Virus record (IMG/VR): IMGVR_UViG_2537562231_000020
DNA from: a virus
Taxonomy: Duplodnaviria > Heunggongvirae > Uroviricota > Caudoviricetes
Length of the DNA: 7,934 nt
Reading direction: 5' to 3' (one strand)
Part shown: positions 1-7,934 of the stretch, piece by piece
How positions within the stretch are numbered: the first letter of the stretch is position 1
How the letters are laid out: the number at the start of each line of letters is the position of its first letter
Notes under the pieces: model-generated
Databases searched by the model: none
What the model was told of the DNA's origin: nothing
What the model saw: the letters and a program-made list of their open reading frames with translations, nothing else
Translations under genes and position numbers: made by a program

Positions 1-299
1 ATCTGCAGGCCTGCCATAACATTACCGTACGCAGAGTAATATGCCCCACCGTACATTACCTGCCTGTTCTCTGCTCCCAGCCTGATATCCTGGATATATC
101 GGGAATCCGCATCCTGCTGTGTTATACCAGAAGTGATGTTTATGTCCTGCGTCCCGTCAAAGGGAACCCCATTAATATTTCTTGGGGTGGCGAGTCTATT
201 CGCGGCAACGGCGGTGCCGTCCGATGGCAGAGCATTCGCCGCCCTGTTTACCGTTTCCCGTAAACCGAGGTTTTCAGGAAAGCCAGGATTAACTCTGTT
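1..299 (-). CDS. Tail fibre protein, C-terminal variable segment (partial; no start codon; silent alternative copy inside an invertible segment)
   Basis: Minus-strand frame is open from 299 to the window edge, directly after an in-frame TAA (302..300). Translation: NRVNPGFPENLGLRETVNRAANALPSDGTAVAANRLATPRNINGVPFDGTQDINITSGITQQDADSRYIQDIRLGAENRQVMYGGAYYSAYGNVMAGLQ. It contains the phage tail-fibre repeat signature (RLATPRNINGVPFDGTQDINIT). No ATG/GTG/TTG lies in frame near its 5' end, and the frame runs through the 26-bp crossover site. Not in the ORF track because it has no start. Confidence 0.6.
255..280. other. 26-bp crossover site for a Gin/Hin/Pin-type invertase (gix/hix-like), right boundary of the invertible tail-fibre segment
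   Basis: TTCCCGTAAACC-GA-GGTTTTCAGGAA is an imperfect palindrome: two 12-bp half-sites (10/12 identical as inverted repeats) around a 2-bp core. It closely matches the gix left site as I recall it (TTCCTGTAAACCGAGGTTTTGGATAA). It lies 66 bp upstream of the invertase start and inside the tail-fibre reading frame. Confidence 0.7.
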
Positions 300-345
300 T
301 TATTCCTCATGCGACAATTCCGGCTTTTTATAATAAGGAAATCGT

Positions 346-918
346 ATGCTGATTGGGTATATCAGGGTGTCAACAAATGACCAGAATACGGCGCTACAAA
401 GAAATGCGCTGGAATGTGCAGGATGTGAGCTGTTTTTCGAAGACAGAATAAGCGGTAAGACAAGGGAGCGTCCCGGACTTAAACGCGCATTAAAGCGACT
501 CCGGCCAGGGGATACCCTGCTGGTCTGGAAACTGGATCGCCTTGGACGCAGTATGCAGCACCTTGTCCTTTTAACAGAAGAACTCCGGCAACGCGGCGTT
601 AACTTCCGCAGCATTACGGACAATATTGATACATCCACTCCCATGGGACGTTTCTTTTTCCATATAATGGGCGCGCTGGCGGAAATGGAGCGGGAACTCA
701 TTATTGAACGTACACGCGCGGGTCTTGCTGCTGCCCGTGCTCAGGGGCGTCATGGCGGCAGACCTCAGAAACTGACAGAGAAAGAGCGGGAGCAAATCGC
801 CCGTTTGCTGGCTAATGGCGAGTCCCGTAAACAAATCGCACTGATATTTGATATTGGCCTTTCCACCCTTTATCGTTATTTTCCTGCCTCACCAGCTCCG
901 TCACCAAAAGTACCGTGA
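346..918 (+). CDS. pin: Serine recombinase, DNA invertase of the Hin/Gin/Pin/Cin family
   Basis: 190-aa ORF with RBS AAGGA at 334-338. N-terminus MLIGYIRVSTNDQNTALQRNALECAGCE carries the catalytic serine motif; GDTLLVWKLDRLGRS, MGRFFFHIMGALAEMERELIIERTRAGL and a C-terminal HTH (KQIALIFDIGLSTLYRY) match the E. coli PinE sequence I recall over most of the length. Confidence 0.93.
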   Translation: MLIGYIRVSTNDQNTALQRNALECAGCELFFEDRISGKTRERPGLKRALKRLRPGDTLLVWKLDRLGRSMQHLVLLTEELRQRGVNFRSITDNIDTSTPMGRFFFHIMGALAEMERELIIERTRAGLAAARAQGRHGGRPQKLTEKEREQIARLLANGESRKQIALIFDIGLSTLYRYFPASPAPSPKVP

Positions 919-1003
919 CGCTTTTTTGAATTTCCGCAAAACACATATTTTTCAGCGGTCGCTATTCTGACTCTGTTTAATTCAGAAACAGGCAGAAAAG
1001 ACG

Positions 1004-3058
1004 ATGTCAGACTCCAAGTGGAAAATGCTCTCCGCCATGCCCGGAGAGTTTTCAGTCAAGGTTGCCGGTGGCACGGTGGCATTTATTGAAAGCCCTTTCC
1101 GCCCTTCGGGTAATAAAGGGGGGATCACCTTCGCAGACTGCGTGATCCGCTTCAGCACGAAAGAGCCATTATGGGTAATGCCGGTATCCGGTAATCCCAG
1201 TGCAGAAATCACCAGTTCAGGCGTGACTGGCATCATTCCAATCACATCTGACGTGGCCGGAACGCTCACGCCCTCCGACTGGAATGCACCGGATAACGCC
1301 GGGCCTTCCGGTAGCACGAATGGCAGCAGTTCAGAGCCGGAATATTACTTTGTTGTCATTCTCGCGGGTCAGTCAAATGGCATGGCCTACGGCGAGGGGC
1401 TGCCGTTACCGGATTCGTTTGACCGCCCGGACCCACGCATTAAGCAACTGGCACGCCGCAGTACGGTAACGCCCAACGGTACGTCGTGTACATACAACGA
1501 CATCATTCCGGCAGACCACTGCCTGCATGATGTTCAGGATATGAGCGGGATAAACCACCCGAAAGCTGATCTGGCAAAAGGCCAGTACGGGACTGTCGGT
1601 CAGGGGTTGCATATTGCCAAAAAACTGCTTCCCTATATCCCACAGAATGCCGGGATACTTCTGGTGCCCTGTTGTCGTGGCGGGTCAGCATTCACCACTG
1701 GAGCCGACGGCTCATTCAGTGAGGCCAGCGGTGCTTCCGCTGATTCTTCACGCTGGGGGGCCGGTAAACCTCTGTATCAGGACCTGGTAAGCCGCACCAA
1801 AGTCGCGCTGGCGAAAAACCCGAAAAACAAACTTCTGGCTGTGGTCTGGATGCAGGGAGAGGCAGACCTTGCCTCAGGAAGCCAGCAGCATAATAGTTTA
1901 TTCACGGCCATGGTTCAGCAGTTCAGAACTGACCTGGCTCCGCTTGCTGCGCAGTGCGTGAGTGGAAATGCCACCACGGTGCCGTGGATTTGCGGTGATA
2001 CCACGTATTACTGGAAAAACGCTGGCACCGATAAATATGAGGCAGTATACGGTGGCTACAAAGGCAAGGAAGCACAGAAAATTTTCTTTGTACCGTTCCT
2101 GACGGATGAGAATGGACAGAGCACGCCAACGAATGCTCCGGCGGAAGACCCGGATATTGTGGCTGTCGGGTATTACGGTGCAGCATCCCGAACCCAGGGC
2201 AGTTTTGTTTCGACACAGCGTGACAGCCATTTCAGCTCATGGGCACGCAGGGGCGTCATTTCAGACCGTCTGGCCTCAGCTATTATGCTCCATGCAGGGC
2301 GCACGGCTGAACTGATGCGCGGGCAGACCGTGACACCACCGGATGAGAAGCCGTCACCTGATACACCATCAAAACCGTCCACGCCACCCGCAGACACCAC
2401 GACGATGAGTACGCTATTTGCTTACCGGGCATCTGAGTCTGAAGGACGGTTGACACCACAGGGTTGGGCTGCCGGAGGTGGCAAGGCTCAAATCGTGGAT
2501 GATGCCGGAGCCAGCGGGGGTAAGGCAATGAAACTGACCAAGGAAACAGGAAGAGCCCCCTGGTACCTTGAGCATGATGCTGGTAATGGTGCGGACCTGC
2601 TGGGTAAAGGTGGTCTTGTCAGTTGTCGTTTTAAACTCGATGGCGCGCTTACGGCTAATCAGTACGCACTGGCGCTGTACTGGCCGGTTTCTGCCCTGCC
2701 GCAAGGGGTTACTCTGGAAGGAAATGCCGGTCATAACCTGCTGGCATCGTTCTACGTACAGAGCGATGCCACAGACCTTAACGTGATGTATCACAAAGGA
2801 AACACGGCGCAGAACACGAAGCTGGGGTCATTCGGCGCATTTAATAACGAATGGCATACGCTGGGCTTCCGTTTTGCCGGTAACAACAGTATTGAGGTGA
2901 CGCCGGTCATTGATGGTAAGGACGGGACACCATTCATGCTGTCGCAGTCTCCGGTCGGCACGTTTACGGCAGACAAGTTGCGCGTGACCGATATCACTAA
3001 AAATGCGACTTACCCGGTACTGATTGACAGTATCGTGGTGGAAGTGAATAACGCGTAA
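1004..3058 (+). CDS. SASA/SGNH-type carbohydrate O-acetylesterase (prophage NanS-p-like 9-O-acetyl-sialate esterase) with Pro/Thr linker and C-terminal lectin-like domain
   Basis: 684-aa ORF. Catalytic block VVILAGQSNGMAYGEG (GQSN motif) and downstream VVWMQGEADL (QGE-x-D block) are the signatures of the sialate O-acetylesterase (SASA/DUF303) family. A Pro/Thr-rich linker (PPDEKPSPDTPSKPSTPPADTTT, about nt 2336-2410) precedes a roughly 200-aa beta-rich C-terminal domain that looks lectin or ConA-like. Size and layout resemble the prophage NanS-p esterases of enterohaemorrhagic E. coli. Confidence 0.75.
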   Translation: MSDSKWKMLSAMPGEFSVKVAGGTVAFIESPFRPSGNKGGITFADCVIRFSTKEPLWVMPVSGNPSAEITSSGVTGIIPITSDVAGTLTPSDWNAPDNAGPSGSTNGSSSEPEYYFVVILAGQSNGMAYGEGLPLPDSFDRPDPRIKQLARRSTVTPNGTSCTYNDIIPADHCLHDVQDMSGINHPKADLAKGQYGTVGQGLHIAKKLLPYIPQNAGILLVPCCRGGSAFTTGADGSFSEASGASADSSRWGAGKPLYQDLVSRTKVALAKNPKNKLLAVVWMQGEADLASGSQQHNSLFTAMVQQFRTDLAPLAAQCVSGNATTVPWICGDTTYYWKNAGTDKYEAVYGGYKGKEAQKIFFVPFLTDENGQSTPTNAPAEDPDIVAVGYYGAASRTQGSFVSTQRDSHFSSWARRGVISDRLASAIMLHAGRTAELMRGQTVTPPDEKPSPDTPSKPSTPPADTTTMSTLFAYRASESEGRLTPQGWAAGGGKAQIVDDAGASGGKAMKLTKETGRAPWYLEHDAGNGADLLGKGGLVSCRFKLDGALTANQYALALYWPVSALPQGVTLEGNAGHNLLASFYVQSDATDLNVMYHKGNTAQNTKLGSFGAFNNEWHTLGFRFAGNNSIEVTPVIDGKDGTPFMLSQSPVGTFTADKLRVTDITKNATYPVLIDSIVVEVNNA

Positions 3059-3073
3059 GCAGGATAAAAAAAT

Positions 3074-3106
3074 GCCGCCGGTAAGGGAAAACAAGAAACC
3101 GGCGGC
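3074..3106. terminator. Stem-loop just downstream of the esterase gene; likely a transcript terminator, orientation ambiguous
   Basis: Perfect 9-bp stem GCCGCCGGT (3074-3082) / ACCGGCGGC (3098-3106) with a 15-nt loop. It is flanked by an A7 run upstream (3066-3072) and AAAAAG downstream, so the U-tract is on the minus-strand side. Confidence 0.35.
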
Positions 3107-3202
3107 AAAAAGATCGTTATATCCAAAGCAAAAAATGCAGTGCACCTTTTTACCTAACAGATATTACCGGTGTCAACACCATGTCAATAATTGGGAGGGA
3201 TA

Positions 3203-3385
3203 ATGACATTTTTACAGCTTATTTTATTGTATTTCTGCACGGCAGTATGTGCGTTATATCTGGTGAGTGGTGGTTATAAGGCCATCAGAAATTATGTTCG
3301 CCGCAAAATTGAGGACGCAGCAGCTGAAAAACTCAGTAAAACAGCGCAGGTAACTCCGCTCCCAAAAGACCCGACCCAGCCCTGA
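3203..3385 (+). CDS. Hypothetical small membrane protein (single N-terminal transmembrane helix)
   Basis: ATG at 3203 preceded by GGGAGGG (3193-3199). The ORF track starts it at TTG 3191; I prefer the ATG. Product MTFLQLILLYFCTAVCALYLVSGGYKAIRNYVRRKIEDAAAEKLSKTAQVTPLPKDPTQP has a hydrophobic N-terminus and a charged tail. I recognise no family. Confidence 0.45.
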   Translation: MTFLQLILLYFCTAVCALYLVSGGYKAIRNYVRRKIEDAAAEKLSKTAQVTPLPKDPTQP

Positions 3386-3420
3386 TTGCAGGGCTTTATT
3401 CCCGCATAAGGAGGATATAC

Positions 3421-3675
3421 ATGCCAGAAATTAAAGGCACCGTCACTGAAGACCTGGTAAAACAGGCACTGTATTCCGGTGAAGTAAATAAGTTGCTGAA
3501 AGCGCAGGTCCGCAAGGATTTTGAGGCACAAATCGACACTTACGTTGATGAAGTGCTGGCAAAACTTATTGGGCCAGCAGTTGCGGCCAGTGATGCTGAT
3601 AATGAGCCGAAAACCGACGCGCAGCCAGAGCAACCAGACCCGGCTCAGCCCGGAACTGACAGTACCATGATGTAA
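3421..3675 (+). CDS. Hypothetical small acidic protein
   Basis: 84-aa ORF with a strong RBS (AAGGAGG about 8 nt upstream of the ATG). Helical-looking N-terminal half and an acidic, Pro/Gln-rich, probably disordered C-terminal tail. I recognise no family. Confidence 0.5.
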   Translation: MPEIKGTVTEDLVKQALYSGEVNKLLKAQVRKDFEAQIDTYVDEVLAKLIGPAVAASDADNEPKTDAQPEQPDPAQPGTDSTMM

Positions 3676-3680
3676 CAATA

Positions 3681-3708
3681 CAAACCGGTGGTGTCCTCTG
3701 CCGGTTTG
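3681..3708. terminator. Hairpin between convergent genes (possible bidirectional terminator)
   Basis: Perfect 8-bp stem CAAACCGG (3681-3688) / CCGGTTTG (3701-3708) with a 12-nt loop, 6 nt after the stop of the 84-aa ORF and upstream of the convergent minus-strand gene end at 3843. U-tract is weak. Confidence 0.3.
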
Positions 3709-3842
3709 ACACTAATGAAAACATCTTTGCCGCTATCCAGCCATATGTAATCGCTGGATAGTATTTCGTATTCAGAAATATAGCTGCTTATGGAGCAGTC
3801 AATCCTGCTTCCCCATCCGGGCAGGCAAATGAACCGGTATCA

Positions 3843-4136
3843 TTAGTCCGATTCACGCTTTTGTAGAATCGTTCCCAGAATGCTATACAGCTCATTAGCC
3901 TGTTGCTCCATCATTGAGACGGAGGCTATACGGTGCAAAGTGATTTCAGGAGGTGGCACACCTCCATCTTCTTGCTGTGGAGGAAAAACATAAGATTTAA
4001 TAAAAAAGTTGAAGCATATGAACTCTCCCGCACTCGAACTGTATTTGCAGGCATCTGAATAATCGGAAAAATAATCATTATAGATTTCCGCATTTTCAAT
4101 CATTTTTCGATTTCTCGTCGTTACATGATTGTCCAT
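3843..4136 (-). CDS. Hypothetical protein, low-GC moron-like gene
   Basis: 97-aa minus-strand ORF with RBS AAGAGG 7-8 nt upstream of the ATG (complement of 4137-4150). Markedly AT-rich relative to flanking phage genes. Divergent from com/mom with its own AT-rich upstream region. I recognise no family. Confidence 0.5.
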   Translation of the reverse strand: MDNHVTTRNRKMIENAEIYNDYFSDYSDACKYSSSAGEFICFNFFIKSYVFPPQQEDGGVPPPEITLHRIASVSMMEQQANELYSILGTILQKRESD

Positions 4137-4392
4137 AGCAGCCTCTTACGCTGGCAATTAACCAATTGACTTCTATAAATTAGTTGATTTGTTTGCTTTG
4201 CGGTATTCAAATGTACAATCATTCAGCACTTATGCGTTACAGCACCGTTTAAAATTAGTGATCAAACTCATAAATTTTCGCTAATGACATTTCGTGTTAT
4301 TTGTTGTATCAATTAAATAAATCAAATCGATCGTTTTTGTCGATCGATTGAGTGATAAAGATATCAACAACAAAGCAGGAGGTTATGCGGCC
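4137..4392. promoter_or_regulatory. AT-rich divergent intergenic control region with a GATC triad and an ATCGATCG/CGATCGAT palindrome upstream of com
   Basis: 256-bp AT-rich spacer between divergent genes. Sigma70-like hexamers are present (for example TTTGCT 4192-4197 with TACAAT 4214-4219; ATGACA 4284-4289 with TATCAA 4307-4312). Three GATC sites at 4260, 4329 and 4342; the last two sit in the inverted repeat ATCGATCG (4326-4333) ... CGATCGAT (4341-4348). Exact promoter positions are not determinable by eye. Confidence 0.4.
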
Positions 4393-4593
4393 ATGTATCG
4401 AAACATACGGTGCCGACATTGTAACAAGCTACTGGCACGAGCCAGCTTCAGTTATCTGGAAGTTAAATGTCCGCGCTGTAAAACCCTCAATCAAATCACA
4501 TCTCAGAGCGCCACAGAGCACCCCACATACACAAGGAAATCCTGTCGTGGGGAACAGAAAGCAAGTTACATCCCGTATCATCAGCACGCCTGA
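4393..4593 (+). CDS. com: Com-like zinc-finger translational activator
   Basis: ATG at 4393 with RBS AGGAGG (4377-4382). Product [32 protein letters not shown]... has the paired C-x2-C zinc-finger layout and near-identical spacing to phage Mu Com as I recall it (IRCKNCNKLL...IEVRCPRCK). The ORF-track start at TTG 4348 is an upstream extension I consider unlikely. Confidence 0.85.
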
Positions 4594-5284
4594 ACTTATT
4601 CACTATAACGACAATATCGTCGGTTATGGCTCCCGTGAGTTACGGGTTGAGACAATAAGTTGCTGGCTGGCCCGGCTGGTCGTCGTCAATAAACATTACA
4701 GCCATCGTTTCGTAAATAATTCCTACCTTCATCTGGGCATATTTTCAGAACGGGAGCTGGTTGGCGTAATGCAATGGGGTTATGCCCTTAATCCAAACAA
4801 TGGTGCACGCGTCGTAACTGGCACGCAGAACCGCGAATATATGGAGCTTAACCGGTTATGGCTGCATGACTGTATGCCGAGAAACTCCGAATCAAGGGCA
4901 ATCAGTTACGCGCTCAAACTAATCAGACAACTTTATCCGCAGGTGCAGTGGGTTCAGTCGTTTGCAGATGAGCGTTGTGGCTGTCTTGGTGTCGTGTACC
5001 AGGCAAGCAATTTTGATTATGTAGGCAGTCATGAAACAACATTCTATGAACTTGATGGCGAGTGGTATCACGAGATTTGCAAGAATGCAATCAAACGAGG
5101 AGGACAGCGAGGTGAACATCTGCGGGCTAATATCGACAGAGCCAGTGTTCATAAATTCCGTCAGTTTCGTTACATCCGGTTTCTGGACAAGAGAGCCAGA
5201 AAACGCCTTAACACAAAGCTATTCAAAGTCCAGCCTTACCCAAAACCACAAACAGTTAAAACTGGTTTGAAAGAGAGTGAATGA
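4547..5284 (+). CDS. mom: Mom-like DNA modification protein (acyltransferase-type adenine modification; anti-restriction)
   Basis: Long ORF in a different frame overlapping the 3' end of com, as in the Mu com-mom operon, and sitting downstream of a Gin-family invertase as in Mu. 3' end is firm (stop 5282-5284). The start is uncertain: I placed it at GTG 4547, which is in frame with AAGGA 9 nt upstream, giving 245 aa; the first in-frame ATG is much further downstream. Assignment is mainly by gene context; I could not verify the Mom sequence from memory. Confidence 0.6.

Positions 5285-7934: not shown

What the first reader, a model, noticed from the sequence alone, without database searches (positions are those of the whole stretch)
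1..345. Invertible tail-fibre switch caught with the silent variable copy next to the invertase
A 26-bp gix/hix-like crossover site (255-280) lies inside a minus-strand tail-fibre reading frame that has no start codon and is capped by a stop 6 codons before the site. It sits directly upstream of a Pin/Gin-family invertase reading the other way. This is the Mu G-segment layout (constant part, crossover site, variable part, inverted alternative variable part, crossover site, invertase), with the window starting inside the segment. The copy seen here should be expressed only after inversion fuses it to a constant N-terminal part outside the window, switching receptor specificity. The site encodes FPENLGLRE in the fibre frame.
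Basis: partly seen in the sequence, partly recalled or inferred. Interest (0 to 1): 0.6.

Follow-up and report, generated by a model that had tools for sequence, protein, structure and literature searches.

The report
Mu-type invertible tail-fibre switch, silent copy
The left end of this contig is the invertase-side edge of a textbook phage-Mu-style DNA flip-switch that swaps the tip of a prophage tail fibre.

Summary
Window 255-280 holds a 26-bp gix-type crossover site, 21/26 identical to Mu gixR with the same GA/TC core. It lies in a minus-strand tail-fibre frame that has no usable start and is closed by a stop (300-302) six codons before the site. A 190-aa invertase at 346-918 reads the other way and is 74% identical to Mu Gin.

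The window is a whole draft contig (ADUM01000004.1), so it has no left flank. About 17 complete E. coli genomes carry the same Mu-like prophage end (1 mismatch in 5412 nt). They show the rest of the switch:
- a partner site in inverted orientation 1.3 kb to the left, inside the fibre gene that follows the baseplate genes;
- an alternative fibre tip;
- one tail-fibre-assembly gene.

Flipping in silico fuses the window's copy in frame to the constant part, giving a 296-aa fibre. That flipped state exists in nature, with breakpoints at the core. FORC_029 and NCCP 13983 are near-identical genomes that differ in orientation.

This is a new member of a known kind. It departs from Mu in its small 1.3-kb segment and in having one chaperone gene instead of two. 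A change in receptor specificity is inferred, not shown. Interest is low.

The parts
1..266 (-). Silent variable C-terminal cassette of the tail-fibre gene (S'v-like). It begins at GLRETVNRAANALPSDG... right after the crossover core and runs off the contig end. The full cassette is about 116 aa in identical prophages.
   Evidence: Translation. The full cassette with its stop is in L001 13907-14254. Its tip matches Mu S residues 435-502 (PDB 5yvq, E 5e-6; BLASTP 9e-11). The fused protein matches phrog_1833 tail fiber at 4e-129.
127..275 (.). Right arm of the imperfect inverted repeat shared by the two alternative cassettes. The partner arm lies outside the window.
   Evidence: the repeat finder on L001 gave arms 12943-13028 / 14190-14275 (86 nt, 93%) and 13042-13091 / 14127-14176 (50 nt, 84%). 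The arms are perfectly identical for 37 nt inward from the core.
255..280 (.). 26-bp gix-type crossover site (the gixR equivalent): TTCCCGTAAACC GA GGTTTTCAGGAA.
   Evidence: It is 21/26 identical to Mu gixR TTCCTGTAAACCGAGGTTTTGGATAA.
267..268 (.). Core dinucleotide GA (TC on the minus strand), where strand exchange takes place.
   Evidence: The cores are TC at the left site and GA at the right site. In alignment A1 the flipped and unflipped genomes become identical exactly from the core inward.
281..345 (.). Spacer between the site and the invertase. It holds the minus-strand stop TAA (300-302) that closes the fibre frame, the invertase RBS AAGGAA (335-340), and presumably the invertase promoter, which was not located.
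   Evidence: The sigma-70 consensus scan found no promoter here.
346..918 (+). Gin-family serine DNA invertase, 190 aa.
   Evidence: Pfam Resolvase + HTH_7. phrog_125 DNA invertase at 1.9e-94. 74% identity to Mu Gin. Best solved structures are Gin 4m6f and 3uj3 at about 1e-88. The same protein, WP_000904914.1, is found in genomes of both orientations.
368..430 (.). Candidate Fis-dependent recombinational enhancer inside the 5' end of the invertase gene. It has two Fis-consensus-like 15-mers, at 368-382 and 416-430. This part is inferred.
   Evidence: Matches to KNNYRNNWNNYRNNM lie at invertase nt 23-37 and 71-85, 48 bp centre to centre, at the same codons in Mu gin. Size and distance fit the published 65-bp enhancer with a Fis site at each end, about 100 bp from the site (PMC3798978).

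Best explanation
Window 1-918 is the invertase-proximal end of a Gin/gix-type invertible segment in a Mu-like prophage of E. coli.

The late tail operon ends in a fibre gene whose first ~176 codons (the constant part, Sc) lie outside the segment. A 26-bp crossover site sits inside that gene. A second copy, in inverted orientation, sits next to the invertase; this is the copy at window 255-280. Between the two sites, 1.3 kb apart, lie two alternative fibre C-termini that point towards each other. One tail-fibre-assembly gene follows the cassette seen in the window. A terminator-like hairpin lies between the two converging units.

The invertase (346-918) binds both sites and pairs them, probably with help from host Fis bound to an enhancer in the 5' end of its own gene. 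It cuts at the 2-bp core, rotates the DNA and re-ligates it, which flips the segment.

In the state captured here, the cassette at 1-266 has no promoter, no start codon and a stop just upstream, so it is silent. After inversion it is fused in frame to Sc, giving a 296-aa fibre, and the assembly gene becomes co-transcribed with it.

What is shown by sequence comparison: the site, the frame, the invertase family, the partner site, the in-frame fusion, and the natural occurrence of both states with breakpoints at the core. What is inferred: Fis and enhancer dependence, the invertase promoter, and that the two tips bind different receptors.
For: - Site and frame.
- Invertase: Pfam Resolvase + HTH_7. 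It is 74% identical to Gin, with identical blocks GY.RVSTNDQNT (which in Gin holds the catalytic serine), WKLDRLGRSM and MGRFFFH.MGALAEMERELIIERT. The top PDB hits are Gin structures.
- Site homology: the site is 21/26 identical to Mu gixR, with the same core and the same flanking ACGGTAAACAGGGC. It lies at the homologous codons of S (FIQNLGLQETVNRA in Mu, FIDNVGLRETVNRA here).
- Left half, read in prophages that differ from window 1-5412 by one base: the partner site TTATCGATAACGTCGGTTTACGGGAA is at L001 12938-12963. It is inverted, has the same core and an identical inner half, and there are exactly two such sites in 29 kb.
- Constant part: Sc is 47% identical to the Mu S N-terminus (E 1e-49; PDB 5yvq at 9e-46). 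Sc follows the baseplate V / gp46 / gp47 / gp48 homologues, as in Mu.
- In-silico flip: it gives an in-frame 296-aa fibre followed by AGGAGG-ATG of the assembly gene.
- Natural flipped state: DLI.5a copy 2, TOE17 and STEC2018-553 match the predicted flip at 99.9-100%, and FORC_043 and NCCP 13983 at 99.4%. Alignment A1 places the breakpoints at the core. Junction patterns sort the loci cleanly into two states.
- Recent switching: FORC_029 (5,189,944 bp) and NCCP 13983 (5,189,943 bp) have identical accessions for the flanking proteins checked but opposite orientation.
- Fis dependence: the contact residues Q..RL are present in EQIARLL (with PMC3798978). Candidate Fis sites are described.
Against: - The source record is a 7934-bp contig that ends inside the segment. 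The partner site and the constant part were not seen in this genome itself.
- At least one carrier prophage (JKHS016) is heavily rearranged, with many pseudogenes. The switch may therefore sit in a defective prophage that makes no particles.
- The left and right sites differ at 5 of the 12 outer-half positions, including the base next to the core.
- No invertase promoter was found by the consensus scan.
- The enhancer assignment rests on a loose motif.
- There is only one assembly gene for two tips, unlike Mu.
- No experiment shows that inversion happens in this strain or changes host range.
Confidence: 0.9

Rival explanations
1. The layout is that of a Mu G segment, but in this strain it no longer works as a host-range switch. 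Either the prophage is defective, or the left half is missing, and the cassette at 1-266 is simply a decaying pseudogene beside a still-intact invertase.
For: The contig ends inside the segment, so the left half was not seen. The identical prophage in JKHS016 is scrambled, with truncated portal, protease, tape-measure and baseplate genes. DLI.5a copy 2 has a frameshifted invertase. The silent Sv copy in FORC_043 has a 1-nt deletion. RefSeq annotates the window's cassette as an incomplete pseudogene.
Against: The invertase ORF, the site and the cassette frame are intact in the window. FORC_029, FORC_043 and NCCP 13983 have intact baseplate-to-fibre operons with the same invertase protein. Near-identical genomes differ in orientation, so switching is recent.
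Confidence: 0.15
2. The two orientations seen among genomes arise from RecA-dependent homologous recombination between the ~135-bp inverted repeats, not from the invertase acting at the 26-bp site.
For: The two cassettes share an inverted repeat of 86 nt at 93% plus 50 nt at 84%. In principle that is long enough for rare homologous exchange.
Against: In flipped genomes every cassette-specific SNP in the repeat moves with the cassette, including the first one, 37 nt inward from the start of the core. The outer half-sites stay with their flanks. The exchange is therefore confined to a 37-nt stretch that starts at the core. An intact Gin homologue sits next to the site. The two cores are identical and non-palindromic, as an invertase needs.
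Confidence: 0.03
3. The minus-strand frame is an ordinary stand-alone gene with its own start.
For: Gene callers do place ORFs in this region. For example, a 65-aa plus-strand ORF is called at 136-333.
Against: There is a stop at 300-302, and no ATG/GTG/TTG until codon 82 (ATG at 56), which would leave only about 48 aa. The frame is continuous with a homologue of Mu S only when fused to Sc.
Confidence: 0.01

Closest known systems
Phage Mu G segment with Gin invertase (gixL/gixR; S-U / S'-U')
   Same: The order is the same: baseplate genes, constant part of S, crossover site inside S, converging variable cassettes, second site, then an outward-reading invertase, with com-mom further on. The invertase is 74% identical. 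The sites are 21-22/26 identical, with the same GA/TC core, at the homologous codons. Sc is 47% identical to Mu Sc. The tips share the C-terminal module of Mu S and S'. The assembly protein is homologous to U and U'.
   Different: The segment is 1.3 kb rather than about 3 kb. The fibres are 293 and 296 aa rather than 504 aa for Mu S. There is a single assembly gene instead of U and U'. The outer half-sites differ from each other at 5 positions, whereas Mu's two 26-bp sites are identical. The site-to-invertase spacer is 11 bp longer (65 vs 54 nt). A 3.4-kb esterase module is inserted between the invertase and com-mom.
Hin/hix (Salmonella), Cin/cix (P1) and Pin/pix (e14) DNA invertase systems
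   Same: They share the same enzyme subclass and the 26-bp two-half-site plus 2-bp-core architecture. The residues reported to contact Fis (Q..RL in DNA-binding-domain helix 1) are conserved (PMC3798978). A candidate 63-bp enhancer with two Fis-like sites lies about 100 bp from the site, inside the invertase gene.
   Different: Hin flips a promoter rather than coding cassettes. That Cin and Pin flip fibre cassettes in other phage backbones is stated from general knowledge and was not compared here.
Shigella flexneri phage SfMu
   Same: It is a Mu-like phage with gin, a G segment and mom (PMC4406740).
   Different: SfMu keeps the Mu-type S, U, U', S' set and 34-bp repeats, and its inversion was not demonstrated. 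The present element has no match above 80% identity in the phage collection.

Membership tests
Fis/enhancer-dependent DNA invertases (Hin/Gin/Cin/Pin subclass of small serine recombinases) | About 190 aa, with an N-terminal resolvase catalytic domain and a C-terminal HTH_7 DNA-binding domain | tested here: met
   Pfam PF00239 (1.6e-51, residues 3-135) and PF02796 (4.9e-15, residues 138-181).
Fis/enhancer-dependent DNA invertases (Hin/Gin/Cin/Pin subclass of small serine recombinases) | Catalytic serine near the N-terminus (Ser9 of Gin) and conserved active-site blocks | tested here: met
   The blocks GYIRVSTNDQNT, WKLDRLGRSM and MGRFFFHIMGALAEMERELIIERT align without gaps to Gin.
Fis/enhancer-dependent DNA invertases (Hin/Gin/Cin/Pin subclass of small serine recombinases) | Invertase-specific residues that contact Fis (Hin Gln151, Arg154, Leu155 in DNA-binding-domain helix 1) | tested here: met
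   The window protein has EQIARLL, aligned to Gin EQAGRLL. The residues are defined in PMC3798978.
Fis/enhancer-dependent DNA invertases (Hin/Gin/Cin/Pin subclass of small serine recombinases) | Two 26-bp sites (12-bp half-sites around a 2-bp core) in inverted orientation with identical cores | tested here: met
   The right site is in the window. The left site is in prophages that differ from window 1-5412 by one base, with core TC in both when read in the same sense. It could not be tested in the source contig itself.
Fis/enhancer-dependent DNA invertases (Hin/Gin/Cin/Pin subclass of small serine recombinases) | Cis-acting enhancer of about 65 bp with two Fis sites, natively about 100 bp from one site | tested here: inconclusive
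   Two loose Fis-consensus matches lie 48 bp apart at 368-382 and 416-430. They are conserved in position with Mu gin and centred 107 and 155 bp from the site centre. The motif is degenerate and no binding data exist.
Fis/enhancer-dependent DNA invertases (Hin/Gin/Cin/Pin subclass of small serine recombinases) | Inversion actually happens, with exchange at the core | tested here: met
   The evidence is comparative only. Both orientations are found in natural genomes, with breakpoints confined to the core plus 35 nt. Near-identical genomes FORC_029 and NCCP 13983 differ in state. No enzymology was done.
Mu G-segment-type tail-fibre host-range switch | The crossover site lies inside the fibre ORF, and a constant N-terminal part lies outside the segment at the end of the tail operon | tested here: met
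   Sc is at L001 12421-12949 and follows the baseplate genes. It is homologous to the Mu S N-terminus.
Mu G-segment-type tail-fibre host-range switch | Two alternative C-terminal cassettes in opposite orientation, each fusing in frame | tested here: met
   The products are 293 aa (Sv) and 296 aa (S'v). Both exist as annotated proteins in natural genomes.
Mu G-segment-type tail-fibre host-range switch | Each cassette is followed by its own tail-fibre-assembly gene (U and U') | tested here: not met
   There is only one Caudo_TAP gene in the segment, downstream of S'v. The layout is the same in JKHS016, FORC_029 and O157:H7 Z852.
Mu G-segment-type tail-fibre host-range switch | The invertase gene lies immediately outside the segment and reads away from it | tested here: met
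   The invertase is at 346-918(+), 65 nt from the site.
Mu G-segment-type tail-fibre host-range switch | The two orientations give particles with different host range | not testable with these tools
   The tips diverge after about 45 shared residues. Receptor use needs phage experiments.

The most novel reading that the evidence does not exclude
The switch is asymmetric. One state gives a fibre tip plus a co-transcribed assembly chaperone. The other state, the one captured in the window, gives a tip with no cognate chaperone gene in the sense orientation. Inversion might then toggle between a chaperone-dependent and a chaperone-independent fibre, or between a working fibre and a non-functional one (an on/off switch). 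Either would differ from Mu, which alternates between two equivalent S-U pairs. The single-chaperone layout recurs in a diverged relative, O157:H7 Z852, so it is not a one-off deletion.
Probability: 0.3. Interest if true: 0.35.

Novelty: new member of a known kind. Interest (0 to 1): 0.15.

Why it matters
The main value is for annotation. RefSeq labels the window's cassette an incomplete pseudogene and the fused fibres hypothetical proteins. They are in fact the silent and active forms of one phase-variable fibre gene in a Mu-like prophage carried by dozens of E. coli genomes, including STEC strains. Recognising the switch explains why near-identical genomes differ here and why assemblies may break here. 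It also matters when predicting host range for this phage group. It adds no new mechanism. The single-chaperone asymmetry is the only point that might repay an experiment.

Tried and rejected
- I looked for the true left flank. An exact-match scan of genome contigs with the junction between the Mu-like end and the tape-measure gene found nothing. Look-ups of the chimeric tape-measure ORF starting at 5277 and at 5451 found nothing. The start at 5373 identified the source and showed that the window is the whole contig, so the flank cannot be recovered from that record.
- A search for the partner site with up to 3 mismatches failed, because the outer half differs at 5 positions. The site was found through the inverted-repeat search instead.
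- Pfam gave no family for either fibre protein. PHROGs and PDB sequence searches did.
- The sigma-70 consensus scan found no promoter for the invertase, and none reading into the segment from the invertase side.
- Several fetched loci were not available to Python. Orientation was therefore scored with DNA alignment and gapped junction patterns.
- Megablast against the phage collection gave only hits below 80% identity, so no described phage genome carries this exact element.
- I rejected the stand-alone gene reading and RecA-driven inversion as the main mechanism.

Full report
**1. The observation**

Window 255-280 reads TTCCCGTAAACCGAGGTTTTCAGGAA. This is two 12-bp half-sites around a GA core. 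The palindromic heart of the site, AAACCNNGGTTT, occurs once in the window, against 0.01 expected from shuffles.

On the minus strand, one frame reads TAA (300-302), then NRVNPG, then FPENLGLRETVNRAANALPSDGTAVAANRLATPRNINGVPFDG... It stays open to position 1. The only in-frame start-type codons after the stop are ATGs at 56 and 17, too far in to give more than a ~48-aa fragment.

The ORF at 346-918 on the plus strand is a 190-aa Resolvase + HTH_7 protein.

**2. Where the window comes from**

A look-up of the ORF at 5373-6944 showed that the window is the entire contig ADUM01000004.1 (7934 bp) of draft assembly GCA_000184765.2. Position 1 is therefore an assembly break, and this record has no left flank. 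An exact scan of one-genome-per-species contigs for the junction at 5412/5413 found nothing.

Window 1-5412 is almost identical to the right end of a Mu-like prophage in about 17 complete E. coli genomes. Against strain JKHS016 (locus L001) there is a single mismatch, at 5354, and none in the first 1000 nt. I used these prophages as stand-ins for the missing flank.

**3. The rest of the switch**

L001 has an inverted repeat whose right arm is window 190-275 and whose left arm lies 1.16 kb away.

- The left arm carries TTATCGATAACGTCGGTTTACGGGAA at L001 12938-12963. Read in the same sense, the window's site is TTCCTGAAAACCTCGGTTTACGGGAA.
- The core (TC) and the inner half-site are identical. 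The outer half differs at 5 positions.
- There are exactly two such sites in 29 kb.
- The left site lies inside a 293-aa ORF. In intact copies that ORF directly follows homologues of Mu baseplate genes gp45-gp48 (Mu layout).
- Its first 198 residues are 47% identical to Mu tail-fibre protein S (E 1e-49; PDB 5yvq at 9e-46). The homology runs across the site-encoded peptide (Mu FIQNLGLQETVNRA, here FIDNVGLRETVNRA).

The order is: constant part Sc, left site, variable tip Sv with its stop, a terminator-like hairpin (L001 13311-13330), a tail-fibre-assembly gene on the minus strand (Caudo_TAP; homologous to Mu U and U'), the window's cassette S'v on the minus strand, the right site, and the invertase.

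**4. Does it flip?**

Inverting L001 in silico between the two cores fuses Sc in frame to the window's cassette. The product is a 296-aa fibre, followed by AGGAGG-N5-ATG of the assembly gene.

A 700-nt query spanning that predicted junction matched five genomes over its full length at 99.4-100%: DLI.5a, TOE17, STEC2018-553, FORC_043 and NCCP 13983. In these genomes the 296-aa protein is annotated and the other tip lies silent beside the invertase.

Alignment A1 shows that the reverse complement of the JKHS016 segment equals the DLI.5a segment base for base, from one core to the other. The outer half-sites stay with their flanks. Every SNP that distinguishes the two repeat arms travels with its cassette, so the exchange is confined to a 37-nt stretch that begins at the core. 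This fits a serine invertase and argues against general homologous recombination.

Gapped junction patterns sort all fetched loci into two clean states:
- State A, Sv expressed and S'v silent: JKHS016, FORC_029 and the window.
- State B, S'v expressed: DLI.5a copy 2, FORC_043 and NCCP 13983.

FORC_029 and NCCP 13983 have chromosomes of 5,189,944 and 5,189,943 bp. The flanking proteins checked carry identical accessions, yet the two genomes are in opposite states. The switch has therefore flipped very recently. DLI.5a and TOE17 carry copies in both states within one genome.

**5. The enzyme and its cofactor**

The invertase is 74% identical to Mu Gin over 184 residues without gaps, including the GY.RVSTNDQ block that in Gin holds the catalytic serine. 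Its best solved relatives are Gin structures 4m6f and 3uj3. It keeps the Q..RL residues of DNA-binding-domain helix 1, which McLean et al. report as Fis contacts unique to invertases (PMC3798978).

That paper describes the enhancer as about 65 bp with a Fis site at each end, natively about 100 bp from one crossover site. A loose Fis consensus matches invertase nt 23-37 and 71-85 in both Mu gin and the window, at 368-382 and 416-430. The two matches are 48 bp apart and are centred 107 and 155 bp from the site centre. The site-to-gene spacer is 11 bp longer than in Mu (65 vs 54 nt), about one helical turn. I treat the enhancer as a reasonable inference, not a finding. No promoter for the invertase was located.

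**6. Comparison with what is known**

This is the Mu G-segment/Gin system (van de Putte 1980 and Kahmann 1985, as cited in PMC4406740 and PMC3798978) in a different Mu-like prophage. Membership of the invertase family is met on every sequence-level criterion, and the overall fibre-switch architecture is met.

One Mu-defining feature is not met: there is a single assembly gene rather than one per cassette. The same layout recurs in O157:H7 Z852, a diverged relative. Both tips carry the C-terminal module of Mu S and S', and in Mu each of those has its own chaperone gene. How the Sv tip folds is unexplained.

Other differences are the 1.3-kb size, the short (about 295-aa) fibres and the divergent outer half-sites. 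No phage record matches this element above 80% identity. I file it as a new member of a known kind.

**7. Rivals**

- *Relic.* The cassette may be a relic in a defective prophage. This cannot be excluded for the source strain. The contig ends inside the segment, JKHS016's copy is scrambled, and decay is seen elsewhere: a frameshifted invertase in DLI.5a copy 2 and a 1-nt deletion in FORC_043's silent Sv. This reading concerns present-day function, not what the feature is.
- *RecA-driven inversion.* Disfavoured by the breakpoint mapping.
- *Stand-alone gene.* Disfavoured by the lack of a start codon.

**8. Verdict**

The feature is real, well understood in principle and of low novelty. Interest is 0.15.

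Noticed in passing
window 1004-3675: There is a 684-aa SASA-family esterase with a C-terminal DUF6645 domain at 1004-3058. Residues 94-683 are about 65% identical to the NanS-p/YjhS-type 9-O-acetyl-sialate esterases of Stx phages, but the N-terminus is different. It is followed by DUF1378 (3203-3385) and DUF826 (3421-3675) genes. This module, typical of the lambdoid late region, sits between the invertase and com-mom. In Mu those two are adjacent.
   Followed up: partly
window 5412/5413 and 5413-7934: The Mu-like element ends at about 5412. From 5413 on, the first 388 nt tested (5413-5800) are 100% identical to the interior of the tape-measure gene of Stx2 phage 1717-type lambdoid phages; the rest of that gene and minor tail genes M and L follow. 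The Mu-like phage has therefore transposed into a lambdoid prophage's tape-measure gene. The 523-555-aa ORF at 5277/5373-6944 is a chimeric remnant.
   Followed up: partly
L008 (O157:H7 Z852) 3700-11876; phage records LC727881 and LC727895: A related Mu-like prophage (about 90% identity) sits immediately upstream of an intact lambdoid tape-measure gene in O157:H7 Z852. Two Stx-phage records are annotated as carrying an inserted Mu-like phage. Mu-like insertions into the tail regions of lambdoid or Stx prophages seem to recur at different points.
   Followed up: no
window 4393-5284: The Com zinc-ribbon gene (4393-4593) overlaps mom (4547-5284; Pfam Mom 7.8e-78), as at the right end of Mu. The mechanical ORF list extends both upstream (4348 and 4352), and those longer ORFs are probably artefacts.
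   Followed up: partly
L003 (DLI.5a copy 2) 4646-5217; L004 (FORC_043) about 4320: The invertase of DLI.5a copy 2 is annotated as frameshifted, which would lock that copy with S'v expressed. In FORC_043 the silent Sv cassette has lost one C from a C6 run, which would frameshift it if it were flipped back.
   Followed up: no
window 136-333 (+): A 65-aa ORF is called across the crossover site, antisense to the silent cassette. A counterpart (WP_071995513.1) is annotated in flipped genomes as well. It is probably spurious. Its N-terminal part would change with orientation.
   Followed up: no
window 1 and 7934: Both window ends are contig ends of a draft assembly. The left break lies about 125 nt beyond the inner end of the inverted repeat, inside cassette-specific sequence. 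The cause was not determined. It could be repeats shared with other prophage fibre and assembly genes, or mixed orientation in the sequenced culture.
   Followed up: no
L001 1-14000 (JKHS016): In JKHS016 the Mu-like prophage to the left of the switch is scrambled. It has truncated portal, protease, tape-measure and baseplate genes, with blocks in opposite orientations. Either the prophage is genuinely rearranged and defective, or there are assembly problems.
   Followed up: no

Follow-up and report, generated by a model that had tools for sequence, protein, structure and literature searches.

Closest described systems

The right arm of the phages Mu, D108 and SfMu (genus Muvirus) carries the G segment, gin, com, mom and the right end in this order. 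No genes separate gin from com: between the invertase stop and the com start there are 94 bp in Mu and 82 bp in both D108 and SfMu. The genus is further marked by MuA-type ends (...RCGAAAR) with CA termini and by a target duplication that in Mu is 5 bp long. A longer arm is found in Sp18 of Escherichia coli O157:H7 Sakai (ECs_4943-ECs_4998) and its STEC relatives, in which the tail-fibre segment and the invertase are followed by a 2-kb esterase gene, DUF1378, DUF826, a small reverse-strand gene, com, mom and the right end. Six of ten Sp18-like phages sit inside mobile elements, Stx phages included, and the nesting of this group in other prophages is already known from the literature (PMC10132054).

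The second relevant family comprises the NanS-p esterases of Stx and other lambdoid prophages (933W, phi24B gp84, 6YP6), which are encoded between Q/stx and the holin gene and carry an N-terminal DUF1737 domain ahead of the SASA catalytic domain and the C-terminal lectin-like DUF6645 domain. According to a preprint on phi24B, DUF1737 is a capsid-binding decoration domain that anchors the homologous esterase to the capsid hexons. In the literature searched, no paper named both nanS-p and Mu-like elements.

Identity of the locus

The window, that is, the whole stretch of DNA analysed, is an entire contig of 7,934 bp from a draft assembly. With a probability of roughly 0.9, bases 1-5412 come from a transposable Mu-like prophage of E. 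coli of the Sp18 type, of which they form the right arm up to and including the right terminus, and bases 5413-7934 belong to a resident lambdoid prophage that the Mu-like one entered by transposition, represented by the distal half of the tape-measure gene and then by M and L. The locus is a clear case of known biology and no new kind of element.

Over 13 complete E. coli chromosomes contain bases 1-5412 at 99.9-100% identity. In strain JKHS016, Mu-type late genes lie ahead of their counterpart; the prophage there encodes a c repressor, ner, gam and mor, together with the AAA ATPase B and a transposase A that has the Mu C-terminal domain. The prophages that match this stretch at 99.98-100% identity also carry genes for the gpT head protein, sheath, tube and baseplate; transposase A, B, c, ner and mor occur both in relatives with 100% identity across 1-5412 and in Sp18 and the O157:H7 strain Z852. 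This identity to the right arm of complete Mu-like prophages bears out the Mu-type origin proposed in the preliminary description of the locus, and a Mu-like genome of about 33 kb would be expected before base 1. The gene order given there, with invertase (346-918), com (4393-4593) and mom (4547-5284) arranged as in Mu on the + strand, was also recovered, with every named gene in its place. The unit itself is larger than the 346-5284 first proposed, since its first part (1-281) is a fragment of the invertible tail-fibre segment and it finishes at the transposon end at 5412.

Order and strand are thus those of Mu, D108 and SfMu, but the locus falls outside the genus Muvirus: com does not follow the invertase directly, the end repeats are unlike the MuA consensus, the right terminus is 3'-TA instead of 3'-CA, and the duplication in Sp18-type relatives is 4 bp. 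Nucleotide similarity to Mu is confined to gin and mom (approximately 70-72%).

The invertible segment and its invertase

Bases 1-281 (- strand) hold the 3' part of an alternative, S'-like tail-fibre gene within an invertible G-type segment. In a locus that is 100% identical (L001), the counterpart is annotated as "phage tail protein, missing N-terminus," and an 86-nt inverted repeat pairs it with a fibre gene on the + strand. A crossover site for the invertase, a gix-type inverted repeat of 34 bp, lies at 241-274 (core ttcccgtaaaccgaggttttcaggaa at 258-283) and is 97% identical over 34 nt to the boundary repeat of the Mu G segment, in both orientations. The adjoining gene (346-918, + strand) encodes a serine DNA invertase of the Gin/Pin family (PF00239 Resolvase, E 1.6e-51, with PF02796 HTH_7; phrog_125), which shares 74% amino-acid identity with Mu Gin and retains the context of the catalytic Ser9, MLIGYIRVSTNDQ. 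As in Mu, this Gin-type invertase would flip the short tail-fibre segment at the 34-bp gix sites and thereby switch host range.

The esterase block

Between the invertase stop and the com start lie 3,474 bp, and the extra cargo noted there in the preliminary description is real: the interval holds accessory genes that are absent from Mu, D108 and SfMu. The largest (1004-3058, + strand) encodes a predicted NanS-p-type sialate 9-O-acetylesterase (Pfam SASA and DUF6645), composed of a lineage-specific N-terminal domain (1004-1333), the SASA catalytic domain, a Pro/Thr-rich linker and the C-terminal lectin-like DUF6645 domain. Residues 110-428 match NanS (3PT5, E 1.8e-117) and residues 469-683 match the C-domain of NanS-p (6YP6, E 7e-98). 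The protein shares with lambdoid NanS-p and chromosomal NanS (3PT5) the SASA domain, including its GQSN motif and the conserved histidine region SHFSS, and with lambdoid NanS-p also the lectin-like C-terminal domain and the DUF1378 and DUF826 genes that come after it. Activity on 9-O-acetylated sialic acids is predicted from homology to 3PT5 only.

By contrast, the N-terminus is unrelated to that of the lambdoid copy with which it was aligned. DUF1737 is missing, and an unrelated domain of about 105 aa, predicted to be all-beta, takes its place; residues 1-109 have no Pfam match. The position of the gene also differs, as it lies after the invertase and near the transposon end. Identity to the lambdoid late-region esterase (88% at the nucleotide level) begins only at 1334, and lambdoid-like homology as a whole is restricted to 1334-3261.

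The esterase gene is followed on the + strand by a small membrane-like protein of the DUF1378 family that travels with it (3203-3385; PF07125, E 1.2e-31), and by a small DUF826 protein, the third gene of the block (3421-3675; PF05696, E 6.4e-16). The same order occurs in a lambdoid late region (L007) that reads tRNAs, esterase, DUF1378, DUF826 and holin, and the trio is otherwise typical of such regions. Two of the three small genes first described as unknown are therefore members of one block with the esterase; the third, an orphan ORF, does lack a family.

The esterase cargo is neither a recent nor a special insertion. It belongs to the standard architecture of the Sp18 lineage, being found in Sakai (ECs_4992-4998) and in about 195 of the 226 genomes with the com-mom-end module (27 + 168), and its order is kept in 34 IMG/VR contigs. 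The same N-terminal domain occurs in a distant Mu-like prophage as well, on an esterase encoded downstream of the invertase. Compared with Sp18, the invertase and esterase genes are only about 70% identical at the nucleotide level, and DUF1378 and DUF826 about 78%. The Sp18 lineage carries three genes of lambdoid late type between invertase and com, and the body of the block still recombines with lambdoid copies.

The variable slot upstream of com

The preliminary proposal of an insertion hotspot between invertase and mom fits a short slot just upstream of com (3705-4283), where at least three interchangeable cassettes occur and which has no similarity to Sp18 over its whole length. Here the slot contains a low-GC orphan ORF on the - strand (3843-4136; 97 aa, or 86 aa if started from 4103), which could not be assigned to a family and was found only in E. 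coli and Shigella; the unrelated cassette of Sp18 encodes the 154-aa ECs_4996. Across 29 loci, three main cassette types reassort independently of the esterase type. Small genes are swapped between copies at this slot, and the reassortment is of modest novelty.

The low-GC islet of the preliminary description also narrows to this part of the arm. It comprises about 3900-4350 (32-38% GC), taking in the orphan ORF together with the sequence that precedes com, and excludes the rest of the cargo: DUF1378 (45%), DUF826 (50%) and the esterase (55%) are within or near the range of the Mu-like backbone (50-55%).

The com-mom operon

From 4284 the sequence is again conserved, with 95% identity to Sp18 in the region upstream of com (4284-4392, + strand) and likewise through com, mom and the end. 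This upstream region contains a palindrome, AATCGATCG-N7-CGATCGATT, at 4325-4349 that includes two GATC sites. GATC occurs at 4260, 4329 and 4342, and only 11 times in the whole window. The region shares with the gin-com spacer of Mu the motif AAATCGATCG...GATCGATT, so that a GATC-containing motif upstream of com is common to both.

The com gene (4393-4593, + strand) encodes a zinc-ribbon protein, the translational activator of mom (PF10122 Zn_ribbon_Com, E 1.3e-12; phrog_6417/13819), with 45% amino-acid identity to Mu Com. Its end is overlapped by the start of mom (4547-5284, + strand), whose product is the adenine-N6 DNA hypermodification enzyme with an anti-restriction role (PF25680, E 1.6e-77). 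It is 78% identical to Mu Mom at the amino-acid level and retains the equivalents of the catalytic residues R111 and S124 (PMC13219725). A hairpin that pairs the GUG start codon of mom is predicted weakly (z = -1.35). The two overlapping genes are the last before the right end and would constitute, as in Mu, a late and tightly controlled operon in which Com unlocks the translation of Mom; we infer the expression and regulation of the arm genes throughout. Mom would then hypermodify adenines of the phage DNA and protect it from restriction enzymes.

The right end

The right end (attR) of the prophage occupies 5285-5412 and finishes with the terminus ...CGCCGCGCTATA; GTATCAAA is repeated three times within it (5331, 5366 and 5388). 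The mom stop is 128 bp away from the terminus (115 bp in Mu). Over the last 127 bp the sequence is 100% identical to Sp18, with which the end repeats are also shared. In relatives, the motif TTTGATAC is mirrored at the two termini, left and right, with an offset of 18 in each case; further copies at offsets 40 and 75 of the right end yield the R1-R2-R3 layout of Mu, and the three-site right end is thus common to both. These three repeats in the terminal 128 bp would be bound by the transposase.

The com-mom-end module was found in 226 of 5,426 complete genomes. It stops at the same last base in all of them, with different flanks: yeeS-like JAB, bcsA, sorM, dcuC, psiE, fimD and phage genes. Insertion at many unrelated sites is accompanied by a short duplication, since a clean insertion with a 4-bp target duplication was seen in all four relatives examined, and the reconstructed empty sorM site, sorM being the target in Sakai, was matched over 92 of 92 nt. 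The 4-bp duplication of the Sp18-type group, also present in Sp18 itself, is of modest novelty.

The junction with lambdoid tail genes

Right-arm matches in E. coli genomes stop at 5412, a few extending by 1-18 bases, and the match to the tape-measure gene begins at 5413. Of a lambdoid tail tape-measure gene with 1,080 codons, bases 5413-6944 (+ strand; PF06120 and PF09718) represent the C-terminal 510 (47%), the cut lying behind codon 570. They are 97.8% identical to and collinear with the intact 3,243-bp gene of phage Lys8385Vzw from its nt 1,712 onward. Two mechanical ORFs, 5277-6944 and 5373-6944, are artefacts of the fusion of this gene part to the phage end. The lambdoid minor tail protein M (6937-7278, + strand; PF05939, E 3.3e-29) and minor tail protein L (7278-7934, + strand; PF05100, annotated as a minor tail protein in matching phages) come next, the latter running off the contig.

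The idea of a chimeric element attached to lambda-like tail genes does not survive this arrangement. The Mu-like genome runs as far as its own terminus and no further, the tape-measure gene resumes at codon 571, and the junction is a nested transposition into a resident lambdoid prophage, not a chimeric phage. Because the left junction, with its duplication, is beyond the contig, we infer transposition as the origin of the insertion at 5412/5413 from sequence. The left end of the prophage, TGTAACCAGG..., would be expected beside the N-terminal half of the tape-measure gene, together with a duplicated GTCA. The arrangement has counterparts in Stx phages with an inserted Mu-like phage (e.g., LC727881 and Stx2c_JNE082796) and in the O157:H7 strain Z852, although the insertion points differ. 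In Z852 a complete Mu-like prophage, whose gene order agrees with that of the window and of Sp18, is nested in the lambdoid tail assembly gene T, about 1.9 kb upstream of the site equivalent to that in the window, and is flanked by both halves of the tail region.

The exact junction was absent from the complete E. coli genomes and GTDB representatives searched, and an assembly artefact has to be considered on this account, all the more as the contig is a short draft one, starting in an invertible repeat region and ending in a tail gene that E. coli carries in multiple copies. This explanation is nevertheless highly improbable: misjoins occur at shared repeats, the two sides here have no sequence in common, and Mu-type insertions are expected to differ from strain to strain. 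The break falls on the very base at which a biological terminus lies, and a misjoin exactly there is very unlikely.

Alternatively, the invertase-esterase-com-mom block could be a moron cassette of a lambdoid late region and the whole window one lambdoid element, as the typically lambdoid esterase trio and the tail genes directly after the arm might suggest. We consider this exceedingly improbable. The tape-measure gene lacks its first 570 codons, copies identical to 1-5412 end complete Mu-like prophages at unrelated chromosomal sites, and lambdoid-like homology is confined to the stretch given above. The window has no holin, Q or late promoter context; the block is bordered by the invertase and com, and the lambdoid setting is seen only in L007. 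Equally hard to credit is a functional hybrid phage, in which recombination joined a Mu-like right arm to lambdoid tail genes, for although the two modules are adjacent on one strand and an open frame (5277-6944) spans the join, the latter is the exact transposon terminus common to 226 genomes and no site of homology, the tape-measure product would be short of 53% of its length, and Z852 has both interrupted tail halves around a complete Mu-like prophage.

The esterase N-terminal domain

Nested transposition of an Sp18-type prophage accounts for the junction, and the replacement of DUF1737 by a lineage-specific domain adds a modest novelty. The domain of about 105 aa is nearly an orphan, found only on esterases downstream of the invertases of Mu-like prophages, one distant relative included; its structure model is of low confidence and gave no informative structural match. 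By analogy with DUF1737, it might be a putative virion-anchoring module specific to Mu-like particles, and the cargo a swappable enzymatic decoration of the virion instead of a lysogenic-conversion moron. We put this forward as a doubtful reading, with which two observations agree: the domain is confined to these invertase-downstream esterases, and lambdoid homology begins exactly at its boundary. If true, the anchor would be kept by the lineage while the enzyme body is exchanged with lambdoid prophages.

Genes of the window and their relatives

The DNA described here adds one more member to the known Sp18-type Mu-like prophages and captures its right junction in a lambdoid tape-measure gene. 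It represents the complete 7,934-bp draft contig ADUM01000004.1 (assembly GCA_000184765.2), and the left junction and upstream Mu genes of this copy lie outside it. An ORF listing combined with family scans places a tail-fibre fragment (1-281, reverse strand) and, on the forward strand, a serine invertase (346-918). Family scans then give, all on the forward strand, a 684-aa esterase with SASA and DUF6645 domains (1004-3058), DUF1378 (3203-3385), DUF826 (3421-3675), com (4393-4593), mom (4547-5284), an ORF with tape-measure domains (5277-6944) and the minor tail genes M (6937-7278) and L (7278 to the window end), while the ORF listing adds an orphan on the reverse strand (3843-4136). Invertase, Mom and Com share 74, 78 and 45% identity with Gin, Mom and Com of Mu, respectively. 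No RNA gene was found in Rfam and tRNA scans of the window. The source record and strain Z852 both have a gene call for a 65-66-aa ORF at 136-333 (forward strand), which is antisense to the tail-fibre fragment, crosses the gix site and is probably spurious.

A megablast search of 5,426 complete E. coli genomes finds positions 1-5412 at 99.9-100% identity in more than a dozen chromosomes. Most of these matches end at 5412, and a few extend 1-18 bases beyond. In JKHS016 a prophage sitting in a yeeS-like JAB gene has the identical block at its right end. It encodes a repressor, Ner, a transposase whose C-terminal domain is that of Mu, an AAA ATPase, Gam and Mor, together with a lysozyme, gp27, gp29/DUF935, the major head protein gpT, sheath, tube and tail fibre. 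In this prophage (L001:8910-18421, NZ_CP147059.1) truncations affect the portal, tape-measure, protease and DNA-circularization genes, and a head-to-tail block is inverted; owing to this internal rearrangement the copy is defective, despite a right arm identical to the window. The same right-arm order is present in Z852 and in Sp18, the reference Mu-like prophage, of the O157:H7 Sakai genome, where it comprises ECs_4992 (invertase), ECs_4993 (2,040 bp), ECs_4994, ECs_4995, ECs_4996 (reverse strand), ECs_4997 (com) and ECs_4998 (mom).

At 94-100% identity, 226 complete genomes carry the module formed by com, mom and the right end. It stops at the same last base in every one, and the flanking genes vary (JAB/yeeS, bcsA, a motility gene, sorM, dcuC, psiE, yfcC, fimD and phage genes).

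Right terminus and target duplication

The termini were compared across related loci (L003:11204, L001:25412, L010:271, L006:9725, L011:4684, L002:11139, L050:2969 and L008:9562). The last 128 bp before 5412 contain three copies of GTATCAAA, at 5331, 5366 and 5388, which lie at offsets 18, 40 and 75 when read inward from the right terminus; the left ends of relatives carry the same motif at offset 18. The R1-R2-R3 / L1 layout is thus common to Mu and Sp18-type ends, but the repeats depart in sequence from the MuA consensus. The right terminus of Sp18-type phages (5401-5412) ends in 3'-TA, in contrast to the CA terminus of Mu. In S1-CAM-01-A, TA is also found at the left end, with TATAACC in place of TGTAACC.

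In all four relatives for which both junctions are available, the insertion is flanked by a direct duplication of 4 bp (TAAA in Sakai, TAAG in JKHS016, CACT in Z852 and GACG in S1-CAM-01-A), whereas the target duplication of Mu is 5 bp. When the Sakai empty site is rebuilt with a single TAAA, it equals intact sorM at 92/92 nt. The shared terminus, varied flanks, 4-bp duplications and empty site are the marks of a transposable phage.

Insertion in a lambdoid tape-measure gene

From 5413 to 7934 the sequence is 97-98% identical to Stx and other lambdoid phages, and is collinear with the Lys8385Vzw tape-measure gene from nucleotide 1,712 of 3,243, so that codons 1-570 of 1,080 are missing. The preliminary description had proposed a chimeric element of Mu-type origin attached to lambda-like tail genes. 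This does not hold, as the Mu-like DNA ends at 5412, where the tape-measure gene is cut, and the window spans two nested prophages rather than one chimera. The ORFs at 5277-6944 and 5373-6944 begin in the phage end, fusing 13-45 right-end codons to the C-terminal half of the tape-measure protein. The resulting 523-555-aa "tape-measure" protein, called at 523 aa with tape-measure Pfam domains by gene callers, was rejected as a read-through fusion artefact. Two other readings, in which the region is a functional hybrid phage or a lambdoid moron cassette, were likewise rejected when the rival explanations were weighed.

The 5412/5413 junction is covered by none of the 5,426 complete E. coli genomes in the megablast search, and the exact-junction 35-mer has no match in GTDB representative genomes. 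Z852 provides a complete parallel: its lambdoid head and tail genes break off within gene T, a whole Sp18-type prophage follows, and gene T then resumes, ahead of the tape-measure, M and L genes. In closed CC119 genomes, 6 of 10 Sp18-like phages are inside mobile elements, and several Stx phages carry Sp18-like insertions (PMC10132054). The integration sites of Sp18-like phages are strain-specific (PMC7430833). Transposition predicts a left junction at which the tape-measure gene would break off after nucleotide 1,711, in TTCGTCA, and TGTAACCAGGTGAATC would follow, with GTCA duplicated; a Mu-like genome of about 33 kb would lie between this junction and base 1 of the window.

The expanded gin-com interval

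The preliminary description had also noted a Mu-like gene order with an enlarged gap between invertase and com. This observation is correct, since the distance is 3,474 bp here vs. 94 bp in Mu and 82 bp in D108 and SfMu, but its interpretation holds only in part. The esterase block is present in 27 (window type) plus 168 (Sp18 type) of the 226 genomes with the com-mom module, and the cargo order is kept in 34 IMG/VR prophage contigs. The cargo is not a recent insertion, and the expanded interval is the normal state of the Sp18 lineage. The Sakai reference genome has shown it from the time of publication, and an earlier paper had already drawn it against Mu (PMC2669165).

Base composition agrees with the proposed low-GC islet only at 3900-4350 (32-38%), in the cassette and the region upstream of com. 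The esterase (55%) is not distinguishable from the Mu-like backbone (50-55%), and composition is no argument for a foreign origin. Promoter and terminator scans of the window return sites no more frequently than shuffled sequence, and therefore no separate cargo promoter is claimed. D108 has an additional specific gene between mom and the right end (L048:2898-3344), so accessory genes of the Mu group gather on the other side of mom too.

The only truly variable stretch is the slot at 3705-4283, which has DUF826 on one side and a conserved 110-bp region preceding com on the other. Among 29 loci its cassettes are of three main kinds (717, 610 and 851-930 bp), all with small uncharacterised ORFs, and reassort independently of the esterase type. 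The cassette of the window carries the orphan ORF (97 aa; 3843-4136), which has near-identical homologues in E. coli/Shigella only; scans against Pfam, PHROG, NCBIfam and PADLOC place it in none of their families. Two CPAC motifs are present in a 64-aa ORF of the Sp18-type cassette.

The esterase and its N-terminal domain

Residues 110-428 of the esterase match chromosomal NanS (3PT5, E 1.8e-117), retaining the GQSN and SHFSS motifs, and residues 469-683 match the NanS-p C-terminal domain (6YP6, E 7e-98). By homology, the enzyme would strip 9-O-acetyl groups from sialic acids. Published work treats NanS-p-type esterase genes as belonging to lambdoid and Stx phages, and a literature library search found no paper mentioning both nanS-p and Mu-like. 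Strain 14EC001 has a lambdoid prophage in which tRNAs are followed by esterase, DUF1378, DUF826, holin and lysozyme. This lambdoid DNA is 88% identical to window positions 1334-3261, whereas the sister lineage Sp18 reaches only about 70%, indicating that the esterase body is still exchanged with lambdoid copies.

The first 110 codons (1004-1333; a domain of about 105 aa) are not lambdoid, and stand in place of DUF1737. This domain has 58% in common with Sp18 and is nearly an orphan, with 3 matches among 1.84 billion representative proteins in a full HMMER scan. A word-index search gives fragments only, and a GTDB pattern scan no relative. The sole distant relative found among the 1.84 billion proteins (29-31% identity) also heads an esterase, located downstream of the invertase of another Mu-like prophage (L013) with two extra small ORFs between. 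The domain is predicted to be all-β; its AlphaFold model, built from 2 sequences, has a pLDDT of 54.8, and a Foldseek search of viral structures returned nothing at E ≤ 0.001. It is of interest because DUF1737 is reported as a capsid anchor in a phi24B preprint.

Inversion and DNA modification

The gix-type 34-bp repeat at 241-274 is 97% identical to that of Mu, and its partner lies about 1.2 kb away in relatives. By the mechanism established for homologues, the invertase would recombine these repeats and switch the tail-fibre end. The invertase and adjoining fibre fragment are lost in L008 (NZ_CP145714.1), L018, L019, L023 and L026, where the match starts at window position 852; such loss would lock the tail-fibre segment in one orientation.

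Upstream of com, 44-68 nt before its ATG, a perfect 9-bp inverted repeat, AATCGATCG-N7-CGATCGATT (4325-4349), holds two of the 11 GATC sites in the window. The palindrome shares the motif AAATCGATCG...GATCGATT with the gin-com spacer of Mu and resembles the GATC cluster of that spacer, although the distance to com is much larger there. The corresponding Mu region is controlled by Dam/OxyR. Com would be a zinc-ribbon translational activator, as established for its homologues. A predicted stem pairs the mom GUG start codon, no better than in shuffles (z = -1.35), and this modelled hairpin is consistent with the Com-responsive mechanism of Mu.

Mom moves glycine from Gly-tRNA(Gly) onto adenine N6 in DNA, and the glycyl adduct rearranges to a carbamoylmethyl adduct, which blocks restriction (PMC13219725). 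The equivalents of the essential R111 and S124 are kept here, and this Mom would act likewise, making carbamoylmethyl-adenine against restriction. In some Sp18-type prophages a C5 cytosine DNA methyltransferase follows com in place of mom, with the right end unchanged. An IMG/VR example (L037:12221-13472) encodes 350 aa with a GGTPCQAFS motif, and the same arrangement occurs in one of the genomes matching com, mom and the right end.

Implications

These results correct a tempting misreading in annotation, by which the fusion ORF is taken as a gene and nested prophages as a chimera. With its tape-measure gene cut by the insertion, the resident lambdoid prophage is unable to make a normal tail, and such insertion is one route by which E. 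coli accumulates defective prophages. NanS-p-type esterase genes are also fixed in a transposable-phage lineage, found in about 4% of complete E. coli genomes. Three points are modestly new: the esterase N-terminal domain that is specific to this lineage, the slot with its reassorting cassettes, and the target duplication of 4 bp. The replaced domain may offer a small, testable lead on how virions are decorated, and the duplication one on transposition complex geometry.

Follow-up and report, generated by a model that had tools for sequence, protein, structure and literature searches.

The closest described systems are the NanS-type sialate O-acetylesterases of Escherichia coli and its prophages. 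The chromosomal enzyme NanS (YjhS), part of the NanR sialoregulon, consists of a single domain (~326 aa) and is not phage-borne. Its prophage counterparts, termed NanS-p (e.g., 933W L0105/z1466 and phi24B vb_24B_21, i.e., gp84), are carried by lambdoid phages and combine an N-terminal DUF1737 domain of ~50 aa (a helix followed by three strands), a NanS-like catalytic core, a Pro/Thr-type linker, and a C-terminal DUF6645 domain. The NanS-p enzymes are active Neu5,9Ac2 esterases that de-O-acetylate mucin glycans and confer a growth advantage (reviewed in PMC8065619). Their genes lie downstream of Q/stx and upstream of the holin and endolysin genes (loci L002 and L043), and are followed by genes coding for DUF1378 and DUF826 proteins. 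According to an unreviewed preprint on a podovirus, the DUF1737 domain of phi24B gp84 binds capsid hexons (bioRxiv 10.64898/2026.04.10.717836). It is debated whether the many NanS-p copies in the prophages of enteric E. coli serve the lysogen, by way of the O-acetylated sialic acids of mucin, or the particle.

We analyzed a 7,934-nucleotide stretch of DNA from a virus of the Caudoviricetes (IMG/VR record IMGVR_UViG_2537562231_000020; hereinafter the window), which encodes a protein of this family in a different setting. The genes concerned, in window coordinates, are:

346..918, + strand: gin-type serine DNA invertase (Resolvase and HTH_7 domains), the left neighbor, marking the border of the Mu-like G segment
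1004..3058, + strand: esterase ORF, 684 aa plus stop, with an ATG start (ORF translation)
3203..3385, + strand: small DUF1378 membrane protein accompanying the esterase (PF07125, E=1.2e-31; annotated in locus L001)
3421..3675, + strand: DUF826 protein, third gene of the cassette (PF05696, E=6.4e-16)
4393..4593, + strand: com, right neighbor, in the DNA-modification module 4393..5284 (annotation of locus L001)
4547..5284, + strand: mom, right neighbor (PF25680 Mom, E=1.6e-77)
5312..5412, + strand: right terminus of the Mu-like prophage (match to an annotated Mu-like phage end)

The esterase gene, together with those for the DUF1378 and DUF826 proteins, forms a cassette placed after gin and before com/mom; the host element is a transposable Mu-like prophage, and not a lambdoid one. 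The invertase matches the DNA invertase family phrog_125 (E=1.9e-94), and over the segment 5312..5412 the window matches, at 93% identity, the final 101 bases of the Mu-like phage annotated as inserted in LC727895.1. Other E. coli genomes cease to match at 5412, where the right end of the prophage falls inside a disrupted lambdoid tape-measure gene; this right-end junction of the window was not found in complete E. coli genomes, and a look-up of the chimeric ORF across it returned no record. The gene order gin-esterase-DUF1378-DUF826-com-mom recurs across E. coli genomes as well as 34 IMG/VR contigs, and an intact 39-kb Mu-like prophage bearing the cassette is present in E. coli FORC_069. Eight insertion places have eight different right flanks, as transposition would give. 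Since the gin-mom region of SfMu spans only 1.5 kb (PMC4406740), the esterase cassette is an insertion. The element in the window is degraded or rearranged, as in several other genomes, and the esterase ORF is intact even in mini-Mu elements and in rearranged, heavily deleted remnants that lack head genes. These neighbors agree with the first-pass annotation of the locus, made from the sequence alone, which had taken the gene as cargo between the invertase and mom and outside the tail-fibre gene. Promoter and terminator scans gave counts no different from chance; we attach no weight to the weak -35/-10 match seen at 848-876 or to the hairpin resembling a terminator at 3949-3965.

The domain organization of the 684-aa product, likewise in window coordinates, is as follows:

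1004..1294, + strand: N-terminal module (N-module), aa 1-97, in place of DUF1737 (homologs and AF2 model)
1295..1336, + strand: linker 1, aa 98-111, Gly/Ser/Asn/Pro-rich, holding the recombination boundary with lambdoid nanS-p
1337..2302, + strand: NanS-like SASA/SGNH type II catalytic domain, aa 112-433 (PDB 3pt5 and Pfam SASA)
1370..1375, + strand: codons of Q123 (predicted oxyanion hole) and S124 (predicted nucleophile) in the GQSN block (alignment to NanS)
2228..2230, + strand: codon of H409 (predicted catalytic base) in the motif RDSH (alignment to NanS)
2303..2413, + strand: linker 2, aa 434-470, Pro/Thr-rich (composition)
2414..3055, + strand: C-terminal lectin-like jelly-roll domain (DUF6645), aa 471-684 (PDB 6yp6 and PF20350)

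Judged from its sequence, this product is a sialate O-acetylesterase of the already known NanS-p type. As in other NanS-p, a NanS-like core lies between additional N- and C-terminal domains on a prophage, and the whole-protein match in a PHROG profile search is phrog_143 (aa 71-684, E=1.7e-296). Taken as a whole, the locus is probably best explained as a NanS-p-type esterase that is cargo of a Mu-like prophage and in which DUF1737 has been swapped for another module. What is new here is the transposable Mu-like context and the N-terminal module that replaces DUF1737. A literature search, with Saile 2016 and Rangel 2016 outside its coverage, returned no paper on a NanS-p borne by a Mu-like element or on its N-terminal module. 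The protein occurs very frequently in sequenced Shigella sonnei and E. coli; public assemblies contain an identical 684-aa version in 4464 blocks, and the database labels read only 'DUF6645 domain-containing protein' or 'sialate O-acetylesterase'.

The catalytic core is recognized by the Pfam SASA profile (PF03629: aa 117-312, E=1.5e-13, 51.3 bits vs. a cut-off of 24.8) and aligns with the E. coli NanS/YjhS structure (PDB 3pt5) over aa 110-428 (E=1.8e-117), with 58% identity over 315 residues. It thus belongs to the same SGNH type II fold family as the chromosomal enzyme, with which it has the Ser, Gln, and His residues in common. Specifically, Q123 and S124 of the GQSN block (aa 122-125) align with Gln18 and Ser19 of NanS and H409 with His301, the offset to the chain numbering of 3pt5 being 11 for Ser and His alike, and all three residues are invariant in the alignment of homologs (A1). 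Taking the roles of the Gln, Ser, and His residues in the NanS-type active site from PMC9063846, we predict an active site comprised of a Ser124/His409 dyad with Gln123. The first-pass annotation had named two catalytic blocks, GQSN and QGE-x-D, and proposed loss of a Ser/His/Asp triad as a test of the assignment. The former block holds, with Q123 and S124 conserved, but the latter (QGEAD, aa 284-288) does not hold as a catalytic block, and the triad is the wrong yardstick for the NanS type: the passages of PMC9063846 that cite Rangarajan 2011 describe NanS as working with a Ser-His dyad and no catalytic Asp, the oxyanion hole being formed by Gln/Gly. The classical DxxH Asp, three residues before the His, is not present in the protein, the position being Arg406 (R-D-S-H), and NanS likewise reads R-S-S-H; given the reported dyad of NanS, this is no argument against activity. 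The block IV motif RDSH differs from the published RSSH or RASH.

The core is followed by linker 2, with 8 Pro and 9 Thr among its 37 residues, where conservation among homologs is lowest (65-100%). Beyond it, the C-terminal domain of a phage NanS-p (PDB 6yp6) aligns with aa 469-683 (E=7.1e-98), and the DUF6645 profile (PF20350) with aa 533-650 (E=7.4e-68). The four putative sugar-binding aromatic residues proposed for this domain (PMC10462455) are all kept as Y554, Y559, Y584, and F654. The chromosomal NanS, in contrast, has neither an N-terminal module, nor a Pro/Thr linker, nor a lectin domain. The three-part layout of the ORF, the membership in the SASA O-acetylesterase family, the Pro/Thr linker, and the lectin-like C-terminal domain had all been put forward in the first-pass annotation together with a domain search as the means of checking them; both SASA and the lectin-like domain were recovered, with Pfam and PDB matches far beyond chance. 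The signal-peptide prediction proposed alongside was made by hydropathy, and no signal-peptide-like segment was found: within the first 70 aa the top 11-residue hydropathy is 1.65, and a basic N-terminus followed by a hydrophobic core is absent.

The esterase-lectin body is shared with the lambdoid NanS-p, whose core, Pro/Thr-type linker, and DUF6645 domain are of the same kind. Compared as proteins, the body and lambdoid DUF1737-type NanS-p share 89-91% identity; for the core, identity is 71% with one Stx2a-phage copy and reaches 89-91% with some of the non-Stx lambdoid ones. In BLASTP comparisons, the homology to DUF1737-type proteins begins at aa 98-109, and at the DNA level window positions 1336-3337 are held in common (88%) with the late region of the lambdoid locus L043, a stretch that reaches the start of the DUF1378 gene. 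The downstream DUF1378 and DUF826 genes are, likewise, common to both settings. The host elements differ, being a lambdoid phage in the one case and a transposable Mu-like, myovirus-type prophage in the other, as do the locations of the gene within them, i.e., between Q/stx and the lysis genes as opposed to between gin and com/mom.

The other difference lies in the N-terminus, where the ~50-aa DUF1737 domain of the canonical NanS-p gives way to an unrelated all-beta module of ~80 aa. DUF1737 (PF08410) was not found in the whole protein (E<=0.1) or in the N-module alone (E<=5), whereas it is recovered with E=1e-15 in the canonical NanS-p of locus L002. At the same respective thresholds, no Pfam match of any kind was returned for the N-terminal ~110 aa, and the module has no sequence match in the PDB. 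The first-pass annotation had assigned no function to these ~110 residues; the lack of a Pfam match is in line with this, but the region is not featureless and contains a conserved module replacing DUF1737. An AF2 model of the N-module from two sequences was poor (pLDDT 55), while a usable model from a seven-sequence alignment predicts a folded, six-stranded all-beta part at ~aa 5-80 (pLDDT ~80-88), with aa 83-108 (pLDDT <50) corresponding to a flexible, disordered linker. The model has the fold of a small barrel, of jelly-roll or cupin-like type. A cupin enzyme is ruled out, as the module has no His, and fold comparison of the model yields no functional assignment, PA14 carbohydrate-binding domains being among the weak Foldseek matches only.

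The N-module is under strong purifying selection. Its dN/dS of 0.03-0.04 is as low as or below that of the catalytic core, and its conservation among homologs is 97-100%, as against 81-100% for the body. More distant homologs in a second phage clade (clade B; 59% identity) and in Salmonella (31-35%) keep the architecture, and one Salmonella homolog likewise sits after the gin gene of a Mu-like prophage. Among the 44 ORFs uncut by contig ends, 41 are intact and three truncated. All 46 collected loci with the N-module are Mu-like or have no other context visible; in those that could be checked for context, the module is confined to Mu-like prophages, from E. coli, Shigella, and Salmonella. To judge by these homologs, the N-module is a distinct conserved domain specific to the Mu lineage and not a random extension. 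An exhaustive HMMER search against 1.84 billion representatives recovered a single distant match (P0006) besides fragments of the same protein, and word-indexed searches for homologs gave fragments only. A scan of genome contigs, with search patterns that were probably restrictive, gave no match, and among phage genomes tblastn picked up just two Stx phages, both carrying an inserted Mu-like phage. This apparent rarity is partly an artefact, since the representative library masks N-module variants behind cluster representatives bearing DUF1737. A search for paralogs of the N-module was negative in both Mu-like and lambdoid genomes, and likewise for the small ORFs at the Salmonella locus.

One phage family does appear to be distantly related to the N-module homologs, namely phrog_4772. 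Five of seven homologs match it at E<=1, with the Salmonella (E=9.7e-6) and clade-B (E=0.005) versions covering nearly the whole profile, while the copy in the window has no match at E<=5. The members of phrog_4772 are stand-alone phage proteins of ~79 aa, a size that fits the folded part of the N-module, and in this they parallel DUF1737, itself mostly a single-domain protein.

By analogy to its relatives, the enzyme would de-O-acetylate sialic acids, both free and mucin-bound, removing the 9-O-acetyl group and other O-acetyl groups, the substrate specificity being extrapolated from proteins 58-71% identical in the core. The de-acetylated sialic acids might then be usable by E. coli or Shigella, with the lectin domain probably keeping the enzyme on glycans. 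As a signal-peptide-like segment is absent, exit from the cell would be by phage-induced lysis or on virions. We tentatively propose, at somewhat less than an even chance, that the N-module plays, in Mu-like phages, the part of the DUF1737 capsid anchor and attaches the esterase to a lineage-specific virion partner. The enzyme body would then be common to several phage types, with an anchor matched to each particle. This proposal is favored by the location of the N-module, which occupies the position of DUF1737 and is borne on a flexible linker. In a comparison of the two phage clades, the N-modules are 59% identical and the major capsid proteins 94%, i.e., the divergence of the module is not mirrored in the capsid. 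The tail-fibre genes, gin, and the module all fall in a single contiguous stretch of divergence; hence, co-variation of the module with structural proteins does not discriminate between the readings.

A possible alternative, which we would also place clearly under an even chance, is that the protein is purely a fitness (moron) enzyme of the lysogen and never part of the particle. Lysis of a subpopulation would free the enzyme and surviving lysogens would be fed de-acetylated sialic acid, with the N-module serving the enzyme itself in glycan-binding, oligomerization, or solubility. NanS-p enzymes do enable growth on Neu5,9Ac2 and are active on mucin (PMC8065619), and the intact ORF in capsid-less remnants accords with a benefit to the host for which no virion is required, though such remnants may simply be recent. 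The divergence of the N-module without co-variation with the capsid protein is also consistent with this alternative, as is its predicted barrel fold with PA14 domains among the weak matches. Small jelly-roll or cupin-like barrels are common among carbohydrate-binding modules. What a role confined to the lysogen leaves unexplained is the strict linkage of the module to the phage type while the body exchanges freely with lambdoid copies, and the exact placement of the module where the reported capsid-binding domain sits (bioRxiv 10.64898/2026.04.10.717836).

Improbable, in our assessment, is a receptor-modifying or receptor-destroying enzyme that would de-O-acetylate the O-antigen, capsule, or polysialic acid rather than host mucin, and thereby aid adsorption or block re-adsorption and superinfection. 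This idea has been raised for NanS-p in the literature (PMC8065619), and the gene directly follows the host-range module of tail-fibre and invertase genes. Moreover, the sole 'tail' match of the protein, phrog_25867 (E=1.2e-6), covers aa 211-312 of the esterase core, suggesting that SASA-like domains occur in virion proteins. However, the core is 58% identical to NanS and ~70% to NanS-p proven on sialic acids, the same body occurs in lambdoid phages with quite different tails, and the esterase is a separate ORF after gin in which no tail-fibre or tailspike N-terminal attachment domain was found. A decaying passenger, i.e., a non-functional chimera from illegitimate recombination of a lambdoid nanS-p fragment with 110 aa of N-terminal junk, could be suspected from the degraded or rearranged elements and the three truncated ORFs, but this pseudogene reading is very unlikely and we reject it on the strength of the low dN/dS of the N-module, the 41 of 44 full-length ORFs, the homologs at 59% and 31-35% identity that keep the architecture in E. 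coli and Salmonella, the intact catalytic and sugar-binding residues, and the intact 39-kb phages that carry the gene.

Returning to the proposed virion anchor, the gene represents a natural domain-swap experiment, in which the same esterase-lectin body is combined with a different N-terminal module. Should the N-module indeed anchor the enzyme to Mu-like virions, this would support the general idea that phages display mucus-active enzymes by means of exchangeable anchors; if it is no anchor, this would argue for another role of the N-terminal domains. The broader generalization, that NanS-p are modular virion-displayed enzymes with one esterase-lectin body and either DUF1737 (lambdoid) or a phrog_4772-like barrel (Mu-like) as the anchor, is at present rather doubtful. 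A working principle of this kind is found in viruses that are eukaryotic and enveloped and whose esterases differ in domain order from the 684-aa protein. These are influenza C virus and the coronaviruses, whose HEF and HE proteins, respectively, are virion-displayed SGNH-fold sialate O-acetylesterases with a lectin domain (in part after PMC9063846). The likeness is an analogy of the working principle only, and holds if the present protein is virion-displayed. If so, the particles of Mu-like phages from E. coli, Shigella, and Salmonella would bear a receptor-destroying enzyme directed at mucus, which would be the phage counterpart of these haemagglutinin-esterases and not a mere metabolic gift to the lysogen.

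The ORF at 1004..3058 had been read in the first-pass annotation as a three-part esterase, with GQSN and QGE-x-D blocks in a SASA/carbohydrate O-acetylesterase core, a Pro/Thr-rich linker and a lectin-like C-terminal domain, and this layout was recovered by domain searches at significance far beyond chance. In a Pfam search with the whole protein, SASA (PF03629) matches aa 117-312 (E=1.5e-13; 51.3 bits, above the gathering score of 24.8), a segment holding GQSN (aa 122-125) and QGEAD (aa 284-288), and DUF6645 (PF20350) matches aa 533-650 (E=7.4e-68). Among solved structures, E. coli NanS/YjhS (3pt5) aligns with aa 110-428 (E=1.8e-117; 58% identity over 315 residues), and 6yp6, the crystallised C-terminal domain of a phage NanS-p, with aa 469-683 (E=7.1e-98); the linker spans 37 residues (aa 434-470), 8 of them Pro and 9 Thr. 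Hydropathy found no signal-peptide-like segment in the esterase, and its first ~110 residues have no Pfam match, either within the whole protein or with the N-terminal module (aa 1-97; hereafter N-module) searched alone. The 598-position profile of phrog_25867, a 'tail protein' PHROG, also matches aa 211-312 (window 1634-1939; E=1.2e-6), so a segment resembling SASA esterases seems to be present in some phage tail proteins.

Features of the window around the esterase gene
1-281, minus strand: 3' part of an inverted tail-fibre gene fragment, inside which the window begins
254-279: TTCCCGTAAACCGAGGTTTTCAGGAA, directly upstream of the invertase gene; a possible gix/hix-like crossover site of Gin/Hin-type invertases, resembling the Mu gix consensus
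1004..3058, plus strand: esterase ORF, ATG start, 684 aa
3203-3385: DUF1378 gene, ~60-aa protein with one hydrophobic helix
3421-3675: DUF826 gene
3700-4390: variable spacer between DUF826 and com, low GC (35-41%)
3843..4136, minus strand: 97-aa ORF in this spacer, no family match
3949-3965: terminator-like hairpin
5277..6944: 555-aa 'tape measure' ORF

The first-pass annotation had also made the assignment depend on a Ser/His/Asp triad, which is the wrong criterion for this subfamily: as summarised in PMC9063846 (citing Rangarajan et al. 2011), NanS acts through Ser19 and His301 without a catalytic Asp, its oxyanion hole being formed by Gln18 and a Gly. In the alignment to 3pt5, S124 and H409 of the window protein fall on chain Ser30 and His312, both numbered 11 higher than in the publication, and are thus the counterparts of Ser19 and His301; Q123 is likewise that of Gln18. 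These three residues are invariant when the protein is aligned with NanS-p from a Stx2a phage and with another Mu-like copy. With Arg at -3 from the catalytic His, as in NanS, the window protein has no classical DxxH block. Its final catalytic block is RDSH (window 2219-2230; aa 406-409), with the His retained and an Asp at -2; a survey of NanS-p proteins lists RSSH or RASH, plus one RPTH outlier (PMC10462455). The four aromatic residues proposed to bind sugar (PMC10462455) are also kept (Y554, Y559, Y584, F654). NanS-p relatives de-O-acetylate Neu5,9Ac2 and O-acetylated mucin sialoglycans, according to a review (PMC8065619, citing Saile 2016/2018 and Feuerbaum 2018). By analogy to these characterised relatives, the window enzyme would act on the same substrates to yield a usable carbon source, with the lectin domain probably targeting it to glycans.

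The host element is Mu-like rather than lambdoid. Window 1-5412 recurs at 99.9-100% identity in complete E. coli genomes with the same gene order (inverted tail-fibre fragment and tail-fibre assembly gene, recombinase, 'DUF6645 domain-containing protein', DUF1378, DUF826, hypothetical, com, mom). In E. coli FORC_069 (locus L041) the whole element is a 39-kb Mu-like prophage inside a fimbrial usher gene, encoding repressor, ner, transposase A, B, gam, mor, lysis, head, sheath, tube, baseplate gp45-48 and S/U tail-fibre genes; RefSeq places a 'tRNA-OTHER' on its minus strand (L041:22013-22092), between head-morphogenesis and virion-morphogenesis genes. E. coli AST198 carries a ~10-kb 'mini-Mu' remnant (L040; NZ_AP043606.1 455540-465105), in the order repressor, ner, transposase A, part of B, a directly joined tail-fibre-assembly fragment, gin, the intact esterase-DUF1378-DUF826 cassette, com and a methyltransferase, and its genome has the N-module segment in three copies. 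These copies, together with eight different right-hand flanks at the eight places where exact-protein look-up located the identical esterase, fit transposition. On the map of Mu itself, com comes directly after gin. The gin-mom region of SfMu measures only 1.5 kb (PMC4406740), and from both arrangements the esterase-DUF1378-DUF826 block is an insertion, that is, cargo between invertase and mom, as the first-pass annotation had claimed. Downstream, other prophage copies have a 66-aa plus-strand ORF in the DUF826-com spacer, in some of them next to a shortened remnant of the minus-strand gene. The DNA-modification gene after com is exchangeable, being mom in the window (com and mom together at 4393-5284) and most copies; some otherwise similar Mu-like prophages (L003:12221-13472; L040:23133-24339 for the same region) encode instead a 350-aa DNA cytosine-C5 methyltransferase downstream of a nearly identical com.

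The right end of the prophage is at window 5412, since the stretch 5312-5412 shares 93% identity with the final 101 bases of the Mu-like region in the Stx1a phage LC727895.1 (annotated 'inserted Bacteriophage Mu-like phage'), where the annotated target-site duplication comes next. From 5413 on, tape-measure and minor-tail genes like those of Stx-type lambdoid phages take over (97% identity): the Mu-like phage transposed into the tape-measure gene of a lambdoid prophage in this genome. The ORF at 5277..6944 is accordingly a chimera over the 5412/5413 junction, continuing after 5413 with the C-terminal two-thirds of the lambdoid tape-measure gene, which the minor tail genes follow. The junction occurs in no complete E. 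coli genome of the collection, and protein look-up has no record of the chimeric protein.

The window protein, publicly labelled 'DUF6645 domain-containing protein' or 'sialate O-acetylesterase', is homologous to canonical NanS-p and would work in the same way, sharing the catalytic-family features of SASA/NanS and the C-terminal domain, but it lacks their N-terminal DUF1737 and lies in a Mu-like prophage instead of a lambdoid late region. The Stx2a-phage locus (L002) has the published arrangement of stx2AB, a 645-aa yjhS/nanS-p, DUF1378, DUF826, holin and endolysin; its esterase has DUF1737 (PF08410) at aa 3-50 (E=1e-15), then SASA and DUF6645, and aligns with the window protein from the core start (PEYYF..AGQSN) to the end, with 71% identity across the core and 69% across the C-terminal domain; the two N-termini are unrelated. 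Nearer relatives are 647-aa proteins of the DUF1737 type (for example P0031, P0032, P0040), which share 89-91% identity with the window protein beginning at aa 98-109. The P0032 locus, a non-Stx lambdoid late region (Q, N6-methylase, nanS-p, DUF1378, DUF826, holin, lysozyme, Rz1), matches window 1336-3337 at 88% in DNA, so the shared block starts exactly at the junction of linker 1 (aa 98-111) and the catalytic domain and stops inside DUF1378. These comparisons show a clean module swap, in which a common esterase-lectin body is joined to one of two alternative N-terminal modules. The DUF1378 and DUF826 genes follow the esterase in lambdoid and Mu-like phages alike and the DNA common with lambdoid phages reaches into DUF1378; the trio behaves as a single mobile cassette, a hint of a functional link. 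No paper in the literature accessible to the search describes a Mu-like-borne NanS-p or the N-module.

The N-module is a real domain. A 680-aa homolog in a second Mu-like phage (L003, clade B) has an N-module 59% identical, and Salmonella enterica versions (P0006, P0132) are 31-35% identical, P0006 being sited after gin in a Mu-like prophage with a Pro/Thr linker between N-module and core. Among close alleles (dS 0.18-0.38), its dN/dS is 0.03-0.04 (catalytic core 0.09-0.13), a constraint at least that of the core, and 41 of the 44 ORFs uncut by a contig end are full length; a junk or pseudogene reading of the esterase is rejected on these figures. Within the window's clade the N-module keeps 97-100% identity, while the core ranges over 81-100% and the C-terminal domain over 81-98%; the esterase body recombines and the N-module stays with the Mu-like backbone. 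Across 34 IMG/VR contigs, the E. coli genome loci and the eight exact-protein places, the gene bearing it is always Mu-like in context where flanking DNA suffices, gin-deleted variants included. Of 5,426 complete E. coli genomes, 28 have N-module DNA and 1,291 match the esterase body, yet among draft assemblies the exact window protein is very common (4464 collection blocks, S. sonnei 53G among them). A third Mu-like-borne group (L035-L038 in IMG/VR; 685-693 aa) combines the clade-B N-module with a lectin domain only 42-49% identical to that of the window, which suggests a different glycan specificity.

AlphaFold2, with a seven-sequence alignment, predicts a six-stranded all-beta module for aa ~5-80 (pLDDT ~80-88) and a disordered linker at aa 83-108; this predicted fold is uninformative on function. 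A metal-binding cupin enzyme was rejected as the identity of the N-module, because it has no histidine. The Salmonella (E=9.7e-6) and clade-B (E=0.005) N-modules match almost the whole profile of phrog_4772, a distantly related family of ~79-aa stand-alone phage proteins, to which five of the seven homologs have a match; the window's own N-module has no direct match to it, and the link is therefore transitive. No paralog was found elsewhere in the examined Mu-like or lambdoid genomes.

We tentatively propose that the N-module may be a lineage-specific anchor, because in phi24B the NanS-p gp84 is reported to be an abundant virion protein, whose DUF1737 forms a hexamer on central capsid hexons and whose enzyme part is later cut off at the linkers (preprint 10.64898/2026.04.10.717836). 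A different small domain in the same position, on a flexible linker and only in another phage lineage, is as such a model predicts, as is the kinship to stand-alone small phage proteins. Against it, no known decoration protein matches the N-module in structure, the two clades have capsid proteins at 94% identity but N-modules at 59%, the N-module lies within one divergent block running from tail fibre S through DUF826, and the esterase ORF is intact in remnants without head genes. The main rival, about as likely, is a pure lysogen-fitness enzyme whose N-module serves the enzyme itself. A role of the esterase in modifying bacterial surface receptors seems unlikely. The enzyme itself is ordinary, but the N-terminal swap offers a direct comparative test of a current question, namely whether NanS-p esterases belong to the phage particle or benefit the lysogen.

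What the first reader, a model, noticed from the sequence alone, without database searches (positions are those of the whole stretch)
3191..4136. Low-GC islet of three small unknown genes with its own signals
Two co-directional small genes (a 60-aa single-helix membrane protein and an 84-aa acidic protein, both with strong RBSs) face a convergent 97-aa gene across a hairpin. The convergent gene has its own RBS and AT-rich upstream region. The islet is bracketed by hairpins at 3074-3106 and 3681-3708 and is clearly more AT-rich than the flanking phage genes, which suggests separately acquired cargo. A small membrane protein paired with a small soluble protein, plus an independently transcribed gene, is a layout seen in toxin-antitoxin, superinfection-exclusion and anti-defence loci. 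None of the three matches a family I recognise, so function is open.
Basis: inference. Interest (0 to 1): 0.5.

Follow-up and report, generated by a model that had tools for sequence, protein, structure and literature searches.

The report
Esterase cassette tail plus orphan gene
The "islet" is not one unit: its first two genes belong to catalogued but uncharacterised families that always follow a prophage sialic-acid esterase gene and a small regulatory-RNA gene, and only the third is a true orphan, so the finding is largely ordinary with some useful new detail.

Summary
The three ORFs, their ribosome-binding sites and both hairpins are real. All three ORFs are under purifying selection. The interpretation needs revising.

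- **Genes 1 and 2** are clear members of Pfam DUF1378 and DUF826. The identical DNA is already annotated that way in 14 complete E. coli genomes.
- **They are part of a larger cassette:** SASA/DUF6645 (NanS-p-like) esterase, a reverse-strand small RNA, DUF1378, DUF826, hairpin. In 80 viral contigs found with DUF1378, DUF826 follows in 80/80. The esterase precedes in 78/78 testable cases.
- **The cassette occurs in two phage types.** It sits upstream of the holin in lambdoid/Stx prophages. Here it lies between gin and com-mom at the right end of a Mu-like prophage.
- **The "bracketing" hairpin at 3073-3107** is most likely the terminator of a ~75-nt reverse-strand sRNA. This sRNA matches the validated PasA/PasC sRNAs in position and architecture.
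- **Gene 3** is an Escherichia/Shigella-restricted orphan. It sits in a hypervariable slot beside the com promoter and is replaced by unrelated ORFs in sister prophages.

No toxin-antitoxin or defence signature was found. The biochemical function of all three proteins remains unknown.

The parts
346..918 (+). Gin/Pin-type serine invertase of the Mu-like prophage; marks the upstream border of the accessory region.
   Evidence: Pfam Resolvase 174.6 bits and HTH_7 55.8 bits. RefSeq annotates it as 'recombinase family protein' within a Mu-like gene set: Mor, portal, gpT, sheath.
1004..3058 (+). NanS-p-like sialate O-acetylesterase (SASA catalytic domain plus DUF6645 C-terminal domain); first gene of the cassette.
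   Evidence: Pfam SASA 51.3 bits, DUF6645 226.5 bits; phrog_143 986 bits. It is 67% identical to the ortholog in a second Mu-like lineage. dN/dS is 0.105-0.109. DNA similarity to the Stx2-phage esterase spans 1336-3048. The first ~110 aa have no Pfam hit.
3147..3176 (-). Sigma-70-like promoter of the reverse-strand small RNA: TTGACA, 18 nt, TAAAAA.
   Evidence: This is the only match in the window, against 0.01 expected. The same motif occurs in 31 of 33 distinct spacer variants. The same rule places the mapped 5' ends of PasA and PasC within 1-2 nt.
3066..3140 (-). Candidate ~75-nt small RNA of the PasA/PasC/Esr41 type. It lies antisense to the esterase-DUF1378 spacer.
   Evidence: RNAfold gives -23 kcal/mol, z = -4.6. 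The Rfam Esr41 model aligns end to end at 3064-3146 (-) but scores only 22.2 bits against a gathering score of 102. The architecture is conserved in 81 of 84 loci. PasA and PasC lie on the strand opposite the esterase, and PasC's terminator abuts the esterase stop codon. Expression was not tested.
3203..3385 (+). DUF1378 family protein, 60 aa. Predicted bitopic inner-membrane protein: transmembrane segment at residues 3-21 and a basic C-terminal part.
   Evidence: PF07125 109.4 bits (cut-off 25); phrog_494 112.7 bits. KD19 is 2.27; residues 25-40 carry 5 K/R against 2 D/E. dN/dS is 0.14-0.30. Conserved motif LYFC..V..LYL.SGGY.
3369..3399 (+). Stem-loop AGCCCTG/CAGGGCT followed by TTTATT, spanning the DUF1378 stop codon. 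It is specific to the Mu-like lineages.
   Evidence: -12.1 kcal/mol. Present in the window-type and related Mu-like spacers, absent from lambdoid ones. Role unknown.
3421..3675 (+). DUF826 family protein, 84 aa. Cytoplasmic, acidic; one long helix followed by a disordered acidic, proline-rich tail ending in MM.
   Evidence: PF05696 58.7 bits (cut-off 25); phrog_311 98.6 bits. AlphaFold2 predicts helices at 10-17 and 20-50 (pLDDT above 90 for 30-50) and a disordered tail at 51-84. pI 4.24. dN/dS is 0.085-0.16. It starts 199-223 nt after the DUF1378 start in 80 of 80 loci.
3681..3708 (.). Hairpin immediately after the DUF826 stop codon; end of the cassette. It lies between the convergent DUF826 and orphan genes.
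   Evidence: 8-bp perfect stem. Nearly all of the 28 distinct variants have a hairpin at this position with a different stem sequence. Several lambdoid variants follow it with a T-run before the holin.
3843..4136 (-). Orphan 97-aa acidic protein (RefSeq aa from 4103). It occupies a hypervariable slot.
3733..3798 (-). Two stem-loops downstream of the orphan's stop codon (3733-3761 and 3784-3798); possible terminators for the orphan.
   Evidence: Inverted repeat I1 has 12-nt arms, 92% complementary. A terminator-like site lies at 3798-3784 on the minus strand.
4137..4392 (.). AT-rich (GC 0.34) divergent control region between the orphan and com. It contains three GATC sites and a palindrome at 4325-4349.
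   Evidence: GC values. GATC sites at 4260, 4329 and 4342, in a window where GATC is depleted overall (11 observed against 27.7 expected). Palindrome.
4393..5284 (+). com (4393-4593) and the overlapping mom (4547-5284). This is the conserved downstream border, followed by the Mu-like right end at about 5412.
   Evidence: Pfam Mom 260 bits. Zn_ribbon_Com is recorded on the orthologs. Identity to an independent insertion stops at 5412. From 5413 onward the sequence is interior tape-measure gene.

Best explanation
The region joins two separate accessory units inside the right end of a Mu-like transposable prophage.

**Unit 1 (about 1004-3708): a mobile sialate-esterase cassette.**
- Its order is: NanS-p-like esterase, a reverse-strand PasA/PasC/Esr41-type small RNA gene in the spacer, DUF1378, DUF826, terminal hairpin.
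- The same block, in the same order and spacing, lies upstream of the holin in the late region of lambdoid/Stx prophages.
- The hairpin at 3073-3107 is the Rho-independent terminator of the small RNA, not a boundary of the islet.
- Inferred, not shown: DUF1378 is a bitopic inner-membrane protein with its N-terminus outside and a basic helix in the cytoplasm. DUF826 is a cytoplasmic acidic protein built around one long helix.
- Inferred, not shown: both are made from the esterase transcript and act as a membrane-associated pair alongside the esterase during late expression. Possible roles are positioning or releasing the enzyme, or conditioning the membrane.
- I give this specific role only about 0.3. 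Placement of the two genes in the cassette is about 0.9.

**Unit 2 (3843-4136, minus strand): a lineage-restricted orphan.**
- It is a real, weakly constrained gene in a hypervariable slot beside the com/mom control region.
- Its function is unknown. The best guess is a host-interaction protein expressed independently of the cassette.
For: **Family membership**
- Pfam and PHROG hits lie far above cut-offs.
- The identical DNA is annotated as DUF1378/DUF826 in 14 complete genomes.

**Cassette**
- In 80 IMG/VR loci found with DUF1378, DUF826 follows at +199 to +223 nt in 80/80.
- The esterase lies immediately upstream in 78/80. The two exceptions are cut off by the contig end.
- 26 of these loci are Mu-like (followed by com plus mom or a methylase). 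54 are lambdoid (followed by holin and lysozyme).
- The order is the same in Stx2 phage II. The literature also notes DUF826/DUF1378 ORFs between nanS-p and S (PMC10462455).
- The pair is kept under purifying selection in Mu-like lineages that have diverged to 67% esterase identity and have no adjacent holin.

**Small RNA**
- The promoter motif is unique in the window, with 0.01 matches expected.
- Promoter, hairpin and U-run are present in 31/33 spacer variants.
- Validated PasA (85 nt) and PasC (79 nt) lie on the opposite strand next to the esterase (PMC8550237 Table S6).
- The Esr41 model aligns weakly but over its full length.
- The 2026 preprint places pasA/pasC between the esterase and the holin.

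**Orphan**
- It is present in only 10 of the 26 Mu-like loci.
- The slot has at least four alternative contents.
- dN/dS is 0.37, and the frame is intact in an ortholog that BLASTP puts at 79% identity (76% in the codon alignment).
- Its single remote homolog heads a 3-gene cassette just downstream of the cI repressor in lambdoid prophages.
Against: - No experiment or structural match assigns a function to DUF1378, DUF826 or the orphan.
- E2348/69 prophages PP2 and PP5 carry the esterase and PasA/PasC without DUF1378/DUF826. The esterase therefore does not need the pair, and co-occurrence could reflect linkage rather than shared function.
- The 80 loci are the best-scoring 80 of 324 hits and nearly all come from Escherichia/Shigella. 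They are not independent samples.
- The window's small RNA scores far below the Rfam Esr41 threshold and shares little body sequence with PasA/PasC.
- Within its own subfamily the terminator stem is invariant, so there is no covariation evidence.
- Expression of the small RNA is untested.
- No promoter for the esterase cassette was found in the Mu-like context.
Confidence: 0.75

Rival explanations
1. One reading: the three small genes form one self-contained, separately acquired islet that works as a toxin-antitoxin, superinfection-exclusion or anti-defence locus.
For: - A small membrane protein sits next to a small acidic soluble protein, with a convergent gene that has its own signals.
- The orphan and its upstream region are low in GC.
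- The orphan's only remote homolog lies in the rex-like position downstream of cI in lambdoid prophages. I know that position as a common site for lysogen-expressed exclusion genes.
Against: - The three genes are not inherited together. DUF1378/DUF826 always travel with the esterase. The orphan is replaced by unrelated ORFs in sister prophages.
- There are no meaningful PADLOC hits (only a 12.9-bit PbeC match for DUF826, E 0.0076) and no toxin-antitoxin or defence hits in Pfam or NCBIfam.
- In lambdoid phages the pair lies in the late operon between the esterase and the holin.
Confidence: 0.1
2. DUF1378 and DUF826 are lysis-timing factors (antiholin-like or holin-accessory) that belong to the lambdoid lysis cassette. 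They were carried into Mu-like phages together with the esterase.
For: - In 54 of 54 lambdoid loci the pair lies 530-1131 nt upstream of the S holin start and ahead of the lysozyme gene.
- DUF1378 has the generic shape of a small lysis-related membrane protein: one transmembrane segment and a charged C-terminus.
- A membrane protein paired with a cytoplasmic one recalls T4 RI/RIII (my own knowledge).
Against: - The pair is maintained under purifying selection (dN/dS 0.09-0.30) in two diverged Mu-like lineages. There the lysis genes lie about 18 kb away and no class II holin is adjacent.
- Lambdoid prophages with the same kind of holin exist without the pair (E2348/69 PP2).
- There is no Pfam holin or antiholin match.
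- A hairpin, often followed by a T-run, separates DUF826 from the holin.
Confidence: 0.15
3. DUF1378 is a type I toxin-like membrane peptide, and the divergent reverse-strand small RNA is its antitoxin. This would follow the tisB/istR or zor/orz layout.
For: - A 60-aa hydrophobic peptide gene has an sRNA gene transcribed divergently. The sRNA's -35 box lies 27-32 nt upstream of the peptide's start codon.
- This layout resembles known type I systems (my own knowledge).
Against: - sRNA alleles assort independently of DUF1378 alleles.
  - L025 has near-identical flanks but only 43% spacer identity.
  - L039 has the same sRNA type with a DUF1378 that is 63% identical.
- PasA and PasC exist without DUF1378 and behave as trans-acting, Hfq-dependent sRNAs with many targets.
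- DUF1378 has a conserved 35-aa cytoplasmic part and an obligate protein partner. Neither is typical of type I toxins.
Confidence: 0.05
4. The 97-aa reverse-strand ORF is not a functional gene. It is only an open frame in AT-rich spacer DNA.
For: - It has no family hit anywhere and a very narrow taxonomic range.
- Truncated or frameshifted variants exist (P0011, P0013).
- The structure model is of modest confidence, pLDDT 66.
Against: - dN/dS is 0.37, with about 15 synonymous against 25 non-synonymous changes where neutrality predicts a ratio near 1:4.
- The frame and length are kept in an ortholog that BLASTP puts at 79% identity (76% in the codon alignment), found at six different chromosomal insertion sites.
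- It has a good Shine-Dalgarno sequence.
- A same-length remote homolog (31% identity over 80 aa) occurs in an unrelated prophage context.
Confidence: 0.15

Closest known systems
nanS-p region of Stx/lambdoid prophages (933W L0105 region; Stx2 phage II ORFs C75-C81): stx - sRNAs - nanS-p - DUF1378 - DUF826 - S holin
   Same: - Same gene order and spacing: esterase, DUF1378, DUF826.
- Same Pfam families.
- Esterase DNA similarity of 67-80% over the catalytic and C-terminal domains.
- A reverse-strand sRNA-like unit in the same spacer.
   Different: - Here the cassette sits between gin and com-mom of a Mu-like transposable prophage, not downstream of Q/pR' and upstream of a holin.
- The esterase N-terminal ~110 aa are unrelated, with no Pfam hit.
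- The small proteins are only 51% (DUF1378) and 42% (DUF826) identical to the Stx-phage versions.
- The Mu-like lineages have a strong Shine-Dalgarno sequence and an extra hairpin between the two small genes.
PasA / PasC sRNAs of EPEC E2348/69 (homologs EcOnc51/52 in EHEC) and Esr41 (Rfam RF02676)
   Same: - Encoded on the strand opposite the esterase, directly downstream of its stop codon.
- TTGACA-type promoter, length 75-85 nt, GC-rich terminator followed by a U-run.
- The Esr41 model aligns over its full length at the same place and strand.
   Different: - The body and putative seed sequence are different.
- The Rfam score of 22 bits is far below the gathering score of 102.
- No expression or Hfq-binding data exist for this allele.
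- Esr41 itself is reported on the SpLE1 island, not next to an esterase (PMC5286369).
Phage Mu right end (gin - com - mom - attR)
   Same: - Invertase, then a Com zinc-ribbon gene overlapping the start of mom, then the element end.
- A cluster of GATC sites lies upstream of com.
   Different: - As I recall it, Mu has nothing between gin and com. Here 3.4 kb of cargo is inserted: the esterase cassette and the variable slot.
- Sister prophages replace mom with a C5 cytosine methylase.
Phage morons (for example HK97 gp15, lambda bor/lom, rexAB)
   Same: - The orphan has its own orientation, a Shine-Dalgarno sequence, stem-loops downstream, low GC, and is present or absent among close relatives.
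   Different: - No promoter could be identified.
- There is no homology to any characterised moron product.
- The DUF1378/DUF826 pair has no conserved forward-strand promoter of its own. It appears to depend on the esterase transcript.

Membership tests
Pfam PF07125 (DUF1378) | Score at or above the gathering threshold over the full-length model | tested here: met
   109.4 bits against a 25-bit cut-off; residues 1-58 match model positions 1-58 of 59. phrog_494 scores 112.7 bits.
Pfam PF07125 (DUF1378) | About 60 aa with a single N-terminal hydrophobic helix and the conserved SGGY motif | tested here: met
   KD19 is 2.27 at residues 3-21. Invariant residues L9 Y10 F11 C12 ... S22 G23 G24 Y25 across Mu-like and Stx versions.
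Pfam PF05696 (DUF826) | Score at or above the gathering threshold | tested here: met
   58.7 bits against a 25-bit cut-off; residues 1-57 match model positions 1-58 of 75. phrog_311 scores 98.6 bits over the full length.
NanS-p esterase cassette (esterase - DUF1378 - DUF826) | SASA esterase immediately upstream on the same strand, and DUF826 immediately downstream of DUF1378 | tested here: met
   Window order is 1004-3058, 3203-3385, 3421-3675. The same order holds in 78/78 and 80/80 loci.
NanS-p (prophage sialate O-acetylesterase) | SASA/SGNH catalytic domain and the C-terminal domain | tested here: met
   SASA 51.3 bits (cut-off 24.8) and DUF6645 226.5 bits (cut-off 27). The GQSN block is present at residues 122-125 of the translation.
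NanS-p (prophage sialate O-acetylesterase) | N-terminal DUF1737 domain, described for Stx-phage NanS-p (recalled from the literature, not re-verified here) | tested here: not met
   Residues 1-114 have no Pfam hit. phrog_143 aligns only from residue 71.
NanS-p (prophage sialate O-acetylesterase) | Deacetylation of 9-O-acetylated sialic acid | not testable with these tools
   This requires an enzyme assay.
PasA/PasC/Esr41-type prophage sRNA | Gene on the strand opposite the esterase, in the spacer after its stop codon, with a sigma-70 promoter and an intrinsic terminator | tested here: met
   Promoter at 3176-3147, stem at 3107-3073 plus U7. PasA and PasC have the same layout.
PasA/PasC/Esr41-type prophage sRNA | Rfam Esr41 (RF02676) gathering score | tested here: not met
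   22.2 bits against a gathering score of 102, E = 0.11 in a 900-nt search. No hit when the whole window was scanned at E <= 1.
PasA/PasC/Esr41-type prophage sRNA | Expressed, Hfq-dependent transcript of the predicted size | not testable with these tools
   Requires a Northern blot, RNA-seq or RIL-seq in a carrier strain.
Known anti-phage defence or toxin-antitoxin systems | Match to a PADLOC model, or to a Pfam/NCBIfam toxin or antitoxin family | tested here: not met
   No meaningful PADLOC hit: DUF1378 and the orphan have none, and DUF826 has only PbeC at E 0.0076, 12.9 bits. Pfam and NCBIfam gave no toxin-antitoxin or defence family.
Type I toxin-antitoxin (membrane peptide plus antisense/divergent sRNA) | The sRNA and the toxin gene co-evolve as a pair | tested here: not met
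   The spacer (sRNA) allele is exchanged independently of DUF1378 alleles. PasA and PasC occur without DUF1378.
Holins | Match to a holin family; at least one transmembrane segment plus a charged C-terminus; adjacency to an endolysin | tested here: inconclusive
   No Pfam holin hit. The generic shape is present. An endolysin lies nearby only in the lambdoid context, and there a separate S holin is present.
Mu-like transposable prophage, right end | gin-type invertase, com overlapping a DNA-modification gene, element end with variable flanks | tested here: met
   six different chromosomal insertion sites; the flank is an interrupted tape-measure gene.

The most novel reading that the evidence does not exclude
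The DUF1378/DUF826 pair could be a dedicated two-protein membrane device. It would let prophages deliver or release the signal-peptide-less NanS-p esterase, or otherwise remodel the inner membrane, independently of the phage's own lysis system. That would explain why the pair travels with the esterase into phages with unrelated lysis machinery. A second possibility is that the orphan and its cI-adjacent relative define a new family of small acidic prophage proteins acting in defence or counter-defence.
Probability: 0.1. Interest if true: 0.6.

Novelty: new member of a known kind. Interest (0 to 1): 0.3.

Why it matters
- NanS-p esterases are thought to help pathogenic E. coli grow on O-acetylated mucin sugars. 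PasA/PasC/Esr41-type sRNAs connect prophages to host regulation.
- The esterase, an sRNA gene and two uncharacterised small proteins form one block. That block moves between lambdoid and Mu-like prophages. This gives a concrete hypothesis for two very widespread DUF families: test them together with the esterase.
- It also flags a possible new sRNA allele.
- The variable slot beside com/mom, and the swap of mom for a cytosine methylase, mark a small hotspot for accessory genes in Mu-like prophages.
- None of this overturns current understanding.

Tried and rejected
1. A genome-contig scan with the DUF1378 alignment matched 268 patterns, but none was confirmed by tblastn. I used IMG/VR instead.
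2. I had recalled that K-12 Qin genes ynfN/ynfO belong to these families. The K-12 annotation does not support this, so I dropped it.
3. A possible DUF1378-DUF826 fusion protein (P0099), and the 134-148-aa 'DUF826' proteins and phrog_8301, turned out to be frameshift or wrong-start artefacts. They overlap DUF1378 in another frame.
4. A PDB sequence search with the DUF826 profile found nothing meaningful; the best E-value was 0.01.
6. The afdb50 fold library was unavailable.
7. No fold search was run for DUF826, because the model is essentially one long helix.
8. RNAalifold on the window's sRNA subfamily showed an invariant stem and no covariation. Across subfamilies the sequences cannot be aligned reliably, so I claim conserved architecture, not covariation.
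9. A literature search for locus tags of the Stx-phage orthologs returned nothing relevant.
10. The promoter scan found no convincing promoter for the orphan or for the esterase.
Full report
**1. What is in the sequence**

The window reads as follows.

| Coordinates | Strand | Feature |
|---|---|---|
| 346-918 | + | Gin-type invertase |
| 1004-3058 | + | 684-aa protein with a SASA esterase domain and a DUF6645 C-terminal domain |
| 3203-3385 | + | Finding ORF 1 (60 aa) |
| 3421-3675 | + | Finding ORF 2 (84 aa) |
| 3843-4136 | - | Finding ORF 3 (97 aa) |
| 4393-4593 | + | com |
| 4547-5284 | + | mom (overlaps com) |
| 5413-6944 | + | C-terminal two-thirds of a lambda-type tape-measure gene |
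| 6937 onward | + | Minor tail genes |

- The first 5412 bases are 99.98% identical to a prophage in E. coli JKHS016. That prophage carries Mor, Mu-type portal, gpT head, sheath and baseplate genes.
- Identity stops at 5412. From 5413 onward the sequence is 100% identical to the interior of intact tape-measure genes in many genomes.
- The finding therefore lies at the right end of a Mu-like transposable prophage that has inserted into a lambdoid prophage's tape-measure gene.
- Orthologous prophages sit at six different chromosomal sites, as expected for a transposable phage.

**2. Checking the observation**

- The ORFs, their Shine-Dalgarno sequences and both hairpins are present as described.
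- Protein 1 has one hydrophobic segment (residues 3-21) followed by a basic stretch. Protein 2 is strongly acidic.
- All three ORFs show purifying selection against diverged orthologs:

| ORF | dN/dS | Comparison |
|---|---|---|
| DUF1378 | 0.14 and 0.30 | Two diverged orthologs |
| DUF826 | 0.085 and 0.16 | Two diverged orthologs |
| Third ORF | 0.37 | P0010 ortholog: 79% identical by BLASTP, 76% in the codon alignment |
| Esterase (reference) | 0.105-0.109 | Two diverged orthologs |

- That ortholog has no internal Met. This favours the 97-aa start with the AAGAGG site over RefSeq's 86-aa call.
- The compositional claim is only partly right:
  - DUF826 has GC 0.50, close to the flanks.
  - The GC trough (0.34-0.40) covers the third ORF and the region upstream of com.

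**3. Genes 1 and 2 are known families and part of a larger cassette**

- ORF 1 matches Pfam DUF1378 at 109 bits and ORF 2 matches DUF826 at 59 bits, both against 25-bit cut-offs. Matching PHROGs are 494 and 311.
- The identical 1.4-kb DNA is present and annotated this way in 14 complete E. coli genomes.
- Searches of 5.8 billion proteins returned 179 and 244 clusters at E <= 0.001. Among the 120 best listed for each, every source-supplied name is Escherichia or Shigella.
- In Stx2 phage II the order is stx2AB, SASA esterase (IS-disrupted), DUF1378, DUF826, S holin, lysozyme.
- A 2023 survey of Stx2a phages notes DUF826/DUF1378 ORFs between nanS-p and S (PMC10462455).

I collected 80 IMG/VR loci with a DUF1378 profile and scored their neighbours.

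| Measure | Result |
|---|---|
| DUF826 starts 199-223 nt after the DUF1378 start | 80 of 80 |
| Esterase directly upstream, same strand | 78 of 80 (the other two have under 190 nt of upstream sequence) |
| Mu-like context (followed by com plus mom or a methylase; gin upstream in most) | 26 loci |
| Lambdoid context (holin and lysozyme downstream) | 54 loci |

- The pair is thus tied to the esterase, not to a particular phage type or to the holin.
- The reverse does not hold. E2348/69 prophages PP2 and PP5 have the esterase without the pair.

**4. The 'left bracket' hairpin is most likely an sRNA terminator**

- The 144-nt spacer between the esterase stop and the DUF1378 start keeps one architecture across 33 distinct sequence versions.
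- On the reverse strand it reads:
  - TTGAC(A/T/G), then 17-19 nt, then an A-rich -10 box;
  - 73-104 nt further on, a GC-rich hairpin and a run of 6-8 U that abuts the esterase stop codon.
- 31 of 33 versions (81 of 84 loci) fit this pattern.
- In the window:

| Element | Coordinates (reverse strand) |
|---|---|
| Promoter | 3176-3147; the only match in the window, 0.01 expected |
| Predicted 5' end | about 3140 |
| Terminator stem | 3107-3073 |
| U-run end | 3066 |

- The fold energy is -23 kcal/mol with z = -4.6.
- Two experimentally validated sRNAs have exactly this layout (PMC8550237 Table S6):
  - PasA: 85 nt, opposite strand, between the esterase and the holin.
  - PasC: 79 nt, with its terminator abutting the esterase stop.
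- My promoter rule places their mapped 5' ends within 1-2 nt.
- A 2026 preprint places pasA/pasC between the sialic-acid esterase and the holin, and pasD upstream of the esterase.
- The Rfam Esr41 model aligns end to end at 3064-3146 (-), but at 22 bits against a gathering score of 102.
- I therefore file the window's element as a positional and architectural relative, not as a proven family member. Its expression is untested.
- The spacer is exchanged as a cassette:
  - L025 has a 99.8% identical esterase 3' end and a 99.4% identical DUF826, but only 43% spacer identity.
  - L039 shares the window's sRNA type (84% spacer identity) while carrying lambdoid-type small genes.
- This argues against the sRNA being a dedicated partner of DUF1378.
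- The second hairpin (3681-3708), just after the DUF826 stop, is also conserved in position. Its stem sequence varies, and several lambdoid versions follow it with a T-run before the holin.

**5. What the pair may do**

- Nothing in Pfam, NCBIfam, PADLOC, PDB sequence search or the literature assigns a function.
- From sequence, DUF1378 looks like a bitopic inner-membrane protein:
  - its N-terminus carries no charge;
  - five K/R residues follow the transmembrane segment.
  By the positive-inside rule this gives N-out, C-in.
- AlphaFold2 predicts DUF826 as one long helix (residues 20-50, pLDDT above 90) plus a disordered acidic tail that always ends in M-M.
- The pair has fixed order and spacing, complementary charges, and joint conservation in two phage backgrounds. 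My best inference is a membrane-associated complex made from the esterase transcript, acting alongside the esterase during late expression.
- I put the specific role at about 0.3. The alternatives are listed as rivals:
  - lysis timing;
  - exclusion or toxin-antitoxin;
  - type I toxin plus sRNA.

**6. Gene 3 is a separate orphan in a variable slot**

- It has no hit in any profile library.
- Close homologs (79% identity or more) occur only in Escherichia/Shigella.
- A full HMMER scan of 1.84 billion representative proteins found one remote relative, P0015 (31% identity over 80 aa, also 97 aa long).
- P0015 heads a 97-95-123-aa cassette immediately downstream of the cI-type repressor in lambdoid prophages. 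That cassette has no PADLOC or Pfam annotation.
- Among the 26 Mu-like loci, the slot between DUF826 and com holds:
  - the orphan in 10 loci;
  - an unrelated 64-aa Cys-rich ORF in 8 loci;
  - other ORFans in the remainder.
  Where it could be measured (22 loci), the slot is 463-933 nt long and always low in GC (0.38-0.42).
- The orphan is transcribed away from an AT-rich region that it shares with com. That region carries three GATC sites in a window otherwise depleted of GATC. From my own knowledge, this recalls the Dam/OxyR control region of Mu mom.

**7. Verdict**

- The region is accessory cargo, but it is not a three-gene unit and not unrecognisable.
- Two genes are members of known, uncharacterised families within a known esterase cassette. 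One hairpin belongs to a likely sRNA gene. One gene is a true orphan.
- New points:
  - the cassette's presence and maintenance in Mu-like prophages;
  - the fixed esterase / DUF1378 / DUF826 linkage;
  - the swapping of the sRNA spacer as a cassette;
  - the variable slot beside com/mom.
- Interest is modest.

Noticed in passing
window 5285-5700 (junction at 5412/5413): The right end of the Mu-like prophage is inserted inside a lambda-type tape-measure gene. Sequence from 5413 onward is 100% identical to intact tape-measure genes in many E. coli genomes. No complete genome in the collection contains this exact junction.
   Followed up: partly
L003 7083-8289; also L021, L029, L031: Sister Mu-like prophages keep com but replace mom with a C5 cytosine DNA methylase (PF00145, 146 bits). 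This suggests that Com-type control is used for a different DNA-modification enzyme.
   Followed up: partly
window 4260-4349: Three GATC sites lie within 86 nt upstream of com, two of them in the palindrome AATCGATCG/CGATCGATT. GATC is strongly depleted in the window overall (11 observed against 27.7 expected). This resembles the Dam-dependent control region of Mu mom.
   Followed up: partly
window 3676-4392 and the equivalent slot in L012-L036: The slot between DUF826 and com is hypervariable. It has at least four alternative contents (463-933 nt, GC 0.38-0.42), all without known families. One is a 64-aa Cys-rich ORF; another is a pair of 66-aa and 68-aa ORFs.
   Followed up: partly
window 3059-3202 compared with L025 and L039: The sRNA-bearing spacer is exchanged as a cassette. 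L025 has near-identical flanks (99.8% and 99.4%) but only 43% spacer identity. L039 shares the window's spacer type (84%) while its small genes are of the lambdoid type.
   Followed up: yes
L073 (and loci sharing its spacer type): These are hybrid loci. A gin gene and a Mu-type esterase (99% identical) are followed by lambdoid-type DUF826, S holin and lysozyme. They look like recombinants between Mu-like and lambdoid prophages through the shared cassette.
   Followed up: no
L091-L095, 6001-6951: The orphan's only remote homolog (P0015) heads a conserved 97-95-123-aa cassette. It lies just downstream of the cI-type repressor in lambdoid prophages, and in one locus next to a large serine recombinase. 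It has no PADLOC or Pfam annotation.
   Followed up: partly
L002 5047-5493; proteins P0083, P0113; phrog_8301: Many database 'DUF826' proteins of 134-148 aa are mis-annotated. Their N-terminal extensions come from an upstream start in a frame that overlaps DUF1378.
   Followed up: yes
window 3369-3399: A stem-loop (AGCCCTG/CAGGGCT followed by TTTATT, -12 kcal/mol) spans the DUF1378 stop codon. It is found only in the Mu-like lineages and may tune the ratio of the two small proteins.
   Followed up: partly
window 1004-1345: The first ~110 aa of the esterase have no Pfam hit and are not shared with Stx-phage NanS-p at the DNA level. The Mu-like esterases therefore carry a different N-terminal module.
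   Followed up: no

Follow-up and report, generated by a model that had tools for sequence, protein, structure and literature searches.

A predicted two-part Dam-methylation-sensitive OxyR operator upstream of com-mom in a Mu-like prophage of Escherichia coli

In bacteriophage Mu, three GATC sites upstream of mom are bound by OxyR if they are unmethylated, the promoter Pmom is activated by the C protein and translation of mom depends on Com. The three sites (GATC1, GATC2 and GATC3) precede the com ATG by 109, 91 and 78 bp and follow each other at distances of 18 and 13 bp. When the Mu transcription start (+1) was placed at position 2247 of L002 via the published -58..+20 fragment, the three sites came to lie at -87, -69 and -56. 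The Mu operator, with its half-sites ATAGAAAACGACGAT and ATCGGTAATACAGAT spaced by 31 bp, extends from about -99 to -54 and is thus located upstream of the C site.

Three further systems are relevant for comparison. The agn43 (flu) gene is governed by an OxyR/Dam switch for which heritable ON/OFF switching is documented (PMC4872104). In P22 gtr, three half-sites (A, ATCGGTAACAACGAT; B, ATAGATAAAAACTAT; C, ATCGCTTGTATCGAT) have their centres 32 bp apart; A and C each contain a 13-bp GATC pair, B contains none, and the alternative occupancy of AB (activating) or BC (repressing) by OxyR leads to bistability. OxyR no longer bound the AB and BC probes of gtr once they carried Dam methylation, and methylation of the GATC pair is by itself enough to prevent binding (PMC2909390). 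The opvAB operator comprises four half-sites and four GATC sites with OxyR as the activator; some of its half-sites agree with the consensus in no more than 7-8 of 10 positions and they are spaced for reduced OxyR (PMC4856963).

Here, we analysed the region upstream of com and mom in a Mu-like E. coli prophage. By comparison with the systems described above, positions 4299-4349 probably constitute a two-part Dam-methylation-sensitive OxyR operator that would control com-mom transcription, with OxyR binding and dependence on Dam being predicted from the homology, spacing, conservation and taxonomic distribution reported below.

The com-mom locus and its GATC sites

The analysed stretch of 7934 bp (called the window throughout) contains the right end of a Mu-like E. 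coli prophage. A Gin-type invertase (346-918) with 74% identity to Mu Gin up to residue 184 is encoded in its left part, and 3.4 kb of cargo (1004-4136) lie between gin and the operator, whereas in Mu gin ends inside the operator. Downstream of the intergenic region, com (4393-4593, plus strand, ATG at 4393) encodes a zinc-ribbon translational activator of 66 amino acids with 45% identity to Mu Com. It is followed by mom (4547-5284, plus strand; PF25680), which encodes a DNA adenine-modification enzyme, shares about 72% DNA identity with Mu mom and starts with a GTG that overlaps the end of com. In 100%-identical copies from other strains, the RefSeq annotation of these genes is Com-family regulator and Mom. 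Lysogens of this prophage include the strains DLI.5a and JKHS016. The ribosome-binding site AGGAGG of com (4378-4383, plus strand) was read from the sequence and is kept within the lineage. A com-mom operon with overlapping genes, placed at the right end of a transposable prophage, is a Mu-type trait, and the locus is orthologous to that of Mu. The prophage terminus coincides with window position 5412. From 5413 onward the window matches intact tape-measure genes of lambdoid STEC prophages at 100% identity, which indicates that the Mu-like element transposed into the tail gene of another prophage; no carrier of the exact prophage/tape-measure junction was found among the complete E. coli genome collection.

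Upstream of com, GATC occurs at 4260, 4329 and 4342, just as the earlier reading of the sequence without database searches (the sequence-only reading) had described, and at just eight other positions across the window, which is GATC-poor as a whole (11 sites versus 27.7 expected). The sites at 4329 and 4342 belong to an inverted repeat with 9-nt arms, AATCGATCG (4325-4333) and CGATCGATT (4341-4349), around a 7-nt gap. This palindrome (AATCGATCG-N7-CGATCGATT, 4325-4349) is real and even perfect, where it had been called near-perfect, and its placement immediately upstream of the ribosome-binding site turned out to be loose, since 28 bp separate the end of the palindrome from AGGAGG and 43 bp from the com ATG.

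The clustering of GATC sites in this single sequence is unusual only at the margin. When 11 sites were placed at random, three of them fell within 82 bp in 4.6% of the trials and a pair within 13 bp was obtained in 17%. The AT-rich intergenic region 4137-4392 holds three sites where 0.8 are expected by composition (Poisson P = 0.048), and in a 39-kb sibling prophage the palindrome upstream of com contains the only 13-bp GATC pair, the chance of finding one such pair somewhere in that sequence being 27%. Because these single-sequence statistics are marginal, significance must come from comparison, and the comparisons appear to lend more than chance support to the palindromic sites 4329 and 4342 only.

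Half-sites in register with Mu mom, agn43 and gtr

The palindrome encloses an OxyR-like half-site, ATCGTTTTTGTCGAT (half-site 2, 4330-4344), which matches the consensus ATAGxTxxxAxCTAT at 7 of 10 positions and carries a Dam site at each edge. The Dam site at the left edge (4329-4332) is the homologue of Mu GATC2 and agn43 GATC-II, the one at the right edge (4342-4345) is the homologue of Mu GATC3 and agn43 GATC-III, and together they form a 13-bp pair. The (G)ATCGxTxxxxxCGAT(C) form of half-site 2 is also found in agn43, in Mu and in the gtr half-sites A and C. Further upstream, the GATC-free sequence ATTTGTTGTATCAAT (half-site 1, 4299-4313) likewise matches the consensus at 7 of 10 positions; it is the top-scoring half-site in the range -36..-18 and is centred 31 bp above the GATC pair. 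The two half-sites are thus 31 bp apart, versus 31 bp in Mu, 32 bp in agn43 and 32 bp in gtr. The spacing of the half-sites and the GATC sites at a half-site edge, by which Dam-sensitive OxyR operators (Mu mom, agn43, gtr and opvAB) can be recognized, are therefore both found in the window.

Window positions 4296-4352 were aligned with MAFFT to the Mu mom region, agn43 and two other com lineages without internal gaps and with both half-sites in register. Half-site 1 aligns with ATAGAAAACGACGAT of Mu and, again gap-free, with ATAGAATAAAACGAT of agn43. An insertion of about 9 bp relative to Mu between the half-sites, as read by eye, was ruled out by this gap-free register. Mu GATC2 and GATC3 and the pair in the window share the 13-bp spacing and the common flanks AAATCGATCG...GATCGATT, so that the palindrome can be regarded as the GATC-bearing half of the predicted OxyR operator, apparently orthologous to the Mu mom control region. 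Of the Mu-type arrangement of three GATC sites at 18 and 13 bp, the window has only the 13-bp pair: Mu uses three sites and the window two, and the position equivalent to Mu GATC1 reads AATT (4311-4314). Relative to Mu, the distance between operator and com is also 27 bp shorter (51 bp from the last GATC to the com ATG in the window, 78 bp in Mu), which bears out the earlier remark that the palindrome lies nearer to the start codon than in Mu.

At the level of the sequence itself, 21 of 23 bases are identical between the agn43 operator core ATCGATCGTTTATATCGATCGAT and the corresponding window sequence ATCGATCGTTTTTGTCGATCGAT. The agn43 half-sites (ATAGAATAAAACGAT and ATCGTTTATATCGAT) are arranged in the same manner, with the partner half-site 32 bp upstream. 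The agn43 operator differs in that its GATC sites are spaced by 19 and 13 bp, the additional one being placed at the right-hand edge of half-site 1, and in that it controls an autotransporter and has neither an activator nor a Com layer. In terms of composition the window is gtr-like rather than Mu-like, as it combines a two-GATC half-site with a GATC-free one in the manner of OxyR(AB) and OxyR(BC); gtr contains three half-sites and four GATC sites, whereas in the window no third half-site is evident beside the two. With opvAB it shares several OxyR half-sites with overlapping GATC sites and the spacing for reduced OxyR (PMC4856963), and it differs from opvAB in the 13-bp pair within one half-site, of which there is none among the opvAB GATC sites.

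Scoring against the textbook consensus at a half-site spacing of 22 bp gave 13-14 out of 20 for the window, Mu and agn43 alike and was dropped as evidence, at least 13 out of 20 being reached in about 18% of shuffles of the AT-rich intergenic region. The plain consensus score is thus not significant in AT-rich DNA, and the argument rests instead on register, conservation and identity with proven operators. In place of consensus scoring, the spacing of 31-32 bp taken from the literature was used together with tests across lineages, for which 33 distinct com-upstream contexts were scored for OxyR half-sites at each offset. The mean half-site score was 6.15 at offset -31 versus about 2.8 at other offsets. 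With lineage groups drawn by eye, 9 of the 13 independent com lineages had their best upstream half-site at an offset of -31 or -32 (binomial P = 7.6e-7).

Conservation and spread of the predicted operator module

Neither half-site varies among 13 distinct variants of the prophage lineage, in which the 16-bp spacer between them shows three variable positions and an indel. Downstream of the palindrome, 4350-4366 is variable and the region of the ribosome-binding site is conserved again. The invariance of the half-sites within the lineage could partly mirror recent common ancestry.

Relatives share a conserved mobile module (4298-4560, plus strand) that comprises the operator, com and the start of translation of the next gene, and they have either differing upstream cargo or a differing downstream enzyme, namely a C5 methylase replacing mom. 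Of the 235 E. coli records that match, most are homologous to the window from 4298 onward, and this left edge of the module immediately precedes the first base of half-site 1. In a Mu-like phage that sits within an Stx1a phage, homology is confined to 4298-4560 and 5312-5412 (the terminal 101 bp), and a C5-cytosine methylase takes the place of mom. In different prophages the same cassette is found ahead of Mom, a C5 methylase or an N6/N4 methylase. Methylases replacing mom downstream of com were already known in other Mu-like prophages (PMC3299994).

For a comparison across hosts, 80 Mom loci were gathered from species-representative genomes. A 13-bp GATC pair was present upstream of mom in 9 of the 15 Enterobacterales loci versus 0 of the 65 others, which belong to Desulfovibrio, alpha-proteobacteria, Pseudomonas and so on (Fisher P = 2e-8). 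The loci outside the Enterobacterales contain more GATC per kb than those within, yet they are free of the pair. Enterobacterales have Dam and OxyR, and to our knowledge the other host groups of these loci (Desulfovibrio, alpha-proteobacteria, Pseudomonas and others) are without Dam; the restriction of the pair to Enterobacterales is what a Dam-linked function predicts. The host of the window prophage is E. coli, so it belongs to the hosts in which Dam-sensitive OxyR operators are expected. No 13-bp pair was detected in the Mom loci without com, which comprise some Yersinia and Serratia loci and 34 viral contigs, and the 34 viral contigs have zero GATC in the 200 bp upstream of mom. In the accessible literature we found neither a comparative description of Mom regulatory regions or of such an operator arrangement, nor a methylome study of relevance, nor a report on protected GATC sites at com/mom in prophages.

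Promoter position, alternative explanations and the predicted switch

A sigma-70 scan of 4050-4450 returned no plus-strand promoter, and two candidates are proposed from the sequence. Candidate promoter A (4284-4312, plus strand) is composed of ATGACA (4284-4289), a 17-bp spacer and TATCAA (4307-4312), and was missed by the scan because the last base of its -10 hexamer is not T. Its elements ATGAC(A/T) and TATCAA are present in 13 of 13 lineage variants, and the sequence upstream of them is unrelated between sub-lineages. Use of promoter A would mean that the operator reaches from the -10 hexamer to about +25, as it does in agn43. For the latter, the MG1655 record lists the isrC RNA immediately before flu, beginning at GATC-I; if the isrC start is the agn43 start, the agn43 operator is located just downstream of the start, which resembles the situation at candidate promoter A. 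For candidate promoter B (4354-4362, plus strand), the -10 element may be GATAAA (4354-4359) or AAAGAT (4357-4362). The hexamer is degenerate and variable in the window lineage (GATAAA or GAGAAA), and related short-spacing lineages have a good -10 (TATACT, TATAGT or TATCAT) 11-14 bp past the second GATC. If promoter B is used, half-site 2 would lie over the -35/spacer region as at gtr OxyR(BC), and the promoter-proximal pair of gtr at -46/-33, which overlaps the promoter, would be the closest parallel.

Both candidates are poor, and an overlap of operator and promoter like that of gtr or agn43 is probable. Neither in the alignment nor in the interval between palindrome and com was a counterpart found to the Mu ATAACC-type C motif and the -35/T6/-10/+1 block of Mu. 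For this reason an operator-promoter overlap is proposed: in contrast to the Mu operator upstream of the C site, the operator in the window would have to overlap or abut the core promoter. Since bound OxyR would occlude RNA polymerase at either candidate promoter, repression is expected on unmethylated DNA.

A search of the prophage for an activator of the Mu C/Mor type, proposed in the sequence-only reading, was fruitful in one respect. The window ends short of the region concerned, and a C orthologue is known from sibling copies of the prophage, which in this respect resemble Mu. The protein, WP_000852372.1, is 140 amino acids long and shares 40% of its residues with Mu C and 28% with Mor; its gene immediately precedes the lysozyme gene in a sibling that is 100% identical over window positions 4000-4700 (operator, com and mom start). 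An orthologue thus exists in siblings with the identical cassette, but a Mu-type C site was not found between the palindrome and com. A GC-rich motif, CCGCAAAnCCnGCCCC, derived from two late-promoter candidates in the sibling prophage, had no match near com, which is a weak negative as it builds on two source sequences only.

These observations bear on the idea that the palindrome is bound by another protein, for example by the C orthologue with the palindrome as its activator site at -35, or that Dam methylation acts on RNA polymerase or SeqA with no involvement of OxyR. C-family proteins bind dyad-symmetric sites, the palindrome sits where Mu has its C site relative to com, the C-site/core-promoter block of Mu is missing and the OxyR score by consensus only is not significant. 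We nevertheless regard such OxyR-free control as unlikely, because the palindrome that agn43 uses as its OxyR operator (21/23) functions at a locus that has no C protein, and because the palindrome recurs beside unrelated genes in other phage contigs. The late-promoter motif CCGCAAAnCCnGCCCC is moreover unrelated to the palindrome besides being unmatched near com, and binding of another protein does not predict a partner half-site at the exact OxyR spacing across lineages.

Alternatively, the region could be the relic of a Mu-type control region that decays, is conserved only through the youth of the lineage and regulates nothing. Against this stands that in the 13 variants the flanks and the spacer have diverged while the 30 half-site bases are unchanged, and that the cassette has been maintained ahead of Mom, the C5 methylase and the N6/N4 methylase in different prophages. 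These findings make a relic decidedly improbable, even though one of the three Mu GATC sites is gone (4311-4314 read AATT), the -10 candidates are degenerate and the core promoter block of Mu is absent.

The sequence-only reading had grouped the GATC sites 4260, 4329 and 4342 into one Dam/OxyR control region of the Mu style with altered geometry. The part of this proposal that concerns the pair is supported by its homology to Mu GATC2 and GATC3, but the three-site picture does not hold, as 4260 is unconserved. This site is situated 69 bp upstream of the pair, outside the conserved operator-com block (from about 4298 onward), and is present only in the sub-lineage of the window and CI5 (CI5/L022), where it is kept; most relatives that retain the pair lack it. 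In every other lineage the third site is found at 18-19 or 31 bp. No OxyR-like half-site covers 4260 at a period of 31-32 bp from half-site 1, and the nearest 7/10 match, centred at 4277 and 29 bp off half-site 1, excludes it. The true equivalent of Mu GATC1 is the AATT mentioned above. A single region built on all three sites is accordingly very unlikely despite the excess of GATC in the intergenic region (3 versus 0.8 expected, Poisson P = 0.048) and the use of three sites by both Mu and agn43, and as judged from the comparison of relatives GATC 4260 is no part of the operator.

That the palindrome merely forms a hairpin, either as a minus-strand intrinsic terminator or as a stem-loop in the 5'-UTR of the com mRNA with incidental GATC sites, is least plausible of all: there is a terminator-like minus-strand match (4349-4325; a 9-bp stem followed by TGATTTATTT) and the hairpin is part of the minimum-free-energy fold, but the folding energy of 4315-4400 is ordinary (z = -1.1; 29 of 200 shuffles as good), no Rfam family scored above chance (sole match E = 0.36, far below the gathering score), no more than 4 G-C pairs hold the stem together, the T run is broken up, no minus-strand gene lies upstream to be terminated, lineages keep the GATC sites and their 13-bp spacing while the arm sequence outside GATC changes, and a restriction to Enterobacterales is not expected of a hairpin.

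The two-part OxyR operator, our preferred reading, suggests the following course of events. An OxyR tetramer would occupy both half-sites as long as the two GATC sites lack methylation, or possibly while they are hemimethylated directly after replication, and would occlude the weak com-mom promoter that overlaps or adjoins the operator. Full Dam methylation of 4329 and 4342 would block OxyR binding, and transcription could go ahead, probably in late lytic growth and aided by the C orthologue of the prophage. Com would then activate the translation of mom. A switch of a known type would in this way keep mom, a toxic DNA-modification gene, silent.

A more far-reaching possibility, which we consider doubtful, is that the operator moved onto the core promoter, lost the Mu-type C site and forms, together with com, a portable cassette (4298-4560) that could switch heritably between ON and OFF in lysogens. 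Provided that OxyR competes with Dam here as at agn43 and gtr, a subpopulation of lysogens would express a genome-wide DNA-modification enzyme; if true, this would be an epigenetic switch over an epigenetic writer, independent of lytic induction. A new principle would emerge only if the cassette is bistable in lysogens. The practical value lies in annotation and experimental design.

For the family as a whole, the comparisons indicate that the Dam/OxyR control of mom worked out in Mu is probably conserved across the com-bearing Mu-like prophages of Enterobacterales. Its conserved core appears to be a 13-bp GATC pair in one OxyR half-site with a partner half-site 31-32 bp away rather than three GATC sites, a sequence signature that is simple enough to find more Dam/OxyR switches in phage and bacterial genomes. 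The predicted operator travels with com as a module that is found ahead of different DNA-modification enzymes.

Right end of the prophage and cargo genes

The Mu-like prophage has its right end at window position 5412 (terminal sequence ...CGCCGCGCTATA), and from 5413 onward the window matches, with 100% identity, tape-measure genes that are intact in lambdoid STEC prophages. The Mu-like phage therefore inserted by transposition into the tape-measure gene of another prophage. As a result of transposition into this gene, the 555-aa ORF at 5277-6944, which spans the 5412/5413 junction, is a chimera. The ORF that follows the tape-measure sequence (6937-7278) resembles lambda tail protein M as judged by eye. 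No match to the 5412/5413 junction was found among the complete E. coli genomes of the collection; Stx phages carrying a Mu-like phage at other insertion sites are present in GenBank.

No intervening sequence separates gin from the mom operator in Mu, whereas in the window prophage 3.4 kb of cargo lies between the two (1004-4136). Encoded in this cargo is a protein of 684 aa that combines a sialate O-acetylesterase (SASA) domain with DUF6645; DUF1378 and then DUF826 genes follow, and this trio (esterase/DUF1378/DUF826) is similar to the nanS-p region of Stx phages. A divergent ORF of 86-97 aa on the - strand, for which Pfam returned no match, also belongs to the cargo and is not the same from one sub-lineage to the next.

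GATC content and the com-upstream region

GATC is strongly depleted in the window, with 11 sites observed versus 27.7 expected and a count of at least 11 in 200 of 200 shuffles, and CTAG does not occur anywhere in the window. In the sibling prophage (L086), 115 GATC sites were observed versus about 150 expected.

GATC 4260 lies within an imperfect inverted repeat at 4251-4278 (AAAATTAGTGA / TCATAAATTTT; arms 82% complementary, 6 nt between them), which is kept only in the window/CI5 sub-lineage and belongs to a block travelling with the divergent - strand ORF. At the beginning of the com-upstream intergenic region (4146-4155) lies the 10-mer TTACGCTGGC, which is also found in the sibling prophage at about 9000-9020 (- strand), just upstream of a lysozyme gene; a hand calculation puts the probability of such a coincidental match at about 3%. 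Related short-spacing lineages (L030, L031 and L032) carry a small hairpin directly before the com RBS, about 20-45 bp before the ATG, that differs on both arms (CTGCCAC...GTGGCA in L030 versus GTGCCG...CGGCA in L032) and has no counterpart in the window lineage.

The palindrome with and without com and mom

In three compared sequences the palindrome that the window has before com (4325-4349) and a com gene precede a DNA methylase in the place of mom: a C5-cytosine DNA methylase in L088 (8340-9614) and in the Stx1a phage L229 (3501-4802), and an N6/N4 DNA methylase in L139 (2314-3315). Operator and com thus form a portable cassette that serves as the control unit of different DNA-modification enzymes. 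Mid-contig Mom homologues of 62-70% identity (L051-L084, L156-L160 and L199) have no upstream com and none of them carries the 13-bp GATC pair; at all 34 viral com-less loci, the 200 bp upstream of mom contain zero GATC. These homologues presumably represent a Mom class under different regulation.

The exact ATCGATCG-N7-CGATCGAT palindrome, accompanied at a distance of 18-19 bp by a third GATC as in the agn43/Mu signature, also occurs in other AT-rich phage contigs: L093 (5107), L112 (8826), L128 (10158) and L133 (1007), as well as L098 (13135), where its neighbours are a glycosyltransferase of family 2 and a DUF4942 gene, L106 (605), next to a family-25 LPS glycosyltransferase, and L111 (11445), beside a prophage tail-fibre gene. 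The palindromes of these seven contigs may be additional Dam/OxyR phase-variation switches.

Follow-up and report, generated by a model that had tools for sequence, protein, structure and literature searches.

A com-mom operon of the phage Mu type, with a predicted Com-responsive RNA switch, at the right end of an Sp18-type Mu-like prophage of Escherichia coli

The viral DNA described here (IMG/VR record IMGVR_UViG_2537562231_000020, 7,934 nucleotides, referred to at its full length as the window) carries at positions 4393-5284 a pair of overlapping genes which, as far as their sequence allows one to judge, form the com-mom operon carried by a Mu-like transposable E. coli prophage of the Sp18 type, most likely working as it does in phage Mu; the probability of this reading is put at roughly 0.9. 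Both are genuine genes and not chance open reading frames. This copy belongs to an already known system, real but ordinary, and both the mechanism and the structure of its enzyme have been published.

The first gene, com, runs on the plus strand from ATG 4393 to TGA 4591-4593 and encodes a zinc-ribbon protein of 66 residues, for which RefSeq has a coding sequence with the same coordinates (WP_014334043.1); a ribosome-binding site, AGGAGG, can be read at 4377-4382 of the same strand, 10 nt before the ATG. The second, mom, extends on the plus strand from GTG 4547 to TGA 5282-5284, in a different frame, and encodes a GNAT-family enzyme of 245 residues. com lies immediately upstream of mom, and the two share 47 nt (4547-4593). 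The preliminary description had noted a Com-like zinc-finger frame overlapping a Mom frame of about 245 residues, as in Mu, and on this point profiles, coordinates and overlap all agree. In other E. coli genomes, the RefSeq annotation of identical DNA has coding sequences that map exactly to 4393-4593 and 4547-5284, and the identical proteins are already named Com and Mom there. The RefSeq product name of Com is, however, "DNA-binding transcriptional regulator", which disagrees with the literature, where Com is an RNA-binding translational activator (PMC6483171). The PHROGs families "gpCom control of modification" and "Mom-like DNA modification protein" were also matched. A search of NCBIfam returned no model matching Com or Mom, so that the RefSeq names must derive from other rules. 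Over the whole window, neither an Rfam search at gathering thresholds nor a search for tRNA genes returned anything. As a separate observation, strain JE86-ST05 carries a near-identical copy (L003, 7393-7592) whose annotation shows a frameshift in com and a later start for mom.

The evidence for the identity of Mom is extensive. The protein matches the Pfam family Mom (PF25680) with 261.2 bits against a cut-off of 27.1 (7.8e-78), over profile positions 1-202 of 202; it is 78% identical to Mu Mom, and it aligns without gaps to the crystallized Mu protein (chain 8bv8_A, E 2.4e-123) over residues 5-233, that is, over the GNAT core and its insertion. The profile search of the 4547-5284 translation thus recovered the Mom family together with the solved Mu sequence, and nothing in it spoke against the assignment proposed earlier. 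Mu Mom is a GNAT-fold dimer with a helix-turn-helix-like insertion proposed to contact the DNA major groove (PMC13219725, 2026), and by homology the window protein is predicted to have the same fold and the same insertion. Compared with close relatives whose synonymous divergence is about 0.15-0.22, mom has dN/dS values of 0.04-0.08, from which it follows that the gene is under strong purifying selection.

Does the enzyme also carry out the Mu reaction? Mu Mom moves glycine from Gly-tRNA(Gly) onto N6 of adenine in double-stranded DNA, and a subsequent rearrangement on the base yields N6-carbamoylmethyl-adenine (PMC13219725). Its target context is SAS. Mutation of W48, H58, Y59, R111, S124, D149, R151, Y159 or W181 abolishes or strongly lowers the activity of the Mu enzyme, and within this set the R111, S124, D149 and R151 mutations abolish or greatly reduce it (PMC13219725). 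In the alignment to Mu Mom, the equivalent residues of the window protein, W40, H50, Y51, R103, S116, D141, R143, Y151 and W173, are all identical. By analogy, the product of 4547-5284 is predicted to be a glycyl-tRNA(Gly)-dependent modifier of adenine N6 in double-stranded DNA. Another chemistry, or another DNA sequence specificity, could be sought in the 22% of residues that differ from Mu Mom, and in particular in the insertion (Mu residues ∼175-209), where 28 of the 35 residues are identical and seven differ, in a part of the protein that is proposed to touch DNA (PMC13219725). Yet every residue needed for the activity of Mu Mom is identical, and the gap-free alignment with the crystallized protein spans the core and the insertion alike. 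In general, changes of co-substrate are rare at 78% identity. A departure from the Mu chemistry or specificity is consequently regarded as very unlikely. The preliminary description had suggested that the chemistry might not be that of Mu Mom, a suggestion made improbable by the conservation of all tested functional residues and by the Mu chemistry and structure published in 2026 (PMC13219725). It had also counted the enzyme among poorly characterized Mom-like proteins outside the Mu-type phages, and this does not hold: the gene sits at the right end of a Mu-like prophage, its product is 78% identical to the Mu protein, and RefSeq already calls it Mom.

Com is less conserved, with 44% identity to Mu Com, although it is recognized by the Pfam family Zn_ribbon_Com (PF10122; 48.2 bits, cut-off 22.9, 7.5e-13). 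Its four putative zinc ligands, C7, C10, C26 and C29 (CxxC...CxxC), line up with the cysteines of Mu Com, so that an inspection of the ligand spacing gave no reason to abandon the assignment. The cysteine pairs are separated by 15 residues, compared with 16 in Mu, and the shorter spacing is shared by most of the Com relatives listed. By analogy with Mu, Com is predicted to be an RNA-binding translational activator of mom.

From 4386 to 4660, the mom frame contains no ATG, GTG or TTG apart from GTG 4547; this codon is preceded by AAGGAA with a spacing of 9 nt. The Mu reference record gives Mom 241 residues, counted from an ATG, whereas the literature on Mu puts the start of mom at a GUG within the stem of a hairpin that inhibits translation (PMC6483171). 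GTG 4547 aligns exactly with codon 11 of this longer form, which is the GUG named as the start in PMC6483171. Mu Mom without the first 10 residues of the 241-residue form remains active (PMC13219725). The non-ATG start at 4547 that had been proposed for this gene is therefore the one adopted here, being the sole candidate in that interval and aligned with the Mu GUG.

The mom frame is also open for 65 codons upstream of GTG 4547 (4352-4546), across the whole of com, which gives a nominal open reading frame of 310 residues. This raised the possibility of a longer Mom with its start at GTG 4352 or at ATG 4385, which was rejected: the corresponding frame is closed in Mu, where two stops interrupt it; no more than 2 nt separate ATG 4385 from the AGGAGG of com; and the Mu enzyme is active without the 10 residues that precede its GUG. 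An open stretch of 65 codons has, by our own estimate of (61/64)^65, a chance of about 4%, and the open mom frame over com is probably fortuitous.

The RNA around the GUG can be folded into the structure expected from Mu. A translation-inhibition hairpin is predicted at 4521-4552 (plus strand), in which CCCCAC (4521-4526) pairs with GUGGGG (4547-4552), so that the mom start codon lies in the 3' arm, while the AGGA of the mom ribosome-binding site (4534-4537) lies in an inner stem. The hairpin occupies the same place as the Mu hairpin that includes the GUG start (PMC6483171). The fold of 4517-4553 has a predicted energy of -12.6 kcal/mol and a z-score of -1.95; z-scores of single-sequence folds here are modest, from -1.4 to -1.95. 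Directly upstream, on the same strand, is the predicted Com binding site, GAGCGCC-ACA-GAGCACC at 4506-4522. SELEX has defined the Com motif as GAGNNCC(N)2-3GAGNNCC (PMC6483171), and the window contains a single match to this bipartite motif, at the expected place, where 0.028 matches would be expected per window; CCACAGAG, at 4511-4518, falls within it. The folding check suggested earlier thus yielded what had been anticipated, a predicted start-sequestering hairpin with a Com motif immediately 5' of it.

Comparison of relatives adds to this picture. For this purpose, the junction region of 80 related loci from viral contigs was condensed into a set of 16 distinct sequences. Across these 16 relatives, each of the four stem pairs of the Com-target hairpin has changed on both sides, in a compensatory manner. 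In the inhibitory hairpin, the six stem pairs are kept in 16 of 16, and the outermost alternates between U:A, the Mu type, and C:G, the window type. As a control, shifting the stem partners by 1-3 columns abolishes the covariation signal. The covariation events are not fully independent, given that the 16 sequences fall into few clades and that the stems lie in doubly coding sequence. The Com-target stem of this lineage contains a C.A mismatch at 4509/4520, which accounts for the only unpaired cells in the alignment of the relatives, and the predicted hairpin reaches only -1.7 kcal/mol. The two elements are intertwined: the last two bases of the Com element are the first two bases of the inhibitory stem, and C4521 has two possible partners, G4508 of the Com hairpin and G4552 of the inhibitory one, with both of which it covaries. 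This alternative pairing, together with the covariation, fits a competition between the two structures.

Is Com binding really what switches mom on? Perhaps the switch is instead mainly a matter of translational coupling, with the ribosomes that translate com melting the hairpin 4521-4552 as they pass. The geometry invites this idea, because com ends at 4593, 47 nt past the mom start, and every ribosome on com must unwind the hairpin. However, the geometry of Mu is the same, and there activation is attributed to Com acting at the upstream hairpin (PMC6483171, PMC3378877). Moreover, coupling alone requires neither a conserved Com motif nor a covarying stem. Coupling as the main switch is therefore considered unlikely, and activation by Com binding, as in Mu, is preferred.

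Set beside the com-mom operon of Mu (Mup54/Mup55; Mom PDB 8bv8), the window copy has the same gene order, an overlap of the same kind and the same place next to the right phage end. It also shares the GUG start in the 3' arm of a CCCAC/GUGGG-type hairpin, a Com target of the form CC(N)3GAG immediately before this hairpin, and, ahead of com, an inverted repeat with two GATC sites. The differences, beyond the low identity and the tighter cysteine spacing of Com, are several: the inhibitory hairpin has one additional G:C pair and a 20-nt loop with an inner stem, compared with an 11-nt loop in Mu; the Com-target stem of the window lineage has its C.A mismatch; two of the three Mu GATC sites are kept, and the com ATG stands 26 nt closer to the last of them; and Mom has 12 extra C-terminal residues. 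All of these are details, and the kind of system is unchanged.

Transcription is the weakest part of the explanation. In Mu, transcription of mom depends on Dam methylation and OxyR at upstream GATC sites and on the late activator C at a weak promoter (PMC3378877). In the window, a perfect 9-bp inverted repeat, AATCGATCG-N7-CGATCGATT, is found at 4325-4349; it holds two GATC (Dam) sites, at 4329 and 4342, 13 nt apart, and aligns to AATCGATC-N10-GATCGATT of Mu. The repeat corresponds to the group of GATC sites that precedes com in Mu and through which Dam methylation and OxyR act there. Diverse relatives likewise have, upstream of com, two GATC sites at a distance of about 13 nt. In the window as a whole, GATC is strongly depleted (11 sites, against 27.7 ± 4.9 expected from shuffles), and three of the 11, at 4260, 4329 and 4342, lie within 86 bp upstream of com.

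The activator is harder to place. After its GATC cluster, Mu has a TTAT-N6-ATAA dyad, taken here to be the Mu C box, and then a T6 run and a weak -10 element; no such dyad was found between the GATC cluster and com in the window. A scan for sigma-70 promoters on the plus strand upstream of com found none, which fits an activator-dependent promoter and proves nothing. A comparison by eye of the region upstream of com with the upstream regions of lysis genes, in the full prophage and in Mu, gave no defensible shared activator box. The C homologue of the prophage, a member of the Mor/C family, is only 40% identical to Mu C, so that a different activator box is possible. One element is shared: AAGATA stands at the same distance from the com start as the TAAGAT -10 element of Mu, and its position suggests a com-mom transcription start near 4369. 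With a start there, the GATC palindrome would stand where Mu has its C box.

The operon lies at the end of a mobile element. Window positions 1-5412 are the right end of a 39-kb Mu-like transposable prophage, and this stretch is 99.9-100% identical to the same end of prophages in many E. coli genomes. The identity to other E. coli copies ends at 5412, the last base of the element, and beyond it each genome has a different host flank, as seen for the window, AF39, JE86, CI5, F7508 and M3; so many different insertion sites imply recent transposition. The com-mom stretch is present in 233 of 5,426 complete E. coli genomes (∼4%), including O157:H7. The full element, as found in strain AF39, is 39,074 bp long and interrupts dcyD. 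It carries genes for a Mu-type transposase, an AAA ATPase in the MuB position, Gam, Kil and a Mu-like head protein, together with contractile-tail and baseplate genes; its Mor/C-family activator gene lies just before the lysozyme gene, as in Mu. Among the Sp18-type Mu-like prophages of Shiga-toxin-producing and other E. coli, O157:H7 included, the com-mom region is 95.7-100% identical to that of the window, with essentially no difference; the window is a copy of that element, except for its junction with a tape-measure gene. Sp18-like Mu-like phages are reported in published surveys to transpose, often landing inside other prophages, Stx phages among them (PMC10132054, PMC7430833).

A copy lodged in this way might be thought of as a decaying, non-functional remnant in a dead prophage, the more so as the surrounding prophage is itself disrupted and as one genome, JE86, has its com annotated as frameshifted. 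Yet both reading frames are intact in the window and 100% identical to copies in complete 39-kb prophages, the dN/dS of mom is as low as 0.04-0.08, and the element is found at many different sites, which implies recent transposition. The idea of a decayed operon is accordingly given very little credence, and the reading of com and mom as working genes is retained.

The ends of the element have their own features. In the right end (5285-5412, plus strand), a (G)GTATCAAA motif recurs at 5331, 5365 and 5387, and these repeats probably bind the transposase. The motif TTTGATACC is found near both tips of the prophage, at a distance of 18-26 nt. The right tip reads ...GCGCTATA-3' (window 5401-5412) in six copies (L001, L003, L004, L009, L094 and L097) and ends in TA rather than in the CA of Mu; the left tip is TGTAACC in AF39 and F7508, and TATAACC in JE86. 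For the three insertions with both flanks, the target duplication is 4 bp (TACA in AF39, CGTG in JE86 and ATAA in F7508). Mu, by comparison, has 5'-TG...CA-3' ends and 5-bp duplications. The native base before the duplicated bases is C at both of the sites, out of these three, at which it could be checked, and C also precedes the bases flanking the element in the window. The element clearly behaves like Mu, but its tip and its target stagger differ, the right tip being apparently TA and the duplications apparently 4 bp long.

The observations on the promoter region raise the possibility that Sp18-type com-mom has rewired its transcription compared with Mu, a reading that we hold to be doubtful. 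If it were true, the GATC palindrome would lie over the promoter or over the activator position itself, and Dam methylation and OxyR, or a C homologue of new specificity, would act directly at the promoter.

In the window, the Mu-like element has landed in a lambdoid prophage. At 5413-6944 (plus strand) lie the C-terminal 510 codons of a lambdoid tape-measure gene that the insertion has split. The matches to tape-measure families of Pfam and PHROGs are confined to the C-terminal part of the profiles, and in strain 2013C-4974, where an intact tape-measure gene measures 3243 nt, the base equivalent to 5413 is nt 1712. Mu-end and tape-measure sequence are fused in the open reading frame 5277-6944 (555 residues), a chimera that ought not to be annotated as an intact gene. 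The split presumably inactivated the host lambdoid prophage. This exact junction was absent from the 5,426 complete E. coli genomes searched.

Further genes of the prophage lie upstream of com. A Gin/Pin-type serine invertase is encoded at 346-918, next to the right arm of an 86-nt inverted repeat. This arm lies at 190-275 and is 94% complementary to a partner 1.16 kb upstream in the full prophage; the two arms bound a short invertible tail-fibre segment, the segment being defined by the repeats. No match to a Gin crossover-site consensus was obtained. Three cargo genes stand between the invertase and com, for an SASA/DUF6645 esterase of 684 residues (1004-3058), a DUF1378 protein (3191-3385) and a DUF826 protein (3421-3675), a trio that is typical of the late region of Stx and lambdoid phages. 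In Mu, no more than 95 bp separate gin from com, compared with the 3 kb of cargo genes in the window, and the trio at 1004-3675 therefore looks like a mosaic acquisition by the Mu-like phage. In addition, a minus-strand open reading frame at 3843-4136 (86-97 residues; RefSeq hypothetical protein WP_000571916.1) is transcribed away from com; it matched nothing in Pfam, PHROGs or NCBIfam.

Not every close relative of this Mom comes with a Com. Homologues with 70-76% identity are found in Aeromonas phage pAEv1818 (L006) and in four IMG/VR contigs (L077, L079, L082 and L083). In pAEv1818, a non-Mu phage, mom follows a Q antiterminator gene, and there is no com upstream. The four contigs likewise have no Com frame upstream, and their sequence at the mom start is unrelated to that of the window; most have an ATG near the expected start and one of the four a GUG, and a GATC-containing palindrome lies upstream of mom. 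Such close homologues without com indicate that Mom can be controlled without Com, and that its control there must differ. A separate case is Pseudomonas phage JD024 (L007), in which an unannotated Com-like frame (CxxC...CxxC, 372-590) precedes an annotated Mom homologue; a CC-GC-GAG motif is found there in a 4-bp hairpin, and the ribosome-binding site and AUG of mom lie in a long predicted stem.

How, then, would the operon work? On the model of Mu, a regulated weak promoter somewhere between ∼4298 and 4392, under the probable control of Dam methylation at the two GATC sites and of a phage late activator, would give a single mRNA. com would be translated from ATG 4393, while the GUG of mom and its AGGA would be locked in the hairpin 4521-4552, leaving mom silent by default. 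The four-cysteine zinc ribbon of Com would then bind GAGCGCC-ACA-GAGCACC immediately 5' of the hairpin and open it, and translation could proceed from GUG 4547. Mom, with its predicted GNAT fold, would transfer glycine from Gly-tRNA(Gly) to adenine N6 of double-stranded DNA, presumably in the same sequence context as in Mu, and rearrangement on the base would produce N6-carbamoylmethyl-adenine, which would block many restriction enzymes.

The com-mom operon is a textbook case of layered control over a toxic anti-restriction function, and the significance of the present copy is mainly one of correct annotation. With its covarying stems, it confirms the conservation of the RNA switch in a common lineage of E. 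coli prophages. For specialists in Mu regulation and transposition, the promoter layout, the mismatch in the Com target, the transposon tip and the length of the duplication are possible natural variants. As for the bacteria themselves, strains with an Sp18-type prophage could release phage DNA that is resistant to many restriction enzymes.
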